NCBI GenBank assembly: GCA_016206285.1
Contig: JACQRW010000006.1
Coordinates: 1 to 62,441 of the forward strand
DNA from: Candidatus Sungiibacteriota bacterium
GTDB lineage: Bacteria; Patescibacteriota; Minisyncoccia; Sungbacterales; HO2-52-23
Direction of reading: 5' to 3'
Length of the DNA: 62,441 nt
Below the pieces are notes generated by a model that was not told where the DNA came from, searched no databases, and was given only the letters and a program-made list of their open reading frames with translations. A program made the translations under genes and the position numbers. How positions within the stretch are numbered: position 1 is the stretch's first letter; every line of letters starts with the position of its first letter. Below are positions 1 to 62,441 of this stretch, one piece after another.

Positions 1-466
1 GGGATGTATTGTCTATGGTGGTGGTTTCAATGATCTTGGTGATCTGAGTTATTGGTTGCAGGATGCGTTCGGTGATGCGGGTGATGATGGTTGGGGAGGG
101 GGACCCCTCGACTGCGCTACCCTCGGCCTGAGCTCGGGTCGAAGGCGGGGTAAAGGGTGCGGGTGGAGTTGGGGGTTCGGAGTCGGTTGTGGAAAGGGAC
201 GGGGTGGGTAAAGTTGATGGCTTGGGTGCGGGTTTGAGAGAAGGCGGAGGTATGATCTTGAGAAAGAAGTTGGCTATGGTGTCATTGGAGAAGAATGAGG
301 TGAAGGAGGAGAGGAGGCCTGCCTGCCGGTAGGCAGGGACTGCTTGGGTTTGTGATGCGGGAGTGGCTACGGATGCATGGGCTGTGGGGAAATCAACGGA
401 GAAAACAGCCTCTCTGCTGGTGAGAAGTAATACGAAAACAAAGATGGTTGCAGCGAATCGCGACAT
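1..466 (-). CDS. Partial CDS running off the left edge: secreted Pro/Thr/Ser-rich hypothetical protein (N-terminal part)
   Basis: Manual minus-strand read: ATG at 466-464, MSRFAATIFVFVLLLTS... with a signal-like N-terminus, frame open to position 1. Absent from the ORF track because no stop lies in the window. Confidence 0.4.
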   Translation of the reverse strand, partial: MSRFAATIFVFVLLLTSREAVFSVDFPTAHASVATPASQTQAVPAYRQAGLLSSFTSFFSNDTIANFFLKIIPPPSLKPAPKPSTLPTPSLSTTDSEPPTPPAPFTPPSTRAQAEGSAVEGSPSPTIITRITERILQPITQITKIIETTTIDNTS

Positions 467-570
467 CTGTATAGTCCTGTGTATACCTATCGGTGGACAG
501 AGTACAGTATATCACGCAAAAGAGGGTGGAAGAAGAGATGGTTATCCACAGGAGCGGGCCGGGATGGATG

Positions 571-601
571 AAAAAAACCATCCTTAGGGGGATGGTTTTT
601 T
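571..601. terminator. Bidirectional rho-independent terminator hairpin
   Basis: aaaaaaaccatcc-ttaggg-ggatggtttttt: stem flanked by an A-run and a T-run, immediately 3' of the 611..1276 gene. Confidence 0.6.
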
Positions 602-610
602 GGGGGGAGG

Positions 611-1276
611 TTAGGGCCGTTTCTGCTCGATTATCATGCCGCCATCGGCAGATCCCATACGGGGCGAAATATACGGACGCAAAAACCATAAAATAACAAA
701 CCCGATCAGCATGAGCGTGCCATTGATGAGAAACATAACACGAATGCCTGCAATGCTTGCAAGCAACCCGGAAAAAATACCGCCGAGCGCGGATCCGGCA
801 CCCACCGAAAAACTGGAAAACAGCGACCATTCGAACCCGATGTGCTCGCGATCCAGATGCCTGCTGAATATGGCAAAAAAAGGCGGCACAAACAGCGCAT
901 CGCCTATTGCCATCAACACCTGCAATCCGTAGATATGCCAGACTTCGCGGCTGAAATAGAAAAGGAAGGTTGCGATGGTAAAAATACACGCGCCGGCAAG
1001 CATGGCATTGTGATCGTCCATTTCGCCGCTCACGCGATCAAGATGCCGGGCCACCGGAAGCTGAAGCAGCGATTTCACGACCCAGTAGATCGCAATGGCA
1101 AACCCGACCACGGTCACGGCGCTCCCGCCGATATTGTTCAACACAAACACCGCAAACAGCGGCGTGGTCAATCCGGCTGCCGCAGTGAAAATAAAGTGAG
1201 CAAAAATAATAATCAGGATAACACTGTTGACCTTGGGAAACCGAAACATATTCGGAAATGAGAAAGTAATCTTCAT
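611..1276 (-). CDS. MFS-transporter-like membrane protein, half-size (about 6 TM)
   Basis: 221 aa, multiple hydrophobic helices, resembles the C-terminal half of an MFS permease. No N-terminal half is encoded upstream. Confidence 0.5.
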   Translation of the reverse strand: MKITFSFPNMFRFPKVNSVILIIIFAHFIFTAAAGLTTPLFAVFVLNNIGGSAVTVVGFAIAIYWVVKSLLQLPVARHLDRVSGEMDDHNAMLAGACIFTIATFLFYFSREVWHIYGLQVLMAIGDALFVPPFFAIFSRHLDREHIGFEWSLFSSFSVGAGSALGGIFSGLLASIAGIRVMFLINGTLMLIGFVILWFLRPYISPRMGSADGGMIIEQKRP

Positions 1277-1325
1277 ATGAGCTAGTATACCATAAATATC
1301 AGGACTTATGTGATTCGCCCCGAAT

Positions 1326-1393
1326 TGTCATCCCCGACTTGATCGGGGATCCAGGATCCCTGAATCTGGATTCCCGCCTGCGCGGGAATGACA
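1326..1393. repeat. GC-rich double-hairpin palindromic element, full copy (intergenic)
   Basis: tgtcatccccgacttgatcggggatccag + 11 nt + ctggattcccgcctgcgcgggaatgaca. Its reverse complement aligns with the uvrB copy at 22961..23029. Confidence 0.85.
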
Positions 1394-1425
1394 GGAAAGA
1401 GTCAGGCACGTAAGTTCTAAAGTTT

Positions 1426-2691
1426 TTAGACCTCGCCTTTCTCAAAAATTTTTACGGTGCCGTATTGGCCGTCGTAGCCAGGTTCGATATGGAGCCGGCC
1501 TTCGCGGACAGCCATGATGCCTTCGGTGATTTCCGGACGCAGACGCGCTTTCAGATCCCCGGGAGACACATCATACAGCACGGCAAATTCAGTGCCAAAT
1601 TCCTGTACTACGGAAAGATATTCTTCTTGCACTCCTTTGTTGATTGCGGATTTGACCCCGCGCGCTTCTGCAATAATCTCGTCAAGCGGCACCATATTGA
1701 GATACGGGATCGCATTGGCAGGGCGAACACCCTCCGGCCGGTCGGCAAGCTGCGATACGCGGTTGACCACGCCGACTGTCACAGGTTTTCCACAGACAGG
1801 ACACAGGTTGTGCAGTTTTTTGGTCTGATCCGGCGTAAGGCGGCTGCTGCAGACGCGATGTCCGTCGTAATGGTACATGCCTTCTTCGGGAAAAAATTCC
1901 ACGGTCGAAAGAAATTTTTTCTTATCTTTTGTTTTGAATGCATCCATGATGCCGCGATAAGAAAGACTGGTATCCAGTATGTTTGCTTCCCGCCCGATGC
2001 GGCGCAAGGAATGGCTGTCGGAGTTTGACATAAGCGCGAAGCGGTCGAGCGCCGAGAGCCGCCAATTCATGGCCGGGTCGCTGGAAAGCCCGGTCTCGAG
2101 CGCAAAAATATGTTTCGTGTACTCTTCGAAACACTCCTCGATAGTATCAAACCCGGACTTTGATCCGAACAGCGCAAACCACGGCGTCCAGATGTGCGCA
2201 GGCACCAGCACGCACTCCGGGTCCGCATCGAGCGCAATCTTGAGCAGCTCTTTGGGATCAATGCCAAGGATCGGCCTGCCGTCCGATTTGATATTGCCGC
2301 GTGCGTTTAGCACAGTGTTTATTTTTTCCGCAGCCGCGATCGAGGGCGCAAAAAGCAGGCTGTGAATCCGCCGCGCCTTGCCGCCCTTGGAATAGATGCT
2401 TGATATCTCGACCGTAAGCAGAAAACGGGTTTTTGAATCTTGATTTTGGTGCTTTGAATTTTTTTGGAATTTGTCATTTGAAATTTGAGATTTTAACATA
2501 TACAATCCCTGCTCCGCCGGTTCCAATTTCTTTTTAATTTCTTTGATCCACGCCGGGTGCGTAAAGTCTCCGGTACCCATGACCGTAATCCCCTTGAGCC
2601 CGGCCCAGTAATCCAGATTTTCCAAGGTCATCTGCTTTGACACCGCTCTGCTGTACGGCGAGTGAATGTGAAGATCGGCGATAATTTTCAT
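1426..2691 (-). CDS. PHP-domain nuclease, endonuclease Q-like
   Basis: N-terminal DLHIHSPYSRA PHP motif, about 420 aa, Cys cluster (C..CPVCG). Extended -10 (TGATACATT) lies 6 nt before the ATG. Confidence 0.65.
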   Translation of the reverse strand: MKIIADLHIHSPYSRAVSKQMTLENLDYWAGLKGITVMGTGDFTHPAWIKEIKKKLEPAEQGLYMLKSQISNDKFQKNSKHQNQDSKTRFLLTVEISSIYSKGGKARRIHSLLFAPSIAAAEKINTVLNARGNIKSDGRPILGIDPKELLKIALDADPECVLVPAHIWTPWFALFGSKSGFDTIEECFEEYTKHIFALETGLSSDPAMNWRLSALDRFALMSNSDSHSLRRIGREANILDTSLSYRGIMDAFKTKDKKKFLSTVEFFPEEGMYHYDGHRVCSSRLTPDQTKKLHNLCPVCGKPVTVGVVNRVSQLADRPEGVRPANAIPYLNMVPLDEIIAEARGVKSAINKGVQEEYLSVVQEFGTEFAVLYDVSPGDLKARLRPEITEGIMAVREGRLHIEPGYDGQYGTVKIFEKGEV

Positions 2692-2737
2692 ATAGCCAAT
2701 GTATCACAAGAATATAAAAGTAAAAACCGGGCATTGG

Positions 2738-3238
2738 CTATGCTCGGTTGATTGCGCTTGAAAGTGTTTCCGCTGCGCTCTTCATGAGCTCCAGCCCTTT
2801 TTTGCCCTCATATAATAACCAGGTAAAATCGGGCGGCATCCCCTTTACCGGCAAGGAAACATCATTGAGCGGCAGCGTTATCTGCCGTTTCTTTTTTGGC
2901 CCAATATAGACCATAAGCACAGAGGTAGGAACGTAAAAAACGCGTTCCTTAAATCCTGGCACTTCCTGGAAAAATAGAGAATAAGCGAATTGACTTATCC
3001 GATCTTTGTCTAACTCGGCAAAGGTTCTGTGCCGCCGATGAGATTGCAGATGGTACACATTGACCAAAAAAGGCCCTGCATAAAAAACAAGTTGAACCCG
3101 GGATGTATACTGTGTTTCAGTCTCCGCAACAGACATGCCTTGGCGCTGCATCTTTCGAATAACTTTTTGTACATAGGGAGCAAGTTGAGACAAGCGACTG
3201 TCACGAATATTTCTGCCAAGACGGCGATATGTGACCAT
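2738..3238 (-). CDS. Hypothetical protein
   Basis: ORF 2738..3283. The internal ATG at 3238 is preceded by a strong SD (AAAGGAGAGAG), so the shorter start is preferred. Confidence 0.4.
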   Translation of the reverse strand: MVTYRRLGRNIRDSRLSQLAPYVQKVIRKMQRQGMSVAETETQYTSRVQLVFYAGPFLVNVYHLQSHRRHRTFAELDKDRISQFAYSLFFQEVPGFKERVFYVPTSVLMVYIGPKKKRQITLPLNDVSLPVKGMPPDFTWLLYEGKKGLELMKSAAETLSSAINRA

Positions 3239-3297
3239 ATCTCTCTCCTTTTTCTTTTGAAAAGACCAACGTTCATGTACCATTCACTACCATATTA

Positions 3298-4419
3298 TCA
3301 CATGGCACGCAAGAGTTCGGCAGCCACGCCGACGATAATAACACCGAGAATCACATAGCTTGCGCTTGCCATGACCGGACTGCGGTTGTGTTGTTGCTGC
3401 CGGACTTTTCTACCCATCAGAAGAAAAAGTACGCCATCAATGCCAAATGCCACGACACCGACTATGCTGATGATTGCGATAAAATTTTGGAAGCCGGCGA
3501 GGTAAAACGCAAACGGAACCGCAGAAGCGACAAACCAGGCAAAACGGCGCGGCATGGTAAGATCAAGCGAGAGCAGCGCCTGAAAATTCGCCGAGAGCGC
3601 AATATACGAAGTGAGCACTGCCAAAAATCCGGCCGCGCTCGCCCACAGCGCGATATTGCCGCCAAGCACCTGCTGCAGGCCTGCGATCGCTTCGGTGCTG
3701 GTCGCCTGCCCGCTTACACCAACTACGGCAAACGCAAACAAAAAATACAGCGCGGTCGGAATAAGCGATCCGGCGATAATCGCAATCCTCACGCGCGTTT
3801 TGTTGCGGCCAAGGATGGTGATGAGATCTGGAATCACGCTCGCACCCGTAAGCGCAAAGAGCAGCACTCCGTAGGGCATGAACATATCCGGCCCGTGCAT
3901 ACCGGCAAGATTCGGCAGAGAAACTTTGGGCAGCAAAAACAGAGATATCCCCGCAATGAATGCTATCTCAAAAACAGTCAGTACGCCGTTGACGGCGGAT
4001 TCTTTTTTAATCGGGAAAATGGTGACCAAACCGACAGCACATACAAGTATAATCGCAAAAAAATCTACGCCAGCGCCCCCGGCAATGCGGCCTAAAATAG
4101 TGTGTAAAAAAAGCGCCCCCACTACCAGATAAGCCAGCAGCGTCCCGACTGTGCCGAAAAGCGTGGACCCCCACGATATGTTTGCGGCTTCGCGGCCCAG
4201 ATACCTGCGAATATAGCCGGGCATGCGGTGAAACTCCGGCGTGGCAAGCACTATTTCTCCATAAAGCAGATGCAGCGCCGTGGCGACCAGCGAGAGAACC
4301 CCAAGCTCAAAAACTCCGGGCCAGAATCCGGACTGTACAAATGAAAAAGGGATGGCAAACATCCCCACGCCGATAATCATGCCGGCCAAAAGCAATATGG
4401 ATTGGAGCAGGCGCAGCAT
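3298..4419 (-). CDS. Amino acid permease-like polytopic membrane protein
   Basis: 373 aa, about 11 hydrophobic helices, resembles aromatic amino acid/APC-type permeases. Confidence 0.6.
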   Translation of the reverse strand: MLRLLQSILLLAGMIIGVGMFAIPFSFVQSGFWPGVFELGVLSLVATALHLLYGEIVLATPEFHRMPGYIRRYLGREAANISWGSTLFGTVGTLLAYLVVGALFLHTILGRIAGGAGVDFFAIILVCAVGLVTIFPIKKESAVNGVLTVFEIAFIAGISLFLLPKVSLPNLAGMHGPDMFMPYGVLLFALTGASVIPDLITILGRNKTRVRIAIIAGSLIPTALYFLFAFAVVGVSGQATSTEAIAGLQQVLGGNIALWASAAGFLAVLTSYIALSANFQALLSLDLTMPRRFAWFVASAVPFAFYLAGFQNFIAIISIVGVVAFGIDGVLFLLMGRKVRQQQHNRSPVMASASYVILGVIIVGVAAELLRAM

Positions 4420-4423
4420 AGTT

Positions 4424-5011
4424 TTATGTTTCCGTTACTTTGTCGCGTTTGACCAGCTCCATGACTTTTTTCACAAGCGTTTTCGGATCGGAGTCAAGCA
4501 CCACTTTGCCGGGTCCCCGATGCGCGCGCTTGATCAAATCCTGAATGTCATCGGCAAGGCCTCCGGTGCCGGTAAGCACGCCAATGGGCTTGTCATCTTC
4601 AAATGCGATGGTAAATTCATTGAGCGTTCCCATGCGCCCGCATACGATCAGCACCGCATCGGCGGAGCGGGTGAGCAGCAGGTTGCGCCCGGCATACCCG
4701 AATCCGGTATAAATAATGATATCGTGATAATCGAGCGGAAGCCGGTATTTTTTTACATGTTCGACTTCCGATGCCGCAGGCGAAAGCCCGATCACGAACC
4801 CGCCGGCTTCCTTCGCGCCAATGGCACCCCAATACGGCTCTCCGGTTGTGGCACCGGTCACGAGCACCGCGCCCTGGTCAACAATTTCTCTTCCAAGCTC
4901 CTTTGCCTTTTCAAGCGCACCCGGTGCACAGTGTCCGGTTTCCGCAGCGCCGGAAATACAGAGCTTGTATTTCAGATGCATATGCTGGTCTGGTTTTGAT
5001 GCGTTTTTCAT
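4424..5011 (-). CDS. TIGR00725/LOG-like Rossmann-fold nucleotide-binding protein
   Basis: GAAETG...VLVTGATTG...GRMGTLNEF pattern typical of the LOG/TIGR00725 family. Confidence 0.7.
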   Translation of the reverse strand: MKNASKPDQHMHLKYKLCISGAAETGHCAPGALEKAKELGREIVDQGAVLVTGATTGEPYWGAIGAKEAGGFVIGLSPAASEVEHVKKYRLPLDYHDIIIYTGFGYAGRNLLLTRSADAVLIVCGRMGTLNEFTIAFEDDKPIGVLTGTGGLADDIQDLIKRAHRGPGKVVLDSDPKTLVKKVMELVKRDKVTET

Positions 5012-5017
5012 GGATAC

Positions 5018-5046
5018 AGTATAGAAGAAATAACCCGGGTTCGCAA
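5018..5046 (-). promoter_or_regulatory. Sigma70-like promoter, leaderless geometry
   Basis: Minus strand: TTGCGA-17 nt-TATACT-6 nt-ATG (start at 5011). Confidence 0.5.
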
Positions 5047-5158
5047 TATGAGAAGGATCTCATTGGCTTAAAAGCCGGAAACAAGATTCTTCTCCGTCTT
5101 CGCCAGTTGGCGAATGACGGATCAGAATGACCAAAGATAGTCAAGCGCGTAAGTCCTA

Positions 5159-6490
5159 TCAAATTTTCACCTCCTCATGCAATACAGGCACATCGGCCGG
5201 TATGCCCATGCGGTCGCGGATTTCCTGCGCGAGAAACATGGCTTCTGCCGGCTCGCCATGCACCACGAATACCCGCTTGAGCGTATCGCGCATGCGATCC
5301 GCAAACGAAAACAGCTGCGGACCGTCCGCATGCGCGGAAAACCCGCCGATTTTCCGTACCTCAGCCCGCACCGGTACGTCTTCTCCAAACATCCTGACAA
5401 CCGATGCGCCGTCAATCAGGCGCCTGCCGAGCGACCCGGCGCCCTGGTACCCGATAATGAGCAGAATGCTCTTTTCGTCCGGCAAATACCGCCGGGCATG
5501 GTGGAGAATACGTCCTCCGGTCATCATGCCGGAACCGGCGATAACCACTTTCGGCATGGGCACGTCGTTAATGGCCTTGGAATCCTCGACTGACTCGGTC
5601 AGGCGCAGCCGTTTGAATTTAAAAAGATTCGGGTGCGCCGCCATGAGCGCCCGGATATCTTCATGGTATTCGTCCGGATAGCGTTCGTATACTTCCGTGA
5701 TGCGGATTGCAAGCGGAGCATCCACAAACACAGGCATATCGGGAATCCGTTTAAAATGCATCATCTCATTAATAAGATGCAAAATTTCCTGGGTGCGTTC
5801 CGCGGCAAACGCCGGAATCATAAGCACTCCGGCGCGCGAACCGACATCTTCTATCGCCCGCTCAAGTTCCAGCTGCCGCTCTTGCGCAGACTCGTGCGTC
5901 CTGCTGCCGTAGGTTGACTCCGTAATCAAATATTCGATTCCCTCAATCGTGTCCGGCGGAGGCAGCAGCACCGAAGGAATGTTTCCAAGGTCTCCGGTAA
6001 AGAGCAGATGTTTTTTTTCGGCCCAAATCTCAATCAGACATGAGCCAAGGATATGCCCGGAGCGGCCGAAGCGGAATTCCACGTCCTCCGCAGTATTTTT
6101 TTCATAATACGGCACCGCATGCCAGATGCGGAATGCGGCTTCCAGATCTTCGGCGCTGAAAAGCTCGCGCCCCTCGCGCTGCGCCAGCCCCAGTGCGTCT
6201 TCGAGTATCAAACGGGAAAGATCTCTGGTTGCCGCAGTTGAAAAAATCGTACCGGAAAAACCTCTTTTCACCAGCAGCGGTATGCGCCCGATATGATCGA
6301 GATGCGCATGCGAGACCAGCAGCGTTTGCACCGAAGCGGGGTCAAACCCAAACTCCATAAAATTTTTTTGCTCGTGCTCCGCGCCTCCCTGAAACATGCC
6401 GCAGTCAATCAGCAGATTTGTCTTTTCGGTTTGGAGCAGGCAGCATGACCCGGTTACTTCCTGCGCCGCACCGTGAAATGATATGTTCAT
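5159..6490 (-). CDS. MBL-fold beta-CASP ribonuclease-like metallo-hydrolase
   Basis: HAHLDHIG metallo-beta-lactamase motif; size and C-terminal region match the beta-CASP RNA-metabolising family. Confidence 0.8.
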   Translation of the reverse strand: MNISFHGAAQEVTGSCCLLQTEKTNLLIDCGMFQGGAEHEQKNFMEFGFDPASVQTLLVSHAHLDHIGRIPLLVKRGFSGTIFSTAATRDLSRLILEDALGLAQREGRELFSAEDLEAAFRIWHAVPYYEKNTAEDVEFRFGRSGHILGSCLIEIWAEKKHLLFTGDLGNIPSVLLPPPDTIEGIEYLITESTYGSRTHESAQERQLELERAIEDVGSRAGVLMIPAFAAERTQEILHLINEMMHFKRIPDMPVFVDAPLAIRITEVYERYPDEYHEDIRALMAAHPNLFKFKRLRLTESVEDSKAINDVPMPKVVIAGSGMMTGGRILHHARRYLPDEKSILLIIGYQGAGSLGRRLIDGASVVRMFGEDVPVRAEVRKIGGFSAHADGPQLFSFADRMRDTLKRVFVVHGEPAEAMFLAQEIRDRMGIPADVPVLHEEVKI

Positions 6491-7539
6491 CAGTAATTGT
6501 TATATTTGTATTCGTCCACTACCCTGCCCTCCCGGTCTTTCAGCGTGACCGTTTCAAACCGCTTGTTGAAAAACGGGACTGTACGCTGCATCCAGACCAG
6601 CCACTGATCGTTGTAAAAATCCGGCCGCGATTTGTAATTTGCAACGCATCCGGCATAATTGAAATTTTGCGCGATATACTCCATGCACTCCGGACGCGTA
6701 GGGTCAACAAATTCGGGCAGCGGTCCGGTACGGCATCCGCCGATGCCGGAAATCACCCGTACGCACTGGTCGGACAAATTATGCAAGGTACGCGTATCGG
6801 TCGCCGGACAGCGATGCGAAAGCCCCGGAGAAAATTGCGCAGTCTCGTCAAAATACCCGGTACACATATTTTCCCGGAAATTCATGTTTTTACTCTGTCT
6901 GCCCACGCTGATAATTACGCGCTCGTGCGGGCGCAGTACGATCGGATCCAGCGGAGCCGCAGAAAACCCCGGCAGCCCGAATCCGAGCGGAACCACGTAA
7001 TTTTGTCCATGCTCCGTAGTGATTGAAAATCCGCTGACCAGAATGGTTTCGATATCGGTCCGATTGGTCACGGACATGCGCTCGTCCTGCACCTCGCCCC
7101 CGGACTGCACCCAATCAAAAAATATCTTGCCTTTGTACGGCGACGTGGTTGCCAGACCGCCGACAAACGGCGAACTCAAAACTCCGCCTGTCACCCCCGC
7201 ACTGCCGGCTCCGTCCTGCCTGCCGGTAGGCATGGCCTGCTGTGCGGCAATGATCTCGTTTGCCACACGCCGCGATTGCGGGCCGAAGTATCCGCCAATC
7301 GGCGCGATGCCGTGCGCCTGCTGGAATTTTTTCACCGCCTGGATCGTCCCGTTCAAATAATTGCCGGTCGCGGGAAGCGACAAATACCCCTGACTGCGCA
7401 AAAAATTCTGCAGCAGAATCACGTCCGGATTGCGGTACATGCCAAAATGCAGATTACGCGACAAAACCGTACCGGCCGACGCAACGAACGGCAGCGATAC
7501 CAACATAAGGCCTGCGAAAATACCGGACAATGTACGCAT
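6490..7539 (-). CDS. Secreted peptidoglycan-binding-domain protein
   Basis: Signal peptide plus PG_binding_1-like segment (LLQNFLRSQGYL...AVKKFQQAHGI). Confidence 0.6.
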   Translation of the reverse strand: MRTLSGIFAGLMLVSLPFVASAGTVLSRNLHFGMYRNPDVILLQNFLRSQGYLSLPATGNYLNGTIQAVKKFQQAHGIAPIGGYFGPQSRRVANEIIAAQQAMPTGRQDGAGSAGVTGGVLSSPFVGGLATTSPYKGKIFFDWVQSGGEVQDERMSVTNRTDIETILVSGFSITTEHGQNYVVPLGFGLPGFSAAPLDPIVLRPHERVIISVGRQSKNMNFRENMCTGYFDETAQFSPGLSHRCPATDTRTLHNLSDQCVRVISGIGGCRTGPLPEFVDPTRPECMEYIAQNFNYAGCVANYKSRPDFYNDQWLVWMQRTVPFFNKRFETVTLKDREGRVVDEYKYNNY

Positions 7540-7589
7540 AAATATATTTACGGACAGTATAGCAGATTTTTCCTTGCGCCGCCATTATA

Positions 7590-9209
7590 TCAATAGGTCT
7601 CTTCTTTCTTCTCTTTGAGAAACGAGAGAAACCCGTCAAAAAATTTCAACAGCAGCTTGAATGGGGTTTCAATGATAAAATCCATGATAAATACGAGCAG
7701 GTTGATCGAGGAAAACGTTTTACTCATCCAGCGTCCGACGCGCACGATCGGCAGCGTAAGCGCGCTTACGAACAATGACAGGCCGCCTTCGTCTTCGCTG
7801 ATGCGCACGCGCCATTGCTGTGCCGTATACCGGACGCGGAAACCCAGATAGCTGACTACCGTCAGAAAAAACAAGAATAACGCGGCACTTACGGGATTAA
7901 AGTGCAGCCGATACAAACCCCATGCGATCAATCCGAATATGGCGCATACCAATACCGCATAACATGCGCCGAAAAACAGATGAAGGGCTCCTTTTGATTT
8001 TTTGGAGTTTAACCGAATGAGCTGTTTGTTTTCGCCATACAAAATTTCGCGCATGCCCGCGAGAACAAGCCTGGTATTTTCGGCTCCAAGCGGCGCAATA
8101 CTCCAGGTCATCGCGAGCAGAAGCAGCGGATGAAAAATAATATTTATCGCAAGCGCCGGATAATTGACCGCGTGCAAGATAAAAATTTCATACGGCAGCT
8201 CTCCTCCAGCAGCAAGCAAAATTTTCGTGCACATGATATAGATCACGGCGCGGATGCCGCTTTGCCGCGCCCGGCGGTTCGTTTTCTCATATTTCGGTTT
8301 GAGCAGTTGCTCCGCCTCCCTGGCGAGCAGCTCCGGATCGCCCATAATACGCTCCGTCGCAGCTCCATGCGTTTCCGCGATCTCCCGAATCAACGCAAAA
8401 TAGATCGCATGATTTCGAAGTTTTACGGAAAACTGATTTCCAAGCGGATGGTTAAGCGCGATATGCATCCGCTTCGCGAACAGGATATATCTGTCCGCGG
8501 AAATTGCGGAACTCTCGTCTTCTTCCGGCTCGATTGAAAGATTTTCATCGGCGGGCTGTGAGCGCACATCGCACCAAAATGCATATCTGATAACCTGGTC
8601 ATCATTGCGCAATAAAGTCCTGCGGCATGCAATATAGACTTGCGCGTTCAGTTCTTCTTCGGACAGTGGCGCATCGCAGCTGACCCGCGGCCTGATTGAT
8701 TCATAAAATGCTTTTGCAATCAGATCATCAATCACTGTCCCATACCAGAGTGCCTCAATCTCGCTTGCGGCAAGACCGATAATCGGCGCAAGTATCTTCT
8801 GGTCTGACGTACGGCTGCGAACCGCGCGTTCAAGCGCCGCATACGCATGCGCGATTCTCTGCACTTGGGCCGCGGCGCGTTCCGTGGCGCTTTCATTCGG
8901 CAAGTATCCTGCGCTCACCAATTCATGCACCAGCGAGCGCCCGACTTCTTTCTGCTGTTCAAAAACGAGCTTGCGCTTGAGCATGCGCTCAATGGCGCTG
9001 CGCCGGATCGTATGTTCTTCTTTGTGGTCAACAAAATACCGCATGCGCTCATACAACCCGCCAAGCCGGCTGGTAACCGCATGCACGCGGATCATCTCAT
9101 CGGCACCGTCCGCGGCCAATACTGCCGCATCGTGCGCCTTAAAACTCCGCAGAAAATCAGCAATTGGAGAAGATAGCATAAAATTTTCCAGTTTCCTGTT
9201 GCGATTCAA
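7590..9209 (-). CDS. Hypothetical membrane protein (C-terminal TM helices)
   Basis: 539 aa ORF with a TTG start; alternative ATG at 9179. No family recognised. Confidence 0.45.
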   Translation of the reverse strand: MNRNRKLENFMLSSPIADFLRSFKAHDAAVLAADGADEMIRVHAVTSRLGGLYERMRYFVDHKEEHTIRRSAIERMLKRKLVFEQQKEVGRSLVHELVSAGYLPNESATERAAAQVQRIAHAYAALERAVRSRTSDQKILAPIIGLAASEIEALWYGTVIDDLIAKAFYESIRPRVSCDAPLSEEELNAQVYIACRRTLLRNDDQVIRYAFWCDVRSQPADENLSIEPEEDESSAISADRYILFAKRMHIALNHPLGNQFSVKLRNHAIYFALIREIAETHGAATERIMGDPELLAREAEQLLKPKYEKTNRRARQSGIRAVIYIMCTKILLAAGGELPYEIFILHAVNYPALAINIIFHPLLLLAMTWSIAPLGAENTRLVLAGMREILYGENKQLIRLNSKKSKGALHLFFGACYAVLVCAIFGLIAWGLYRLHFNPVSAALFLFFLTVVSYLGFRVRYTAQQWRVRISEDEGGLSLFVSALTLPIVRVGRWMSKTFSSINLLVFIMDFIIETPFKLLLKFFDGFLSFLKEKKEETY

Positions 9210-9214
9210 AAAAA

Positions 9215-10543
9215 TTATTTCAAAAGTTTCCTGATTCGCTGAAGGTTTGGCAGAAAAACCATTCTGTTCCCTCTTTGTATTTTGGCAAGAAATCCTTTTG
9301 CTTCCAGCTGCATGAGATCTCTTCTTGCGGTTTCATAAACCACGCCGTGCTTGGCCTTATGAGTCTTCATATCAGTGATCTCATCCGGATGACGACGAAA
9401 GTACGCGAGAAGCGATACCTGTCTTTCATTCAAATCAATATGAAATTTTGCGACTTTTTTGTATTGATCTATTTCTCGAACTTTTTTGTCATAGTAGTCT
9501 AATAATTGCTCTATCGCAGTGCACGTTGCATCCGTGATATACAGGATGAAGTAAGTCAGATCATTGTCGTCCAGCTCCGTATGCAAGAATGCTTCATCAT
9601 ACCTCTTACGGGAAGCTTTGATAACACGAGAAACAGAAAGATATTGAAATAGCCAATAGCCCCTCTTCATAAGATACCAATAGAAAAGCGCCCGAGCGGT
9701 TCTTCCGTTGCCGTCAGGAAAGGGGTGCAGATATGAAAGCCAAAAATGGAGCACAGTCGCTTTTATAACGGGATGTATGAAATCATTTTCTGCGCTTTCA
9801 AACTTATTTGCATACGCGATAAGCGCCGCAAGTTGCGCTCTCATTTCTTTCTCCGTAGGCGGAGTAAAAACAATCTCTCCGGTTAATCCGTCAGAAACGA
9901 CAATATCATCCTCATTTTTTCTGAACCTGCCGCTGTCGCGAGGATCATCCAACGTATCTTTGGTTATCCTTCTTTGAATTTCGAGAAGAATTTCTTCACT
10001 TAAATCAAGTTCTTTGAGATCATCGAGCCGTTGCATGACTTGATAATTATTTATAATCATCTGCTCGTCTCTGGTTCTCGGCTTACGCCCGGAATAGATC
10101 ATTTCCTTTGCAACTTTTCGGGAAGTGCTTGCGCCTTCGATTTGGCTGGAAGCGATGGCCTCTTCGGAAAGACCGCTTATGATAAGCTGATCTTTCTGCA
10201 TCGGACTTGGCCTCGCTGCTAAAGTCTTGATGAAACCAGCTCCATGCACATCAATAAAGTTCAGTCTTCTGTATAAAGACTTAGTAAAACTAAAACCGAA
10301 ATAAGACCCGTCTTTTGACTTAGCGGGAGTCGGTTCTTTTTGCAATCTTGAAAGTTTAAGCAGCGCCCAAGCTTCTTCCGATTTTATTTCAGTAGGAAAA
10401 GTGTAATGCTTAAATGTGTCCCAATAAGCATATTTTTCCTGGGCATGCGCAATCAGACTGCGCATTTTTTCAGACTGCATAACTTCAAAAATATTCGCGC
10501 GGGACTTATCAAGAATTTGTTTCCAGTTTGGGGGTTTCTCCAT
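9215..10543 (-). CDS. Fic family protein (AMPylase-type) with N-terminal inhibitory motif
   Basis: HPFPDGNGRTAR Fic motif; SSQIEG matches the (S/T)xxxE(G/N) inhibitory helix. Confidence 0.9.
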   Translation of the reverse strand: MEKPPNWKQILDKSRANIFEVMQSEKMRSLIAHAQEKYAYWDTFKHYTFPTEIKSEEAWALLKLSRLQKEPTPAKSKDGSYFGFSFTKSLYRRLNFIDVHGAGFIKTLAARPSPMQKDQLIISGLSEEAIASSQIEGASTSRKVAKEMIYSGRKPRTRDEQMIINNYQVMQRLDDLKELDLSEEILLEIQRRITKDTLDDPRDSGRFRKNEDDIVVSDGLTGEIVFTPPTEKEMRAQLAALIAYANKFESAENDFIHPVIKATVLHFWLSYLHPFPDGNGRTARALFYWYLMKRGYWLFQYLSVSRVIKASRKRYDEAFLHTELDDNDLTYFILYITDATCTAIEQLLDYYDKKVREIDQYKKVAKFHIDLNERQVSLLAYFRRHPDEITDMKTHKAKHGVVYETARRDLMQLEAKGFLAKIQRGNRMVFLPNLQRIRKLLK

Positions 10544-10574
10544 AAAAATGGCATCAATATCTTAAAATAGACAA

Positions 10575-10620
10575 CTACTAATTATCTACTAATCCTACAC
10601 TTATTAGTAGGTAATGTCAA
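10575..10620 (-). promoter_or_regulatory. Promoter of the Fic gene with three 8-bp operator-like repeats
   Basis: Minus strand: TTGACA-17 nt-TAGGAT. CTACTAAT sits in the spacer and ATTAGTAG occurs twice downstream of the -10 box. Confidence 0.5.
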
Positions 10621-10645
10621 ATTACAGAGGATTACCCTAAAATAC

Positions 10646-10717
10646 TGTCCTCGGGCAGATTCGAACTGCCATTACGGGCTTCGGAGGCCCGCGTTCTATC
10701 CATTGAACTACAAGGAC
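10646..10717 (-). tRNA. tRNA-Arg (anticodon CCG), CCA not encoded
   Basis: Manual cloverleaf: acceptor GTCCTTG/CGAGGAC, D arm GTTC/GAAC, anticodon stem CGGGC/GCCCG with loop CTCCGAA, T arm GGCAG-TTCGAAT-CTGCC, discriminator A. Confidence 0.9.
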
Positions 10718-10736
10718 AGAAACCCCAAACACGAGA

Positions 10737-10765
10737 ATCATACCCGATTTTGCCGCAATTTACAA
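10737..10765 (-). promoter_or_regulatory. Candidate promoter of tRNA-Arg
   Basis: Minus strand: TTGTAA-17 nt-TATGAT, about 20 nt upstream of the tRNA 5' end. Confidence 0.45.
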
Positions 10766-10769
10766 CTTA

Positions 10770-10794
10770 AAAATCCGGCACATTGCCGGATTTT
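10770..10794. terminator. Bidirectional terminator hairpin
   Basis: aaaatccggca-cat-tgccggatttt, a perfect stem flanked by A and T runs. Confidence 0.6.
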
Positions 10795-11303
10795 ATTCAC
10801 GCACCCCATCTGATCTCACGAACTCTCATTCCTGAAATCGGATAGGGTCGGGAGGAACGCGTGCGCTCCTCCCTAAAGATTACTTAACATGTCTCAAAAA
10901 TATTTTTTGGCCACCCACGAGGGTGACCCACACCCCAACTTCGTTGGCGTGTGCGAAGGCAATGCCTCCGAACACACAAAACGAAAGAGGAGCGTTTCCA
11001 CTCTTTTCTTCCCTTTCGGGAAGTCGAGAGTGACAGATGTGCCCGCGCGGTGCTCTCGCCGCGCGCCAACCTATGGACCTTGCCATAAAAACCTCCAAAA
11101 TTTCACAAAAATCAATAAAGGCAAGACGGTTAAGATCAATCTGCGGAGGTAGCAGATGACTCAAATCCGCTTGCGCTGGGGCGATCCTTTTCCTGACCGC
11201 CCGGACAGAAGGACAGTGGGCAGACGCACTCCAATTTGTGTAATTTTATGAGTGTCCGCGTTGCCCTTCCATCCGGACGGTCACGATCGCATTTTCAATG
11301 ATC
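10795..11303 (-). ncRNA. Large structured non-coding RNA candidate (possibly RNase P RNA-like; class unresolved)
   Basis: About 0.5 kb lies between two terminators with no convincing ORF. It carries many GNRA-capped hairpins, e.g. CACTCT-CGA-CTTCCC-GAAA-GGGAAG-AAA-AGAGTG, and a 14-bp helix GACCGTCCGGATGG/CTGTCCGGGCGGTC. Short strings recall RNase P conserved regions: TCCATAGG, GCGGCGAGAGCACCGCGCGG, GGAAACGCTCC, CGGAGGCA, CCCGACCCTATCCG. Confidence 0.45.
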
Positions 11304-11344
11304 CGTAAATAAATATAGCAGCAATCGGTATTCGAATGCTGCTA
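11304..11344 (-). terminator. Terminator of the 292-aa NYN-like gene
   Basis: 8-bp perfect stem TAGCAGCA/TGCTGCTA followed by a T-rich tract on the minus strand. Confidence 0.5.
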
Positions 11345-11351
11345 TTATACA

Positions 11352-12230
11352 CTACAAAGATGTGGCTGTCAAGTCACCGTACCGAAAGATCGAGGGTTCA
11401 ATGTCAAATTCAAGAATAAAGGCAGTTGCCTCCGCATTGAATGCCCGTACGACATCCCTATAGTCGGAACCATACACATCCAGCGCAACCACTCCCCTCG
11501 TTTCTTCCAGTTGGAGCGTGCAGATACGGAGTCCGTATTTTGTCACAAAGTTATCAACAAATTTAAGCAGAGCATGACGCGCAGCAAGATCACTGCCGTC
11601 CACAGATTCCGGGAAGGCCAATGTCCATCTTATTTTTTTTACTCCAGAGGAATCGGATTCGGTGACGGATGAAGTTTGTGGCGCATACATCTCGATTGCG
11701 ATCTTTTGTACAAAGGTAGCGAGATCGGTAAATTCATAAACACTGCCAAGCAGCGGAGTAAGCTGTGTTGAAATCATAGATGCCCCGCTCCTTGGATCTT
11801 CTGTTTTCGTTGCCACGATATGCACCGCTATGCCTTGATTACGCTTGGCTTCCAGACAAGAGTAATAGTCAGAGATATCAGCGGAAACCAGGATGATCTT
11901 TCCGACCTGCGTCGGATCAAGCCCCAGCAACACTTCAATAATAAAATGGTCATCCTGACTGTTCTCAGATGGTACAGGTTGAACATTAAACCCCGCATCA
12001 CGCAAAGGTTTTCCGATACTCGCTTCCACGCTTGGTGGTAAAACGTACATCGGCTTGCCAAAAAGTTGCGCGCCACCGGCAATGTCAGAAACCAACACTT
12101 CGTATATCTCCTTGAAGTTGCTCCGCCGGATTCTTAAAGGACCACGAAGCATAGAATTGAGTGAACGCTCATCAATGATGATAAATGTGGCACCCTGCGA
12201 GATACTTTCAGAGCTTTGTCCAATACCCAT
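11352..12230 (-). CDS. NYN/LabA-like domain protein (acidic residues retained) with a C-terminal extension
   Basis: FIIIDERSLN, SQDDH, ILVSADISDY and GIAVHIV follow the NYN/LabA pattern. The ATG at 12230 is preceded by the SD AGGAGAGG. Confidence 0.55.
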   Translation of the reverse strand: MGIGQSSESISQGATFIIIDERSLNSMLRGPLRIRRSNFKEIYEVLVSDIAGGAQLFGKPMYVLPPSVEASIGKPLRDAGFNVQPVPSENSQDDHFIIEVLLGLDPTQVGKIILVSADISDYYSCLEAKRNQGIAVHIVATKTEDPRSGASMISTQLTPLLGSVYEFTDLATFVQKIAIEMYAPQTSSVTESDSSGVKKIRWTLAFPESVDGSDLAARHALLKFVDNFVTKYGLRICTLQLEETRGVVALDVYGSDYRDVVRAFNAEATAFILEFDIEPSIFRYGDLTATSL

Positions 12231-12287
12231 CTTTCCTCTCCTCTCGATTTTTTTCAAAGAAGTGAAAATACACTACCACAAACATAT

Positions 12288-12318
12288 AAAAAATCAAGGA
12301 TTCTTTCGGAACCCTTGA
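12288..12318 (-). terminator. Rho-independent terminator after the 430-aa gene
   Basis: Minus strand: TCAAGGGTTCCGAAAGAATCCTTGA followed by TTTTTT. Confidence 0.65.
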
Positions 12319-12410
12319 TATATCTGTAAATCAAAAAAATGAATGAGCACTCTGTATAAGAGCCGTCCTCGCAAAGACCACAATGCAATATAAAGACGCA
12401 GTTCTTTTCT

Positions 12411-13703
12411 TCAGCCGGAATTCCGGATGGTATAATTGCCTTCCCGGATGCTGTGGCGTGCTAAAAAGTTGCTGACGCTTCTTACTAAAGAACACTCTAC
12501 TTCATCGGGATTCGCCCCCGGTGGAATATCAAACGTCAAAATAAGGGTGCGAGTTTGCTTTTGATCAAGAAGCTGCAGCGGGACTTTCATCAGCTGGTTC
12601 GCATACTGCCCTATTTCCACAAAATGCATATGCGCATTTGCGGAGATCATAAAATCGTCTTCGGGATCCAGCATCGGCCGGCCACGTTTTTTATCTTGTA
12701 ACCTGGTACTCACAATATAGATGTCCATGCCGGCTTTTTCTTTTTCTAAAAGCGCTTCCCTTAAATATGAAAGAGTGTTTGCCACGATAACCAACCTCGA
12801 TACAGTCTGCGGATCTTGCTCCAAAACCTTTTCCAGCATCCAGTCGCCGATTTTTTTCCCGTCAGATGCCATAATCAGATCAAAACCTGCAGTACAAACT
12901 TCCTCTTGCGTCCTCGAGTGCATCCGCGGAGATCCGATCATCACGGGACAAGCGGCGTGTTCGCAATCCATACCGATTTCGTTGACAAGAATGTGGTAGA
13001 GCACCCTATAATCAGACACTCCGACGTTGTGCAGTTGCATCGCGCTGGCAAAAGACGCACCGTTGACAAGAGCAAAAATTTTCTTTGCAGGAGTCGGTTC
13101 TTTCGGACTTGTGTGCATAACCCGAACAGCATCGGAATGAAAAGATAAAGCGATATTTTCTATCGCAGTCGAGATATCTATAAAATCCAGGTTACACAGA
13201 CTGGAGACTGCCGCATGAATTTTTTCGGATGTTTTGCCGCCGTCTCTGTCTCCCGTTGTTGTTCCCACAAAGTGAACCGCAATCCCGCTTCGCGCATATT
13301 CCAAGAGCATCTCCAAAGTGCAATCGGATATTTCATTGGACACTAGGGTAATGGACGTTATCCTCCTGTCCATTGTCTGAAGAAATCCTTCAATTTCAAG
13401 CTGCACATCGTGCGCCAGCCAGACGTTGAATCCGGCACCTTTCGCTACATCTTGAATGCGTTGGGAAAGATTGACAGGAGCCACCATAATCGGCTCACGA
13501 ATGCATGGAAGCGCTTTCCCCACTTTGTTTACTAAAAAATCAAAAAGGTTAGGATAATGTACCATCTCAACGCGATGCGGATCCAGCGCCCTTCTAAATG
13601 ACGAGCCGTGAACAATGATAAACTGCCCACCCTGCGTATTATCGGGGTTTATTTTTTCGAGAATCTTTTGTCCGTCTTCCGGGCTCAATACGGCATGTTC
13701 CAT
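12411..13703 (-). CDS. Protein with two tandem degenerate NYN/LabA-like modules (paralog of 11352..12230)
   Basis: Two modules align to the neighbour (FIIVHGSSF...TLVSNEISDC...GIAVHFV and FALVNGASF...VIVANTLSY...MDIYIVS). The first acidic position is H in one module and N in the other. SD AAAGGAG upstream. Confidence 0.5.
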   Translation of the reverse strand: MEHAVLSPEDGQKILEKINPDNTQGGQFIIVHGSSFRRALDPHRVEMVHYPNLFDFLVNKVGKALPCIREPIMVAPVNLSQRIQDVAKGAGFNVWLAHDVQLEIEGFLQTMDRRITSITLVSNEISDCTLEMLLEYARSGIAVHFVGTTTGDRDGGKTSEKIHAAVSSLCNLDFIDISTAIENIALSFHSDAVRVMHTSPKEPTPAKKIFALVNGASFASAMQLHNVGVSDYRVLYHILVNEIGMDCEHAACPVMIGSPRMHSRTQEEVCTAGFDLIMASDGKKIGDWMLEKVLEQDPQTVSRLVIVANTLSYLREALLEKEKAGMDIYIVSTRLQDKKRGRPMLDPEDDFMISANAHMHFVEIGQYANQLMKVPLQLLDQKQTRTLILTFDIPPGANPDEVECSLVRSVSNFLARHSIREGNYTIRNSG

Positions 13704-13764
13704 TGCACTCGCTCCTTTTTGTTATATTGTTGTCAAAGATAGAGAAATACTATCGCACGGGCAT

Positions 13765-13793
13765 AAAAAAACAAGAGCCCCGATAGAGGCTCT
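13765..13793 (-). terminator. Rho-independent terminator after the 130-aa gene
   Basis: Minus strand: AGAGCC-TCTATCGG-GGCTCT followed by TGTTTTTTT. Confidence 0.6.
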
Positions 13794-13818
13794 TTGCAAA
13801 TAAAAATACCACTCGCAC

Positions 13819-14211
13819 TTATGTTATTCTTTTATACCTTCGCCGGGGAGCTGCCACTGTTTCCTCTAAAGCTGCTTTTAAATCCTCGGGGATGGGCTTT
13901 GTCACATCGTAGGTATCGGGCCAACCGGAAATGCGTACGCGCGTAACATCGCCGAAAAAGTGGCCGTAGGCTTCCCTCTTTTCGTCTCGCAATCGCTTCC
14001 GATCAAGAATTCCCTTGGTAACAAGTGCTGAAACATTTGAGGACAGCGATTTATCTCCGTACAATATCTTCGCACCTTTCTTAAAATCAAGACGAGTAGG
14101 GGTAGTTTGATCGGCCAAGCTTGGCACAACCCAGAGAAAAAGCGTTGCGGCCTGCAACAGACTGAGCGTCGGGATCTGTTCGTCATCACCCACTCTGATA
14201 TTATTTTTCAT
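13819..14211 (-). CDS. Small hypothetical protein, possibly winged-helix DNA-binding
   Basis: 130 aa with SD AGGAGGG upstream. The segment SLSSNVSALVTKGILDRKR resembles a MarR-type recognition helix (weak). Confidence 0.35.
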   Translation of the reverse strand: MKNNIRVGDDEQIPTLSLLQAATLFLWVVPSLADQTTPTRLDFKKGAKILYGDKSLSSNVSALVTKGILDRKRLRDEKREAYGHFFGDVTRVRISGWPDTYDVTKPIPEDLKAALEETVAAPRRRYKRIT

Positions 14212-14285
14212 ACCTGCCCTCCTGTGCTATTTTTCAAAGAATTTTTACCAACCGTATCGCACAAAACGCAAGAAATCAAGCCACG

Positions 14286-15104
14286 CTAAAACAGCGCTGG
14301 TTGCGCGTCCTGCGCCATGACATATGACTCGTCGGTCGGCTCGATCTTGAGGATGCGGTTGATGCGAAACATGCGCACGCTTTTGCGCAGATGGCAGTAT
14401 GCCTCGATCTCGTCGCCTTTGATCGCGTATACGTCTATCAGTCGCTTTTTTTTGAAGCCCAATCCGTCATGGTCTTCGGAAGACACATATTCAATGGCAA
14501 GGCGTTTGCGGTTGGCAAGCGCTTCTTCAAGCAGCACGCGGCTTGGTTTGGCATAGCCTTTTGCCCACTCGACCGGCACGGAGTGTATCTTGCTGTCGGA
14601 AAACGAACGAAACAGAATATGCCCGTTCTTTTTTCCATACTCGTACACGTCGCGCGTCAGGCGCACGTCGTCAAGGCAGTATTTTTTTACCTCTTCTACG
14701 CGCCCCTGGCGGAACCATTCAAGCGCCTCAAGCCCGTGCCCGGATTTTGATTCGCCAAGCGTCGCTTCCGCAACCGCGTTGAGCCCCACGCGATGCCCGA
14801 GAAAATCCACCGCATCCTGATAGAGATCGGTAACCGCAATTTTTTCAAATACCACAAGATTTTTGATATACGGCTTCAAAACCGGAATATCAAAATGGTT
14901 GATATTAAACCCGATAATATGGCCGGTTTGGTGCAGCATGTCTTCAAGCTGCGGCAGTTCGTGCTCTTCAAGCGCAACAAAGAGATCCTTATCATACGAA
15001 TATACGCCTGCAACCGAAATCCCGAGCTGCGTTATATTCCGCTCCCCTCCCACCTCCGCAAAAGATTTTTTTGTTTCCAGATCAATAACCAGAGTGTCAT
15101 GCAT
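14286..15104 (-). CDS. DEDD-type 3'-5' exonuclease (RNase H-like fold) fused to a C-terminal WYL domain
   Basis: VIDLET, FNINHFD and YCLDDV exonuclease motifs. C-terminus RLIDVYAIKGDEIEAYCHLRKSVRMFRINRI is WYL-like. The start at 15104 is supported by TTGATT-17-TATGCT-6-ATG. Confidence 0.7.
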   Translation of the reverse strand: MHDTLVIDLETKKSFAEVGGERNITQLGISVAGVYSYDKDLFVALEEHELPQLEDMLHQTGHIIGFNINHFDIPVLKPYIKNLVVFEKIAVTDLYQDAVDFLGHRVGLNAVAEATLGESKSGHGLEALEWFRQGRVEEVKKYCLDDVRLTRDVYEYGKKNGHILFRSFSDSKIHSVPVEWAKGYAKPSRVLLEEALANRKRLAIEYVSSEDHDGLGFKKKRLIDVYAIKGDEIEAYCHLRKSVRMFRINRILKIEPTDESYVMAQDAQPALF

Positions 15105-15110
15105 TTTAGG

Positions 15111-15139
15111 AGCATACGGCAAGAAGGAGAAAAAATCAA
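15111..15139 (-). promoter_or_regulatory. Sigma70-like promoter, leaderless geometry (exonuclease-WYL gene)
   Basis: Minus strand: TTGATT-17 nt-TATGCT-6 nt-ATG. Confidence 0.5.
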
Positions 15140-15189
15140 ACTGAAATAATAAAAGGCTGCACCAGAATCTATCTGATGCAGCCATCACT

Positions 15190-15639
15190 TCACCTTTGAC
15201 ATGCCGTATCTATGACCCATTGGGCTATAACGCGCATTGTCACATCCTTTTCGGCATCATTAAGTTGCTCCCATTGCTTTGTCAAATAAACAAACTTGTT
15301 ATTGTCCGCAAGCGGGAGCACACTCCGTCCAACCAGTTGCTCGATTCTAAGATATGCTGAAATTGTGTTATTTCGGGGAATAATCAGAATACGAATTTGC
15401 GGAACTTCATGGGAGGCAGGCACAATGATACCCCGACGATTTTCAATCATATTTCGAAAAAAACTTTCGCCGGGTCCGGCAACATTGCTCTTAAACAAGA
15501 GGGTAAATGTTCTCCCCGCATACTCAAAATGCGTAGCGGGACAGGAATCATCAACGGAACTTTGTATGGCGCTCTCGGCCATGGCTCGGTTCGACCACAA
15601 TGTTATGATCACAAATAGACAGGAAAGCATTTTTTTCAT
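15190..15639 (-). CDS. Secreted hypothetical protein
   Basis: 149 aa with signal peptide MKKMLSCLFVIITLWSNRAMA. Confidence 0.5.
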   Translation of the reverse strand: MKKMLSCLFVIITLWSNRAMAESAIQSSVDDSCPATHFEYAGRTFTLLFKSNVAGPGESFFRNMIENRRGIIVPASHEVPQIRILIIPRNNTISAYLRIEQLVGRSVLPLADNNKFVYLTKQWEQLNDAEKDVTMRVIAQWVIDTACQR

Positions 15640-15756
15640 ATCTATTTCCCCTTTTTCATTGTCGGTAAAAAGAACTTATGCATTTTTAACATAGATGCTA
15701 TAAAAAATCAAAAAGCGCAATCTTTTGATCAGCGCTTGATAATGCTTCCTCTAAAG

Positions 15757-16620
15757 TTAAAGTCGGGCAAAAAATCGTTCCAGCCCCTTGTGGTGCATCG
15801 TGTCTTCATATCCCTGTGCAATCGTTTTCCGCAAACGGGCCAAACGCGTATCAATCCGCCAAACCGGTAACTTTTCCTCCGGACAAATAACAGCCACATT
15901 TTTTCTACGCATGATCTTGTGCATATTCTCAAGCGTTTTATTGTACCGCATCGGCATGCTCCAAATTGCTTTCTGCAGCTCGGGAGATTCATGGCGAAGC
16001 AGCGCCCACCGAAGCAGTGTACGCGCCGCACACATGTGCGCAATCGGACGATACGGCCGCGTGAGTATCAAAAGAATATTTTGTTCATTTTGAATACGCT
16101 CCAATCCCAGCACGCTTCCGATGGTTCCGTCATAATACATCTGGTCATATATTTCGACCGGCCCGCTGCTGCCAAAATAAGGAACCATGCAGGTAGCATG
16201 CAACAGCTTATAAAAGCTGGCGCTGCTGTCTTTTTTAAAAAATCTGGATTGTCCCGTTTTGGCATTGGTAACGCCTATATCCATCTGTGCCGGATTGTCA
16301 TGAAATGCATCAAGATCCAAGGCAAATTTACCCTGATACACAACGCGATCCACCAAAAAATCAATATCCATGACTCCGCGTCCGGTCGGATGCCGCAACG
16401 GGGTTATGAATTTTTTTGATCGGAAAAGAAATTCCCAAATGGGGATGATGATGTCCGTTTGCCGGCTGATGACATACGACCAATTTATGATCAGTCCGGA
16501 GCTTCCCCTAACGCCCTTGAGTGAATCAAGTCCAAATCGCTTTTCCAGTGCTTTAATCACACCCGCATGATACGCCGAAGCGCATCCTCCGCCTTGTCCG
16601 GCAACGCAAAATCCTGCCAT
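15757..16620 (-). CDS. Patatin-like phospholipase family protein
   Basis: GQGGGCASAYHAGVIKAL oxyanion region, RGSSGL nucleophile region, YYDGT Asp motif. The ATG at 16620 has SD AAGGAG; the ORF extends to 16743. Confidence 0.65.
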   Translation of the reverse strand: MAGFCVAGQGGGCASAYHAGVIKALEKRFGLDSLKGVRGSSGLIINWSYVISRQTDIIIPIWEFLFRSKKFITPLRHPTGRGVMDIDFLVDRVVYQGKFALDLDAFHDNPAQMDIGVTNAKTGQSRFFKKDSSASFYKLLHATCMVPYFGSSGPVEIYDQMYYDGTIGSVLGLERIQNEQNILLILTRPYRPIAHMCAARTLLRWALLRHESPELQKAIWSMPMRYNKTLENMHKIMRRKNVAVICPEEKLPVWRIDTRLARLRKTIAQGYEDTMHHKGLERFFARL

Positions 16621-16718
16621 GGCACGGCTCCTTGTTGAGAGATCTATGTAAATGTCCCGCCTTATGATAAATGAAAAAAGCGCGATCGCCAAGGATCGCG
16701 CCAACATGTCCGAAGAAA

Positions 16719-17468
16719 TTATCGATCTGATTTGATCCGCCAAATACAGACGATGATCCCGACCAGTAGAATACCCATCAAAACATATGTGAATGAACTC
16801 GGCTCTTCCACTGGCGTCACTACCTCATTGGAAGCCGGCTGCCTGGGCAATCCGGTTTGTATTGGAGGAGAAAGCGAGAATCCAAAATCCGGAGGAGGCG
16901 CAACCATGGTGGTCGGAGGTACGGATATTTCAGTTGGCGGCAATGGAAATAATGGCGGCGGAGGCGGTGTACTTACAGGAGGTTGATCTAGCCATATGAC
17001 CGGAGGAAGGAAAGCGGACGGCGGTCTTTCCGGAGGGGGAACCGCGCCATTGCAGCACCGTTTCAGCACCATATGTCCTTCGCTATCCTCAAGAATTTGC
17101 GTACCTGCGGGCACTGCTATGGATTTTTTGGTCCACTGCACGCCCAATCTCGGATGCCTATATTGAACAAACAATCTTTGCGTATTTAGAATCACGCGAT
17201 CACGAGCAGTGGCAAGATTAAACCCCGCAAAAACAATATGTGAGTGGTTTTCGCGGTCATAACATCCGCCTTTCCAGACTGCATAGCGCGGCGCGTCATA
17301 ATGGCTTGCAACATCGGGTTTCAACAGCTCCTGCTCTATAATCGCCTGAATCCTTTCGATTTCCCGCTCAAGTTCGAACGATCCATGGGTCCTGCCACTA
17401 CCCCGATAAAAATACAAGCCAACAAGAAAAAGGAGGCCGCATAACAAAAAAAAGAGCAGTGTCTTCAT
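16719..17468 (-). CDS. Proline-rich membrane-anchored hypothetical protein
   Basis: N-terminal TM helix, PPPPP-rich linker, C-terminal EEPSS + TM + RIKSDR tail. SD AAAGGAG upstream. Confidence 0.5.
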   Translation of the reverse strand: MKTLLFFLLCGLLFLVGLYFYRGSGRTHGSFELEREIERIQAIIEQELLKPDVASHYDAPRYAVWKGGCYDRENHSHIVFAGFNLATARDRVILNTQRLFVQYRHPRLGVQWTKKSIAVPAGTQILEDSEGHMVLKRCCNGAVPPPERPPSAFLPPVIWLDQPPVSTPPPPPLFPLPPTEISVPPTTMVAPPPDFGFSLSPPIQTGLPRQPASNEVVTPVEEPSSFTYVLMGILLVGIIVCIWRIKSDR

Positions 17469-17546
17469 GAGACTTCTCCTTTCACTGCCAAAGAACGGAT
17501 TATTACAATGTTCTTTGATCAGCGTAGCACACCCGGCGATTTTTTA

Positions 17547-18488
17547 TCAACCTATTGCCTTATCAAGCAGCTCGATGATCCCTTCCGTAGAAAATCCATA
17601 TGTCTCATAGTCGCCGATAAATTCGGCGGCATGCAGGCCTTGACTTGTGGTGCTCTCGAGAGCCTCAACCCTCATAGAGAGGAGCGCAGTCGAACCACTG
17701 TCGCGTTGGCTTGGCCTGGCTTCATGGAAATCCGACCCGGCAGTGCGAAGCAGATTGTATTTGGCAACCAGGCCTTCCAGATATTCGACATCATCTTCAG
17801 TATGAGACGGATTAAATACCTCCATTCCTTTGATTCCCCACTCGATCAGTTTTTGCAGCATGTGTTCAAGACCGTCCGGATCGTTGCGAAAGTGGATTGC
17901 CGGATGCGACCAGATCGCAACGCCGCCGGCATCACGAATCAGCCCGATTGCGTCCGCCGCGGAAATATGCGTACGGCGCACATAATTTGGACTGTCGTCG
18001 GTAAGAAACGCTTCAATAAAATCATGTACGGTCGAAATGCCGCCGAGCTTCACATTGTTTTCCGGATGCGCTATGACCGCGCGGGCAAGATGCGGCCGCG
18101 CAACTACCGCACCGGTTGCCTGCTTTTGCACATCGTCCCATGTCACGACAAACCCGGCCTGTTGAAGATTTTTTACCATCTGTTGCGCACCTGCGATGCG
18201 GCCCTGTTTTGATTCTTCAAGGCTGTGGAGCAGTTTTTCGTTCGCACAATCAATCCCATACCCCAGTATATGCAGGCCGTGTTCCTCAACCGACATCTCA
18301 ATTCCCGGGATCACGCGTACGCCGGATTCACCGCCCGCAGCCACGGCTTCCGCCACCCCGGCAACCGTGTCATGATCGGTCATGGCAATAGTTACCACTC
18401 CGCGTTCCGCTGCCATACGCACAATTTCCGCGGGCGTATGCTTGCCGTCGGATGCCGTTGATTGAATTTGCAGATCAAAGGTGTTCAT
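17547..18488 (-). CDS. PHP-family metal-dependent phosphoesterase (TrpH/YciV-like)
   Basis: MTDHDTVAGV and further His/Asp PHP motifs. Confidence 0.8.
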   Translation of the reverse strand: MNTFDLQIQSTASDGKHTPAEIVRMAAERGVVTIAMTDHDTVAGVAEAVAAGGESGVRVIPGIEMSVEEHGLHILGYGIDCANEKLLHSLEESKQGRIAGAQQMVKNLQQAGFVVTWDDVQKQATGAVVARPHLARAVIAHPENNVKLGGISTVHDFIEAFLTDDSPNYVRRTHISAADAIGLIRDAGGVAIWSHPAIHFRNDPDGLEHMLQKLIEWGIKGMEVFNPSHTEDDVEYLEGLVAKYNLLRTAGSDFHEARPSQRDSGSTALLSMRVEALESTTSQGLHAAEFIGDYETYGFSTEGIIELLDKAIG

Positions 18489-18494
18489 AAAAGA

Positions 18495-18926
18495 TCAAAC
18501 CTCAAAGGTGACTATCGCTTCATATAACCGCGTCTTGGGATTTTTTCGTATGTCCACGTCCGAATAGGAAACCGCACTAACCTCGTTGTCGAATTGATCG
18601 GTAACCACACCATTCAGTTCGCCGGACAGAAAATTCTCTCCGAATTTTTTAAACGTAATGCCGGTGAAAACCGCGCCCCGACCGTCCGCATATCCGATCA
18701 CTCCGGAAAGAAAATCAACCAGGAGCGAATTCAAATCAACCGTCTCGATCGAGATCTCTTCTTTCGCCTGCTGCCGGCTTTTCGACAAAGACGCGGCATC
18801 CGGCTTCATGTACGCGGCAAGGCCTGCAAGCGCATTACGAAAAAGCTCGCGGCAAGTTTTTCCCTGCACACGCATTCGCACCCCGATATCTTCCGGAATA
18901 ATTTCAAATTTTTTATGCGCAGCCAT
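18495..18926 (-). CDS. Archease-like protein
   Basis: MAAHKKFEIIPEDIGVRMRVQGKTCRELF resembles the archease N-terminus. A TATACT -10 box lies upstream of this ATG, so the longer ORF start at 18959 is unlikely. Confidence 0.5.
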   Translation of the reverse strand: MAAHKKFEIIPEDIGVRMRVQGKTCRELFRNALAGLAAYMKPDAASLSKSRQQAKEEISIETVDLNSLLVDFLSGVIGYADGRGAVFTGITFKKFGENFLSGELNGVVTDQFDNEVSAVSYSDVDIRKNPKTRLYEAIVTFEV

Positions 18927-18977
18927 AGATACCTTTAGTATAGCATATTTTAAAATCATACAAGTCCCGTTAGAAGT

Positions 18978-20210
18978 TTACTTCAACGGGACAAGCGCCT
19001 CGCGCGCGATCGCACGGTCGTCCCATGGGATTTTGGTTCCATGCGGGCCCATGAGCCATGGTTCGCCTCCTTTGCCGGTTACAATGACGGCATCTCCGGC
19101 ACGAGCGCGGAGAATCGACTCCTTGATAGCCGCCTTTCGATCAAGTATGCGAATAACGCGCGGCACAAATTTTTCTGAAAATCCTTCTGCAATGTCATCT
19201 AAAATTTTTTCGGGATCCTCGTCATACGGATCTTCATTTGTCAGAATAACCGTCTCACAGAACCGTTCCGCGATTTTTGCAAACTCGGGCCGCTTCCAGG
19301 TATCGCGCCCGCCTCCGGTTGCCCCGAACACGCAGATGAGGCGATGATGATCGCAGATAAGAGTTTCGTACACTGCCTGCATTGAGTCGGGCGTGTGCGC
19401 GTAATCGGCGATCACGGCAAACGGTTCCCGCTGCACATACTCCATGCGGCCGCTGATGCCTGATACGCGCCGCACAGCGGCTGCCATCCGTTGCATCGGA
19501 ATACCATAGCGCATGCCGGTTGCAACCGCGGCAAGTATGTTGAGAAAATTAAAATCTCCTTCCAAAGACGACTCAATGAGCGCTCCGTCCAACACAAAAG
19601 AAATACCTTCGCCATTGTGCGACACCGAGTGTTTAACATCGCCTAATTCAATACCGCCGCGGCCATACCATATCTGAGTACGCGCGCGGGTCACGGCCGC
19701 AAAATTCTTGGATTGCGCATCATCACGGTTCAGGATAACCGCTCCGTCCGGCGCAAGCACGCGAAACAATTTTTGCTTAGCCGCAACATAGTTTTCAAAC
19801 CCGCCGTGCGCCTCAACATGTTCGGGCGCGATATTGGTTAATACCGCAGAATCAAATTGAATAAACCGCTGCCGGTGCTGCATGATGCCCTGCGAAGTCA
19901 CCTCAAGCGCAATATACCGGCATCCTGCCTGTTTTGCCCGGTATAAAAACCGTTGCAAAAAAAATCTCCCCGGCATGGTCATCTTCAGATCGTTGGGCGT
20001 TATGTCACTGCCGATCCGAAACCGAAGAGAAGACGAAGATGCCACTTTTTCGCCGGTCTCCGACAATACTTCGTGCAACAGCTCCACAGTGCTGGTTTTG
20101 CCTTTGGTTCCGGTAACCCCGATCACAGTCATATTGCGCGATGGAAACCCATACCAAACAGCGGCCGCAAAAGCAAGCAAGAAATGATAGAGAGAATAAA
20201 GTTGACGCAT
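18978..20210 (-). CDS. Mur ligase family protein (MurE-like)
   Basis: VIGVTGTKGKTST P-loop with Mur ligase middle and C-terminal domains. Confidence 0.8.
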   Translation of the reverse strand: MRQLYSLYHFLLAFAAAVWYGFPSRNMTVIGVTGTKGKTSTVELLHEVLSETGEKVASSSSLRFRIGSDITPNDLKMTMPGRFFLQRFLYRAKQAGCRYIALEVTSQGIMQHRQRFIQFDSAVLTNIAPEHVEAHGGFENYVAAKQKLFRVLAPDGAVILNRDDAQSKNFAAVTRARTQIWYGRGGIELGDVKHSVSHNGEGISFVLDGALIESSLEGDFNFLNILAAVATGMRYGIPMQRMAAAVRRVSGISGRMEYVQREPFAVIADYAHTPDSMQAVYETLICDHHRLICVFGATGGGRDTWKRPEFAKIAERFCETVILTNEDPYDEDPEKILDDIAEGFSEKFVPRVIRILDRKAAIKESILRARAGDAVIVTGKGGEPWLMGPHGTKIPWDDRAIAREALVPLK

Positions 20211-20291
20211 GTGTTAAGAAAACCAATTGCTTTTTTGCGACTTGTAAACGAAGTTTAACTTAAACAAAAAAGTGATTGGTTTGCAAAGGGA

Positions 20292-21209
20292 TTATCGAAA
20301 CCATTTTACAATGCGGTATAATCCCGCCAAAAACGGGCGATACATAATTTCCACCGGCGAAGCGTATGCAATCTCATCTCCGCCGAATCCGCGCTTGAAT
20401 CGAGTCAGCCCGGGCCACTTCCGGTCGTCAATTCCCCACAAATCATACCATCCGAATCCGCGCTGCTTGGCCTCAAGAGCAATATGCCAATGCAACGCAT
20501 ACGGCGCCATCACGCTGCGGGCTTCATTTGAAGACGCCCCGTGCACATAGGTCGCCACACCGGGCAGTCCAAAAGTCGGCTGATAAAAATTTACCATCGC
20601 TACGGCAATCGGCTTGCCCTTATATTCGGCAAAAAATAACTCATTGGAAAAATACGGCGAATGTGTCTCGACCAACATCTCATAGTGCTTCCGCCCGTGC
20701 GTATGAAATTTATTCCGGCGGCTCGTTATCTGAAGCAAATCCCAAAATATTTCAAAGTCCTCCTGTGCGCTCCGGCGCAAAACTTTTTTTATCACAACTT
20801 CTTTTTTTTCCGCAAGGCGGATATTATATCTCGTCTTCTCGTGCATTGCCGAGAGCAGCGCATCTTGGGCTTTTGAAAGATCAAGCATCACCGTTCGCTG
20901 CGGCTGCATTGGATGCCCCGTGCGTCCTGTTCTTGCCAAAACATCCCGCTCAGCCGCTCCGCCGTCGGGCTCCGCGCGGTCTATCCGAAAAAACACAGAT
21001 TGTTCGCCCTGCGCGATTTTTTTTACCTCGGCAAGAAACGGTTCGATTTTTTCCGGCAAAGCAGGCCTGCCGGCATACAGATAATTCCATCCTCCCCGGC
21101 CGATTCTATGCCGCACTATTAAAACATTCCCGACCCGCCAGGTACGCCGGCCGAGATTTTTCTGAAAATTTTCCCACTCGGAAGATTGGAGAAACGACAA
21201 TTGGTTCAT
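20292..21209 (-). CDS. FemAB-family peptidoglycan bridge-forming aminoacyltransferase
   Basis: FLQSSEWENFQ N-terminus and overall FemAB-like pattern. Confidence 0.75.
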   Translation of the reverse strand: MNQLSFLQSSEWENFQKNLGRRTWRVGNVLIVRHRIGRGGWNYLYAGRPALPEKIEPFLAEVKKIAQGEQSVFFRIDRAEPDGGAAERDVLARTGRTGHPMQPQRTVMLDLSKAQDALLSAMHEKTRYNIRLAEKKEVVIKKVLRRSAQEDFEIFWDLLQITSRRNKFHTHGRKHYEMLVETHSPYFSNELFFAEYKGKPIAVAMVNFYQPTFGLPGVATYVHGASSNEARSVMAPYALHWHIALEAKQRGFGWYDLWGIDDRKWPGLTRFKRGFGGDEIAYASPVEIMYRPFLAGLYRIVKWFR

Positions 21210-21793
21210 GATTGCTTTCCCAGACTTCGTAATGCCCGCTTCACGCGTTCTTCAACTCCGTCGGCTGGCAAATTCTCTCCAGCACCAGAAAGCGCCTCGC
21301 GTGCCTCGCGCTGCGAATAACCCAATCCCATCAGCGCCTCCAGCGCATCCGCTTCGTGCCGCAGTTCCGGCGCATCCACCGATACTCCGCGGCCCGACAT
21401 CTTCTCGCGCAGCTCCAAAATAACTTTTTCCGCTATTTTTTTGCCGATGCCGGACACGCGCGTCAAGTACGACGTATCGCCTGCCGCGATTGCTTTTTTG
21501 AGCGTATCAACCGGCGCGATATTTAAAATCCCCAAAGCTCCCTTTGGCCCGATGCCGGATATGGCAATCAGCAGTTCAAACAAATCCAGCTCGGCATAGT
21601 GGAAAAACCCGTACAATTCATGCGAATCCTCGCGCACATGGAAGTGCGTCCACAATTTGACAGCAGCGCCTTTTTCTGGCATTTTATCAAGAGTGCCGGC
21701 CCCGCAAAAAATCTTATACCCCACCCCGTGCACCCCAAGCAGGATATACTTTTCCGCCACGAATTCAATTGTCCCCTCCAGCGACCCGATCAT
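21206..21793 (-). CDS. ruvA: Holliday junction DNA helicase subunit RuvA
   Basis: MIGSLEG...GVGY...ISGIGPK...VSGIGKK HhH motifs. TATGAT lies 6 nt before the ATG. Confidence 0.9.
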   Translation of the reverse strand: MIGSLEGTIEFVAEKYILLGVHGVGYKIFCGAGTLDKMPEKGAAVKLWTHFHVREDSHELYGFFHYAELDLFELLIAISGIGPKGALGILNIAPVDTLKKAIAAGDTSYLTRVSGIGKKIAEKVILELREKMSGRGVSVDAPELRHEADALEALMGLGYSQREAREALSGAGENLPADGVEERVKRALRSLGKQS

Positions 21794-21822
21794 GATAACA
21801 TCATACTGTAATTAGACAAAAG

Positions 21823-21847
21823 AAAAAAGCGGCAGATTTGTCTGCCG
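21823..21847 (-). terminator. Rho-independent terminator
   Basis: Minus strand: CGGCAGACAAATCTGCCG followed by CTTTTTT. Confidence 0.6.
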
Positions 21848-21884
21848 ACTTTCATAAGTCAAAACATGAAAAGGGAGTAGAAAA

Positions 21885-22229
21885 TTATAAGATCTCGTGC
21901 GCCGGCAAAATCCAGCGTCCAGGGCTTCCAAAACGATTTCCTTCAACCAGGTAAGATAAGGCATGCGTTTTCCGTTCATATATATGTGTGATAACTACGA
22001 CAGGCAGTAGCACACAAACTTCACCGGCACAGCATCCAAGAGAGACCATCCTCTCCGAACCCGGAGCAAAAATACCATCACTAAAACCTTTTTGTGCACA
22101 TTCGCGCGCTCGTTCGGTTGCAATTTCTTCCATGCCGGAAGTAAAAGTTGCATAACAAACTGAACAAAATGCGGTATATTTATCGTTATGAGGCGGCAGC
22201 TCCGTTATTGTTCTGATACTATCACCCAT
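21885..22229 (-). CDS. Cys-rich hypothetical protein
   Basis: The ATG at 22229 is preceded by SD AAGGAG. The longer ORF start would overlap uvrB. Confidence 0.45.
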   Translation of the reverse strand: MGDSIRTITELPPHNDKYTAFCSVCYATFTSGMEEIATERARECAQKGFSDGIFAPGSERMVSLGCCAGEVCVLLPVVVITHIYERKTHALSYLVEGNRFGSPGRWILPAHEIL

Positions 22230-22278
22230 GCCACTCTCCTTATTTATAGTATTAAAGTACTGCGAATAAAAACACTTT

Positions 22279-24288
22279 ATGCCCTTCACCCTCAAAAGTC
22301 AATTTGCTCCGACCGGAGACCAGCCCGCCGCGATTGAAAAACTCGTGAGCGGACTTCGCAATGGCGCACAACACCAGACTCTGCTTGGGGTAACCGGGTC
22401 AGGAAAGACATTTACTATTGCGAACGTAGTGGCGCAAGTCCAGAAACCAACGCTCGTGATTTCGCACAACAAAACCCTGGCCGCACAGCTGTATCAGGAG
22501 TTTAAAGAATTTTTCCCGGACAACGCGGTGCATTATTTCGTATCATACTACGACTACTACCAGCCGGAAGCGTACATCCCCCAGAGCGACACCTATATTG
22601 AAAAGGACGCGAAGATCAACCAGACCATTGATGCGCTCCGGCACTCCTCCACCGCGTCTTTGCTCACGCGAAAAGACGTGCTGATCGTGGCATCGGTCTC
22701 CTGCATCTACGTCGTAGGCAGCCCGGAAGAATACGAGAAAGTTGCGATCAAACTCGCGCCCGGAGACAAACTTACGCAAAAAGAATTGGCGCGCCGCCTC
22801 ACGCTGCTGCAATACAGCCGCAACCCCATTGATCCGCGCCAGGGACATTTCCGCACCCGCGAAAATCGCGTGGAAATTTATCTGCCGTCCGGAGAAGAAA
22901 TCATCTTTGTTGAATTCGAGAATGGCAAAATCTCACTCATTGAAAAACGTGCGGTCTTAATGTCATTCCCGCGAAAGCGGGAATCCAGTACCGGCAACTT
23001 CTGGATTCCCGATCAAGTCGGGAATGACAGGGGTAACGCATCGCGTGTCCAAATCTTTCCGGCAAAACATTTTGTCACGCCTACGGACAAACTCAAGCTC
23101 GCGATCCTCAACATTAAAAACGAGCTGGCACAGCGCCTCTCGGAGTTGAACAGCCAGGGAAAAATACTCGAGGCCGCCCGCCTCAAACAGCGTACCGAAT
23201 TTGACATGGAAATGCTCGCGGCTACCGGATATGTAAACGGCATTGAAAACTATTCCCGGCACATGGAATTCCGCGAGCCGGGTACGCCTCCCCATACCCT
23301 GCTCGATTATTTCCGCCATGCGAACGGCAATGATTTCCTTACGGTCATAGACGAATCCCACGCCACCATTCCCCAGCTTCGCGGCATGTATGCCGGAGAC
23401 CAGGCACGCAAGCAGACGCTCATCAATTACGGCTTCCGCCTGCCGTCCGCGGCTGACAACCGCCCGCTTATGTTTGACGAATTTACCAAGCGCGTGAACG
23501 AGACAATCTACGTTTCGGCAACGCCAAACGCATACGAGCTTCAAAAATCAACCATCCATGTGGCGGAGCAGATCATCAGGCCTACCGGCATCCTTGACCC
23601 GAATACCGAAGTCCGGCCGACCAAAAACCAGGTGCAGGACGTGATCGCAGAAATCAAAAAACGCGTCGCAAAGCATGAGCGCTCGCTGGTCATGGCGCTC
23701 ACCAAACGCTTAGCCGAAGACATTGCCGAATATCTTATTGATGCCGGCATCAAAGCCGAATACCTCCACTCTGAAGTAAAGACGCTTGACCGCCCCGATA
23801 TTTTAAACAAGCTCCGCACCGGAGAACACGACGTGATCGTGGGCATCAATCTTTTGCGCGAAGGCCTTGACCTGCCCGAAGTTTCATTTATTGCGATCCT
23901 TGATGCGGACAAGGAGGGTTTTTTGCGCAATAACACCACACTGCTTCAGATCATCGGCCGGGCCGCGCGGCATATTGACGGCACGGTCATCCTGTATGCG
24001 GATACCGTGACCGGGTCCATGAAAGCGGCGCTTGGCGAAACCGAGCGGCGCAGAACAATCCAGCACGAGTACAATGTGGCACACGGCATAGTCCCGACCG
24101 AAATTAAAAAAGAAATCCGCGCCTCCATGCTGGGCGAAACAGAACCTGAAGAAGACAGCATCCCCCGCACCGGAACCGCTGAGGCGATCATCAAAGAGCT
24201 TGACCGCGAAATGAAAAAAGCCAGCCGCGAAATGGATTTCGAACGCGCGGCAATACTGCGGGATAAGATCAAGAAATACCGCGCATAA
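22279..24288 (+). CDS. uvrB: Excinuclease ABC subunit B
   Basis: GVTGSGKTF Walker A, DESH, helicase motifs and a C-terminal UVR domain. Full length, with a 23-codon repeat-derived insert. Confidence 0.95.
   Translation: MPFTLKSQFAPTGDQPAAIEKLVSGLRNGAQHQTLLGVTGSGKTFTIANVVAQVQKPTLVISHNKTLAAQLYQEFKEFFPDNAVHYFVSYYDYYQPEAYIPQSDTYIEKDAKINQTIDALRHSSTASLLTRKDVLIVASVSCIYVVGSPEEYEKVAIKLAPGDKLTQKELARRLTLLQYSRNPIDPRQGHFRTRENRVEIYLPSGEEIIFVEFENGKISLIEKRAVLMSFPRKRESSTGNFWIPDQVGNDRGNASRVQIFPAKHFVTPTDKLKLAILNIKNELAQRLSELNSQGKILEAARLKQRTEFDMEMLAATGYVNGIENYSRHMEFREPGTPPHTLLDYFRHANGNDFLTVIDESHATIPQLRGMYAGDQARKQTLINYGFRLPSAADNRPLMFDEFTKRVNETIYVSATPNAYELQKSTIHVAEQIIRPTGILDPNTEVRPTKNQVQDVIAEIKKRVAKHERSLVMALTKRLAEDIAEYLIDAGIKAEYLHSEVKTLDRPDILNKLRTGEHDVIVGINLLREGLDLPEVSFIAILDADKEGFLRNNTTLLQIIGRAARHIDGTVILYADTVTGSMKAALGETERRRTIQHEYNVAHGIVPTEIKKEIRASMLGETEPEEDSIPRTGTAEAIIKELDREMKKASREMDFERAAILRDKIKKYRA
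22961..23029. repeat. GC-rich double-hairpin palindromic element inserted in frame in uvrB
   Basis: tgtcattcccgcgaaagcgggaatccag + 12 nt + ctggattcccgatcaagtcgggaatgaca, 69 bp in total. It translates to MSFPRKRESSTGNFWIPDQVGND. Confidence 0.85.
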
Positions 24289-24293
24289 AATTA

Positions 24294-24322
24294 TTGACAA
24301 AAAAGATGTTTTCCGGTAGTCT
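24294..24322 (+). promoter_or_regulatory. rpsT promoter, leaderless geometry
   Basis: TTGACA-17 nt-TAGTCT-6 nt-ATG. Confidence 0.55.
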
Positions 24323-24328
24323 GTCTCT

Positions 24329-24601
24329 ATGCCTAACACCAAATCAGCAATCAAAGCGCTCCGCCAGTCAGTCAAACGGCGCAGCAAAAATATCAGTCGC
24401 AAGACTGCGTACCGCGACGCGCTCAAAGAAGTAAAGAAGCTCATCGCGAGCGCCAACATCGCCGAAGCCGAAAAACTCGTGCCGCAGATTTATAAAAAAC
24501 TCGACAAAGCGGCCAAAACCATGGCCATCAAAAAGAACAAGGCCAGCCGCCTCAAATCCCGGATCGTGAAAGCAATCAAAAGATCGGCAGTAAAACAATA
24601 G
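24329..24601 (+). CDS. rpsT: 30S ribosomal protein S20
   Basis: MPNTKSAIKALRQSVKRR... typical S20 N-terminus, 90 aa, basic. Confidence 0.9.
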   Translation: MPNTKSAIKALRQSVKRRSKNISRKTAYRDALKEVKKLIASANIAEAEKLVPQIYKKLDKAAKTMAIKKNKASRLKSRIVKAIKRSAVKQ

Positions 24602-24619
24602 TTGGCTGATCTCTTTACA

Positions 24620-24654
24620 CCCCGCGGCAAAAGCCACGGGGCGGTTTTCTTTTC
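24620..24654 (+). terminator. rpsT terminator
   Basis: Stem CCCCGCGGC/GCCACGGGG with an AAAA loop, followed by CGGTTTTCTTTT. Confidence 0.6.
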
Positions 24655-24658
24655 AATA

Positions 24659-24710
24659 TTTCTATAATCCAGTATTTTAGACGATCGTCTCAGTTACTGG
24701 ATTATAGAAA
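24659..24710. repeat. Nested perfect palindrome with CGATCG core, copy 1
   Basis: 16-bp arms tttctataatccagta / tactggattatagaaa around the inner palindrome agacgatcgtct. Confidence 0.85.
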
Positions 24711-24761
24711 TAGCATAGGCCCGGCGGCCTCGAATCCCCCCCCAATCAAGCTGAGCTCGAT

Positions 24762-27700
24762 TCACTCCTCTACATTCCCTCCCCCGTCAGTCCACGAAGC
24801 CGAGCTGGTGGCAATATTCGTGCCATTGTTGGAAAAATGCGTATTGGATATGGTCGGATTTGCACCGGCGCTTGACCACACGCCGTATCCGGCAGTGCTG
24901 CTTCCAAATGAAGACAGGTTATCGCGGATGATCGAATTGGTAATTGTGGTGGATGCGGTTCCGCTCCCGACAGCCCCGATGCCGGCAAAGAAACTTTTTT
25001 CAATCGTGGAGTTGCTGATTTGAATTGTCGAGGTTGCATTTTGTATTTCCACCGCTCCCCGATCACCGATGTTTGTATTTTTGTTCCCTCCATACCGGAC
25101 AATAGCATGATCCAATAGTGATGCTGTGCTTCCGGTTGAGCGGAAGATCAACCCGCCCCAGTCTCCGGCTGCAGGGGAGGTGGTTGCCTCATTGGTATCC
25201 CCGCATGTTGGCGTTATCCCGCAGTCGTCGTCATGGAATGAGGTCAGCACAAGGGGAGAGGCGGTGGTTCCTTGCGCGCTTAACACTCCGTCTATGTAGA
25301 GTGCGGCCGCACTCTTGAATTTCAAAATTGCACCCGGAGAGACGGCAAGCGTGGTGTTGGACGAAACGCTTTTGGTTGTATTCGTATCAAACACGTACGG
25401 CAGATCAGATTCGAGCGTGATCCCGCCAAGCGATGATCCGGACAGGAAAATGGCATCAAGTCCGTTGTTGCTTGCACTGTCCCCTGAAAACGAGACTTTG
25501 CCGCCTGAAAACTGGATCGCGTACCCGGTGTTATCAAGAAAACTGTTGCCCGATACCGGAGTAGTCTGGCTTGATGAGCCGCCTATGGAAAGACCGATGT
25601 CGTTTCTTTGGAAGATGCTGTTTTTGATCGCCACCCCGCCTCCGGCGCTGACCTCTATGCCCGCGTATCCCCCTATGCCATTGTCGGCAAACGTGGATGA
25701 TGAAATTTCACCTGATACATTGCTCACATATATGCCGCTGGTCTTGGAAAACTCGGATGTGGAGTTGGTAACAGTCAGTGAGACGTTGGATGCCTGCAAA
25801 TTGGCGTGGATCGAGCCGTAGAACAGATCAAGCTTGCCGCCGTACCGGATAATCGTGTAATCAAATGTGGAGCCGCTGACCGTTGGTTGGATCGTGCTCC
25901 AGTCTCCGGCGGCAGCAGGAGTGGTGGTGCCATCGTTGTTGATGTCTCCGCCGTAGACATCGTCATTGATCGAGGTGAATACTACCGGGTTTGACGCAGT
26001 GCCGTGCGTTGCGATGATGCCGTTTGCGGTAAGCGACTGTGCGCCAAAAAACTTGATCACCGTACCTGCCTCGACATCCAGAGTCACGCCTCCGCCAATG
26101 CCAAGGTTGGTTGCAATCACATACGGGCTTTGTGATTGAGTAAGCGTAGTATTTGCGCTGATAGTAGTGGCACCTTTGGCGATGAGATAATTCAAACTAT
26201 TCCGCCTGCCCGGTGTGCCGTGTATGGCCGCGTTGTCGGCGTTTTTGCTGCTTGCGCCAAAACCAGCCCACGATCCCCAGTTTGTTTGAACATCGCCTGA
26301 TGCGTAGGGATCATACCGCTCCATAGTGTTGTAGCTTGATGCCGCAGACCCGTAACACCAGTTGGAGCCGCAAGGAGCCGGGGTTGTGTCTATGGTGGTG
26401 GTGGCTTGCGGAGAAGCCGAGACATATGACAGTTCCAATACTTCACCAGTGTTTGACAGCGCTCCGGTGTAAATTTGGTTTTCCGTAACATCAGAGATGG
26501 TCGTGGAAGATGTCCGTTCCAGCACAAAATATGCTTTTGCTGCAATCGTGTTTGTGAGATGGATGTATGGAACATTGTCCGTAGACCGCAACACCCAGTT
26601 GGTGAGCGAAATGTCATAGTCCGTGATGTTGTAGAGTTCAATCCATTCATCTTCGCTCTGATTGGAAGACGTGCCTGCCCAGGCGATCTCGTTGATCACA
26701 ATGGGACGGGTTGCAACACTTACAGTCTGGGTTGCGGCTGTACTGATATTGCCGGTGCGATCAATTGCTGTTGCGGAAAAGACATAGGTTGTGTTGTCTG
26801 TGGCAGTAAATGTGGTAGAGGTTGCGGTGGTGGAGGCGAATGAAAAGTTGGAACAAGCAACACCGCCTGTCGTACACGTTATGGCATAGCGGTCAAAGTC
26901 CGATGCGGCTTGCCCCGAGCTTGTCGAGGCGGATGATGACCAATTCATGGCTATGGTTGTGGTTGCGATCAGACATCCCGTGGAAGAGAGCGAGAAAGTG
27001 CAGGATGAGACAGTGAACGAGATATCCGGAGCAGTCGTGTCGGCTGGAGGGGTTGGGGTGGTTGTTGCGGCTTGCGGTGAGCTTGCTTGCGGTGAGCTTG
27101 CTTGCGGTGAGCTTGTCGAAGCCGTGGTTGTTGCGGTGTCAGAGGAACTTGGCGTTGATGCGGGTGTTTGAGTTGGTACTGGAGTTGCCGGCGTATTCCC
27201 CTCCACAATACCAATGCCACCGCTCCCTGCCGGTGTCGCAGGCGTAGGAGAACCACTGCTTGCGGCTGATGCGGAAGAAGACTTGTCCAAAGTTTCAGAC
27301 GCGCGTTCTGCCCGTAGAGCCGAAGACTGTGTCTGTGGCAAGCTTACTGTATTACTAACCGTGGGTTTGTTCTCTGGCACTGACTGCTGCGGCTGTTGCA
27401 GGGGTTGGATCCCTGCGGGAATAGGTTGAGGAGGAGCGGGTTGAGGAGATACTGGAGACGGGATCGGATCGGGAATTGAAGCCTGATTGGTATCCGGAGG
27501 CAATGCATCCCGGGTTTCCTCATCCTGTAGATCCTTTTCTGTCACGCTGGTGCCGTAGAGCAGGCCGGCAAACCCAAATACCCCACTCTTTAATTTATCC
27601 ATGCCCTTGCCAAACCATGACCTGTTTTTGTTGTAGAGCGTCTTGCTCTGTTTCTCGCGCTCCACTTCATCAAAGAAGAGCTTGATCGCTCCTGCTCCAT

Positions 27701-28676
27701 TGAGCACTGCATGACGGGAGAGACGGGACCAGTAGTCGGAGAGAATGAGATTATCTGGATCTGTAATTTCCCTTAAAATATTATCACTACCGAGTATTCT
27801 TTTAGAAACAACGATTCTGTGTTTATCTCCATTATTCAGAACTCCATAACCGAAAGTATAATCTTTACCATCACTTAATCTCTGCGTTCTCTCCTCAAAA
27901 ACTGTTGGCTTAGTATATTGTGGGGAAAGAATAGTATCCCTACTGAAAAAGTTAGTATTCGAATACCCTGCTATCACATCAAAATATGAGCCGATACTGG
28001 ATAACAGTATCGGCTTTTGGTTCTGCAGTTGATTGGCAATAGCAATGTGGGAGCGGTCAAATTGATTGGTCCAGCTCTCGTATGGGCTGCCCATATCAGC
28101 AACATGCGGGTGCGGGTCGTTTCTTGTGTGATCCGGTACGGTCGCGTCTTCCAAGAGATGCAGCACATGTCCCAGAGATTCCAGCCCTCGTGTTTTGCTA
28201 CCCCATGCGTATTCGTAAATGGCACGGTCCCATGAGTAGTCGTCCGCTCCGCCAAAGTAATCGGTCAGGATGCCGCCAAACAGTTTTTGCTTTATGCCTG
28301 CCTGGCTCATGGTATTGGTTGCCCAGTCTTTTGAGCTTTGCCATTTTGATTTGGCAGGCGCGGATACGACTGCGAGATTGGGGTTGGGATTGGGGTTAGT
28401 TTCCAGTACCAGACCCCGGTTATGCACCGGATCGTAGAAATGGCGCATGAAGCGGATGCCTTTGTCTTCGTCAATACTGCCTTGGATTATGGATTGAGCA
28501 TCGTTTGCCGTAAATTTCAACTGCGGGTAGTTAAGATTGAAAAATCGTACCATTTCCTGGGTCAAAGCCGCATGGGTAGTGTCAGGACTGTAGGCAAAGG
28601 TAAAAGAGGGGGTCGTGCAAGAGATGACCGTAAGGCATAAATAGAAGAGGGTTTTTAGAGCTCGGTGATTTTCCAT
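24762..28676 (-). CDS. Large secreted multidomain surface protein (zinc-PLC/nuclease-like domain, S/T/P linker, lamin-tail-like domain, parallel beta-helix repeats)
   Basis: Signal peptide; HVLHLLEDATVPDHTRND zinc-phospholipase C-like motif; INEIAWAGT...DEWIELYN LTD-like segment; C-terminal Gly/Ser/Asn/Thr-rich beta-helix-type repeats. Confidence 0.7.
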   Translation of the reverse strand: MENHRALKTLFYLCLTVISCTTPSFTFAYSPDTTHAALTQEMVRFFNLNYPQLKFTANDAQSIIQGSIDEDKGIRFMRHFYDPVHNRGLVLETNPNPNPNLAVVSAPAKSKWQSSKDWATNTMSQAGIKQKLFGGILTDYFGGADDYSWDRAIYEYAWGSKTRGLESLGHVLHLLEDATVPDHTRNDPHPHVADMGSPYESWTNQFDRSHIAIANQLQNQKPILLSSIGSYFDVIAGYSNTNFFSRDTILSPQYTKPTVFEERTQRLSDGKDYTFGYGVLNNGDKHRIVVSKRILGSDNILREITDPDNLILSDYWSRLSRHAVLNGAGAIKLFFDEVEREKQSKTLYNKNRSWFGKGMDKLKSGVFGFAGLLYGTSVTEKDLQDEETRDALPPDTNQASIPDPIPSPVSPQPAPPQPIPAGIQPLQQPQQSVPENKPTVSNTVSLPQTQSSALRAERASETLDKSSSASAASSGSPTPATPAGSGGIGIVEGNTPATPVPTQTPASTPSSSDTATTTASTSSPQASSPQASSPQAATTTPTPPADTTAPDISFTVSSCTFSLSSTGCLIATTTIAMNWSSSASTSSGQAASDFDRYAITCTTGGVACSNFSFASTTATSTTFTATDNTTYVFSATAIDRTGNISTAATQTVSVATRPIVINEIAWAGTSSNQSEDEWIELYNITDYDISLTNWVLRSTDNVPYIHLTNTIAAKAYFVLERTSSTTISDVTENQIYTGALSNTGEVLELSYVSASPQATTTIDTTPAPCGSNWCYGSAASSYNTMERYDPYASGDVQTNWGSWAGFGASSKNADNAAIHGTPGRRNSLNYLIAKGATTISANTTLTQSQSPYVIATNLGIGGGVTLDVEAGTVIKFFGAQSLTANGIIATHGTASNPVVFTSINDDVYGGDINNDGTTTPAAAGDWSTIQPTVSGSTFDYTIIRYGGKLDLFYGSIHANLQASNVSLTVTNSTSEFSKTSGIYVSNVSGEISSSTFADNGIGGYAGIEVSAGGGVAIKNSIFQRNDIGLSIGGSSSQTTPVSGNSFLDNTGYAIQFSGGKVSFSGDSASNNGLDAIFLSGSSLGGITLESDLPYVFDTNTTKSVSSNTTLAVSPGAILKFKSAAALYIDGVLSAQGTTASPLVLTSFHDDDCGITPTCGDTNEATTSPAAGDWGGLIFRSTGSTASLLDHAIVRYGGNKNTNIGDRGAVEIQNATSTIQISNSTIEKSFFAGIGAVGSGTASTTITNSIIRDNLSSFGSSTAGYGVWSSAGANPTISNTHFSNNGTNIATSSASWTDGGGNVEE
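27071..27115. repeat. 3 x 15-bp perfect tandem repeat inside the CDS
   Basis: cttgcggtgagcttg x3, encoding (SSPQA)3 on the minus strand. Confidence 0.9.
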
Positions 28677-29137
28677 TTGGCATTTAAGCCTTTCTTAAGA
28701 ATAACAATTACTTCAACCACATTATTTTTATTAGCGACAGTGAAGAAGGCTTCTCGCTCATCCTTCCTACTCAACTCCAGTTTCTCTGCCTCTATAATAA
28801 TCTGACCTATATTCCCGCTACCTTTTTCTTTGCTCAGATATTCCCTCCACTTCTCCTGCTCCCCCACTACAAAATACTTTGCGGCAAGGTCCGTATCTCC
28901 CTGCTTCAGGGCATCAATAAAAAGCCGAAGGGTTTCCTCCGGTGTTTCGCCGCCATACGGGTCGTCTTTCATTTGTTGGATGAGCTTTTGTTCCTGCTCG
29001 ATATATTCATACGCTGCCTGCTCTGCCTGATACGCCGGATCGGTGCGATACCGCCAGTATCTGATGCCAATGAGTACGCCTACTCCAACAAGCACAATTA
29101 AAATACCGCCACCGGCAAACTTCACGAGATTGTTCAT
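28655..29137 (-). CDS. Membrane-anchored hypothetical protein (MNNLVKFA N-terminus)
   Basis: ATG at 29137 with promoter TTGACC-17-TATTAT-6-ATG; a TM helix follows the MNNLVKFA peptide. Confidence 0.55.
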   Translation of the reverse strand: MNNLVKFAGGGILIVLVGVGVLIGIRYWRYRTDPAYQAEQAAYEYIEQEQKLIQQMKDDPYGGETPEETLRLFIDALKQGDTDLAAKYFVVGEQEKWREYLSKEKGSGNIGQIIIEAEKLELSRKDEREAFFTVANKNNVVEVIVILKKGLNAKWKITEL

Positions 29138-29143
29138 ATGTCC

Positions 29144-29197
29144 ATAATAAAACCCCATGCCAAAAGGGTCAATGCAGAAAGGTGGGGATAAGTTTTA
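29144..29197 (-). promoter_or_regulatory. Leaderless promoter cassette, copy B
   Basis: AAAACTTATCC box, TTGACC, 17-nt spacer, TATTAT, 6 nt, ATGAACAATCTCGTGAAGTTTGC. Confidence 0.5.
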
Positions 29198-29212
29198 TTG
29201 CAATATAAGGAG

Positions 29213-31435
29213 CTATGGCGCCGCGAGCGTGATGGTTTTGGTTTCTTTGCGCGGGTGCCTGTTGGTTTCAATTGGGCAACCTGGTCTATCGTATTGAAGA
29301 GTGTGGACAATGATTTCTTGGTTATTGCTCCATGCCAAAGATTCAATCGAATTTATGCCATAATTTTCTTGGTTGCTCATCGTTTCAAGTTCTCTTTTTT
29401 GAAAATTATTCAGATTGACGACGGTAAGATAATCGCCATTATAGCAGGTGCCTGCATGAAAAAATCGCACCACCGCCAATTTTGAACCGTCGGGCGAGGG
29501 GTAGAACGAAGACGATCCATCAAAATCTTTACCCACCAGTTGTATCTTTTCTCGATCGGCATTCAAACGATACAGCGCCCATGTGCAGTTATTTGCTCCG
29601 CACCAATAAGAAGTCGCCGCAAAGAAATAAAAAGCGCCATCCGGAGATTGCAGGACTTCGGAGTCAATATGCAGTGTGTCAAACTCCGCCATGTCCGCGG
29701 GCGGCTTCAGATCATGTCTGATTTGTTTTGCCGATGCTTCATGCGCCAGTTTGCCAGTGCGGTCAAAAAATTTCAATTGGTCGCGCTTCGCATCAAAGAG
29801 AACAGCAGGCAGGCGATCCGGCGTCTCGGTATTTCTGACAGATTCATTCCTTGCGATACTCATGATAGCCGCCAAACGGCTGTCGGCCGCGGTTTCCATG
29901 GCATCTCGCACCGGCTCCACAATTTCATCATAAAACCATAGGGGCGAAGATAAAATGAAGAACAGTAAAAGCGCTGCGCTTGTTCGCGGTAAGATTTTAT
30001 GGAGTGTTTTATTTTTTATGCCACGTTCAACACACGGCACGATCCGTTTTGTTTCCGGTCCGTATAGTTCAAGATGGAATGATTCATTTGACGGCACATT
30101 ACCAGGTCCGGCATTGTATGCTGCCACTGATTTTCTTAACCGGTCTTTGGAATTTTTATAGACAGTGCCGTAGAGATAGTGAAAATACCTGACACCGCCG
30201 CGGATGTTTTGCCGGATGTCAAAAACATCATCAACAGGACTATAAAACGATTTTGATTTGTCATTAAGATCGGTGAGCAGTTCTTTCGTGAGTTGCATAA
30301 TACCGTACGCAACTTCCGGCTTTCCTTTTTGAAAAGAAACCGTGTACGGAAGCATGTTTGATTCACAATCAGCCAATGCGAGGAGAATTTCCGGATCAAT
30401 GTTTACTGTCCGCGCTTCTTTGATGATTATCTGCTGGATAGTCTGCCTGTCTTCTCCGTCTATTTCTAACGCAAGCGCGTAGATATACCCCTCTTGGTTT
30501 CCGTATTTCACTTTATGCCAGCGATTGGTAGAGAGCGGGACGCCATTGTCGTTTGCAATCCGTTCACCCATGACCGCTTTTTTCAAAATGGAGACGCGCT
30601 CATTTTTTGGGATGCTCCCCAAATCTTCGGGAGTGGTATGGGGAGCCGCTCGCAATTTTACCGATTCCCAAACAACTTTCGCGTTTACTGATGCTGGAGC
30701 ATCACTCCGATGCAAATTAAATTTGACATGATGCAGAGTCGGTGTCCGATCCGCCCAAAGTTCAATATAATGAATGCCCTTGGGGAGTGCCGGCGAGAAA
30801 ATTTTTTCTTGGCGTTCGTTTTGGAAGGGAAAACTACTCCAGAGCCAGTTACGATGCAGTACTGATAACAGCGAAGTATTTTTCTGCACCTCCCCGTCAA
30901 TAACGAGTTTGATATCGTCGCCGTCTCTCCAGCGCCAGCGAACTGACGCGTCAATAGAAAATGATTGCAATGACAGATCAATGAATGCAAAGGTAAACCA
31001 CGGCCTTCTATCCCCGTCTTCCGCCTGCTCCTCTCTGCTAAGCATAACCTGCTGTTGGCCATTGAGTTCGCGGATTTCTATACCCTCTATGGTAGCGCTT
31101 GGTTGCGGGACGAGATCGAGTACATGCTCGCCTTGCTCCAAAATCGTAAAGAATACGATGGTCTTTTGCAATCCTTTCAATTCTGCGCCGTTGCAAGCAG
31201 GCGGGATATTGAATAATTGCACATATTTTTCCGGCGGAAATTCGCGGAAACGAAGCCCGTTTATTTCTACCCGGAGATTTTCATCAGTCTTTTCCGTTGT
31301 CTGATCGCGGGATCGGCAACGCGCCCGAAGAATTATCGCGACAAGACCGGCATGAGAAACAGTAAATTTATGAGAAACTGGTTTTCGTAATGTTTGAAGC
31401 ATGGTGTTATCTGCAAACTTTACGAGATTGTTCAT
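29213..31435 (-). CDS. Lytic transglycosylase (SLT) plus SH3b-like domain protein with a beta-propeller-like C-terminus
   Basis: CESN...GIMQLT...AYNAGPGNV SLT motifs; SH3b-like NRWHKVKYGNQEGYIY; PDGSKLAV repeats. Start at 31435 (MNNLVKFA) is supported by the promoter. Confidence 0.7.
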   Translation of the reverse strand: MNNLVKFADNTMLQTLRKPVSHKFTVSHAGLVAIILRARCRSRDQTTEKTDENLRVEINGLRFREFPPEKYVQLFNIPPACNGAELKGLQKTIVFFTILEQGEHVLDLVPQPSATIEGIEIRELNGQQQVMLSREEQAEDGDRRPWFTFAFIDLSLQSFSIDASVRWRWRDGDDIKLVIDGEVQKNTSLLSVLHRNWLWSSFPFQNERQEKIFSPALPKGIHYIELWADRTPTLHHVKFNLHRSDAPASVNAKVVWESVKLRAAPHTTPEDLGSIPKNERVSILKKAVMGERIANDNGVPLSTNRWHKVKYGNQEGYIYALALEIDGEDRQTIQQIIIKEARTVNIDPEILLALADCESNMLPYTVSFQKGKPEVAYGIMQLTKELLTDLNDKSKSFYSPVDDVFDIRQNIRGGVRYFHYLYGTVYKNSKDRLRKSVAAYNAGPGNVPSNESFHLELYGPETKRIVPCVERGIKNKTLHKILPRTSAALLLFFILSSPLWFYDEIVEPVRDAMETAADSRLAAIMSIARNESVRNTETPDRLPAVLFDAKRDQLKFFDRTGKLAHEASAKQIRHDLKPPADMAEFDTLHIDSEVLQSPDGAFYFFAATSYWCGANNCTWALYRLNADREKIQLVGKDFDGSSSFYPSPDGSKLAVVRFFHAGTCYNGDYLTVVNLNNFQKRELETMSNQENYGINSIESLAWSNNQEIIVHTLQYDRPGCPIETNRHPRKETKTITLAAP

Positions 31436-31441
31436 AGATTT

Positions 31442-31494
31442 ATGATAATGCGCTGCATATGAGAGGTCAAATAAAAGGGTATGGATAAGTTTTA
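31442..31494 (-). promoter_or_regulatory. Leaderless promoter cassette, copy A
   Basis: AAAACTTATCC box, TTGACC, 17-nt spacer, TATCAT, 6 nt, ATGAACAATCTCGTAAAGTTTGC. Confidence 0.5.
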
Positions 31495-31629
31495 AATCAA
31501 CATTCATCCCACGATCGTGTCTCATTTGTTGATTTAAATTTACATCTACATCTAATCTACAAAAGTAGAAATCTTATAGAGGCATCTGAAGCAGTCTGAT
31601 TCGTCAAGACAGGCAGATGTGAAGAATGT

Positions 31630-34206
31630 TTAAGTTTGAATCGTTTCCATCAACTTCTCCCTGAACTCATTCTCGTTTTCCGACTCGTAAAATGGTATGC
31701 CGAGAATCTTATATTTTCCCCGCGCAAATTCAAGCGGCTTTTTATCTTTGAATCTCGCGGTTATCTCCTCCAAAAAATTCTCCTTCCATTTGTCGTGCTC
31801 CCGCAGATGCGCGCCTTTTGGCTCTATAAAAAGCTGATAAGCCAGACTGCCGCCCTTTTTATCAACCAAAAACAACAGATAGTCCGGCTCAAACGCAGCA
31901 CCGTCATAAAAATTGTAAATCTTCATAACCCGCTCGTTGCGGACAAGATAAACTTCCTTGAAATTTTCGTTCAAGTCTTCAACCATCCTGGCAATTAAAT
32001 CCACAAAATCCTTTTCCTCGCTGGTACCGTATAGAGCATCAAAGACATACCATTTCTTACCCGCAATATAATCCTGTTGCCCATCTGCTTTTACGCTTCC
32101 TTTCTTCACCTTTATTTTCTTGTCTCCGAACACGGTGCTCAATTTTTTCGGCTTAAACTCCACAGTGCCTTTGTACTCCGTGATACCATCTTTCATTTCT
32201 TTTTCCAATTCATTGAGCAGTTGCGCCATTGCCTGAAACTTTTCCTCATTTCCCATAGATTCCGCATTTCCCCGCATCCCTCCGATATTGACGCTCAATC
32301 CTCCCAGATATTCATCACGCTCAATAAACTCACGCATGGAAACGACGTGCGGAAAATAACGCTTGAGATTTTCAAACGTGAAAAAATTATTTTTGGTCAG
32401 TGCGTTTTTGACAATATGCCGCTCTATCGCATTCACCGGCAAGTCCTCGCCCTCCTTCATTATCATAGCGCCGCCTATTTTATCGTTGCCCCCGTATACG
32501 CTCGCTTCCCCGCCAAGTCCGGAATCCATCACAAAACTCATATCCCGCTTGCTCACACCCAAATCCGCAATTGACCGCACTTTTTCAAAACTCGTTTTGA
32601 CGCGCTCATTGCCATACACCATGCCGGATTTGTAAAACCGCTTTTTCTTAAAATCTTCTTTGAGCTTTAACTCAACTTCCATTTCATCCGCATCCATTAT
32701 ACCCGTTTCTTCAAGCGCGATTTTTATTTCGCTCAAATACCGCGGCTCGTCGTGATGGTGATAATGAAGCACTTCCAATATCCTCAATTCATGATCTATA
32801 TCTTTATCATACTTTCGCATGAACCGATCTTCATCATCGGCAATGCGAAACGGAAAATACCGCGCCCCGCGGCCGATCAGCTGGGCTTCGGAAATGGTGG
32901 TCTTGCCTGGCTGATTATTCTTCCCATCCCGCGTCTCATACAGCCGCACAATATCAAACAGATTCAGGACATCCCAGCCCTCGTTGAGCTTCTGCACCGC
33001 AAAAATCGCGCGGATCTGATTATCGCGATCTTCCAGAGAATTGAGTAATATCTGATTCCTGTCTTTTTCGTCCTCGTCGTTCACACTCAAGCATTTATTC
33101 TCGCCGAAATTATCTTTGAGTTTTCGCGCCAGCATATCGTCCGTTATGCCGCGTTCGGTAAAAAATCGAAATCCTTTTTGCAGCACCTCCACATTAGTCC
33201 TGCTCCTGATGCGCGCGATATCACGCACTGAGAAATTATCAATGATCTTATGAAAAAGCGCTTTATTCTCCTGCGATTGCGCAATGGTTTTCTGCGCTTT
33301 GAACAAAATGACCGGCTTGAGATTAATACCATATTTTCCTGCCACATCCTGCCGGTATTGATTGAGAATAATGGCTTGTGTTATGCGATCTTTTTTATCC
33401 GTATTACTTGGCAAAAGCATCGGGTCTTTGGAAAACCCGTCGTTGCGGAATGCTTTGAGATCATACCGATAAATCACTTTATTCCTGTATTCGTCCGCGA
33501 TGTGCGGATTGATAAAATCCATAGTCGCGGTAAATTCCAGCAGGATATTGCGCGTATTTTTCTCCAAAATTTTATTGACCGTATTTTCCCAGTTTGGCCG
33601 CTCAAGCCCGACAAGCGCCCCTTGGCGCGTTGCGACCTGCGTGTGGTGCGCCTCGTCCGACAGCAAGACAATCTTTTTGTCCTTAAAATCCTCAAAGGTA
33701 AGCGAGTTCTCCTTTTCATTATGCAGATCGCCGTGCATTTTCTGTATGGTGGTAAAACAGATATTAATATCCCTGTCGTTCGCGTCTTCAAAATTATCCA
33801 CCTGCCTGATATGCGCTTCCTGATTGTCAAAGATAATCTTGTCGCTAAAAAGATATTTGCTGGAAAGCATATTAAGAAAATTGTCTTCGGTTTTTTTAAT
33901 GATGTTGGCGGAATTCACGAAAAACAGAAAATTGCGGTACCCCTGCTTGTACAGATACAGGATCAATCCGGCCATAATGAGCGTCTTGCCGGATCCGGTC
34001 GCCATATTGAAAAGAAAATGCAAAGGAGGTTCCTTGCCTTCAAACGGATTGTGGTAGCAATGGAAAAACCTCCCAAACGCCTCTGCCTGATACTCGCGCA
34101 ATGCAAACGTCGGATTCAGATTAGCCGCAACAAAATCCGGAACATCCGGCCATCGCATCCCGACTTTTTTGGCCCCATCCAATTGTTCGTAGAGAAATTG
34201 CGGCAT
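31630..34206 (-). CDS. res: Type III restriction enzyme Res subunit (SF2 helicase-nuclease)
   Basis: NMATGSGKT Walker A, LLSDEAHH DEAH box, about 860 aa, downstream of the mod gene. Confidence 0.85.
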   Translation of the reverse strand: MPQFLYEQLDGAKKVGMRWPDVPDFVAANLNPTFALREYQAEAFGRFFHCYHNPFEGKEPPLHFLFNMATGSGKTLIMAGLILYLYKQGYRNFLFFVNSANIIKKTEDNFLNMLSSKYLFSDKIIFDNQEAHIRQVDNFEDANDRDINICFTTIQKMHGDLHNEKENSLTFEDFKDKKIVLLSDEAHHTQVATRQGALVGLERPNWENTVNKILEKNTRNILLEFTATMDFINPHIADEYRNKVIYRYDLKAFRNDGFSKDPMLLPSNTDKKDRITQAIILNQYRQDVAGKYGINLKPVILFKAQKTIAQSQENKALFHKIIDNFSVRDIARIRSRTNVEVLQKGFRFFTERGITDDMLARKLKDNFGENKCLSVNDEDEKDRNQILLNSLEDRDNQIRAIFAVQKLNEGWDVLNLFDIVRLYETRDGKNNQPGKTTISEAQLIGRGARYFPFRIADDEDRFMRKYDKDIDHELRILEVLHYHHHDEPRYLSEIKIALEETGIMDADEMEVELKLKEDFKKKRFYKSGMVYGNERVKTSFEKVRSIADLGVSKRDMSFVMDSGLGGEASVYGGNDKIGGAMIMKEGEDLPVNAIERHIVKNALTKNNFFTFENLKRYFPHVVSMREFIERDEYLGGLSVNIGGMRGNAESMGNEEKFQAMAQLLNELEKEMKDGITEYKGTVEFKPKKLSTVFGDKKIKVKKGSVKADGQQDYIAGKKWYVFDALYGTSEEKDFVDLIARMVEDLNENFKEVYLVRNERVMKIYNFYDGAAFEPDYLLFLVDKKGGSLAYQLFIEPKGAHLREHDKWKENFLEEITARFKDKKPLEFARGKYKILGIPFYESENENEFREKLMETIQT

Positions 34207-34363
34207 ATCGCGTATTCTGAATTACTGTGGATAACTTTTGACTTTTTTAAAAAAAGGAATATAATGACTATGGTGCTTGTGAGGGCTTTGGCCCTCTCAC
34301 GGTTAATTCATAAACCGTAGCCAAGTACCATCAAAGCCACCGCGAAAGCGGTGTTTTTGATGG

Positions 34364-34876
34364 CTAATCTTCCTCTGGATTGCCGGAATAAAATATTTTC
34401 TTGTTATTTCCATCGAGTTTCTTCTCAATTCTCCATGCAGGATACAGACTATAGAAAAATTTATTCCCTCCTTCTATCTCCTTAACCACGATTTTTAATC
34501 GTATCGTTTTTATAATTGCGACGAATACATAATATCGTACGATCTTCATCCTTTGTTCCCATCTGGAATTGATTTTCTGTCTGACCAAAAGAGGCCTTTC
34601 ATCATATTCCTGCAGCGTATGCGATTTAGAAACAACATCCGGCGCCAAGTGCAGCAAGCGCAAGCGTGTGTATTGTTCCGCCTGCGATCGATTTTTGTTC
34701 CACGATTTGAAAAGTAGATGCTCAAACCCCTCGGCGTTGAAATGCACATTGTCCTGCAAATAGGGACACCACACCGTGGTAATGGTTCTATAATATTTTT
34801 CAGCATCTTCCCTGCACTGCTTGAATTTTTCTTCGTCGTTTTTCATAAAGAGTTTTCCTTTTGTTAGATTATCCAT
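34364..34876 (-). CDS. Hypothetical protein translationally coupled to mod
   Basis: The 170-aa ORF start overlaps the mod stop (ATGGATAA). No family recognised. Confidence 0.5.
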   Translation of the reverse strand: MDNLTKGKLFMKNDEEKFKQCREDAEKYYRTITTVWCPYLQDNVHFNAEGFEHLLFKSWNKNRSQAEQYTRLRLLHLAPDVVSKSHTLQEYDERPLLVRQKINSRWEQRMKIVRYYVFVAIIKTIRLKIVVKEIEGGNKFFYSLYPAWRIEKKLDGNNKKIFYSGNPEED

Positions 34877-36752
34877 AAAACTCCTTGTTCATCTCTTTAT
34901 CTTCTTTGGCGACTTTGAATTCAGTATCGTCAATTTCGCTCGCATTCACATAGAGCTGATTTTTATTCAGCGTCTGGAGCAGGATTGATTTTTGCTTTTT
35001 GAGCGGCAGTTCCTTGAATTCAGCGATATGTTCTTCAAACGCTTTGAGATCAACACTGTAGTTGAAAAACGACTTTTCTTTCATTTCCTGCCATATTTTC
35101 AAAAGCATTTTTGTGTCTTTTGCCTTTTCAATCTCATCAATAAACCGCTCGTTATATTTCATCAGTTCGCAATACACAAAATCCCCGCCGCCTTTCCACC
35201 CGACCGCCTCGGATATGCCGCCCTGCTCTCCGGCAAGCGCTTTTTTCAATCGCTCAATCGTGACTTTTTCCACATAGTCCATCTGCTCGCATAAAATAAA
35301 CTGCCGCTTCATTTTCATCGCCACTGCCCCGCTGGTCCCGCTTCCGGCAAAAAAATCCAGGACGATATCACCCTCTTTGCTTCCGATTTCAAAAATTCTT
35401 TGCAAAAGTCGTTCTGGTTTTGGGGTAGAAAAGTTTTCATCAAGGATGTCGTGGACTTCTCGTTTTGATTCTTGGTTATCTCCGACCTCTGACCGAAACC
35501 ATAGCGTTTTTGAAACTAATCCCCCTTGTACCTCGGAGAGAAAAGTTTTCAGCCGCGGAAATCCGTCTCCATTTTTACCAAACCAGATTCTATTATCTTT
35601 TACCAGTTCATCAAATTTTTCCTTCGTGAACCGCCAACTCCTGCTTTTCGGCGGATTAATGATTTTACCTGATGGTGTAGTAATGGGATAGTCCGTCGCC
35701 TTTGAGTATGTTTTTACTGACGGGTTATCAGACATCCATGAGCCACGAGGATCGTTATCAAGATTTCTGTAGGCAGCGTTCGCTTTTTCCGTTCTTGATA
35801 GTAAGTAAGGCCTCCATGTGGATTTATTTTTTGCATAAAGTAGAATATGATCATGACTATCCGACAACCACTTTGAATCATTTTGCGGAGAGTATTTTTT
35901 CTCCCACACCACATTCGCGACAAAATTGTCGCGGCCAAACACTTCATCGCACAACACTTTGAGATAGTGCGATTCGGTGTCGTCTATGTTGATCCAGATG
36001 CTTCCGTCATCGCGCAATAATGCCCGCGCCGCTTCCAGGCGGTTTTTCATGAATGTCAGCCATGTGGAATGGTTGAAATTGTCGTTGTAGCCGAATGAGT
36101 CATTGCCGGTATTGTACGGCGGGTCAATGTAGATGAGTTTTACTTTTTGCTGGAATTGCGTTTTGAGCGTGTGGAGCGCCAGGAGATTATTGCCTTTGAT
36201 GATGAGATTTTCGCGGATCGTGCCGTCGGTGTCGCGTCTTAACTGGATTCCCGCTTTCGCGGGAATGACACGGGAGGGTGTGTACCGTTTCCAGTTGGTT
36301 AAAACTTTTGGAGCAAATAATTTGTCTATGTCGTCATGCGCCAAAATTTCGTTGAAAAATATCTCTTTTCGCTTCTCGCTATCTTTGGTCATCCCGCCCT
36401 CCAGCACACCATCTTTAAAAGGCCAAACTAAAGCCACCTCTTTGCGCTCATTGAGAAACTTGCCGCCGATGGTAAGACCGATTTTGTTTTTGAATTTCGT
36501 GTACGAATCGTTGAGAAAATGCTTGTCCTGGATATAGGCAACAAAATCGTTAATATTGAAAATCCAATGCTCTTGAATTTGCGCAAAAAACTTCTTTTTG
36601 ATTTCTGGACGCAAAAGCAAAAGTTCCACAAGCCCTTTATCTGCTTTATACGCCTTGTCCATCACTTCGCTTTTCAGAAGTTCCCCGTCAGCATCCAAAA
36701 ACCGCTTATCAGTCTTCAGCAACGTCTCCAGTTTTTGAGAAAAATCTTGCAT
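34869..36752 (-). CDS. mod: Type III DNA methyltransferase Mod (N6/N4 amino-methyltransferase)
   Basis: IYIDPPYNTG catalytic motif; FFAGSGTSG SAM-binding motif. Confidence 0.9.
   Translation of the reverse strand: MQDFSQKLETLLKTDKRFLDADGELLKSEVMDKAYKADKGLVELLLLRPEIKKKFFAQIQEHWIFNINDFVAYIQDKHFLNDSYTKFKNKIGLTIGGKFLNERKEVALVWPFKDGVLEGGMTKDSEKRKEIFFNEILAHDDIDKLFAPKVLTNWKRYTPSRVIPAKAGIQLRRDTDGTIRENLIIKGNNLLALHTLKTQFQQKVKLIYIDPPYNTGNDSFGYNDNFNHSTWLTFMKNRLEAARALLRDDGSIWINIDDTESHYLKVLCDEVFGRDNFVANVVWEKKYSPQNDSKWLSDSHDHILLYAKNKSTWRPYLLSRTEKANAAYRNLDNDPRGSWMSDNPSVKTYSKATDYPITTPSGKIINPPKSRSWRFTKEKFDELVKDNRIWFGKNGDGFPRLKTFLSEVQGGLVSKTLWFRSEVGDNQESKREVHDILDENFSTPKPERLLQRIFEIGSKEGDIVLDFFAGSGTSGAVAMKMKRQFILCEQMDYVEKVTIERLKKALAGEQGGISEAVGWKGGGDFVYCELMKYNERFIDEIEKAKDTKMLLKIWQEMKEKSFFNYSVDLKAFEEHIAEFKELPLKKQKSILLQTLNKNQLYVNASEIDDTEFKVAKEDKEMNKEFYG
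36243..36270. repeat. Half copy (single hairpin unit) of the GC-rich palindromic element inside mod
   Basis: ctggattcccgctttcgcgggaatgaca is the exact reverse complement of 22961..22988. It encodes VIPAKAGIQ. Confidence 0.85.
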
Positions 36753-36759
36753 ATCCCCT

Positions 36760-36787
36760 ATCCTACTCCGTTATGCCGCTTTTTCAA
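36760..36787 (-). promoter_or_regulatory. mod promoter, near-leaderless geometry
   Basis: Minus strand: TTGAAA-16 nt-TAGGAT-7 nt-ATG. Confidence 0.45.
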
Positions 36788-36810
36788 ATTTTTTCCGTCG
36801 TTTGTACCTG

Positions 36811-37728
36811 TTACCTTGCCTGCTGGCGCACGAGCAGAATGCGCGCGAGCGAGTCTGGGATGGTGGAGCTGCCTGTTTTTATTTTATAGTCTTCAATAAA
36901 AAAATTCTGCAGCATGGCGCGAAGCTCTGAAACCGGGATTTTTTGCACCAGCGCTTTTCCTTTTGTTGCGACAAACGGAGCAATCTTATACTGCCCGGGT
37001 ATTGGTTCGCGCCGCTGGACATATGCATGGATAATAAGCAGTGTCCGGCAGTATCCGGCCAGATACGAGTAAAGGGGAAACTCCTCCTGCCCGGAGGCCA
37101 ATATCTTCGGCAATGCAACAAGCGCGCGGCGGGGCGCGGCCATAAAGAGGTCGCCGAATTCAAAAATAGATACCGCGCCGGACATGACTTTATGTTTTTC
37201 GGGCTGTGGCTGCACCGCCAGTTTTTCAAGCTCGTTTGCGATCATCCAGAGATCGCTTCCCAAAGATACCAGATACCCTATATCCGCAGACGAGATTGTT
37301 ATCTCCCGCTTCTTTGCTTCAGCAGCTATCCATTTCCGCAACTCTGCCGGAGCAAGCGGCTGGAATTCCCCAACCTCTCCTTTGGAAAGTTTCAATTCCG
37401 CCAGCCGCTTTGTGCCCTCTTTGCCAAGATCGGGATCCCATGCAATGACCAGCGTGTCCGCATCCGTTCTCGCCCGCTTCGCAATCAAGGCAAGTTCCTC
37501 AAAACCATTTCCACTTGAAAGGCTATATTTTACCACAATCAATTTCCGCTTCGAAAAAAGCGATCCTGCCTCGGCAAGCTGCTTGATTCTCGATACATCA
37601 TCTTCTTCGGCGTCAATCACATGAACATCAGCCCTCCGATTTGAGTCGGAGGACTGGTATTCGGCTATCATCTCATTCAATTTTTCCCGGCTCCGGTACG
37701 TATCCGGACCGTAGAGAACGTGGAGCAT
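36811..37728 (-). CDS. holA: DNA polymerase III delta subunit-like
   Basis: The MLHVLYGPDTYRSREKL N-terminus and 305-aa size are typical of HolA. Confidence 0.65.
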   Translation of the reverse strand: MLHVLYGPDTYRSREKLNEMIAEYQSSDSNRRADVHVIDAEEDDVSRIKQLAEAGSLFSKRKLIVVKYSLSSGNGFEELALIAKRARTDADTLVIAWDPDLGKEGTKRLAELKLSKGEVGEFQPLAPAELRKWIAAEAKKREITISSADIGYLVSLGSDLWMIANELEKLAVQPQPEKHKVMSGAVSIFEFGDLFMAAPRRALVALPKILASGQEEFPLYSYLAGYCRTLLIIHAYVQRREPIPGQYKIAPFVATKGKALVQKIPVSELRAMLQNFFIEDYKIKTGSSTIPDSLARILLVRQQAR

Positions 37729-37740
37729 GAGAAATACAAA

Positions 37741-38031
37741 TTATCCCGCAAGTTTCTCTTGAATATCTTTGACTTTAATCACATCCTCAATAGTGCGTTT
37801 CCCTGCTTCTAATTCCTGCGCCATCTCAATACCGCGATCTTTGAAACGCTCAACACTCCCAATACTGCCACCTGTATTTTCCAGTTGTTCTTCAAAAAAA
37901 GCACCAACAATCTCCGCCTGAACATTCGGCGGAAATTTAGCAAGATTTTCAGGGTTGCTCAAAAACGCACGCACATCCTGTTCGCTCCCCCGATCAATTA
38001 CCTCTTTTAATTGTACATAGATATTATCCAT
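37741..38031 (-). CDS. Hypothetical protein
   Basis: 96-aa ORF in an operon-like position; no family recognised. Confidence 0.4.
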   Translation of the reverse strand: MDNIYVQLKEVIDRGSEQDVRAFLSNPENLAKFPPNVQAEIVGAFFEEQLENTGGSIGSVERFKDRGIEMAQELEAGKRTIEDVIKVKDIQEKLAG

Positions 38032-38054
38032 GGGAGTGATTAAGTTATTAGCTG

Positions 38055-39155
38055 TTATGCGGCAAATTTATAGCCCTTCAATACATCTTCAAACATACTG
38101 CCAAAAAGAGAACCCCACGATCCGCGCATCTGTGCCATTTGTTTTTTGAGAAATGCGGCACGAAACTCCGCCTCATTGGGTTTTTTCTTTGCCTTTTGTT
38201 GTTCAGCTTTGTACTGTTCCCATTCGTCATTTGCCGCATCAACGCCACCGGAAAACATATGTGAAGCGTCGGCAAAACTCATCGGAATTCCCTCTTTTGT
38301 TTCCGCATCGCTTTCATTCTTCAGTTCGTTTACAAAAGTTTGGCGCACTTCCGTATGTTCATCAAGACTTAAATTGAGCGCCCCGCCGACATCCGCAAGG
38401 TAGCCGTTGAGTTCGTTGAGTTTTTCTTCCATGGCAGACCGCTGTCCCAGAAGCAATGTGGCACGATCAGTGGCAAGCATGCCTCCAGTAAGAAAATTCG
38501 CCACTTTTCCAAAACGCGACATTCGCTCTTTTATCAGACTCCGCAAGGCATTTTCCCGCTCTGCATTGTCCTGAATCTGGTAAATATCGGCGATATTGCT
38601 ATCCTTGAGTCCGAATTTTTGGTAAAGCGTTTCAACCTGCTCGTCTTTCTTACGATACTCGCCCTGTTGGTACGCCTCAACCTGGCGTATTTTATCTTCA
38701 ATCTCTTTGAGACGGTCCGGCGCTTTCACGGCAACAAGCTCGATATGCCTTTCAATGAGCGCGCGCGTCCTATCCGCGCCAATACCGTTCACAAAACTCT
38801 TCATGTACCCCTCGTCCTTGCCGGGTATATTTTCCGCATCGGCAATATTGGCAAGCTGCTCGGCGGTCAAAGATTCGAGAAGTTTTTTCGTCGCTAGAAT
38901 GCGTCCTTCGAGCTTTTGCCGGGCTTGTTCAAGTTTGCCGATATCTCCTTCTTTAAGTTTATTCTCTGCCAGACGCTCAGTGAGCGTTTTTTGTTCTTCA
39001 TCCTTGCCTTGATTATCCTGATCCAATATAAACTTAAACAGTTCGCTTCTATGTTGATCCTGCATCACCGCCCCAAGCTCCAATGTCGGATCTTTCGGTC
39101 CGGTTTCCTTTTCTTGCGCTTCTTGCTTTGCTTTTTTGAGTTCCTCAATAGCCAT
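38055..39155 (-). CDS. Hypothetical coiled-coil-rich protein
   Basis: 366 aa, rich in E/K/Q heptad-like segments. Confidence 0.5.
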   Translation of the reverse strand: MAIEELKKAKQEAQEKETGPKDPTLELGAVMQDQHRSELFKFILDQDNQGKDEEQKTLTERLAENKLKEGDIGKLEQARQKLEGRILATKKLLESLTAEQLANIADAENIPGKDEGYMKSFVNGIGADRTRALIERHIELVAVKAPDRLKEIEDKIRQVEAYQQGEYRKKDEQVETLYQKFGLKDSNIADIYQIQDNAERENALRSLIKERMSRFGKVANFLTGGMLATDRATLLLGQRSAMEEKLNELNGYLADVGGALNLSLDEHTEVRQTFVNELKNESDAETKEGIPMSFADASHMFSGGVDAANDEWEQYKAEQQKAKKKPNEAEFRAAFLKKQMAQMRGSWGSLFGSMFEDVLKGYKFAA

Positions 39156-39164
39156 AATTATAGG

Positions 39165-41903
39165 TTAAAAGTATTTTTTCTGTTCTCCCCAATTATACCC
39201 CGCCTTTGCGTCCACCACAAGCGGGACTTCGAGATCGGCAACGCTTTCCATAATGTGTTTTATCTGCGGAATAAGCTTTTCCGCGCGGCTCTCGGCAATC
39301 TCAAACACCAGTTCATCGTGCACCTGCAAAAGCATGCGGACATATTGGCCGAATTTTTCCCTATCCACCCACTCACGCACCTTTACCATGGCAAGCTTGA
39401 TAATGTCACCTGTAGCGCTGCCCTGCACCGGCATGTTTACGGCCATGCGCTCGGCCTCGCGCCGCAGCTGGAAATTCGGCGAGAAAATTTCGGGGATATA
39501 TCTGCGCCTGCCAAAGATCGTTTCCACATACCCATGCTCGCGCGCAAACTCTTTCGTATTTTCTATGAAAGCCGCGATGCCGGAAAAATCGCGGAAGTAT
39601 TCATCAATGAAACGCTTGGCATCTGGCCGCGAAAATCCGGTTGCCTCGGCAAACGCATTTTGCCCCATGCCGTAGAGTACGCCAAAATTGAGCGTCTTTG
39701 CCGCACGGCGCAATTCAGGCGTCACCGCCTCCGGCGCTACATGATACACGGCCGCCGCGGTAATGGTATGGATGTCGGCTCCGTTTCGGAACGCCTCGAT
39801 CATTTTTTCATCGTGCGCCATGTGTGCGGCGACGCGAAGCTCAATCTGCGAGTAGTCAAACGACACCAGCAAAAAATCTTTGTCGGCAACAAATGCCTTG
39901 CGCACTTCGCGTCCGTATTCGGACAAGATGGGAATATTCTGCAGATTCGGGTTGGACGACGAAAGCCTGCCGGTTGACGCGCCGGTCTGATTGAATGTTG
40001 TGTGCAGCCGGCCGTCCGCCGGATCAACCAATTCCGGAAGCGCGTCCACATAGGTGTTTTTGAGCTTCGCAAGTTCGCGGTAACCAAGCACTTTTTCTAT
40101 GATGGGGTTCTCGCTCTTCAGTTTCTCAAGCTCGGACTCGCGCGTGGAGATCACGCCGCCTTTCGCGGTCTTGCGAAGCCCCTGAGTGCCGATGCCGAGC
40201 GTGCTGAATAAAACATGGGAAAGCTGCTGCGAGGAATTAATATTGAACTCGCTTCCGGCAAGAGCATAGATATCTTCGGTTAATTTTTTCAGTTCGCGAT
40301 CAAGCTTCTTTCCGATCTGCGCCAGCAGTTTCTGGTCAAGCAAAATACCGCAATCCTCCATATCCGCCAGCACCGGAGCAAGAGGCAGCTCAATGTCCCG
40401 GAACATACGCTCCGCGTTCGCAGCCGCAAGCTTAGCCTGCAAAGAAACAACTACTTCAAAAAAATACCGCAGATCATCGGCAACATTCGCCTGCACAGGC
40501 CACCCCAGTTCGCGCGATGCCACGGCATCCCACGAAAAATTCCCTGCCGAAGAATCAACCAGATACGCGGCAAGCATGGAGTCGAATTCGATCTCCCCTG
40601 CCTTGATACCTTGCGCCCCGAGAAACCGGATAATGGATTTCGCGTCATGACATGCAAACCCGCCGGCTTCAAAAAATTTTTTGGCATCGCGGCACTGCAG
40701 CGTTATATCATCCAGTAGAAACATTCTCACATTCTCAAGAATATTGGAATGTTTATTAAATCTCTTCTTCGTGGTTGGTTCGTCTATAATACAGATGCGC
40801 CCATCAATAAGCAGCAGTCCGATATGGTTACGCTGCCCGCCACCTTTTAGATACGCACTGAACCCTTTTGCGCTTCGGATCATGGGTATCTCCTTCTTTT
40901 CTTGCACAACTCCGGCAACACCAGCTTGGTCGGGCAGATCCAGCAGCGAAGGTTGCGCCGCAACCGTTTCTTTTGTTTTGCGTTTTCCTTTTTTCCCCGC
41001 GTCTTTTTCCGCACCAACAGTGCCTGCAAATCCCGGCAGCCGCTTGATTAAACTTAAAAATCCGTACTTTCGAAAAATTTCCGCGGCAGCGGCCTCGTGC
41101 GATCCGTCATGCCACATTACATCTTCCGGCTTCACTTCAATGGGCACATGCTGGTCTATTCGCGCAAGCTCCCGCGAAAACAGAGCATCTTCTTTCCCTT
41201 CGCGCAATTTGGCAGCAACCGTCTCAGAGATTTCCGCTTTTCCTTTTTCAAGCGCCCCATAGATACCATCAATCGAACCGAATTTCTGAAGCAGATCAGT
41301 TGCGGTTTTCTCGCCGATCCCTTTCACGCCTTTAATGTTGTCCGATACGTCCCCTTTCAGCCCTTTGAAGTCAATCAGCTGCTCCGGTTCAAGGCCGTAC
41401 CGCCGGCGCACCTCCTCTTCGCCGTACTCCGCGATATCGTTGACACCCTGCTTCATCGTATATACTTTCACGTTGGGACGCACCAGCTGCAAGGCATCCG
41501 AATCTCCGGTGATGATAATCACCTCACAGTCTTCTTCATCTGAAAGTTCCCGCGTCATGGTACCGATAATATCATCCGCCTCGTAGCCCTCTTTCTGGAA
41601 CACCGGTATACCGAACGCCTCCACCAGTTCATGCACTTTTGCAAACTGGCTTTTCAGTTCTTCCGGCGCCGGCGGCCGATGCGCTTTGTATTCCGCATAC
41701 TGTTCGTGCCGAAATGTCTTGCCGGGCATATCAAAAGCCGCGGCCAGATAGTCCGGCTGCAATTCTTTTAAAATCCGCAGCAAGATGGATGCGAATCCGT
41801 ACACCGCGTTCACCGGCTCTCCTCCGTTTGCCGTCAGCGGCGGCAGAGCATGGAACGCCCGATGAATAATCGCATGCGAATCAATGAGTACTATTTTTTT
41901 CAT
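39165..41903 (-). CDS. polA: DNA polymerase I
   Basis: 5'-nuclease N-terminus MKKIVLIDSHAIIHRAF; DYSQIELR, KTLNFGVLYGM and QVHDELVFE polymerase motifs. The longer ORF start at 42017 overlaps a separate small ORF. Confidence 0.9.
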   Translation of the reverse strand: MKKIVLIDSHAIIHRAFHALPPLTANGGEPVNAVYGFASILLRILKELQPDYLAAAFDMPGKTFRHEQYAEYKAHRPPAPEELKSQFAKVHELVEAFGIPVFQKEGYEADDIIGTMTRELSDEEDCEVIIITGDSDALQLVRPNVKVYTMKQGVNDIAEYGEEEVRRRYGLEPEQLIDFKGLKGDVSDNIKGVKGIGEKTATDLLQKFGSIDGIYGALEKGKAEISETVAAKLREGKEDALFSRELARIDQHVPIEVKPEDVMWHDGSHEAAAAEIFRKYGFLSLIKRLPGFAGTVGAEKDAGKKGKRKTKETVAAQPSLLDLPDQAGVAGVVQEKKEIPMIRSAKGFSAYLKGGGQRNHIGLLLIDGRICIIDEPTTKKRFNKHSNILENVRMFLLDDITLQCRDAKKFFEAGGFACHDAKSIIRFLGAQGIKAGEIEFDSMLAAYLVDSSAGNFSWDAVASRELGWPVQANVADDLRYFFEVVVSLQAKLAAANAERMFRDIELPLAPVLADMEDCGILLDQKLLAQIGKKLDRELKKLTEDIYALAGSEFNINSSQQLSHVLFSTLGIGTQGLRKTAKGGVISTRESELEKLKSENPIIEKVLGYRELAKLKNTYVDALPELVDPADGRLHTTFNQTGASTGRLSSSNPNLQNIPILSEYGREVRKAFVADKDFLLVSFDYSQIELRVAAHMAHDEKMIEAFRNGADIHTITAAAVYHVAPEAVTPELRRAAKTLNFGVLYGMGQNAFAEATGFSRPDAKRFIDEYFRDFSGIAAFIENTKEFAREHGYVETIFGRRRYIPEIFSPNFQLRREAERMAVNMPVQGSATGDIIKLAMVKVREWVDREKFGQYVRMLLQVHDELVFEIAESRAEKLIPQIKHIMESVADLEVPLVVDAKAGYNWGEQKKYF

Positions 41904-41941
41904 AGAAATCGAGGACCCGCGCGAGTCCTCTTGTCTTTTAC

Positions 41942-42109
41942 CTATGGCCACAAAACGACTTCGTCTTTTTTCCGATAAAGCGCTTGTTGATCCTTCAGAC
42001 ATATGCGATGACACCATTTACCGCCGTCCAACGCCCCATCCTCAGGCTTCTCTATCAGCTTCGGGCAATACGTGCATTCTTCCGGCTTCCATTTTGTGCC
42101 AAATTGCAT
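41942..42109 (-). CDS. Small Cys-rich (zinc-ribbon-like) hypothetical protein, 55 aa
   Basis: Manual read: MQFGTKWKPEECTYCPKL...GKWCHRICLKD... preceded by SD AAGGAGG. Below the ORF-track size cutoff. Confidence 0.45.
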   Translation of the reverse strand: MQFGTKWKPEECTYCPKLIEKPEDGALDGGKWCHRICLKDQQALYRKKDEVVLWP

Positions 42110-42231
42110 ATTTTTTCCTCCTTAAAAGAGCTTTTGTTTATACTTACATCCATAGTAAAGATATAGAGAGCGTTCAGCAAGCCCCGTTAGAAATAGCAAA
42201 CGGTATAAAATTTCTCATGGGGCAAGCGGCT

Positions 42232-43113
42232 TCAACGATGCACTGCATGTACAAATTCTTTAATGTGATCTTCAAGCGCGCGGCGTGCGGTCCAGCCAAA
42301 CTCATGCCGCGCCCTGGCGGTGTTCACACTCGCGGACATGCGATTGCCCTTGCGTTCCGGCAACATCGTTATCGGCGCGCCAAACATCTGCGCCACATCC
42401 AAAATGCTATAGCTCGCCTCCGCACCAAGCCCGTACTCATCCCCCTCCCCCGCATCTCCCACCGCGATCAACCCGGCCACAATGTCGTCCACGTGCGTGA
42501 AATTGCGCACCTGCGTGCCCGGCGATACCACCGTCAGCGGCTTTCCGGCACGGTACTGCTCCTTGAAAATTCCGATCACCGTGGCATACGGCCCGGTTGA
42601 TATTTCCCGGGGTCCGTACACATTATAAAAGTAGGTGATTGCATACGGCAATCCAAACCACGATCCGTAATTGCGCACCAGATCCGTATTGCTCGCCTTG
42701 GTCCACGCATACGGGCTTTGATCGCGCCCAAGCCCCCCATCCCCGAACTTCGTGCTTGATCCGGCATAGACCATCTTTATACCGCGCTTCCTGCAAAATT
42801 CGAGTACACGAAACGTGCCCGCTGCATTGGACTCCCACACCCGTTCCATATCGTCAAAACTTTTCTCCACCCGCGAATATTCTCCCAGATGAAACACCAC
42901 ATCCGGCTTGATCGTAATCAGCCGTTCAATATCGCGCGTATCTCCGCGCGCATATGCCGCACCCGCGATATGATTCTCCTCTTTTCCTGTCGAATAATTA
43001 TCCAGAGAATACACTTCGCAATCTCCCCGTTTCAAAAGCCCCGCAACCAAATGAGATCCGATAAACCCGGCTCCGCCCGTGATTAAAATCTTTTTCTTTC
43101 GTGGTCTCATCAA
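42232..43113 (-). CDS. NAD-dependent epimerase/dehydratase (SDR family)
   Basis: ILITGGAGFIGSHL Rossmann motif and a YxxxK-type SDR pattern. Confidence 0.85.
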   Translation of the reverse strand: MMRPRKKKILITGGAGFIGSHLVAGLLKRGDCEVYSLDNYSTGKEENHIAGAAYARGDTRDIERLITIKPDVVFHLGEYSRVEKSFDDMERVWESNAAGTFRVLEFCRKRGIKMVYAGSSTKFGDGGLGRDQSPYAWTKASNTDLVRNYGSWFGLPYAITYFYNVYGPREISTGPYATVIGIFKEQYRAGKPLTVVSPGTQVRNFTHVDDIVAGLIAVGDAGEGDEYGLGAEASYSILDVAQMFGAPITMLPERKGNRMSASVNTARARHEFGWTARRALEDHIKEFVHAVHR

Positions 43114-43148
43114 TCATTACAACGCACGTTCCGCCCATTCCGTATCAC

Positions 43149-43586
43149 TTAAATCTTACTCGCGCAATTAAACATCCACTGCACGCCGTACTTATCCGTG
43201 CATGATCCAAAATATCCTCCCCAAAACATTTCTTGCAGATTCATTTCCGTCTTACCGCCCGCGGAAAGTGCGGCAAACAGCCGGTCTGTCTCAGCCCGCG
43301 TATCCGGTTCAAGATTGATATATGTGCTATTTCCCCGTATCACGGTAAACCCCATGGACTGCGGAGCATCCGTACCCATAAGCACATGCCCACCCAGTAT
43401 CGGCAGCTCCACATGCATGACCAGGTTCTTGTCCTGCTCGCTCATCGCAGGCGCACCCTCCTGCGCCGGCACCTCGGAAAATCGGGAAATCCCATTCGTA
43501 AACTCACCTCCGAATATAGACTTATAAAATTCAAACGCCTCCTCCGTCTCTCGCGTAAAATTTAAATAGGTACTTACTCGCGCCAT
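43149..43586 (-). CDS. VOC/glyoxalase-fold protein (PhnB-like)
   Basis: The N-terminus ...YLNFTRETEEAFEFYKSIFGGEF is typical of the PhnB/3-demethylubiquinone methyltransferase-like VOC family. Confidence 0.7.
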   Translation of the reverse strand: MARVSTYLNFTRETEEAFEFYKSIFGGEFTNGISRFSEVPAQEGAPAMSEQDKNLVMHVELPILGGHVLMGTDAPQSMGFTVIRGNSTYINLEPDTRAETDRLFAALSAGGKTEMNLQEMFWGGYFGSCTDKYGVQWMFNCASKI

Positions 43587-43671
43587 AGTGTAATGTTTTT
43601 TAGATTAATAATCCTCGCTTTTAGATCCTATACTTGTCAATATATATTTACAAGAAGACTAATATCCTCTA

Positions 43672-43878
43672 TTAGCCTTTAAGTAAGGGATATTTTGATT
43701 TTTTCCTTGTTATCCGCAAGAACAAATCCATCTCATCCCTCCACTTTCCAATCCCCACCGAGATCTTCCCCCTCAGCGCATCCAAAACCTTCACCTCTAC
43801 CCCAAAATCCGCCTCCTCATCTTTGGGAAACCGAAAAATAAGACCATTGTTTACCTCCACCTTCGTAAGAATTTTCAT
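43672..43878 (-). CDS. Hypothetical small protein (weak call)
   Basis: 68-aa ORF with no clear RBS, in an AT-rich segment. Confidence 0.25.
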   Translation of the reverse strand: MKILTKVEVNNGLIFRFPKDEEADFGVEVKVLDALRGKISVGIGKWRDEMDLFLRITRKKSKYPLLKG

Positions 43879-44054
43879 GACTGGATCTGGTGCTATTCAC
43901 ACAATCCACTCCCTTGAATTCAATGCAGGAGTACATGCAATTGGTTTGGTAGTTTTCGAGTAGTGCTCCGATGCGGGCGGTTTTGGTTTTATTCACTTCC
44001 TCCCCTCTTTCTTTGGCACGCCCCATTGCCATGCGATGTAGCGGGTGAAGAAAT

Positions 44055-45203
44055 TCATTCGGAAAAAATGTCTACATATTTGCGATAGATGTATGACTGG
44101 CCGTACTTTCTATCTTTGTTTTTAGGAGTGAGAATGCCCATTTCAATAAATCGATTAACGACTGTTTGTGCTCCGGCACGGGTAAAGCCGGTCCATTTTT
44201 GAATGGCCGCCACGTTTACAATTGGTTGTGCATACAACTTAGGCAATACCATTGCAGCACTCTCCGAAGCGCGCTTGCCTAGTTTTTGGATCTTTAATAC
44301 GTCCTCTTCCCGTAGTGCTGTGATTTTCTCGACAATATCAATTGCTTCATTCGCAATCTCAATCACGCCATCAAGAAAGAAGTCCATCCATTCCGCTACG
44401 TTGCCGTGCTCGCTCTGGTATCCGAAAAGTCGTTGGTAGTAAAGCATCTGATGTTTCCGAAAGAACGAGGATAAAAACAGTACCGGCTTTTCTAAGAGTC
44501 CCGCCTTCCAGAGATAGAATGTGACCAGCATGCGTCCGGTACGGCCATTACCGTCCGTAAATGGGTGGATGGTTTCAAACTGTGCATGAATCAGACCGGC
44601 TTTGATAACATCCAGCAGAGAATCTTGTTTATGGATAAATCTTTCAAGGTCATCAAGCGCTGTATGCATCTCCTCGACCGGCGGCGGCACAAATTTTGCA
44701 TTCATGGGAGTTCTCCCACCAATCCAGTTTTGTGTCCTCCGAAACTCGCCCGGGTATGAATGATGAGTCGTTCTCGCTTTATCCATCAACTGCTTATGCA
44801 GTTCACGTACAAAACGAAGAGTAAGAGGAAAGTTGTCATCAGTGACACGCTTCATTCCATAATGAAGAGCGCGAATATAGTGGAGAATGTCATCGACGTC
44901 ATCTGGAACATTGGTATTTACTTTCATCTCTGCTTCAATCGCATCAACCATAGTCGCCATTGTTCCTTCGATCTGACTTGATGAGGTGGCGTCTTTTCGC
45001 AGATACATCAAGAGAAAGAAATCCGCATCCGGCAGAAGCTTGGTGATACCATCGAGTTTCCCAAGCAACCGAGTCGCTTCACTCCCTTTCTTTATAATCT
45101 GAGAGTCAAATTCAAAACCCCCTTTTGGCGGAAAGGGACTGGGGATAAAGGCCTTGAAACCTTCTCTCTGAAGCTTATTTACGCCAATTGGTACTAATTC
45201 CAT
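44055..45203 (-). CDS. Fic family protein (second copy in the window)
   Basis: HPFTDGNGRTGR Fic motif; SSQIEG inhibitory motif. Confidence 0.9.
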   Translation of the reverse strand: MELVPIGVNKLQREGFKAFIPSPFPPKGGFEFDSQIIKKGSEATRLLGKLDGITKLLPDADFFLLMYLRKDATSSSQIEGTMATMVDAIEAEMKVNTNVPDDVDDILHYIRALHYGMKRVTDDNFPLTLRFVRELHKQLMDKARTTHHSYPGEFRRTQNWIGGRTPMNAKFVPPPVEEMHTALDDLERFIHKQDSLLDVIKAGLIHAQFETIHPFTDGNGRTGRMLVTFYLWKAGLLEKPVLFLSSFFRKHQMLYYQRLFGYQSEHGNVAEWMDFFLDGVIEIANEAIDIVEKITALREEDVLKIQKLGKRASESAAMVLPKLYAQPIVNVAAIQKWTGFTRAGAQTVVNRFIEMGILTPKNKDRKYGQSYIYRKYVDIFSE

Positions 45204-45224
45204 AGTTTGTTTACATCCTTATAT

Positions 45225-45279
45225 AGATGTATACAAAGTATAGTAGTTTGTATATATCAAGTCAAGAGATGTATACAAA
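45225..45279 (-). promoter_or_regulatory. Promoter of the second Fic gene with three operator-like repeats
   Basis: Minus strand: TTGACT-17 nt-TATACT. TTTGTATACATCT occurs directly upstream of the -35 box and directly after the -10 box, with an inverted variant in the spacer. Confidence 0.55.
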
Positions 45280-45288
45280 CTCTCTATT

Positions 45289-46266
45289 CTAAGCACTCCA
45301 CCTTGCGCATACGGCTTGTGGCAGGAGCCGGTTTGCGGATTGTTCGTGAAGTGTAAGCTCCCCTTGCTCAATAGTACCACGTCGATCAGTCAGACGCTCT
45401 TCCAAAGCATAGCGGAGACTCAAGGGAGTGATGCGGATGGCGTAGCAGGTGAGGTTTATAAACAATACATTATCGGAAAAAAGTTTTTGGCATTCATCGA
45501 GGAGCATGGGGAGGTGTTCGTAGATATGCCAGATTTCGCCTTTGGGGCCGCGGCCGAATTTCGGGGGGTCTATGATAAAGCCGTCATATGTTGCTCCGCG
45601 GCGCACTTCGCGCTTTACGAATTTGAGGGCATCGTCAACAATCCAGCGGATCGGGCGGTCTTCAAGTCTGGAAAGTTTTTGGTTCTCTCTTGCCCATGCG
45701 ATTATTTTTTTGGACGCATCCACGTGCGTAACTTCCGCGCCTGCTGCAGCTGCTACCAATGAAGCAATGCCGGTATAGCCAAAAAGATTCAGAACTTTTA
45801 CGGGCCGATTTTCTTTTTTAATTTTCCCGGAAATCCACTCCCATTGGCTTGCCTGCTCCGGAAATACCCCTACATGGCGGAACGGAGTCGGCTCGACAAA
45901 AAATGTAATATCCGGTTCGGCTTCCCTCGACATAGCTCGGGATAAATCGCTCACCACGTGTTGCCACTGCATGTGCCAGCGGGGTTCAATATCTTTTTTG
46001 AATTGCCAGCCCTTGCCGCGGTCTTGTTCTTCGTCCTCTCCGCCTCCGTGAAAAATTCCGTCCGCAGCATCCCATTGGTCTTTGGAAAGGGCGGGGTGCC
46101 AGATTGCGCTCAGTTCGGGACGCACGAGCGTATGCGCGCCAAAACGTTCAAGCTTCATCCCCTCTCCGCTGTCGAGAAGGGAGTATCCGAGATTATTGCT
46201 TGTATCGCTCCATGCTTTCGGAGAGAGAAAAAAACATGATGATGACGTATCCATAGTGTTTTCCAT
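45289..46266 (-). CDS. Class I SAM-dependent (rRNA large-subunit type, RlmI/K-like) methyltransferase
   Basis: VLNLFGYTGIASLVAAAAGAEVTHVD SAM-binding motif. Confidence 0.75.
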   Translation of the reverse strand: MENTMDTSSSCFFLSPKAWSDTSNNLGYSLLDSGEGMKLERFGAHTLVRPELSAIWHPALSKDQWDAADGIFHGGGEDEEQDRGKGWQFKKDIEPRWHMQWQHVVSDLSRAMSREAEPDITFFVEPTPFRHVGVFPEQASQWEWISGKIKKENRPVKVLNLFGYTGIASLVAAAAGAEVTHVDASKKIIAWARENQKLSRLEDRPIRWIVDDALKFVKREVRRGATYDGFIIDPPKFGRGPKGEIWHIYEHLPMLLDECQKLFSDNVLFINLTCYAIRITPLSLRYALEERLTDRRGTIEQGELTLHEQSANRLLPQAVCARWSA

Positions 46267-46281
46267 AGTATCACAAATTTT

Positions 46282-48003
46282 TTACTGGCAATACTGCTTG
46301 ATATACTCTTCTTTTGGTTTGGCTGTATCGGGAACGAAAAGATTTTTCCGGCCAATAAGCGGAAAAGCGGTAAGCGCTGCAGGCCCGTATGCAAATGTGG
46401 TCCTGCTGTAGTTTATTCTCCGAAAGGTAATGTCCTGGGGACTTTCAATCACCAAAGCAATGGTTTTGCCCTCGCTTGAAGGCGCGGTATCAAGCATAAA
46501 TAAAAGCGTGCTGCCGTTTTTGATCGGCGGCAAAGCCGCACGAAAACCGCTGTTTTGAAATTCCGCAACGGCGCGTTGGCCGGATGCATCAACCACGGAA
46601 ATGTTGGAAAAATCGATGCCGTAGCGCGCACTGCCGGTCAGCTTAAATTTGACCGTATCAATATATACGCTGCTTGCAGGCGCCTGAAAGCTCACACCAG
46701 CAACCCGTACGGTTGAGCTGCTCATAGCAAGATCATCAAAGCACTGTTTTGATGTGGTGGTGCCTTTATTATCCGGCTCGCGGGGCTGCAGGCTAAAAAT
46801 CGTTTCGACTGCGGCCGGTGCCGGCGATGTGGCAAACCGCCCGCTGGATTTTGCAACACGCGCTTTGTCCGCTATTGCTTCTATCTCAAAAGCATAGGGG
46901 GTTTCCGGAGTCAGGTTTTCAATCCACGCAAAGTGCCTGGTTGAAAGACCGGAGCGCGATTGTTCCACTTGCTGCTCGCCGTTTTCTGATGACACAAATA
47001 CTTTTGATTCCGTGGGAATATTTGTCTGCCAGTCTATTTTTGCGATCACGCTCTGCGCAGTTGCGGCTACAGAAAAAATAATCACCGGCTGCGGTGCCGG
47101 CGGCGGAACCGGAACAGGCATAGGGGGAGGAACAGGAGGCGCAGGCATTGGGACAGGGACGGGAGACAGCATCGGAGAAAGCGAAATAGGTTTAGGAGAG
47201 GGAAGAGGAGGTACAGGTACAGGTACAGGTACCTGAACAGGAACCGGGGACGGCACGGGAGCGGGAGTGTGCGGCAGAGGAGAAGGCGGTATTGGTGCTG
47301 GCGGTGTGGATGATGAAGCCGGCACTCGTGCTGCCGGAACCGGTGTTTGTACTATTGCCGGCGCGCCGGCGCTGCCGCCCCCGCCGCCAATTCCGGATGC
47401 TGCAACAACAGGTGCAAGCGCGAGTGGCAAAGCTGCAAATAATTGTTGTTTCGGTACAGACGCAACCGGCCCAGGAGTAGCCAGTGGCGGCGCTGAAGTC
47501 TGTATGGTCGGTCCTGGCAGCATAACGCTTGGCCCCGGCGTTATCATGCGAACAGGAACTGCAGCAAGGGCATTGGCGCGAGTTTGCGTCCGGATCTGCC
47601 ATACACCCGAAGTTGGCAGGCGTTCGCGTTTTTGAAATGCCCGTACTGCCGCCGCGGTCTGGCTTAAATAGTTGCCGCTTATGGGGCCAAAAAATAATCC
47701 CTGCGCTGCAAGAAATTTTTGCACGCGCATGACTTCGGTTTTATTGCGCGATCCGTACGCCAGCGTATACGCAAATGTCTGCGGCGGTTTTTTTACTGCC
47801 GCTGGTTTTGCCAATACTGCCGGCGCTTTCCGCATAACAGCTTTTACGGGTTTTGGTTTTGGAAGAACAAGGCGCTTTGCCGCATGCGCAAACAACACAT
47901 CTGCGCCAAACAAAATAAAAAACAGCCATATTAAAAACAGCCCCTTGCACAGAGGCCCACATCGACCGGCATTGTACACCGCATATCCTCGTAATCTTTG
48001 CAT
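46282..48003 (-). CDS. Secreted peptidoglycan-binding-domain protein with a long proline-rich region
   Basis: PG_binding_1-like VQKFLAAQGLF...AVRAFQKRERL; PVPVPVP repeats. Confidence 0.6.
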   Translation of the reverse strand: MQRLRGYAVYNAGRCGPLCKGLFLIWLFFILFGADVLFAHAAKRLVLPKPKPVKAVMRKAPAVLAKPAAVKKPPQTFAYTLAYGSRNKTEVMRVQKFLAAQGLFFGPISGNYLSQTAAAVRAFQKRERLPTSGVWQIRTQTRANALAAVPVRMITPGPSVMLPGPTIQTSAPPLATPGPVASVPKQQLFAALPLALAPVVAASGIGGGGGSAGAPAIVQTPVPAARVPASSSTPPAPIPPSPLPHTPAPVPSPVPVQVPVPVPVPPLPSPKPISLSPMLSPVPVPMPAPPVPPPMPVPVPPPAPQPVIIFSVAATAQSVIAKIDWQTNIPTESKVFVSSENGEQQVEQSRSGLSTRHFAWIENLTPETPYAFEIEAIADKARVAKSSGRFATSPAPAAVETIFSLQPREPDNKGTTTSKQCFDDLAMSSSTVRVAGVSFQAPASSVYIDTVKFKLTGSARYGIDFSNISVVDASGQRAVAEFQNSGFRAALPPIKNGSTLLFMLDTAPSSEGKTIALVIESPQDITFRRINYSRTTFAYGPAALTAFPLIGRKNLFVPDTAKPKEEYIKQYCQ

Positions 48004-48060
48004 AAAAAAGAAAAATCGCGCAGAGCGATGTACCTATCATATCGGCAAAAACATAAAAAC

Positions 48061-48543
48061 TCAAGCCGTTATATCCACCTGAATTTCAATGGTCCGCTCG
48101 TTCGGTTTTTCTCCGTGGCCGAGTTCGAGTACGATCGCATCATCCGGCAAAATATTTTTGATCCGGTTTGCCCACTCGATAAGTACAATCGCATCCGGGT
48201 CTGCGAGTATATCATCCAGCCCCAGATGCAGCAATTCAACAGCATCTTCAATGCGGTAGCAGTCAATATGCACCAAGTGCCTGAAGTGCCGGTTATTTTG
48301 TACCGGGCGCAATTGGTAGGTTTTCATGAGTACAAAAGTGGGACTGGTCACATTTTCTCTTACTCCGAATGCCCGGCAAAACCCCTGCGTAAACGTAGTC
48401 TTGCCGGCCCCTAGCTCGCCATTGAGCGCGATCACCAGCGCGTGAGTCGTCTCAACCCCCCGCACTTCGGATGCGAGCAACGCCGCCACTTTTTGCGTTT
48501 CTTTCCAGTGTTTGGTGGTAATGATTGCCATGCATATAACCAT
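48061..48543 (-). CDS. tsaE: tRNA t6A37 biosynthesis ATPase TsaE
   Basis: GELGAGKTTFTQG P-loop, about 155 aa. Confidence 0.85.
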   Translation of the reverse strand: MVICMAIITTKHWKETQKVAALLASEVRGVETTHALVIALNGELGAGKTTFTQGFCRAFGVRENVTSPTFVLMKTYQLRPVQNNRHFRHLVHIDCYRIEDAVELLHLGLDDILADPDAIVLIEWANRIKNILPDDAIVLELGHGEKPNERTIEIQVDITA

Positions 48544-48617
48544 ACGGCATTTATGAAAAAATTTCGAGAGCGGACAAATTTAAACCCGCACCAAGCTCGA
48601 GGCCTGATGCGGATACA

Positions 48618-48935
48618 TTACCGACAATTTCCAATTTTTGCTCCGGGAGGAATCAACTGCGGATATCCTCTGCGGTTATATTCCCATCCGCGGAGAGAAT
48701 AGCATCCGCCCTGATGGTACACTCCGCCGCCGCCGCGTTCAAAATGATATTCCAGACCGGGCACGACCCATTCGTCCTGTCTGCCGTAATAATCAGGTAA
48801 GTAATATGGGATAACTTGATGTCCGTACTCCACCTGATACGGAACACCCCGGTAGGCGGAATTCAGCCGCGCTCCTCCGCCATAAGAACACGCGGACAAA
48901 AGCAAGAGTACTAAAAAAAGAGAGCCGATTTTCAT
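48618..48935 (-). CDS. Small lipoprotein-like hypothetical protein
   Basis: MKIGSLFLVLLLLSAC lipobox-like signal. Confidence 0.45.
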   Translation of the reverse strand: MKIGSLFLVLLLLSACSYGGGARLNSAYRGVPYQVEYGHQVIPYYLPDYYGRQDEWVVPGLEYHFERGGGGVYHQGGCYSLRGWEYNRRGYPQLIPPGAKIGNCR

Positions 48936-48946
48936 ACATACCCTCC

Positions 48947-49474
48947 CTACCATTGCCACGAAGGCGAGCCAACACACAACCGAACAAATGCATTGAGTGC
49001 CATCGTCCCAATAAGTTCACCCTGTACGCGTTCTGTCAGACCAGACCACGACGTTGCAAGATGGTGCTTCGTAAGATTGTACGCCACAGGTCTTTTGAAG
49101 CTGTCTAAAACAGTAATTTGAAAAATGGCCAGCTCACCTCGTATAAACGGAGACACCCGCATCTGATACGTAGCCGAAGATAAATCCGCCATAACTGCTC
49201 CCCGTTGGACAAGTCGAGTATTAAACTGCCTCATGATATGGTGTTGCATTTCTTCGGAAAAGTCACCCAACATGTCGCGCCGGAGAACCAGCAGCAGGGC
49301 AACACGCTCACCGCGCCAATTGATCGGCGACAATGAACACTGCCCGCTCGGAGGAGCACTCTCTACCCGGCCATAATCCACCCACGCAAGACGGGCTGCG
49401 TTTTCAAATTGCTGGGATAATTCCGGTGTGCATCCAAAAATACACAAACTAATAATCAAAGACAGTTTTTTCAT
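48947..49474 (-). CDS. Lipoprotein-like hypothetical protein
   Basis: MKKLSLIISLCIFGC lipobox-like signal. Confidence 0.5.
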   Translation of the reverse strand: MKKLSLIISLCIFGCTPELSQQFENAARLAWVDYGRVESAPPSGQCSLSPINWRGERVALLLVLRRDMLGDFSEEMQHHIMRQFNTRLVQRGAVMADLSSATYQMRVSPFIRGELAIFQITVLDSFKRPVAYNLTKHHLATSWSGLTERVQGELIGTMALNAFVRLCVGSPSWQW

Positions 49475-49476
49475 AT

Positions 49477-49746
49477 CTACCTCCCGTTTCCTGAATAGAC
49501 AGTCGGACCGCGCATCTGCAGATAATACATAGAACTGCCATAGAGACTCCTGTTGTAATACGGTATACCATGACGAAAATTCTCACATGCGTCACTTCCT
49601 ACTGCAATACAACTGTGACTCTCCGCATAACATCCGGTTCCAATTAAAGTAAGTCCCGATAACAAAAGCCCGGCAATGAATATTTTAATCAAGAGCTCCG
49701 TGCTGTTCGCGAGATAAGCGCGTATTCTCCAGAAAAAATGCGTCAT
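49477..49746 (-). CDS. Small membrane/secreted hypothetical protein
   Basis: Internal start MTHFFWRIRAYL followed by a TM segment. Confidence 0.35.
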   Translation of the reverse strand: MTHFFWRIRAYLANSTELLIKIFIAGLLLSGLTLIGTGCYAESHSCIAVGSDACENFRHGIPYYNRSLYGSSMYYLQMRGPTVYSGNGR

Positions 49747-49912
49747 GATAACGTCCTTTCTTTTGTATGTAAAAGAAGCAAAACAATATGGCATAAGTAC
49801 CATAAAAAATTATGATAGTCAAATAGCCAAAAGGTTATCCACACCTGTGCCATTTGACGGCAAAGGCAAGACGCGCTACGAATTGAGCAATTAAGTTTTT
49901 AGCCACTCTCCT

Positions 49913-51148
49913 ATGAACCAGGAAGACCTGAAAAAAGCCACGGAATTGATAGACCAGTCTTCTTCGTTCGGCATACTGCTGCCGGAGCAGCCTGATTTTG
50001 ACACACTCGCGGCGGCAGAGGCGCTCATCTCCTCGATCGCAACAAGCCAGAAAGTTGCCGGACTGCTCTCGCCGGCAGTACTTCCGGCACATACAGACAA
50101 AATCGTATTTCCAAAGCTTGCTGCGCCTACGCCGCTGCTCAAAGAATTTATTATCTCGGTAGACACGTCGCACGCGCCTATCTCCCAGCTGCGGTATGAA
50201 AAGGCGGATGATCTGAACCGCATTGATATTATACTGACACCCAAGCTTTTACCGTTGGATGCGGCACAGGTTTCGTTTCGCGAAGGCACGATCAAATGCG
50301 ACTGTCTGATCGCGATCGGCGTGCCGAATATTGAACACCTTTCCAACATGGCGGACTTTCCGCCCGACTTCTTCACGGAAAATAAGTTGATCAATATCGA
50401 TATCGGAGACGCAAACATGCGCTACGGCGAAGCAAATATTGTGGATGCAAGCCGGGCATCGCGCTCTGAGCTGGTTTGGCAGATGTTCTCGAACCCGTCA
50501 GACCCGGCAAACCGCCCGTCTGCTGATATCGGCACATTGCTGCTGGCGGGAATTCTTTCCGCAACCCAAAAACTTACTGCGCCACATACGACTGCGGATA
50601 CATTTGCCGCCGTTTCCGAGCTGATACGGATCGGTGCCCGGCATGCTGATGCACAAAAGCTTGCTGGCCTGCCCGCTTCGCCGGAGCTCCAGCGAGGCGA
50701 ACCAGTAGACCGTGCCTACCAACAAGGAGACAAGCAGAATCAAAGTACACCGTTGGGTCTTGCGCAATTATGTGCACGGGCATCGGTACGTTCCAAATAC
50801 GACGAAGAAAACGACATACTTTGGTCATTTCTCACCAGCGAAGATTTTACCAAGACAAACCGCACTCCAGATGACATACCGACGGTGCTTGATTCGATCC
50901 GGCTCACGCTGCCCCAAAGCAGGATCACGGCGCTTTTATGGCAAGAGCCCGGCAATGCGCAGGAAAACCACTCCGCGGATCTGATCCGCATACTGCTTGT
51001 GGGAGACCGGCGGATACTTGATGCCATCGGGAGCAAGGAAGAAACAACGCTCTACGGACAACATGGCGGAATTTTACTGACTGCCTCATTCCCGTCATTC
51101 CGCGAGGCAGAAGATCATGTGCACGCATTGATTCGGACCGCACTTTGA
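49913..51148 (+). CDS. DHH/DHHA1-like protein with degenerate catalytic motifs
   Basis: NrnA-like layout (PDFDTLAAAEAL, IDIGDAN where DHH is expected, HGG near the C-terminus). Confidence 0.4.
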   Translation: MNQEDLKKATELIDQSSSFGILLPEQPDFDTLAAAEALISSIATSQKVAGLLSPAVLPAHTDKIVFPKLAAPTPLLKEFIISVDTSHAPISQLRYEKADDLNRIDIILTPKLLPLDAAQVSFREGTIKCDCLIAIGVPNIEHLSNMADFPPDFFTENKLINIDIGDANMRYGEANIVDASRASRSELVWQMFSNPSDPANRPSADIGTLLLAGILSATQKLTAPHTTADTFAAVSELIRIGARHADAQKLAGLPASPELQRGEPVDRAYQQGDKQNQSTPLGLAQLCARASVRSKYDEENDILWSFLTSEDFTKTNRTPDDIPTVLDSIRLTLPQSRITALLWQEPGNAQENHSADLIRILLVGDRRILDAIGSKEETTLYGQHGGILLTASFPSFREAEDHVHALIRTAL

Positions 51149-51157
51149 CATATAATA

Positions 51158-51239
51158 CACGTAGAACGATACACGTAAAACGTAACACAAATAATTCAAT
51201 TTATTTTTGTTCTTCGTTCTATGTGTTTCGTGTTATGTG
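51158..51239. repeat. Inverted heptamer-array element A
   Basis: 34-nt arms of tandem NTARAAC-like heptamers (GTAGAAC GATACAC GTAAAAC GTAACAC) facing inverted copies, with a 14-nt loop. Confidence 0.75.
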
Positions 51240-51245
51240 ACCTTT

Positions 51246-52955
51246 ATGTCCCAATTTCAGGAAGAAAAACAAGAACATCGCCTTGAGCTCCTTCGCCGCA
51301 AGGAAGAAGAAGACAGCGTGCGCATGCTTGCAGACCGCTATGAAATTTCCTATATAGACTTGTCCGCTTTTCCGATAGATCTGGATGCCGTCGGCATCAT
51401 TTCCGAGGACCGGGCGCGGCGCGCCGAGATGGTAATCTTCAACGCATCCGGCAAACGCCTCAAAATCGCCATACGCAATCCTAAAAAAGAGGAAACTCAA
51501 ACCGCACTCAATGCGCTCACGCGAGACCGCTACGCTTACGAACTGTTCCTTGTTTCAGCGCACAGTATGCAACATGCCCTGGAAGCATATCAAAAGACAT
51601 CACAGCAGGAAGTCCACGAGTCCGGAGCAATCAGGGTATCGGAAGAAAAAATTGCTGCCTTGCAGGAAGAGATACAAGACCTTGCCGCAATCAAAGACCG
51701 GGTGGAAAAAACATTTTACGGCCGCACCTCGGATGCTCTGGAAATTATCCTTGCCGGTGCGCTTGCGGTGGATGCCTCGGACATGCACCTTGAACCGCAG
51801 CAAGATGCCGCACGACTCCGCTTCAGGCTGGACGGCGTGCTGCACGATGTATCTATGCTCCCGACTAAGCTGTACACCTTTCTCCTGTCGCGCATCAAAC
51901 TGATTTCCGAACTCAAGCTGAATGTGCACGACCGGGCACAGGACGGCAGATTCACCATACGCATACCGCGCAAGACAGGAGCTCAAACCGAGACAATGGA
52001 AGCCAGCCAAGAAATGAACAATATCGAGGTTCGCGTTTCAACGCTCCCCGGACCAAACGGAGAAAACGCAGTCATGCGCATCTTGGATCCGAAATCCATA
52101 AACGTGGGGTTTGAGGATCTTGGCATGCAACCGTGGATCATCACGCTCATGGCAGCGGAACTCGCCCGGCCCAACGGCATGATCCTCAACACCGGCCCGA
52201 CCGGCTCCGGGAAAACCACCACGCTGTATACGTTTCTGAAAAAAATACACACGCCCGAGATCAAAATCATCACGCTTGAGGACCCGATCGAATACCATCT
52301 TACCGGCATCGAGCAGACGCAGATCGACGTGGAAAAAGGATATGATTTCGCCAATGGCCTGCGCGCCATCGTGCGCCAGGACCCCGACGTGATCCTGGTC
52401 GGCGAGATCCGTGATACGCCCACAGCCGAGACCGCAACCAACGCGGCACAGACCGGCCATCTGGTCTTCTCAACCCTGCACACCAACAACGCCGCTGGCG
52501 CCATTCCCCGCCTGATTGCTCTTGGCGTACGGCTCGACAGCATTGCCGCGGCGCTGCGCGTCACCATGGCGCAACGCCTTGTTCGACAGCTGTGTAGTCA
52601 TTGCCGCATTGCCAGTCCGCTTACTCCGGAACTGTCCGAACGCATACAAAAGGAGCTCGCGGAGTTTCCTGCCGGAGTTCCGATTCCAACACCGGAAACA
52701 TGGAACATATTCGAACCGTCAACGCAAGGCTGCACGTTCTGCAGCGGCATGAAATATAAAGGCAGGATCGGCGTGTATGAAATTATTTTAAACAATGAAG
52801 AGGTGCAAAATCTGATTTTGAAAGGCAATGTTTCGGAATTCGATCTTGTCCGCGCCGGACACAAGCAAGGGCAGATTACGATGGCACAGGACGGCCTGCT
52901 CAAAATTCTTGCCGGTATGACCGACTTTGCTGAACGGGACCGAATAGTAGGGTAA
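51246..52955 (+). CDS. pilB: Type II/IV secretion ATPase (PilB/GspE family)
   Basis: GPTGSGKTTTLY Walker A, Asp/His boxes, C-terminal Cys motif. The ATG at 51246 is preferred over the TTG at 51207 inside the repeat. Confidence 0.85.
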   Translation: MSQFQEEKQEHRLELLRRKEEEDSVRMLADRYEISYIDLSAFPIDLDAVGIISEDRARRAEMVIFNASGKRLKIAIRNPKKEETQTALNALTRDRYAYELFLVSAHSMQHALEAYQKTSQQEVHESGAIRVSEEKIAALQEEIQDLAAIKDRVEKTFYGRTSDALEIILAGALAVDASDMHLEPQQDAARLRFRLDGVLHDVSMLPTKLYTFLLSRIKLISELKLNVHDRAQDGRFTIRIPRKTGAQTETMEASQEMNNIEVRVSTLPGPNGENAVMRILDPKSINVGFEDLGMQPWIITLMAAELARPNGMILNTGPTGSGKTTTLYTFLKKIHTPEIKIITLEDPIEYHLTGIEQTQIDVEKGYDFANGLRAIVRQDPDVILVGEIRDTPTAETATNAAQTGHLVFSTLHTNNAAGAIPRLIALGVRLDSIAAALRVTMAQRLVRQLCSHCRIASPLTPELSERIQKELAEFPAGVPIPTPETWNIFEPSTQGCTFCSGMKYKGRIGVYEIILNNEEVQNLILKGNVSEFDLVRAGHKQGQITMAQDGLLKILAGMTDFAERDRIVG

Positions 52956-52960
52956 AGAGA

Positions 52961-53041
52961 GAAACGATAAAACAAAAAACGTAAAACAAGAAAAACTACT
53001 ACCCGTTTTATGTTCTACGTTTTAAGTTCTATATGTTCTTC
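52961..53041. repeat. Inverted heptamer-array element B
   Basis: ATAAAAC AAAAAAC GTAAAAC ... loop ... GTTTTAT GTTCTAC GTTTTAA GTTCTAT. Confidence 0.7.
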
Positions 53042-53046
53042 CCGTA

Positions 53047-53213
53047 TGAGGTCGTGGGCAATCACTCCGGCTTGGGAACACGGAGACCAGGATTTCCCCC
53101 AGAAACACCCCAGCACATTTCCACAGTAAAGCAGAACAACCAGAAAGCCCTGGTTCAAAAATCCCCTTAAGGCAACAAACTTGGAAATTGAGCCCTATTT
53201 GCCCACGACCTCA
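53047..53213. other. 167-bp element bounded by perfect 15-bp inverted repeats (candidate sRNA or MITE)
   Basis: tgaggtcgtgggcaa ... ttgcccacgacctca; no ORF in the interior. Confidence 0.6.
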
Positions 53214-53337
53214 GACGAGAAGATTATGAGAAACATACTATAAAAGCAAGTGAAGTAACAAGATAAAGTAAAAGAAGGGAACATGCCCCTCAGTAATGGC
53301 AGTATAACAAAATAATTGACTCTTGTCAACCTCTCCT

Positions 53338-54399
53338 ATGATCCCCCCGGCAACCACAAAAGCAGCTGAAAAAGAGCATCATGAAGGCGGCATTGACGCG
53401 GCACTGCGTCCAAAGCACTGGGATGAGTACATCGGACAGCCGCATGTGAAAAAAAACTTGAAAATTCTCCTTGATGCGGCAAAAAAACGCAGCGAGCCCG
53501 GCGAACATATCCTCTTTAGCGGTCCGGCAGGACTTGGCAAGACTTCGCTCGCGCATTTGGTTGCGCGCGAGATGAATACGAATATCCGCGTTACTTCGGG
53601 CCCGGCAATTGAACGCGTGGGCGATCTTGCATCTATCCTCACCAATTTGATGCCCAACGATATCCTTTTCATTGACGAAATCCACCGGATGAATAAGCTC
53701 ATTGAAGAAGTGCTCTACCCTGCCATGGAATCACGCACGCTCGATATTATTGTAGGCAAAGGCCCCTCAGCGCGCACCATCCAGCTTGAGCTCCCTCCTT
53801 TTATGCTTGTTGCCGCCACAACGCGCCCCGGATTGCTTTCCGGACCGCTGCGGTCCCGCTTTGGCGCTTCGTTCCGCCTTGATTTTTATACCGGCGAAGA
53901 CATTCAAAAAATTATCTTGCGCTCCGCCGCGTTGCTTGATGTTATTGTCGAGCCCGCTGCGGTTGTTCGTCTTGCGGCAGCAGCCCGCTTTACACCGCGC
54001 GTGGCAAACCGCCTGCTGAAGCGCGCCCGTGATTATGCAGACGTGCACCCCGACATGGCAGACGGCCGCATATCAAACGAGACTCCAATAAAATCAATAA
54101 TCACCGACCACATTGCCAAAGCCGCGCTGGCGCTCATGGAAATCGACGAACAAGGACTTGATCCCATGGACCGAAATATTCTTGAGATCATCATCACAAA
54201 ATTCAATGGCGGCCCCGTAGGTATCCAGTCCATTGCTGCCGCCGCATCCGAAGACACGGATACGCTTGAGGAGGTATATGAACCGTACCTGATGCAGCTG
54301 GGTCTGCTGGAGCGCACCTCCCGCGGCAGAGTCGCCACCGAACGAGCATACAGCCATCTTGGCATTGCGACACAGCAACAACAAACTTTATTGACTTAA
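53338..54399 (+). CDS. ruvB: Holliday junction DNA helicase RuvB
   Basis: GPAGLGKTSLA Walker A, DEIHR, AAA+ plus winged-helix layout. Alternative TTG start at 53323. Confidence 0.9.
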   Translation: MIPPATTKAAEKEHHEGGIDAALRPKHWDEYIGQPHVKKNLKILLDAAKKRSEPGEHILFSGPAGLGKTSLAHLVAREMNTNIRVTSGPAIERVGDLASILTNLMPNDILFIDEIHRMNKLIEEVLYPAMESRTLDIIVGKGPSARTIQLELPPFMLVAATTRPGLLSGPLRSRFGASFRLDFYTGEDIQKIILRSAALLDVIVEPAAVVRLAAAARFTPRVANRLLKRARDYADVHPDMADGRISNETPIKSIITDHIAKAALALMEIDEQGLDPMDRNILEIIITKFNGGPVGIQSIAAAASEDTDTLEEVYEPYLMQLGLLERTSRGRVATERAYSHLGIATQQQQTLLT

Positions 54400-54415
54400 T
54401 GACAATAAGCAACAA

Positions 54416-54637
54416 ATGACTCTTTCTCTTCCCATCCCCATCTTCTACCTTGCAGCCGGAGCATTTGCGCTTTTCTCGATGGCATACCTCGCCATTGCAG
54501 GTTCAATCATCTATCATTTGCGTACATTCAGCCTTCCGGGCCGCACCTCTTCGTATATCATTTCAACGGTTTTTATGGTCGTATCCGGCTTGCTGTGGAT
54601 TATAGGACTTATATTTCTTTTCCGGCTTCCCCGGTAA
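54416..54637 (+). CDS. Small two-TM membrane protein
   Basis: 73 aa with two hydrophobic helices. Confidence 0.4.
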   Translation: MTLSLPIPIFYLAAGAFALFSMAYLAIAGSIIYHLRTFSLPGRTSSYIISTVFMVVSGLLWIIGLIFLFRLPR

Positions 54638-54666
54638 ATTTTTATAGGAAATGATACATTTGCTTT

Positions 54667-55191
54667 ATGATCCAGCTTCATGAAAACGAACATATGGTGC
54701 TCCTGCTTCACAAGCATTGGTTTGTGGTCGCGCGCACCGTGCTGGGTATTGTTTTTTTAATCATATTGCTTGCCGCAGCATTATTGCTGCTCCCCTTTCT
54801 GACCGACCGGCTTGACCCTGATCTGGCATCCGCCGCTACAGGGCTGGGACTTGCCATATACCTGATGATGGTGGCACTATTCGCCTTTTTCTCATGGATG
54901 GACTACTATCTTGATATGTGGATCGTAACCGAGAAACGGATTATTGACGTGGAGCAACGGGGGCTTTTCAGCCGCGAGGTTTCAGAAATACCGATCGCGA
55001 GCGTTCAGGACGTAACAGTAGAAGTACACGGGATCGTTCAAACCATGCTCGGGTTTGGCACGATCAAAATACAAACCGCAGGCGAGCGTGAATTCACCAT
55101 AGATGAGATCCCGCATCTTGCGGCAGTGAAAGACGCGATTCTTAATTATGCGCATCAGCAATTTGAAGCAACACAAAAAACCACCATATAG
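54667..55191 (+). CDS. Bacterial PH-domain membrane protein (YdbS/YdbT-like)
   Basis: HENEHMVLLLHKHWF start, two TM helices, then a bPH_2-like domain. Confidence 0.6.
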   Translation: MIQLHENEHMVLLLHKHWFVVARTVLGIVFLIILLAAALLLLPFLTDRLDPDLASAATGLGLAIYLMMVALFAFFSWMDYYLDMWIVTEKRIIDVEQRGLFSREVSEIPIASVQDVTVEVHGIVQTMLGFGTIKIQTAGEREFTIDEIPHLAAVKDAILNYAHQQFEATQKTTI

Positions 55192-55200
55192 ACACGCGCT

Positions 55201-55932
55201 ATGTCAGGCCACAATAAATGGGCACAGATAAAACATAAGAAGGCGATCACCGATGCCAAGAAAGGCACTCTTTTCTCAAAAATGGTGCGTGAGATCGCGA
55301 TCGCAGCAAAAACAGGCGACCCCAATCCGGAGATGAATATCCGACTGAAAGCTGCGATTGAACGCGCGCGATCCATCGGGCTGCCAAAGGATAATATAGA
55401 CCGCGCCGTGGCAAAAGCAGCCGGACACGGAGACGGCTCCGAACTTTTTGAATTTCTGTATGAAGCATCCGCGCCCGGAGGGGTGGCCATACTGATTGAA
55501 GGCATTACCGACAACAAGAACCGCACATTCAATGAGATCAAGCATCTGTTGAGTAAGCATGATGCGCGCCTTGCGGAGCCGGGAAGTTTACTTTGGAACT
55601 TTGAAAAAATCGGCATTATTGAAGTCAGCCGGACAAATACTCTATATGCCAACCAAGAAGACTTTGAACTGGCACTGATCGGAGCCGGCGCTTCGGATAT
55701 TGCCTGCCATGAAGATGCGACAATAGTCGAAGTTTTGTTTTCCGACCTTGCACATGTCCGGAAAGAGCTTAAAAAACTCGGCGTCCGCATAATCCAATCC
55801 GGGCACGACTACAAGTCGCGCTCCCCGCTTTCCCTATCAGAACTTCCGGCTTCGCTCGAAACACTGCTCGACGCTATTTCCGAACACGACGACGTGCAGG
55901 AAGTGTATACGAATATCAACAATAGAACATAA
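55201..55932 (+). CDS. yebC: YebC/PmpR family transcriptional regulator
   Basis: MSGHNKWAQIKHKKA signature N-terminus. Confidence 0.9.
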   Translation: MSGHNKWAQIKHKKAITDAKKGTLFSKMVREIAIAAKTGDPNPEMNIRLKAAIERARSIGLPKDNIDRAVAKAAGHGDGSELFEFLYEASAPGGVAILIEGITDNKNRTFNEIKHLLSKHDARLAEPGSLLWNFEKIGIIEVSRTNTLYANQEDFELALIGAGASDIACHEDATIVEVLFSDLAHVRKELKKLGVRIIQSGHDYKSRSPLSLSELPASLETLLDAISEHDDVQEVYTNINNRT

Positions 55933-55994
55933 AACGTAGAACTTAAAACAAGAAGTAAATTTATTGTGCTACGTTCTATGTTTATAGTTTTATG
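55924..55994. repeat. Inverted heptamer-array element C
   Basis: ATAGAAC ATAAAAC GTAGAAC TTAAAAC ... loop ... GTGCTAC GTTCTAT GTTTATA GTTTTAT. Confidence 0.7.
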
Positions 55995-56501
55995 GTTATC
56001 TTGGGCATTGATCCCGGGACCTCGTCCATCGGCTACAGTATTTTTGAAACCGGCAATCCTCCGCGCCTCCTGCATGCGGGAGTATTACGGCTGGAGCGCA
56101 TAGCCCCGGTAGACCGCCTCCTCGTACTTCATACCAGCATTAAAAAATCAGTTGAAGAATGGAAGCCGGAAACACTCGCCATTGAAAAACTTTTCTTTGC
56201 CAAAAACACTAAAACCGCACTGGCCGTAAGTGAAAGCCGCGGGGCGATCCTCTTGACAGCAGCTCTTGCAGGGATTACAGTCTTCGAGTATACTCCGCTG
56301 GAGATAAAAAAGATTGTTACGGGAGACGGCTCGGCTGATAAGGCCCAAGTGGAGAAAATGCTCCGTCTGGTTCTGCCGGATACGGCAAAGCTTAAGACGC
56401 AGGACGACATGTTTGACGCCATTGCCGTCGCGTATGCCTGCTATCTCAAAGAATTTAGAAACGTATACACAAAATACCCACCTGCCGACCGGCAGGTCTG
56501 A
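55992..56501 (+). CDS. ruvC: Crossover junction endodeoxyribonuclease RuvC
   Basis: ILGIDPGTSSIGY catalytic Asp region, 169 aa. Confidence 0.9.
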   Translation: MVILGIDPGTSSIGYSIFETGNPPRLLHAGVLRLERIAPVDRLLVLHTSIKKSVEEWKPETLAIEKLFFAKNTKTALAVSESRGAILLTAALAGITVFEYTPLEIKKIVTGDGSADKAQVEKMLRLVLPDTAKLKTQDDMFDAIAVAYACYLKEFRNVYTKYPPADRQV

Positions 56502-56573
56502 ACGCATAAAAAGGTCGAAGAGGACAATCGAGTCAAGCTCGAACATTTGCATTAAATTCAAGAAGAACGTTTT

Positions 56574-56702
56574 ATGGATTACGATGCACAAACACATATC
56601 ACCAATGAAGATGATATGGACGAAGATGATGAGGCAGAACTTCTGACCGAAGGCGATGAAGAAGATGGGGATGACACCGAAACCGAAGAAGAAGGATTTT
56701 AA
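56574..56702 (+). CDS. Very acidic 42-aa ORF (tentative)
   Basis: Manual read: MDYDAQTHITNEDDMDEDDEAELLTEGDEEDGDDTETEEEGF. A strong terminator follows, but there is no clear SD. Confidence 0.3.
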   Translation: MDYDAQTHITNEDDMDEDDEAELLTEGDEEDGDDTETEEEGF

Positions 56703-56718
56703 GTTTCTTGTTTGCTAT

Positions 56719-56745
56719 AAAAACCCCGATCAGCCGGGGTTTTTA
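56719..56745. terminator. Bidirectional rho-independent terminator
   Basis: aaaaaccccg-atcagc-cggggttttt. Confidence 0.65.
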
Positions 56746-56761
56746 TTATGCTCACTTTTAT

Positions 56762-56815
56762 AATTCTATAATCCAGTAAATGAGACGATCGTCACAGGCT
56801 CTGGATTATAGAATT
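56762..56815. repeat. Nested palindrome with CGATCG core, copy 2
   Basis: 15-bp arms aattctataatccag / ctggattatagaatt around gacgatcgtc. Confidence 0.85.
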
Positions 56816-56818
56816 CAA

Positions 56819-58030
56819 TTAAAACAGCAGTTTTGCGATCTTTCGTTTGCCTACGCGGAAAATTATGCCGTTCTTCTTCTCAATTTTTATAGTCTTCTCA
56901 TCAATTCGTTTGCCGTCTACTTCAACCCCGCCCTGCTTCAGGAGCCGCCGGGCATCCCCTTTCGAGGTAGCAAACCCGGTTTCAAACAGTATCTCGATTA
57001 TATTGTCCGAATTGACTTTCATTTCTTTGATCTCTTCCGGAAGTTCTTTTTTGGAGAACACGGCAAGGAATTGCTCGCGGGCTTTGATCGCTGCCTGCTC
57101 GCCGTGGTAGCGCTCCACCAGCGTCTCGGCAAAAATAAGTTTGGCATCGCGCGGATTCATGCCGCCTTTTAGCTCCGCTCCGATCCTGGCAATCTGCTCA
57201 GTCGGCATATCGGTATACACTTCCAAGTACGGGATAATAAGCGAATCGAGCAAACGCATGGCCTTGCCGAATTTATCAGCAGGCGTGTCGTTGAGGCCGA
57301 TGTAATTACCAAGCGACTTGGACATCTTCGGCCCGCCATCAAGTCCGGGCAATATTTTCAGAGTTACAATCGCCTGCGGCGGCTGACCGAATTTTTCCTG
57401 AAAAAACCGTCCAAAATGTTCGTTGAACAGCTGATCCGATCCGATGATGGTGATATCGCTTTTGATCGCCACCGAATCATACCCCTGCAGCAGCGGATAG
57501 AGTAATTCCGTCATGGCGATTTCTTTTCCCTTTTTTATCCGCTCCTGAAACATATCGCGTTCGATCAGGCGACTGTGCGTGACCATGGCGCACAGATTGA
57601 GAAAATCCCACTCTTTCATCTTGCCGTGCCACTCGGCATTGGAACGGAATTCAAAATGTGTTTTGTCAGTCAGTAAAATCGAGCCAAGCTGCTTTTTCAA
57701 CGCCGCGACATTGCGCCGGATTACTTCGGCGGTCAACACCGGCCGCGCGGCATCCTTGCCGGTCGGGTCCCCGATGCGCGTGGTAAATTCTCCCAAAATA
57801 ATCACAGCCTTGTGGCCCGCATCCTGCAACGCCCGTATCTTCCACAGCGGCACCGCGTGCCCGATATGCAGATCAGACGATGTCGCGTCTATCCCCAGTT
57901 TGATCCGCAGCTGTTTTTTTGAAGCCAAAAGTTTCTCCAACTCATCCTTGGTAATAATATCATCCACCCCGCGGGTAAAGATGCCGGATTGAAGCGTGAG
58001 TTTTTCTCTATTATGTTTGGTAGTTTTCAT
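56819..58030 (-). CDS. tyrS: Tyrosine--tRNA ligase
   Basis: HIGH-type motif (DLHIGHAV), KMSKS, C-terminal S4-like domain. Confidence 0.95.
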   Translation of the reverse strand: MKTTKHNREKLTLQSGIFTRGVDDIITKDELEKLLASKKQLRIKLGIDATSSDLHIGHAVPLWKIRALQDAGHKAVIILGEFTTRIGDPTGKDAARPVLTAEVIRRNVAALKKQLGSILLTDKTHFEFRSNAEWHGKMKEWDFLNLCAMVTHSRLIERDMFQERIKKGKEIAMTELLYPLLQGYDSVAIKSDITIIGSDQLFNEHFGRFFQEKFGQPPQAIVTLKILPGLDGGPKMSKSLGNYIGLNDTPADKFGKAMRLLDSLIIPYLEVYTDMPTEQIARIGAELKGGMNPRDAKLIFAETLVERYHGEQAAIKAREQFLAVFSKKELPEEIKEMKVNSDNIIEILFETGFATSKGDARRLLKQGGVEVDGKRIDEKTIKIEKKNGIIFRVGKRKIAKLLF

Positions 58031-58233
58031 GCCTGAATGATACTACGTATAATCAATCTTCGCTCAATATTATAGCATAGATAAGGCTACACTATATATT
58101 GACTTTTTATATTTTTATGTCATATGTCGGCAACCAGCGGTTGACCACTCTTATATTTTCTGGTCTAATGCAGATAGTATAGAGAACGTAATAGCGTTCA
58201 ACGCTCGGACTCCTTAAGGACTGAATCTTTAGC

Positions 58234-60777
58234 ATGAAAAAACGTTCACGAATGAAAAAATGGCTCGTACGGATCGGATTTTTTATTTTGGTGCTTTTTT
58301 TTGCCGGATTGATTACGACTGCAGTGAGCGCTTTTTGGTTGAGCAGAAATCTGCCTAATCCGGAGCGGATTTCGGAGCGGGCGGTTGCGGAATCAACCAA
58401 GATTTACGACCGCACAGGCAAGATATTGCTCTATGACATTCACGGAGAGGAAAAACGCACGATTATTCCTTTTGAACAAATACCGTCAAATCTCATACAC
58501 GCCACGCTCGCAGCGGAAGATGCCCGCTTTTACCAGCACACCGGCATTGATCTGCGCGGTTTTGCGCGAGCGGTCATTGGTTATATACGCAACCGCCAGG
58601 CCGGACCCGGAGGATCCACCATTACCCAGCAGCTGGTGAAAAAAGCGCTGCTCTCGGACGAGCGTACCATTTCGCGCAAGATCAAAGAAGCCATACTTGC
58701 AATCTTGCTTGAACGCAAGTATTCCAAAGATGAAATTCTGAGCATGTATCTGAACCAGATCCCCTACGGGTCAAACGCGTACGGCATTTCCGCCGCAGCG
58801 CAAACTTTTTTCGGCAAACAAGCATCGGAACTCACGCTTGCGGAGGCGGCCACGCTTGCAGCGCTTCCCAACGCGCCTACGCGCCTTTCTCCGTACGGCT
58901 CGCATCAGGACGAATTAGCCAACAGAAGAAATTATGTTCTGGACCGGATGATGGAAGCCGGATTCGCAACCAAAGAAGAGGCCACTGCGGCAAAAAATGC
59001 TGTTGTTATGGTCATACCTCCGCGGCAAGGACTGATCGCTCCGCACTTTGTCATGTATGTGCGCGAGTATTTGCAGGAAAAGTACGGGGAAAATGCGGTT
59101 GAACAAAGCGGCTTTAAAGTAATCACCACACTGGATGTGGATATGCAGAATGCCGCAGAAAAGATCATCAAAGAAAGCGCGGAGCTCAATGAAAAACAGG
59201 CCGGGGCAGCCAACGCAGCCGCAGTGGTTATCAATCCCAAAACAGGAGACATTTTGGCAATGGCGGGTTCCGCAGATTATTGGAGCACGCCAAAGCCGAA
59301 CGGATGCAAGCCAGGGGTAAACTGCCGGCTTGATCCGCACGTCAATATTGCCACACGCTCCCGCCAGCCAGGGTCTTCCTTTAAACCCTTTGTATACGCA
59401 ACCGCTCTGAAAAAAGGATTCACGCCCGAGACGGTTTTATTCGATGTGTTTACGGAGTTTAATACCTATTGCAACACAGACGGCACCCCAGGGCCTTCTG
59501 CGGGTCCTGAAACGCATTGTTACCATCCGCAGGACTACGACAGCACATTTCGCGGCCCCGTAAATCTGCGCCAGGCGCTTGCGCAGTCTTTGAATGTGCC
59601 GGCGGTAAAACTGCTCTATCTTGCCGGAATCAAGGATTCAATTGCAACCGCACAGTCCATGGGTATCTCCACATTAACCGATCCGAGCCGATATGGGCTT
59701 TCCCTGGTACTTGGAGGCGCAGAAGTGACTTTACTCGACATGACATCCGCCTACGGCGTTTTTGCACAAGACGGCATTCTGCATCCGAGAACCGCAGTCA
59801 TACGGATCGAAAATACAAAGGGCGATCTGCTTGAAGAAAAGAAAGACAGTGCTATCCCGGTGCTTGATACTGAGGTCGCTCGAACTATGAATAGCATGCT
59901 ATCCGACAATCAGGCCCGGGTGCCGGTATTCAGCCCCTCAAGTTCACTGTATTTCCCGGGCAAAAAAATCGCTGCAAAAACCGGAACAACGCAGGACTAC
60001 CGCGATGCATGGACTGTCGGATACACGCCGTCAATCGTGATCGGCGTGTGGGTCGGCAACAGCGACAACACGGCCATGCGCCACTCCAGCGCATCGGTTA
60101 TGGTCGCCGCACCTATCTGGCACAAACTCATGGCTTACGGCCTCGACAAGATCCCCCCTGAAGAATTCATCGCACCGGAGAAAAAAGAACCGACAAAAGC
60201 GATATTGCGGGGAGCATATCGCGGCGGCCCATTTGTGAAAATAGATTCGGTTTCAAAAAAACTCGCTACCGAATATACCCCGCCGGAACTGGTGCAGGAG
60301 ATCGGCCTTGGCCCGGTACAGTCTATTTTGGGGCTGATCAATAAGGATGATCCGCTCGGCCCGCCGCCGACAAACCCATACGAGGACATTCAATACAGCC
60401 ACTGGCAGAGCGGTATTGATGCATGGACACTGGGGCATGGCATTCCCTCCGCAACTGTGCCAAGCGAAACGGATGACGTGCATACGCCCGAAAAACATCC
60501 AAACATTTCCTTAGTATTGCCCGATCCCAACCTTGACCAGCTAAAAGATATACGGCAGATTACAACATCCGTAAACGCCGCGTTCCCGCTTCGGGAGGTG
60601 TCTTTGTTTATCAATGACGAATTGATTGATTCCAAAACTGCGCCCATCATAACCCAACAGCTTACCTTTCCGCTCACTACTCCTCTGGCTCCGGGAAATT
60701 ACACCATAAAAATCACCGCATACGACGCGATGGAAAATAAAGAGACCCTAGAACAGAAAGTGACTGTGGTGAAGTGA
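58234..60777 (+). CDS. Bifunctional penicillin-binding protein 1A (GT51 glycosyltransferase plus transpeptidase)
   Basis: EDARFYQHTGID and RKIKE GT51 motifs; SSFKPF (SxxK) transpeptidase motif; KTGTT. Confidence 0.9.
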   Translation: MKKRSRMKKWLVRIGFFILVLFFAGLITTAVSAFWLSRNLPNPERISERAVAESTKIYDRTGKILLYDIHGEEKRTIIPFEQIPSNLIHATLAAEDARFYQHTGIDLRGFARAVIGYIRNRQAGPGGSTITQQLVKKALLSDERTISRKIKEAILAILLERKYSKDEILSMYLNQIPYGSNAYGISAAAQTFFGKQASELTLAEAATLAALPNAPTRLSPYGSHQDELANRRNYVLDRMMEAGFATKEEATAAKNAVVMVIPPRQGLIAPHFVMYVREYLQEKYGENAVEQSGFKVITTLDVDMQNAAEKIIKESAELNEKQAGAANAAAVVINPKTGDILAMAGSADYWSTPKPNGCKPGVNCRLDPHVNIATRSRQPGSSFKPFVYATALKKGFTPETVLFDVFTEFNTYCNTDGTPGPSAGPETHCYHPQDYDSTFRGPVNLRQALAQSLNVPAVKLLYLAGIKDSIATAQSMGISTLTDPSRYGLSLVLGGAEVTLLDMTSAYGVFAQDGILHPRTAVIRIENTKGDLLEEKKDSAIPVLDTEVARTMNSMLSDNQARVPVFSPSSSLYFPGKKIAAKTGTTQDYRDAWTVGYTPSIVIGVWVGNSDNTAMRHSSASVMVAAPIWHKLMAYGLDKIPPEEFIAPEKKEPTKAILRGAYRGGPFVKIDSVSKKLATEYTPPELVQEIGLGPVQSILGLINKDDPLGPPPTNPYEDIQYSHWQSGIDAWTLGHGIPSATVPSETDDVHTPEKHPNISLVLPDPNLDQLKDIRQITTSVNAAFPLREVSLFINDELIDSKTAPIITQQLTFPLTTPLAPGNYTIKITAYDAMENKETLEQKVTVVK

Positions 60778-60778
60778 T

Positions 60779-61303
60779 TTACGCGGGAGGATTCTTATGA
60801 GCGGAGTAATCATCCCTAATAACCCACGAGGCGATCCTAAATATAAGTTCTAGTGGTTCATCAGGAGTGTTTACCGCATGTTGCTTCAATAAATCCATAG
60901 CAGGATTGTCTTTTAATTGCTCTAGTACTCTTTCTGCACCTTGTTCAAAGTCATATAGAGTTCTTAAATTAAGACTGTCCATTAATGAAAATATTTGAGG
61001 TTTCATTTGTGAATAAAAACTATTGAAGCCAGAATCTTCGAGGAGTTTTTTCCCTTTATCGTTCGGGACGGTAGGACTGTGACTAACCCCATATTTAGTA
61101 TGCACTTGCAACGCGGTGATATTAGCTCCGTGTGTGGCTATTGAAGTGCGGAAGTCATCAATACATTTTTTAACTTCATCCATCGATTTAGCAAGATGGG
61201 AAACCTTTTCATCAGTTCTTACAATTATTTCTTTGGTCGTTCCAAGCAGAAGCGTTGAAATCCATCCTCCTATTTTTTCAATTGTTGAAAGTTTATCGTT
61301 CAT
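60779..61303 (-). CDS. Hypothetical protein (AT-rich gene)
   Basis: 174-aa ORF, no family recognised, visibly lower GC than its neighbours. Confidence 0.45.
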   Translation of the reverse strand: MNDKLSTIEKIGGWISTLLLGTTKEIIVRTDEKVSHLAKSMDEVKKCIDDFRTSIATHGANITALQVHTKYGVSHSPTVPNDKGKKLLEDSGFNSFYSQMKPQIFSLMDSLNLRTLYDFEQGAERVLEQLKDNPAMDLLKQHAVNTPDEPLELIFRIASWVIRDDYSAHKNPPA

Positions 61304-61373
61304 ATTTCTTTTTGAAAAACTATCCCCTTTTTACGAGTATACCACCTCCTATCAATAGAGTAAAACAGGTATT

Positions 61374-62441
61374 TTACGAAACCCTGATCGGCATGATGAC
61401 GTAGAGGAGGGTGTTGTCGGTGCGGTCGTGCATGAGGGCCGGGGCGGTTTCGTTGTTCATGCCAAAAAATATTTCATCGCCGCGCAGTGTGGACAGACCG
61501 TCCATAAGATAACGATAATTAAAACTGACCTGGCTGGCTTTTCCGGAAAGTGTAATGGGAAAGCGCGTGTGATATTCTCCGATCTCCTGATTGGATGAAG
61601 ATATTTCACATTCGGTTTCCGTGAATGAGATCGTCACATCCTGCAACTTGGAGGCAAATATGCTTGATGAGCGCACTGCCTGTAAAAGTTCCGTTCGTTT
61701 CAGAAAACACGTAGTTTCGAACTGGCTCGGGATAATGGCGCCGTACTCCGGAAAATTTCCTTCTATGAGCCGGGAAACGATGCGCATGCCCTCGCGCTCG
61801 ATCAATATTTGATTTTCACCCATACTCATGGAAACCTGATCGTCGCCATCCTGGCCGGACGGATCAAGAATGCGAGAAAGCTCGCTTGCCATGCGTTGCG
61901 GCAAAATAAAAGAGAATTGCGACTGATCCTCCACGCCGGTTCCTTGCTTTGCCATAGATAAGGGAATTGTCTTTTCAGCAAGCCGAAACGTATCGGTTGC
62001 GGCAAGATGCAGGCTGCGCAAACCGATTTTACAGTTGATACCCGCAAGCTCCGGCTTAAATTCGGAAAGCGAAACTGCGGGCAGCACGCTTGCGATTCCG
62101 TTTTGCAGTTCACTGCCACTTATCTGAAAAGAAGCGTTCTTTTTTATTGTTGGGATTAAAGGAAAATCATCAGCAGACATGCTATTAAGCCGGGCATCTC
62201 GCGTATCGCTTTTTATAATCACGCTGCCGCCTTTTTCTTCGAGTTGTATTTTATCATCGTGCCGCGAAGAACCGGCCATAGACTGTACAAGCGCTGAGGC
62301 GATTTTTGCCGGCACGCTTACTTTACCCTCTTTGCCTCCGCTGCCCGAAACCGTCAGTTGTATTGCATATTCAAGATTAGTCGCCGTCACCGTAAGTGTG
62401 TTTTCCCGGACCTCAAGCAGTATATTTCCTAAAATCGGCAA
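61374..62441 (-). CDS. dnaN: DNA polymerase III beta sliding clamp, truncated by the window edge
   Basis: LEVRENTLTVTATNLE... three-domain clamp pattern. The apparent TTG start at the edge is an artefact. Confidence 0.9.
   Translation of the reverse strand: MPILGNILLEVRENTLTVTATNLEYAIQLTVSGSGGKEGKVSVPAKIASALVQSMAGSSRHDDKIQLEEKGGSVIIKSDTRDARLNSMSADDFPLIPTIKKNASFQISGSELQNGIASVLPAVSLSEFKPELAGINCKIGLRSLHLAATDTFRLAEKTIPLSMAKQGTGVEDQSQFSFILPQRMASELSRILDPSGQDGDDQVSMSMGENQILIEREGMRIVSRLIEGNFPEYGAIIPSQFETTCFLKRTELLQAVRSSSIFASKLQDVTISFTETECEISSSNQEIGEYHTRFPITLSGKASQVSFNYRYLMDGLSTLRGDEIFFGMNNETAPALMHDRTDNTLLYVIMPIRVS

Follow-up and report, generated by a model that had tools for sequence, protein, structure and literature searches.

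A probable composite non-coding unit in a Candidatus Sungiibacteriota genome: a member of a new small-RNA family followed by an orphan structured insertion

Small RNAs that pair with Shine-Dalgarno sequences through C-rich loops are represented by RsaE/RoxS and the hairpins of RNAIII, and structured RNAs of other kinds by 4.5S/SRP RNA (RF00169) and 6S RNA (RF00013), type A bacterial RNase P RNA (RF00010), group I introns (RF00028) and the ROOL, GOLLD and OLE RNAs. The locus described here lies on the minus strand of a 62,441-nt stretch of DNA from a Candidatus Sungiibacteriota bacterium (contig JACQRW010000006.1), the whole of which is referred to as the window, and it shares features with each of these classes. 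Its 5' part, a long hairpin termed the rod, resembles 4.5S and 6S RNA in being single-copy, about 100 nt long and mostly double-stranded, with a consensus promoter, a covarying helix and a conserved sequence patch; this patch, however, consists of an apical stem and its 16-19-nt loop and corresponds neither to the helix-8 loops of SRP RNA nor to the central bubble of 6S RNA. Its 3' part, an insertion of 380 nt (the insert), is similar to a group I intron in its size, its GNRA-capped hairpins, its clean presence/absence polymorphism and its 3'-terminal G. The region as a whole (about 510 nt, positions 10795-11303) is comparable to type A RNase P RNA in overall length, in its GC-rich helices with GNRA loops and in a few short strings. 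Like ROOL, GOLLD and OLE, it extends over several hundred non-coding nt rich in hairpins and adjoins a tRNA gene, but its insert has no Rfam match and no homologues, hence no conserved architecture, and forms a chain of local hairpins instead of a multi-junction core. As in RNAs of the RsaE/RoxS and RNAIII type, CCUCC is presented in a loop, both in one hairpin of the insert and in domain 1, an element found in relatives, although neither has a sequence relation to those RNAs and the organisms are unrelated.

The region is probably a composite non-coding unit, consisting of a member of a new small-RNA family and an orphan structured 3' extension. It would constitute a single minus-strand non-coding transcription unit with two parts of different age, both presumably transcribed as one RNA. 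The first part would be a rod small RNA of about 110 nt driven by a consensus promoter, which in relatives usually lies beside tRNA genes; the second would be an insertion of 380 nt that this lineage gained between the rod and the terminator, transcribed as the 3' extension of the rod and most likely non-coding. The analysis removes a false RNase P call and adds two covariation-supported small-RNA families absent from Rfam, the rod and domain 1, both from Parcubacteria, whose non-coding RNAs are almost unexplored. It also offers a natural example of a conserved small-RNA gene with a large structured 3' extension gained in one lineage. The RNAs would also have a bearing on translation control in these reduced genomes, provided that their CCUCC loops act on ribosome-binding sites.

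The order of elements on the minus strand is the end of a NYN-domain gene (stop at 11352), a promoter, a 27-nt hairpin, the rod hairpin, about 380 nt of further hairpins, a terminator and a tRNA-Arg(CCG) gene. The promoter (11344..11372, minus strand) is of the sigma-70 type, TTGACA-17-TATAAT, matching the consensus at 12/12 positions in the promoter scan, and it overlaps the stop codon of the NYN gene; its TTGACA box and the TAATAG stretch after it are kept in two related genomes, G001 and G002. The hairpin that follows (11317..11343, minus strand), AGCAGCAUUCG-AAUA-CCGAUUGCUGCU in the MFE fold and then a U-rich run, is conserved in the same two genomes with substitutions that preserve the pairing, and the predicted start site of the consensus promoter falls inside it. 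The rod RNA occupies 11181..11290 (minus strand; core 11283-11194), as delimited by sequence conservation, covariance model (CM) and covariation, and the lineage-specific insertion occupies 10800..11179 (minus strand), as evident from the indel relative to G001 and from the fold energy. The intrinsic terminator AAAAUCCGGCA-AUG-UGCCGGAUUUUU (10769..10794, minus strand), recognized from sequence and fold, comes next; in G001, the same terminator stands almost directly after the rod. The tRNA-Arg(CCG) gene (10645..10718, minus strand; ARAGORN, and 68 bits with Rfam) has a promoter-like site of its own at 10765-10737 in the promoter scan.

When the 566 nt from 11345 to 10780 were folded, an MFE of −258.9 kcal mol−1 was obtained as against −180.3 ± 6.7 kcal mol−1 for dinucleotide shuffles (z = −11.8), which bears out the preliminary description of the region as highly structured. 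That description had also placed the region between two terminators, and terminator-like hairpins are indeed present at both ends (11343-11317 and 10794-10769). The five helices named in it were all recovered on the minus strand; the 14-bp helix GACCGTCCGGATGG/CTGTCCGGGCGGTC lies within the rod core (11283-11194), and the other four lie in the insert, where they are described below.

The rod belongs to a new small-RNA family restricted to one Parcubacteria family (Candidatus Sungbacteria). The family is characterized by a long covarying helix and the apex GACACUCA-loop-CAAAUUGGAGUGCRUCU, and both are present in the window copy. In the form GACACUCA-loop-CAAAUUGGAGUGCGUCU the apex is invariant, and across the family the longer form is nearly invariant. 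In BLAST of the region against 40-41 relatives, two genomes of the same genus matched over its first ~150-166 nt alone, and two other genera of the family over a ~50-nt piece of the 5' half of the rod. Nucleotide identity of the rod region to the same-genus genomes is 81-88%, whereas the protein of the upstream NYN gene, retained within the genus, is only ~26% identical, which places the RNA under far stronger constraint than the gene beside it. The NYN-domain gene (window 11352-12257; relatives' loci L026 and L009) is found upstream of the rod in all three rod-bearing genomes of the genus.

Compensatory changes are visible already among five rod sequences, and the many G-U pairs make the fold strand-specific. 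The consensus built on 16 sequences comprises 27 pairs, of which 17 show compensatory change, so that the covariation proposed earlier as a check on the region supports its rod part. Paired cells amount to 92.6%, as compared to 81.3% in column shuffles (0/500 of which reach 92.6%) and 40-52% when the partners are slid. The helix thus varies freely in sequence provided that the pairing holds, and the apex is nearly fixed. A helix that needs only to pair, together with an apical stem-loop that is almost invariant, suggests that the rod may be a stable RNA recognized by a protein at its apex, and neither a ribozyme nor an antisense regulator. A genome-wide look for complements of the apical loop gave no site that pairs at ≥13/15 positions.

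The covariance model R1, built from five sequences with the window copy among them, identified one locus per genome in 14 of the 36 genomes of the family (Candidatus Sungbacteria/Parcubacteria), with a weaker match on the opposite strand at the same place in three genomes; the window copy scores 103 bits with this model, of which it is one of the building sequences. The rod was missed by R1 in over half of the family genomes, so that it is either dispensable there or has diverged beyond the reach of the model. The exact apex pattern occurs in four records of the genome collection, titled Candidatus Sungiibacteriota, Parcubacteria group and uncultured Candidatus Saccharibacteria, and in three metagenome contigs. 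In four loci the rod was without a match in any Rfam family, and no prior description of the rod or of domain 1 was found in the literature. The related organisms that carry the rod are uncultivated groundwater bacteria.

The rod of most other genera comes after domain 1, an element of 70-90 nt behind a strong promoter (for example L011:1414-1500, plus strand; L018:913-987, minus strand; L027:888-963, plus strand, as located by the domain-1 model search). It is shaped as a three-way junction whose closing helix is AUUCGGGG/CCCCGAAU; one of its hairpin loops, CCCUCCU, is invariant and resembles an anti-Shine-Dalgarno sequence. The covariation of domain 1 extends over 25 pairs, 11 of them compensatory. 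The element lacks a match in Rfam and is single-copy in 23 of the 62 order genomes. The domain-1 model gave no match in the genome of the window, nor in any of the four genomes of its genus (0/4), and only the hairpin 11343-11317 stands at the corresponding position there. The CAUUCG...CCGAUUG core of this hairpin looks like a possible remnant of the domain-1 closing helix; the hairpin may therefore be the terminator of the upstream gene and/or a vestige of that helix.

The bounds of the insert are evident from the comparison with G001, whose masked stretch was read from its unmasked metagenome copy L026. Homology spans 11347-11180 and again 10799-10645, with only 4 nt between the two blocks in G001, and the rod of G002 passes straight into a U-run. 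The segment 11179-10800 is therefore a clean 380-nt indel, and parsimony against the other genera points to a gain. It is an orphan structured 3' extension seen in a single genome among those compared, close strains not included: BLAST found no homologue among 40-41 relatives or over the 62 order genomes, a covariance model made from the 161-nt core of this one sequence found none over the order and none in the related loci with filters off, and the phage and plasmid collections likewise gave none. Within the genome itself, only chance 12-19-mers were obtained with blastn-short, which rejects the insert as a repeat or MITE.

The insert folds on the minus strand with an MFE of −172.6 kcal mol−1 (z = −8.75), as against −138.7 kcal mol−1 (z = −6.4) on the plus strand, and this advantage of 34 kcal mol−1 over the complement fits an RNA transcribed from the minus strand. 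The structure rests on the thermodynamics of one sequence, and single-sequence stability alone is no proof of a functional RNA. Local hairpins follow one another along the fold, and 3 of their 9 loops are GNRA. They include AUCUGC-UACCUCC-GCAGAU (11139..11157; sequence and fold) and, in the MFE fold, hairpin A, GCGCGCGG...CCGCGCG with a GAGA loop of the GNRA type (11041..11070), hairpin B, two-tiered with a GAAA loop, also GNRA (10998..11033), and hairpin C, long and three-tiered with an AUU triloop (10930..10995), within which lies CGGAGGC-ATT-GCCTTCG inside GTGTG/CACAC. These four hairpins carry the remaining helices of the preliminary description. Hairpin D, of 8 bp (10909..10928), hairpin E, GGGAGGAGCG/CGUUCCUCCC (10873-10850), and hairpin F with a GAGA loop (10848-10803) also belong to the chain; all are on the minus strand. 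The CACCC strand of hairpin D has an alternative partner in an upstream GGGUG, as read from the sequence.

The ACCUCC loop of the hairpin at 11139..11157 is complementary to GGAGGU at 11096-11091 within the same insert, and this complementarity may be functional. The loop is also like the invariant CCCUCCU loop of domain 1, which is missing in the genus, and the insert may accordingly supply an element that was lost with domain 1; this is speculative, and rather less probable than its being wrong. The insert would be either a recently acquired functional module, possibly one replacing the CCUCC-loop domain, or tolerated hairpin DNA. In a broader proposal, the rod would make up, together with domain 1 and its invariant loop resembling an anti-Shine-Dalgarno sequence, a ribonucleoprotein or translation-control system specific to the lineage, in bacteria whose SRP components went undetected; the insert would in that case be a new structured module, mobile or a functional replacement of domain 1, and not junk. 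Taken together these claims are improbable.

Several known classes of RNA have to be weighed against the composite reading. The preliminary description proposed a very divergent RNase P RNA, for which it cited five short strings standing in the same order as conserved regions of RNase P RNA, or else another large ornate RNA; the genome's own rnpB moreover has one 11-mer, GAAAAGAGTGG, and a handful of 8-mers in common with the region. That rnpB, however, is a complete type A gene on another contig (G000:C1:6757-7160, 155 bits) of the 754-kb genome (24 contigs, 91% complete), and its P4 strands are intact (GGAAAGTCC and ACAGAAC..GGCTTATCG), whereas GGAAAGUCC ... ACAGAA is absent from the region, where the preliminary description had already seen that the P4 strands are not intact. 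The RNase P models gave no match at the gathering score, and none on 10600-11450 when the filters were made permissive (E ≤ 10). Aligned locally with the rnpB of C1, the insert scored 22, as compared to 18.5 ± 2.3 for shuffles, 31 of 300 of which scored as high, and the five strings thus reflect no overall similarity. The closest relatives also lack 380 of the ~510 nt. RNase P RNA is rejected on these grounds, the outcome being the one that the preliminary description had itself given as its refutation, and its probability is practically nil; of the earlier alternative, the structured RNA stands for the ~110 nt at the 5' end, where covariation supports it, but as a small rod and not as an ornate RNA. 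At gathering thresholds, the 4227 families of Rfam 15 matched only tRNA across the whole window, and the permissive scan of 10600-11450 at E ≤ 10 likewise gave nothing but the tRNA, with no RNase P, SRP, tmRNA, 6S, intron, ROOL, GOLLD or OLE match; the models of raiA and other large Rfam RNAs gave no match either. tmRNA is rejected for the region, ARAGORN having found none in the window and the genome's tmRNA lying on contig C7 (91 bits). Y RNA and a CsrA-sponge RNA are rejected as well, since Ro/TROVE (PF05731) and CsrA (PF02599) were not found in the genome. A reading of the rod as the divergent SRP (4.5S) RNA or the 6S RNA of the lineage draws on its being a single-copy rod-like hairpin behind a strong promoter, on neither of these RNAs having been detected elsewhere in the genome, and on the rod of genome G048, whose apical loop bears a helix of ~120 nt and so gives the stem-bubble-stem outline of 6S RNA. 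Against it, the SRP models do not match the rod loci, and the rod has neither the GNRA tetraloop nor the symmetric-loop motif of helix 8; RF00169 and RF01854 detected no SRP RNA in this genome, and SRP RNA models gave nothing in 41 order genomes and 81 genomes sampled across the phylum. The Ffh M domain (PF02978) was likewise not found in the genome, nor in 41 genomes from the order and 81 from the phylum. Ffh and FtsY were not found in the genome, where the only SRP54-family match is an ABC ATPase and the six-frame translation contains no DTAGR-type GTPase; PF00448, searched in the order, gave only weak P-loop matches in its 41 genomes. SecY is present, and no statement on SRP in this phylum was found in the literature. 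The rod is not taken as SRP RNA because no Ffh was found, and that identity is rejected together with the model and motif results. The 6S model (RF00013) also gave no match, its control being weak (5/14), and the consensus fold has an apical loop in place of a central bubble, for which 6S RNA is rejected too; the recovery of the rod by R1 in only 14 of 36 family genomes also speaks against either RNA, and the whole reading is highly improbable.

As for the insert, its status as non-coding RNA has to be set against a small-protein gene, a mobile element and functionless DNA. The preliminary claim that the region holds no credible open reading frame was too strong, as an ORF of 68 codons (10880..11096, minus strand; ORF search and translation) begins with ATG at 11086, 5 nt after GGAGG at 11096-11092, and ends with TAA at 10882-10880; it holds in so far as neither a coding signal nor a homologue was detected. 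The insert might then be a structured mRNA for a 68-aa orphan, in which pairing between the ACCUCC loop and GGAGG gates translation as in type I toxin mRNAs; besides the open frame and its ribosome-binding site, the 6-nt complementarity of the loop to the Shine-Dalgarno site is legible in the sequence, and in other genera the rod or domain 1 is often followed by small hydrophobic ORFs with such sites. The codon score of the frame, however, is −0.027 as against −0.024 in frame +1, while neighbouring genes score about +0.1 to +0.2. No word-sharing candidate was found among 5.8 billion proteins, no Pfam match was obtained, protein-language recognition was low with no Atlas match, and the peptide, judged by eye from its sequence, has no clear transmembrane helix. 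The frame also crosses four near-perfect hairpins, two with GNRA loops, and comparably long ORFs are carried by the opposite strand, as expected for hairpin-rich DNA. The ORF is thus probably not translated, and a small-protein gene is correspondingly improbable. An intron-like or mobile structured element in the 3' tail of the small-RNA gene, either an ORF-less group I-like intron or a new class, would account for an insertion that is cleanly bounded and absent from the sister genomes, and its 380 nt, several GNRA-capped hairpins and last nucleotide G fit it. But the Intron_gpI and gpII models gave no match at E ≤ 10, the upstream flank ends in C and not U, no GUGYG start is present, and no P1 pairing or internal guide complementary to the flank was found, which speaks against a group I or group II intron. 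The fold, with its local hairpins, lacks the long-range helices of a ribozyme core, neither terminal repeats nor a target duplication are visible at the ends, and no second copy exists in the genome, in the 62 order genomes or in phages and plasmids, all of which makes such an element very unlikely. The insert may finally be functionless, that is, hairpin-rich DNA from a rearrangement or from hairpin-forming repeats, tolerated downstream of a small RNA. Its restriction to one genome agrees with this, the rod of G002 shows that no extension is needed, and a GC-rich palindromic element inserted in uvrB of the same window shows that hairpin DNA does insert in this genome. On the other hand, a pure DNA palindrome would show no bias of stability to the transcribed strand, GNRA loops are enriched, and the insert matches no repeat in the genome; functionless DNA is unlikely, though less so than a small-protein gene or a mobile element.

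The palindromic element inside uvrB (window 22961-23029) consists of ATTCCCGCGAAAGCGGGAAT-type GAAA-capped hairpins; the insert is rejected as a copy of it, there being no sequence in common. In relatives, a tRNA gene often lies directly after the rod or domain 1. An ORF of 30-60 aa with a single hydrophobic helix is seen just downstream of the rod or domain 1 in about one third of the loci (L011, L020, L027, L037, L038, L052, L054 and L056), a proportion given without a computed background rate; most of these ORFs have a Shine-Dalgarno site, and some lie beyond a tRNA. Runs of N cover part of the tRNA-Arg promoter region in L010 (G001) and the middle of the rod in L038 (G013). Insertions at the rod RNA locus are recurrent and not confined to the window: in L046 (G048) the apical loop of the rod carries an extra hairpin of ~120 nt, and in G006 and G015 about 130 nt lie between domain 1 and the rod.

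Follow-up and report, generated by a model that had tools for sequence, protein, structure and literature searches.

Results

Gene, start codon and promoter

The window, by which we mean the whole stretch of 62,441 nucleotides that was analysed, carries on its minus strand a complete gene whose product joins a 3'-5' exonuclease domain to a WYL domain and ends in a short tail (Table 1); we refer to it as the exonuclease-WYL gene. The longest ORF around it (14286..15188, minus strand, 300 aa) opens with GTG, and the ATG at 15104, which gives 272 aa plus the stop, lies 28 codons inside this ORF. Since homologs of 271-273 aa begin at the same Met (M-x-D-T-L-V-I-D), the start at ATG 15104 that had been proposed from the sequence is confirmed. 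The intrinsic terminator of the upstream gene falls within the 28 extra codons, which supports the shorter start as well as a separate transcription unit. The translation contains VIDLET (residues 6-11), NINHFD (67-72), YCLDDV (142-147) and LIDVYAIKGDEIEAYCHLRKSVRMFRINRI (222-251).

A putative promoter precedes the gene, reading TTGATT-17-TATGCT-6-ATG over 15139..15102 of the minus strand (partly read by eye) just as first described, and because the -10 element ends 6 nt ahead of the ATG, the mRNA is predicted to be leaderless. Our consensus promoter scan needs at least 9 of 12 matching positions and left this pair, which matches 8/12, unlisted, so that the promoter claim rests on its conservation across loci. 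A -10/-35 pair lies 4-9 nt upstream of the start in 20 of 28 related loci compared to 9 of 236 other genes there, and an SD-like motif ahead of the exonuclease-WYL start is found in none of the 28. These data support a predicted leaderless promoter that is conserved across related loci and that could help to recognise the signals of transcription and translation in a lineage not yet cultivated. Among the sequencing runs listed for positions 13700-15700, six contain the stretch, whole or in part; all six are DNA metagenomes, and none is an RNA run.

Table 1. Features of the exonuclease-WYL locus and the candidate partner gene, with positions in the window.
Feature	Position	Strand	Details
Exonuclease-WYL-tail gene, complete	14286..15104	-	272 codons + TAG stop (14286-14288)
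Predicted promoter	15111..15139	-	-35 TTGATT (15134-15139), 17-nt spacer, -10 TATGCT (15111-15116)
Intrinsic terminator of upstream gene	15145..15183	-	12-bp stem, 7 GC pairs, then T-run
DEDDy 3'-5' exonuclease domain, family-B-polymerase (PolB) proofreading type	14550..15104	-	Residues 1-185; Pfam, AlphaFold, VIA, Foldseek
Exo I motif VIDLET	15072..15089	-	D8, E10
Exo II motif NINHFD	14889..14906	-	N67, D72
Exo III motif YCLDDV	14664..14681	-	Y142, D146; coordinates checked against the sequence
WYL (Sm-like) domain	14331..14549	-	Residues 186-258: one helix and five-stranded barrel; Pfam, AlphaFold, VIA
C-terminal tail	14289..14330	-	Residues 259-272, low-confidence (disordered)
Candidate beta-clamp-binding motif Q268-P-A-L-F272	14289..14303	-	Terminal pentapeptide
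dnaN (beta sliding clamp), proposed docking partner	61374..62441	-	PF00712; N-terminus cut by contig end

An intact exonuclease of the PolB proofreading type

Pfam assigns the N-terminal part to RNase_H_2 (PF13482; 26.6 bits, cut-off 22, E 6.4e-06, residues 45-155), and the PolB-related exonuclease family PF10108 scores 18.1 bits, under its cut-off of 24. D8, E10, D72, Y142 and D146 are invariant in all 49 aligned fused homologs and N67 is kept in 48 of them, leaving the acidic residues of the exonuclease intact on alignment. Because Exo III shows the Y-x3-D spacing (Y142, D146), we assigned the domain to the DEDDy subclass. The sequence-only reading had spoken of DnaQ/RNase H-fold motifs, and all of its motif strings and acidic residues are indeed present; PF00929, however, is absent among the Pfam matches of the protein at E<=0.01 and the nuclease proved to be of the DEDDy/PolB type. 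No NCBIfam family was reported for the protein or for five neighbours.

AlphaFold modelled the whole protein with confidence (pLDDT 92.8, pTM 0.86), the exonuclease domain standing at pLDDT 90-98. Structural comparison with VIA placed this domain on PolB proofreading domains (Z 15.2, rmsd 2.6 A, 156 aligned residues), with model residues 3-183 lying on residues 136-334 of an archaeal PolB, and PolB exonuclease domains are also the best Foldseek matches (E 8.3e-06). DEDDy enzymes include RNases such as RNase D and NrnC, and the RNase D of T. brucei is found in the Foldseek matches as well (E 1.6e-4, TMt 0.39). We conclude that the nuclease part is an intact-site DEDDy 3'-5' exonuclease of the PolB proofreading fold type, with predicted activity.

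A WYL domain with a basic ladder

The C-terminal part matches Pfam WYL (PF13280; 29.1 bits, cut-off 21.8, E 9.9e-07) at residues 192-255, in the segment of about residues 195-272 where a WYL domain had been read, and Pfam reports no HTH family in the protein. The fusion of an exonuclease to a WYL domain in a protein devoid of an HTH thus stands, with both Pfam domains above cut-off. In an unbiased comparison by VIA of a domain-only AlphaFold model of this part (pLDDT 88) with 48,161 chains, WYL domains took all of the nine highest ranks (Z 9.7-12.0), including those of BrxR (12.0), PafBC (11.9), CapW with ssDNA (10.9) and DriD with ssDNA (10.7), followed by Hfq and Sm proteins at Z about 8. 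Similarly, the family profile matched the WYL domain of PafBC (E 9.6e-5) and those of two Pif1 helicases from thermophiles (E 1.1e-4 and 2.4e-4), and a search of the PDB with the single protein sequence returned weak PafC/PafBC matches only (E about 0.1). The literal Trp-Tyr-Leu tripeptide is absent, the position reading D-E-I by PafC alignment; as the tripeptide is degenerate in DriD too (NYL; PMC9186387), it is eponymous for these domains and not strictly defining.

The barrel bears a basic ladder formed by R240, R244, R247 and R250, to which Y206 and R221 can be added. Y206 is a tyrosine in 47/49 fused homologs, and arginine occupies positions 221, 240, 244, 247 and 250 in 36, 34, 37, 25 and 37 of the 49, respectively. 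R240, R244, R247 and R250 align with R491, R495, R498 and R501 of DdPif1, which the Pif1 study names as ssDNA contacts (PMC9964779). Conservation of this ladder, whose arginines touch ssDNA in Pif1, DriD and PafBC, favours ssDNA over a small signalling ligand for the WYL domain. A ligand- or ssDNA-gated exonuclease activity, as first suggested, is possible.

A conserved tail resembling a clamp-binding motif

The final two 10-residue blocks of the AlphaFold model fall to a mean pLDDT of 69 and 47. Clamp motifs are short and degenerate, and the pattern Qxx[LIMV][FLI] occurs within the last 8 residues of 119 out of 121 sequences (the query and its top 120 homologs) compared to 0.18% of interior windows of the same length (8 residues). 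A tail of this type is likewise present in 17/19 best genome hits across Patescibacteria. Clamp binding would not be universal in the fused family, because the strict clamp-type motif is found in just 13 of 36 representative clusters of the deeper fused clades. In the sister clade, 5/150 representatives have the motif at the N-terminus (e.g. QLSLF). The beta-clamp-binding consensus, as given in PMC6511837, is QL(D/S)LF and resides in flexible termini; QPALF differs from it at positions 2 and 3.

The predicted complex with the genome's own DnaN scored 0.44 versus 0.00 for the best of three controls, a verdict of "weak support"; scores of 0.60 or less were obtained by only 7 of 80 solved complexes plus both of the passing mismatches. 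The mark itself is reached by 58/80 solved complexes and 2/110 mismatched pairs. Between the DnaN runs at least 88% of contacts agree and the partner pLDDT is at least 77, and since clamp-peptide complexes have already been solved, a pass may reflect memory of these structures. The QPALF tail therefore resembles a beta-clamp-binding motif, and binding to the clamp is predicted from motif and model. The sequence-only reading had recognised neither the clamp-like tail nor the DEDDy/PolB type of the nuclease, nor its relationship to MrfA-helicase-linked exonucleases.

Distribution and relatives of the fusion

At E<=0.001, 907 proteins of similar length match the exonuclease-WYL protein, and the best 120 of these 907 matches span 270-347 aa with 65-92% identity. 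With this many homologs and invariant catalytic residues, the features described above are beyond chance. Our survey located the WYL fusion in Sungbacteria and scattered other lineages, the usual form of the exonuclease in Patescibacteria being a solo protein of ~192 aa without WYL. About half of the clade's representative clusters likewise lack WYL yet keep the enzyme, often along with the tail. As most relatives in Patescibacteria have the exonuclease without WYL, we consider the WYL domain an optional add-on.

In a FastTree phylogeny of 142 exonuclease domains, 71 of the 139 inner branches lack resolution and truncated ORFs account for some 'solo' rows, so that gains and losses of WYL could only be bounded, with at least five changes forced by the supported (starred) branches. 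The other half of the tree, set apart with 98% SH-like support, holds forms fused to DEAD, Helicase_C, WHD_HRQ1 and MZB, the architecture of MrfA/YprA helicases. The closest relatives outside Patescibacteria carry the exonuclease at the C-terminus of such DEAD plus MZB (MrfA-type) repair helicases. One related locus, where a tblastn row reached query residue 260, seemed to offer a split exonuclease and a separate WYL gene; we rejected this candidate, as the ORFs there encode an exonuclease of 191 aa and, after it, a membrane protein, with no WYL.

The exonuclease family found no match in 222 of 301 sampled Patescibacteria genomes, so that it must be dispensable. PF00929 is also present in 23/52 genomes with a strong hit (E<=1e-18) versus 154/249 of the rest, a hand count in which the trend is weak and the genomes are kin and not independent. 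The exonuclease family hence does not cleanly replace DnaQ-type enzymes across Patescibacteria.

Gene neighbourhood and genome repertoire

The exonuclease-WYL gene is single-copy in the genome and syntenic across 26 Sungbacteria-type loci (60-92% identity), in the order Mur ligase, archease, PHP, DUF192/S9 hydrolase, exonuclease-WYL gene and PF04308 gene. Its neighbours across 33 related loci are housekeeping genes, among them those for the RNase H-like PF04308 protein, a beta-CASP/RMMBL protein and archease; no operon for defence or damage response was a conserved neighbour in these 33 loci. About 3.7 kb downstream, past two NYN-like genes, lies a gene for a Fic protein that matches the SoFic defence model (E 4.4e-50). 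The defence flavour that the sequence-only reading had given to the WYL domain finds no backing in this setting, with a single-copy gene, housekeeping synteny and most relatives lacking WYL.

Profile searches of the genome, which is 91% complete, found no PF00929 (DnaQ-type), no PF01612 and no MZB (PF09369; MrfA/YprA helicase) protein, and the exonuclease-WYL gene is the only WYL match. Pol I here combines a polymerase domain with a 5'-3' exonuclease, the middle domain being vestigial and sub-threshold. As neither a DnaQ-type enzyme nor an active Pol I proofreading domain was detected, the exonuclease-WYL protein is the sole DEDD 3'-5' exonuclease found in this genome. The PHP metal-ligand positions of DnaE, judged by the nine-residue PHP signature quoted from PMC12926913, align with those of Taq DnaE and bear the same residues, implying an intrinsic DnaE proofreader.

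Discussion

The explanation that best accounts for these results, to which we give a probability of roughly 0.55, is a three-part housekeeping enzyme: a clamp-tethered 3'-5' DNA exonuclease with its WYL domain acting as an ssDNA handle or switch. Most likely, the protein serves these ultra-small bacteria of groundwater as a housekeeping enzyme of DNA repair or proofreading rather than as a sensor in virus defence. The gene would have a promoter to itself and a leaderless mRNA, and would yield an enzyme whose residues 1-185 remove nucleotides from a free 3' end, presumably of DNA, by two-metal catalysis. The WYL domain (186-258) would be the substrate handle, as in WYL-bearing Pif1, and raise the affinity for ssDNA beside the 3' end, perhaps also activating the nuclease solely where ssDNA is exposed. 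Docking of the QPALF tail on the beta sliding clamp could then direct the enzyme to primer ends, gaps and stalled forks. The protein of Sungbacteria would thus be a version of a widespread Patescibacteria exonuclease that usually does without WYL and keeps the clamp tail, and it probably works as an accessory proofreader or repair exonuclease alongside the PHP domain of DnaE. The identity of the domains, the intactness of the active site, the conservation of tail and promoter, the distribution and the synteny come from the data above, whereas the DNA substrate, the binding of the clamp, the binding of ssDNA by WYL and the role in the cell are inferred.

A close known system is bacterial Pif1 with WYL at the C-terminus (Thermotoga elfii, Deferribacter desulfuricans, Sulfurihydrogenibium; PDB 8BNS/8BNV), also a nucleic-acid enzyme with a terminal WYL barrel and no HTH, and sharing the R-x3-R-x2-R-x2-R ladder. 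There, WYL is an auxiliary module that binds ssDNA and that Pif1 requires to be fully active (PMC9964779). By contrast, the partner here is a 3'-5' exonuclease rather than an SF1 helicase, a clamp-type tail follows WYL and the host belongs to the Patescibacteria and not to the thermophiles. DriD, PafBC, CapW and BrxR share the WYL fold (Z 10.7-12.0) and conserved basic residues with our protein, and the first three have been solved or shown with ssDNA. In these regulators a wHTH forms the N-terminus, a WCX dimerisation domain the C-terminus, and the output is transcriptional, whereas the exonuclease-WYL protein has neither wHTH nor WCX, carries 14 disordered residues after the barrel and would have direct catalysis as its output. 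To our knowledge, nearly all that is understood of WYL domains concerns their role as sensors in transcription factors, the exceptions being Pif1 helicases and a Cas13d accessory protein.

Among exonucleases, the DEDDy motifs, including the Y-C-x-x-D form of Exo III, are common to our protein, the PolB proofreading domain and the stand-alone PF10108/COG3298 enzymes. A survey of the RNase H-like superfamily groups PF13482 and PF10108 with the exonuclease domains of PolB (PMC3985635). Unlike PolB, the exonuclease-WYL protein has no polymerase domain, and its PF10108 match stays below threshold. MrfB/YprB, the 3'-5' DNA exonuclease of mitomycin repair in Bacillus subtilis, also contains PF13482 and, like our protein, is structurally nearest to PolB proofreading domains; it is a DEDDh enzyme (His258) with a C-terminal TPR domain that works with MrfA (PMC11194089). 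The exonuclease-WYL protein differs in having Y142 (49/49) at the His position, which makes it DEDDy, in having WYL in place of TPR (Pfam reports no TPR) and in belonging to a genome where no MZB/MrfA was found. Membership in the MrfB family proper was considered and rejected, as the solved MrfB was unmatched at E<=1 by sequence or profile search. Clamp-bound DnaQ enzymes (E. coli epsilon and the noncanonical DnaQ of mycobacteria) are small 3'-5' DEDD exonucleases with a short clamp motif too, yet they are DEDDh proteins of PF00929 without WYL, whereas our protein has no PF00929 match and its clamp binding is a prediction. In mycobacteria, such a clamp-bound noncanonical DnaQ coexists with an active DnaE PHP proofreader (PMC11348249), and the PHP proofreader implied here would stand beside the exonuclease in the same manner.

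A full-text literature search found no paper on the exonuclease-WYL family or on a clamp-binding PolB-type exonuclease in Patescibacteria. In Makarova et al. 2014, a WYL fusion partner, which may or may not be of this family, is labelled '3'->5' exoRNase', with reference to Supplementary File 6. The fusion is catalogued already and has not been studied. Patescibacteria have tiny genomes without many textbook repair and proofreading genes, and the conserved clamp-type tail points to a genome-maintenance factor in this group. Binding of the tail to DnaN would add a new exonuclease family to the bacterial clamp interactome and make it testable how these bacteria maintain the fidelity of replication. 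As a small soluble enzyme of two domains with WYL placed directly on the nuclease, the protein also offers a simple system for the effects of WYL-ssDNA binding on catalysis.

A bolder version of the preferred reading, which we hold to be tentative and rather unlikely as a whole, is that Patescibacteria possess an unrecognised clamp-bound proofreading or repair exonuclease that descends from PolB proofreading domains or shares ancestry with them, on which WYL is a direct ssDNA-sensing switch. WYL would have been gained in Sungbacteria and scattered other lineages, and the nuclease would be licensed only at sites that offer both the clamp and exposed ssDNA, such as gaps and frayed or mismatched primer ends. 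If true, it would be a first for WYL domains, with allosteric control exerted on catalysis at the replication fork rather than on transcription.

The substrate could instead be RNA, making the protein an RNase D-like exoribonuclease of RNA 3' ends whose WYL/Sm-like barrel binds RNA, structured or single-stranded, for instance precursors of tRNA or rRNA, and whose tail has another role. RNase D and NrnC are DEDDy enzymes, the former appearing in the Foldseek matches and the latter weakly in the profile search (E 0.78), and the exoRNase label of Makarova et al. agrees with this idea, as do the rank of Hfq/Sm proteins right after WYL domains and the related loci that hold PF04308 RNase H-like, beta-CASP/RMMBL and archease genes. 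Moreover, with no RNase T/D-type enzyme of PF00929 or PF01612 detected, a 3' exoribonuclease would otherwise be missing from the genome. We nevertheless judge an RNA substrate improbable: DNA polymerase proofreading domains are the best fold matches, well above RNase D, MrfA/YprA DNA repair helicases are the fusion partners in the sister clade, the phylum-wide terminal Qxx(L)F tail is a signature of DNA replication and repair, and the characterised WYL ligands in DriD, PafBC, CapW and Pif1 are ssDNA.

We regard it as very unlikely that the enzyme is the main replicative proofreader, i.e. a functional replacement of the epsilon subunit, rather than an accessory or repair enzyme. The clamp-type tail, the polymerase proofreading fold and the failure to detect a PF00929 gene in the 91%-complete genome would suit such a role, but the Taq-like PHP ligands of DnaE imply an intrinsic proofreader, and the family is both missing from 222/301 genomes and accompanied by PF00929 in 23/52 of its carriers.

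Least probable, and only barely credible, is a stand-alone anti-phage or stress effector, a reading close to the one first suggested, whose WYL domain senses phage ssDNA, damaged DNA or a nucleotide second messenger and unleashes the exonuclease by allostery, because the enrichment of WYL domains near defence loci, the match of generic CRISPR-associated WYL models of PADLOC to residues 170-267 (E 5.5e-08), the nearby SoFic-model protein and a pTM of 0.86 suggestive of a fixed inter-domain contact able to transmit a signal are set against an exonuclease part covered by no PADLOC model, housekeeping neighbours in 33 related loci, a single-copy gene syntenic over 26 loci, an enzyme that about half of the clade's representative clusters keep without WYL, often with the tail, and a tail that fits genome maintenance. 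The SoFic/NYN islet itself is specific to this window, where it takes the place of the usual PF04308 neighbour.

A fused exonuclease with a family-B polymerase proofreading fold

Profile searches bore out the sequence-only reading of the minus-strand gene at 14286..15104 as a DEDD 3'-5' exonuclease fused to a WYL domain: Pfam RNase_H_2 (PF13482) matched residues 45-155 at 26.6 bits (cut-off 22) and WYL (PF13280) matched residues 192-255 at 29.1 bits (cut-off 21.8), both over curated cut-offs. The 'PolB-related' exonuclease family PF10108 scored 18.1 bits, under its cut-off of 24, and NCBIfam held no model for the protein. All motif strings quoted in that reading are present in the 272-residue translation from the ATG at 15104 (VIDLET, residues 6-11; NINHFD, 67-72; YCLDDV, 142-147; the WYL segment, 222-251), and there is no HTH, as had been said. 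Since the WYL match is significant and the acidic residues of the exonuclease are retained on alignment, the observation is confirmed. D8, E10, D72, Y142 and D146 are invariant among 49 fused homologs (33-92% identical), and by this alignment the active-site pattern is DEDDy.

The AlphaFold model is confident (pLDDT 92.8, pTM 0.86). Proofreading domains of archaeal family-B polymerases superpose on residues 3-183 (Z 15.2, rmsd 2.6 A, 156 residues); Z is about 14.5 for Pol epsilon and for E. coli Pol II, and Foldseek agrees on a family-B polymerase proofreading-type fold. WYL fusions to a "3'->5' exoRNase" figure in the list of Makarova et al. 2014 (PMC4012209), a term that would suit an RNase D-like RNA processing enzyme; beside these polymerase-type matches, we regard that identity as unlikely. 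Fusions of WYL to exonuclease domains are also mentioned by Gozzi et al. 2022 (PMC9186387), and homologs are labelled 'WYL domain-containing protein' at NCBI. Full-text literature searches turned up no work on the exonuclease-WYL family or its clamp-type tail, nor on any PolB-type exonuclease that binds the clamp in Patescibacteria. The fusion is real, correctly observed and already catalogued, its function being uncharacterised in the literature searched.

A conserved tail resembling the clamp-binding motif

The protein ends in Q-P-A-L-F, a feature overlooked in the sequence-only reading. The bacterial clamp-binding motif, QL(D/S)LF, tolerates variation and is located in flexible termini (PMC6511837). 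We found Qxx[LIMV][FLI] within the last eight residues of 119 of 121 sequences (the query and its 120 best homologs) versus 0.18% of interior 8-residue windows. The same type of tail closes 17 of the 19 best matches in other genomes of Patescibacteria; exonuclease-domain identity is only 35-48% in these proteins, one more of which ends in IPSLF. Among deeper fused clades, only 13 of 36 clusters have the strict motif, and among 150 representatives the pentapeptide is C-terminal in 26 and N-terminal in 5 (e.g. MPQLSLFD). Four stand-alone proteins of the helicase-linked clade described below (P0174, P0193, P0203 and P0231) carry a canonical N-terminal QLSLF/QLDLF-type motif and a conserved ...VPVSW at the end. 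Different lineages may therefore have put the same short motif at opposite ends of the exonuclease domain.

We predicted how residues 186-272 would pair with DnaN from this genome, both chains being supplied as alignments and the DnaN N-terminus being cut (the estimate of its missing residues in the table follows from a PF00712 match that begins at model position 27). The score of 0.44, against 0.00 for the best of three controls, weakly supports binding; of 80 solved complexes 58 attained the mark for a pass, as did 2 of 110 mismatched pairs, and scores of 0.60 or below comprised only 7 of the 80 solved complexes and both passing mismatched pairs. Contacts agreed between runs to at least 88%, with a partner pLDDT of at least 77. 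Because clamp-peptide complexes are textbook structures, the pass may reflect likeness only.

The WYL domain and a proposed role

Residues 186-272 modelled alone (alignment of 28 sequences) reached pLDDT 88, and in a structure search of 48,161 representative chains, independent of Foldseek, the nine best matches were all WYL domains. BrxR gave Z 12.0 (rmsd 2.2 A, 76 residues), PafBC Z 11.9 (rmsd 1.7 A), and CapW and DriD, each with bound ssDNA, Z 10.9 and 10.7; Hfq and Sm proteins came next after the WYL domains (Z about 8). The family profile matched the WYL domains of PafBC (E 9.6e-5) and of two thermophile Pif1 helicases (E 1.1e-4 and 2.4e-4), and its alignment places R240, R244, R247 and R250 on R491, R495, R498 and R501 of DdPif1, which contact ssDNA and are common to TePif1, DriD and PafBC (PMC9964779). 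The fused exonuclease therefore keeps arginines aligned with those that contact ssDNA in Pif1: Arg occupies these positions in 34, 37, 25 and 37 of 49 fused homologs, respectively, and Tyr position 206 in 47. The WCX dimerisation domain is absent from the protein, in which 14 disordered residues follow the barrel.

The results show the anatomy, conservation, distribution and genomic context of the protein; for its substrate, clamp binding, ssDNA binding by WYL and cellular role we infer, with a probability of roughly 55%, a clamp-tethered 3'-5' DNA exonuclease with an ssDNA-holding WYL domain. Such an enzyme would trim mismatched, frayed or damaged 3' ends in replication-coupled repair or gap filling, with the WYL barrel holding adjacent ssDNA, as in Pif1. 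The WYL domain might even license exonuclease activity only at exposed ssDNA; that the domain lets ssDNA directly switch a clamp-bound nuclease strikes us as doubtful.

The proofreading repertoire of the genome

PF00929 (DnaQ/RNase T), PF01612 (a proofreading domain) and MZB/MrfA were not found in the window's genome, nor was any WYL domain besides that of the fusion, and the middle domain of Pol I gave only a sub-threshold match to the vestigial-type PF22619 (24.4 bits versus 27). Apart from the fusion, no DEDD 3'-5' exonuclease was thus detected in the genome, as might be expected if it were the main replicative proofreader. Aligned to Taq DnaE, however, the PHP domain of DnaE has the same residues at HxH, D, H, E, H, C and D-x-H, the nine-residue signature quoted in PMC12926913, which we mapped by eye, and it is probably an active proofreader itself; we thus judge it very unlikely that the fusion holds the main role. 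A comparable arrangement is described in mycobacteria, whose noncanonical DnaQ binds the clamp and shares proofreading with PHP (PMC11348249); here the exonuclease-WYL protein, with clamp binding predicted, would stand beside PHP.

Distribution and kinship with MrfA-type helicases

The window's genome (754 kb, 24 contigs, 91% complete) holds one copy of the gene. Matches at E<=0.001 occur in 79 of 301 evenly drawn Patescibacteria genomes (including one weak hit, G154, flagged unpublished), and fused forms, with a match beyond query residue 258, in only four, namely the window's own (G000), G270, G123 and G295. Of the 20 best genome hits, 16 lack WYL and correspond to ORFs of 192-229 aa; the WYL domain is therefore an optional addition to the C-terminus of an exonuclease that is widespread in stand-alone form. 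Close fused homologs on named public contigs come from Candidatus Sungbacteria/Sungiibacteriota and the 'Parcubacteria group'.

A FastTree phylogeny of 142 exonuclease domains (nine fragmentary rows removed beforehand) splits into two halves with 98% SH-like support. Seventy rows fall in the helicase-linked half (12 helicase fusions, 38 N-terminal extensions, 19 solo, 1 WYL) and 72 in the other (36 solo, 35 WYL, 1 N-terminal extension). WYL and solo forms are interleaved, and the well-supported branches require at least five changes; a few of the solo rows, however, are truncated ORFs. Among the 150 representatives (50% clustering), an exonuclease of the same family forms the C-terminus of DEAD + Helicase_C + WHD_HRQ1 + MZB proteins of about 920-1180 aa, which are MrfA/YprA-type helicases; the exonuclease is thus genuinely linked to MrfA repair helicases. 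Identity with MrfB is ruled out: the solved B. subtilis chain was unmatched at E<=1 by sequence or by family profile, and MrfB is DEDDh with a TPR domain (PMC11194089), whereas the present protein is DEDDy with WYL. In one representative, P0238 (439 aa), the first ~125 residues of the exonuclease run into an ADP-dependent phosphofructokinase/glucokinase domain, a chimera that probably arose in gene calling or assembly.

Genomic context

The gene order that recurs across 33 related loci runs Mur ligase, archease, PHP phosphoesterase, DUF192 + S9 hydrolase, exonuclease gene and PF04308 RNase H-like gene; an ABC transporter or beta-CASP nuclease comes next, with a SLOG protein after it. The DUF192 + S9 hydrolase neighbour upstream and the PF04308 neighbour downstream each recur in 22 of 33 loci. 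The PF04308 gene (e.g. L034:6825-7322 (+), E 2.1e-36) begins about 10-70 nt past the exonuclease stop in 22 loci, trails both fused and WYL-less forms, and may form an operon with the exonuclease gene.

Features of the window that bear on the exonuclease-WYL gene
Feature	Position	Strand	Remarks
Fic-domain protein, 442 aa	9215-10543	-	Pfam Fic E 1.2e-21; PADLOC SoFic defence model E 4.4e-50
NYN-like paralogous ORFs, 301 and 430 aa	11352-12257, 12411-13703	-	one cluster (all-against-all comparison)
Orphan ORF, 130 aa	13819-14211	-	directly downstream of exonuclease gene; clear AGGAGG-type ribosome-binding site (by eye)
Exonuclease-WYL gene, longest ORF	14286..15188	-	300 aa, GTG start
Terminator hairpin of upstream gene	15183..15155, then T-run	-	strong; falls within the 28 codons that the longest ORF has ahead of the ATG
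Patatin-like phospholipase with DUF6363, Pro-rich membrane protein, small secreted protein	15757-16743, 16719-17468, 15190-15639 (whole set)	-	between PHP and exonuclease genes
Pol I	39165-42017	-	5'-3' exonuclease and polymerase domain
dnaN	61374-62441	-	runs off contig end; roughly first 20-25 residues missing

Both usual flanking genes are replaced in the window. The patatin, membrane and secreted-protein block occupies the position of DUF192 + S9 hydrolase, and the orphan, which matched nothing in Pfam, NCBIfam or PADLOC, stands where relatives have PF04308 (YkuK-like), a family found nowhere in the window's genome. The sole annotation of the two paralogs beyond it is a sub-threshold NYN nuclease match (21.8 bits versus 24.2); the longer seems to carry the module twice in tandem, and their relatives adjoin the exonuclease-WYL gene in three other loci (L021, L029 and L047). 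The block of the Fic protein is missing at the syntenic position of related loci. With the recurrent neighbours replaced in the window and PADLOC matching the fusion by generic WYL models only, the defence-like neighbours are local rather than conserved, and a ligand-gated defence or stress effector, which such neighbours would suit, is the least probable of the alternatives considered.

Start codon and promoter

The start had been moved 28 codons inside the longest ORF, and the same Met indeed opens homologs of 271-273 aa. The proposed promoter, TTGATT-17-TATGCT, ends 6 nt ahead of this ATG and was not listed by a consensus scanner because it matches 8 of 12 consensus positions. Counting the window together with the 33 related loci, 28 were scorable; four dropped out because their start could not be placed, one because its upstream DNA was too short and L033 because no ORF of the family had been called. 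TAnnnT lies 4-9 nt ahead of the start in 24 of the 28, accompanied by TTG at 16-19 nt spacing in 20, and an SD-like tetramer in none; the full arrangement precedes only 9 of 236 other plus-strand genes of the same loci, taken at longest-ORF starts that may be wrong. On the basis of this conservation across loci, a leaderless transcript, as the sequence-only reading had proposed, is well supported by comparison.
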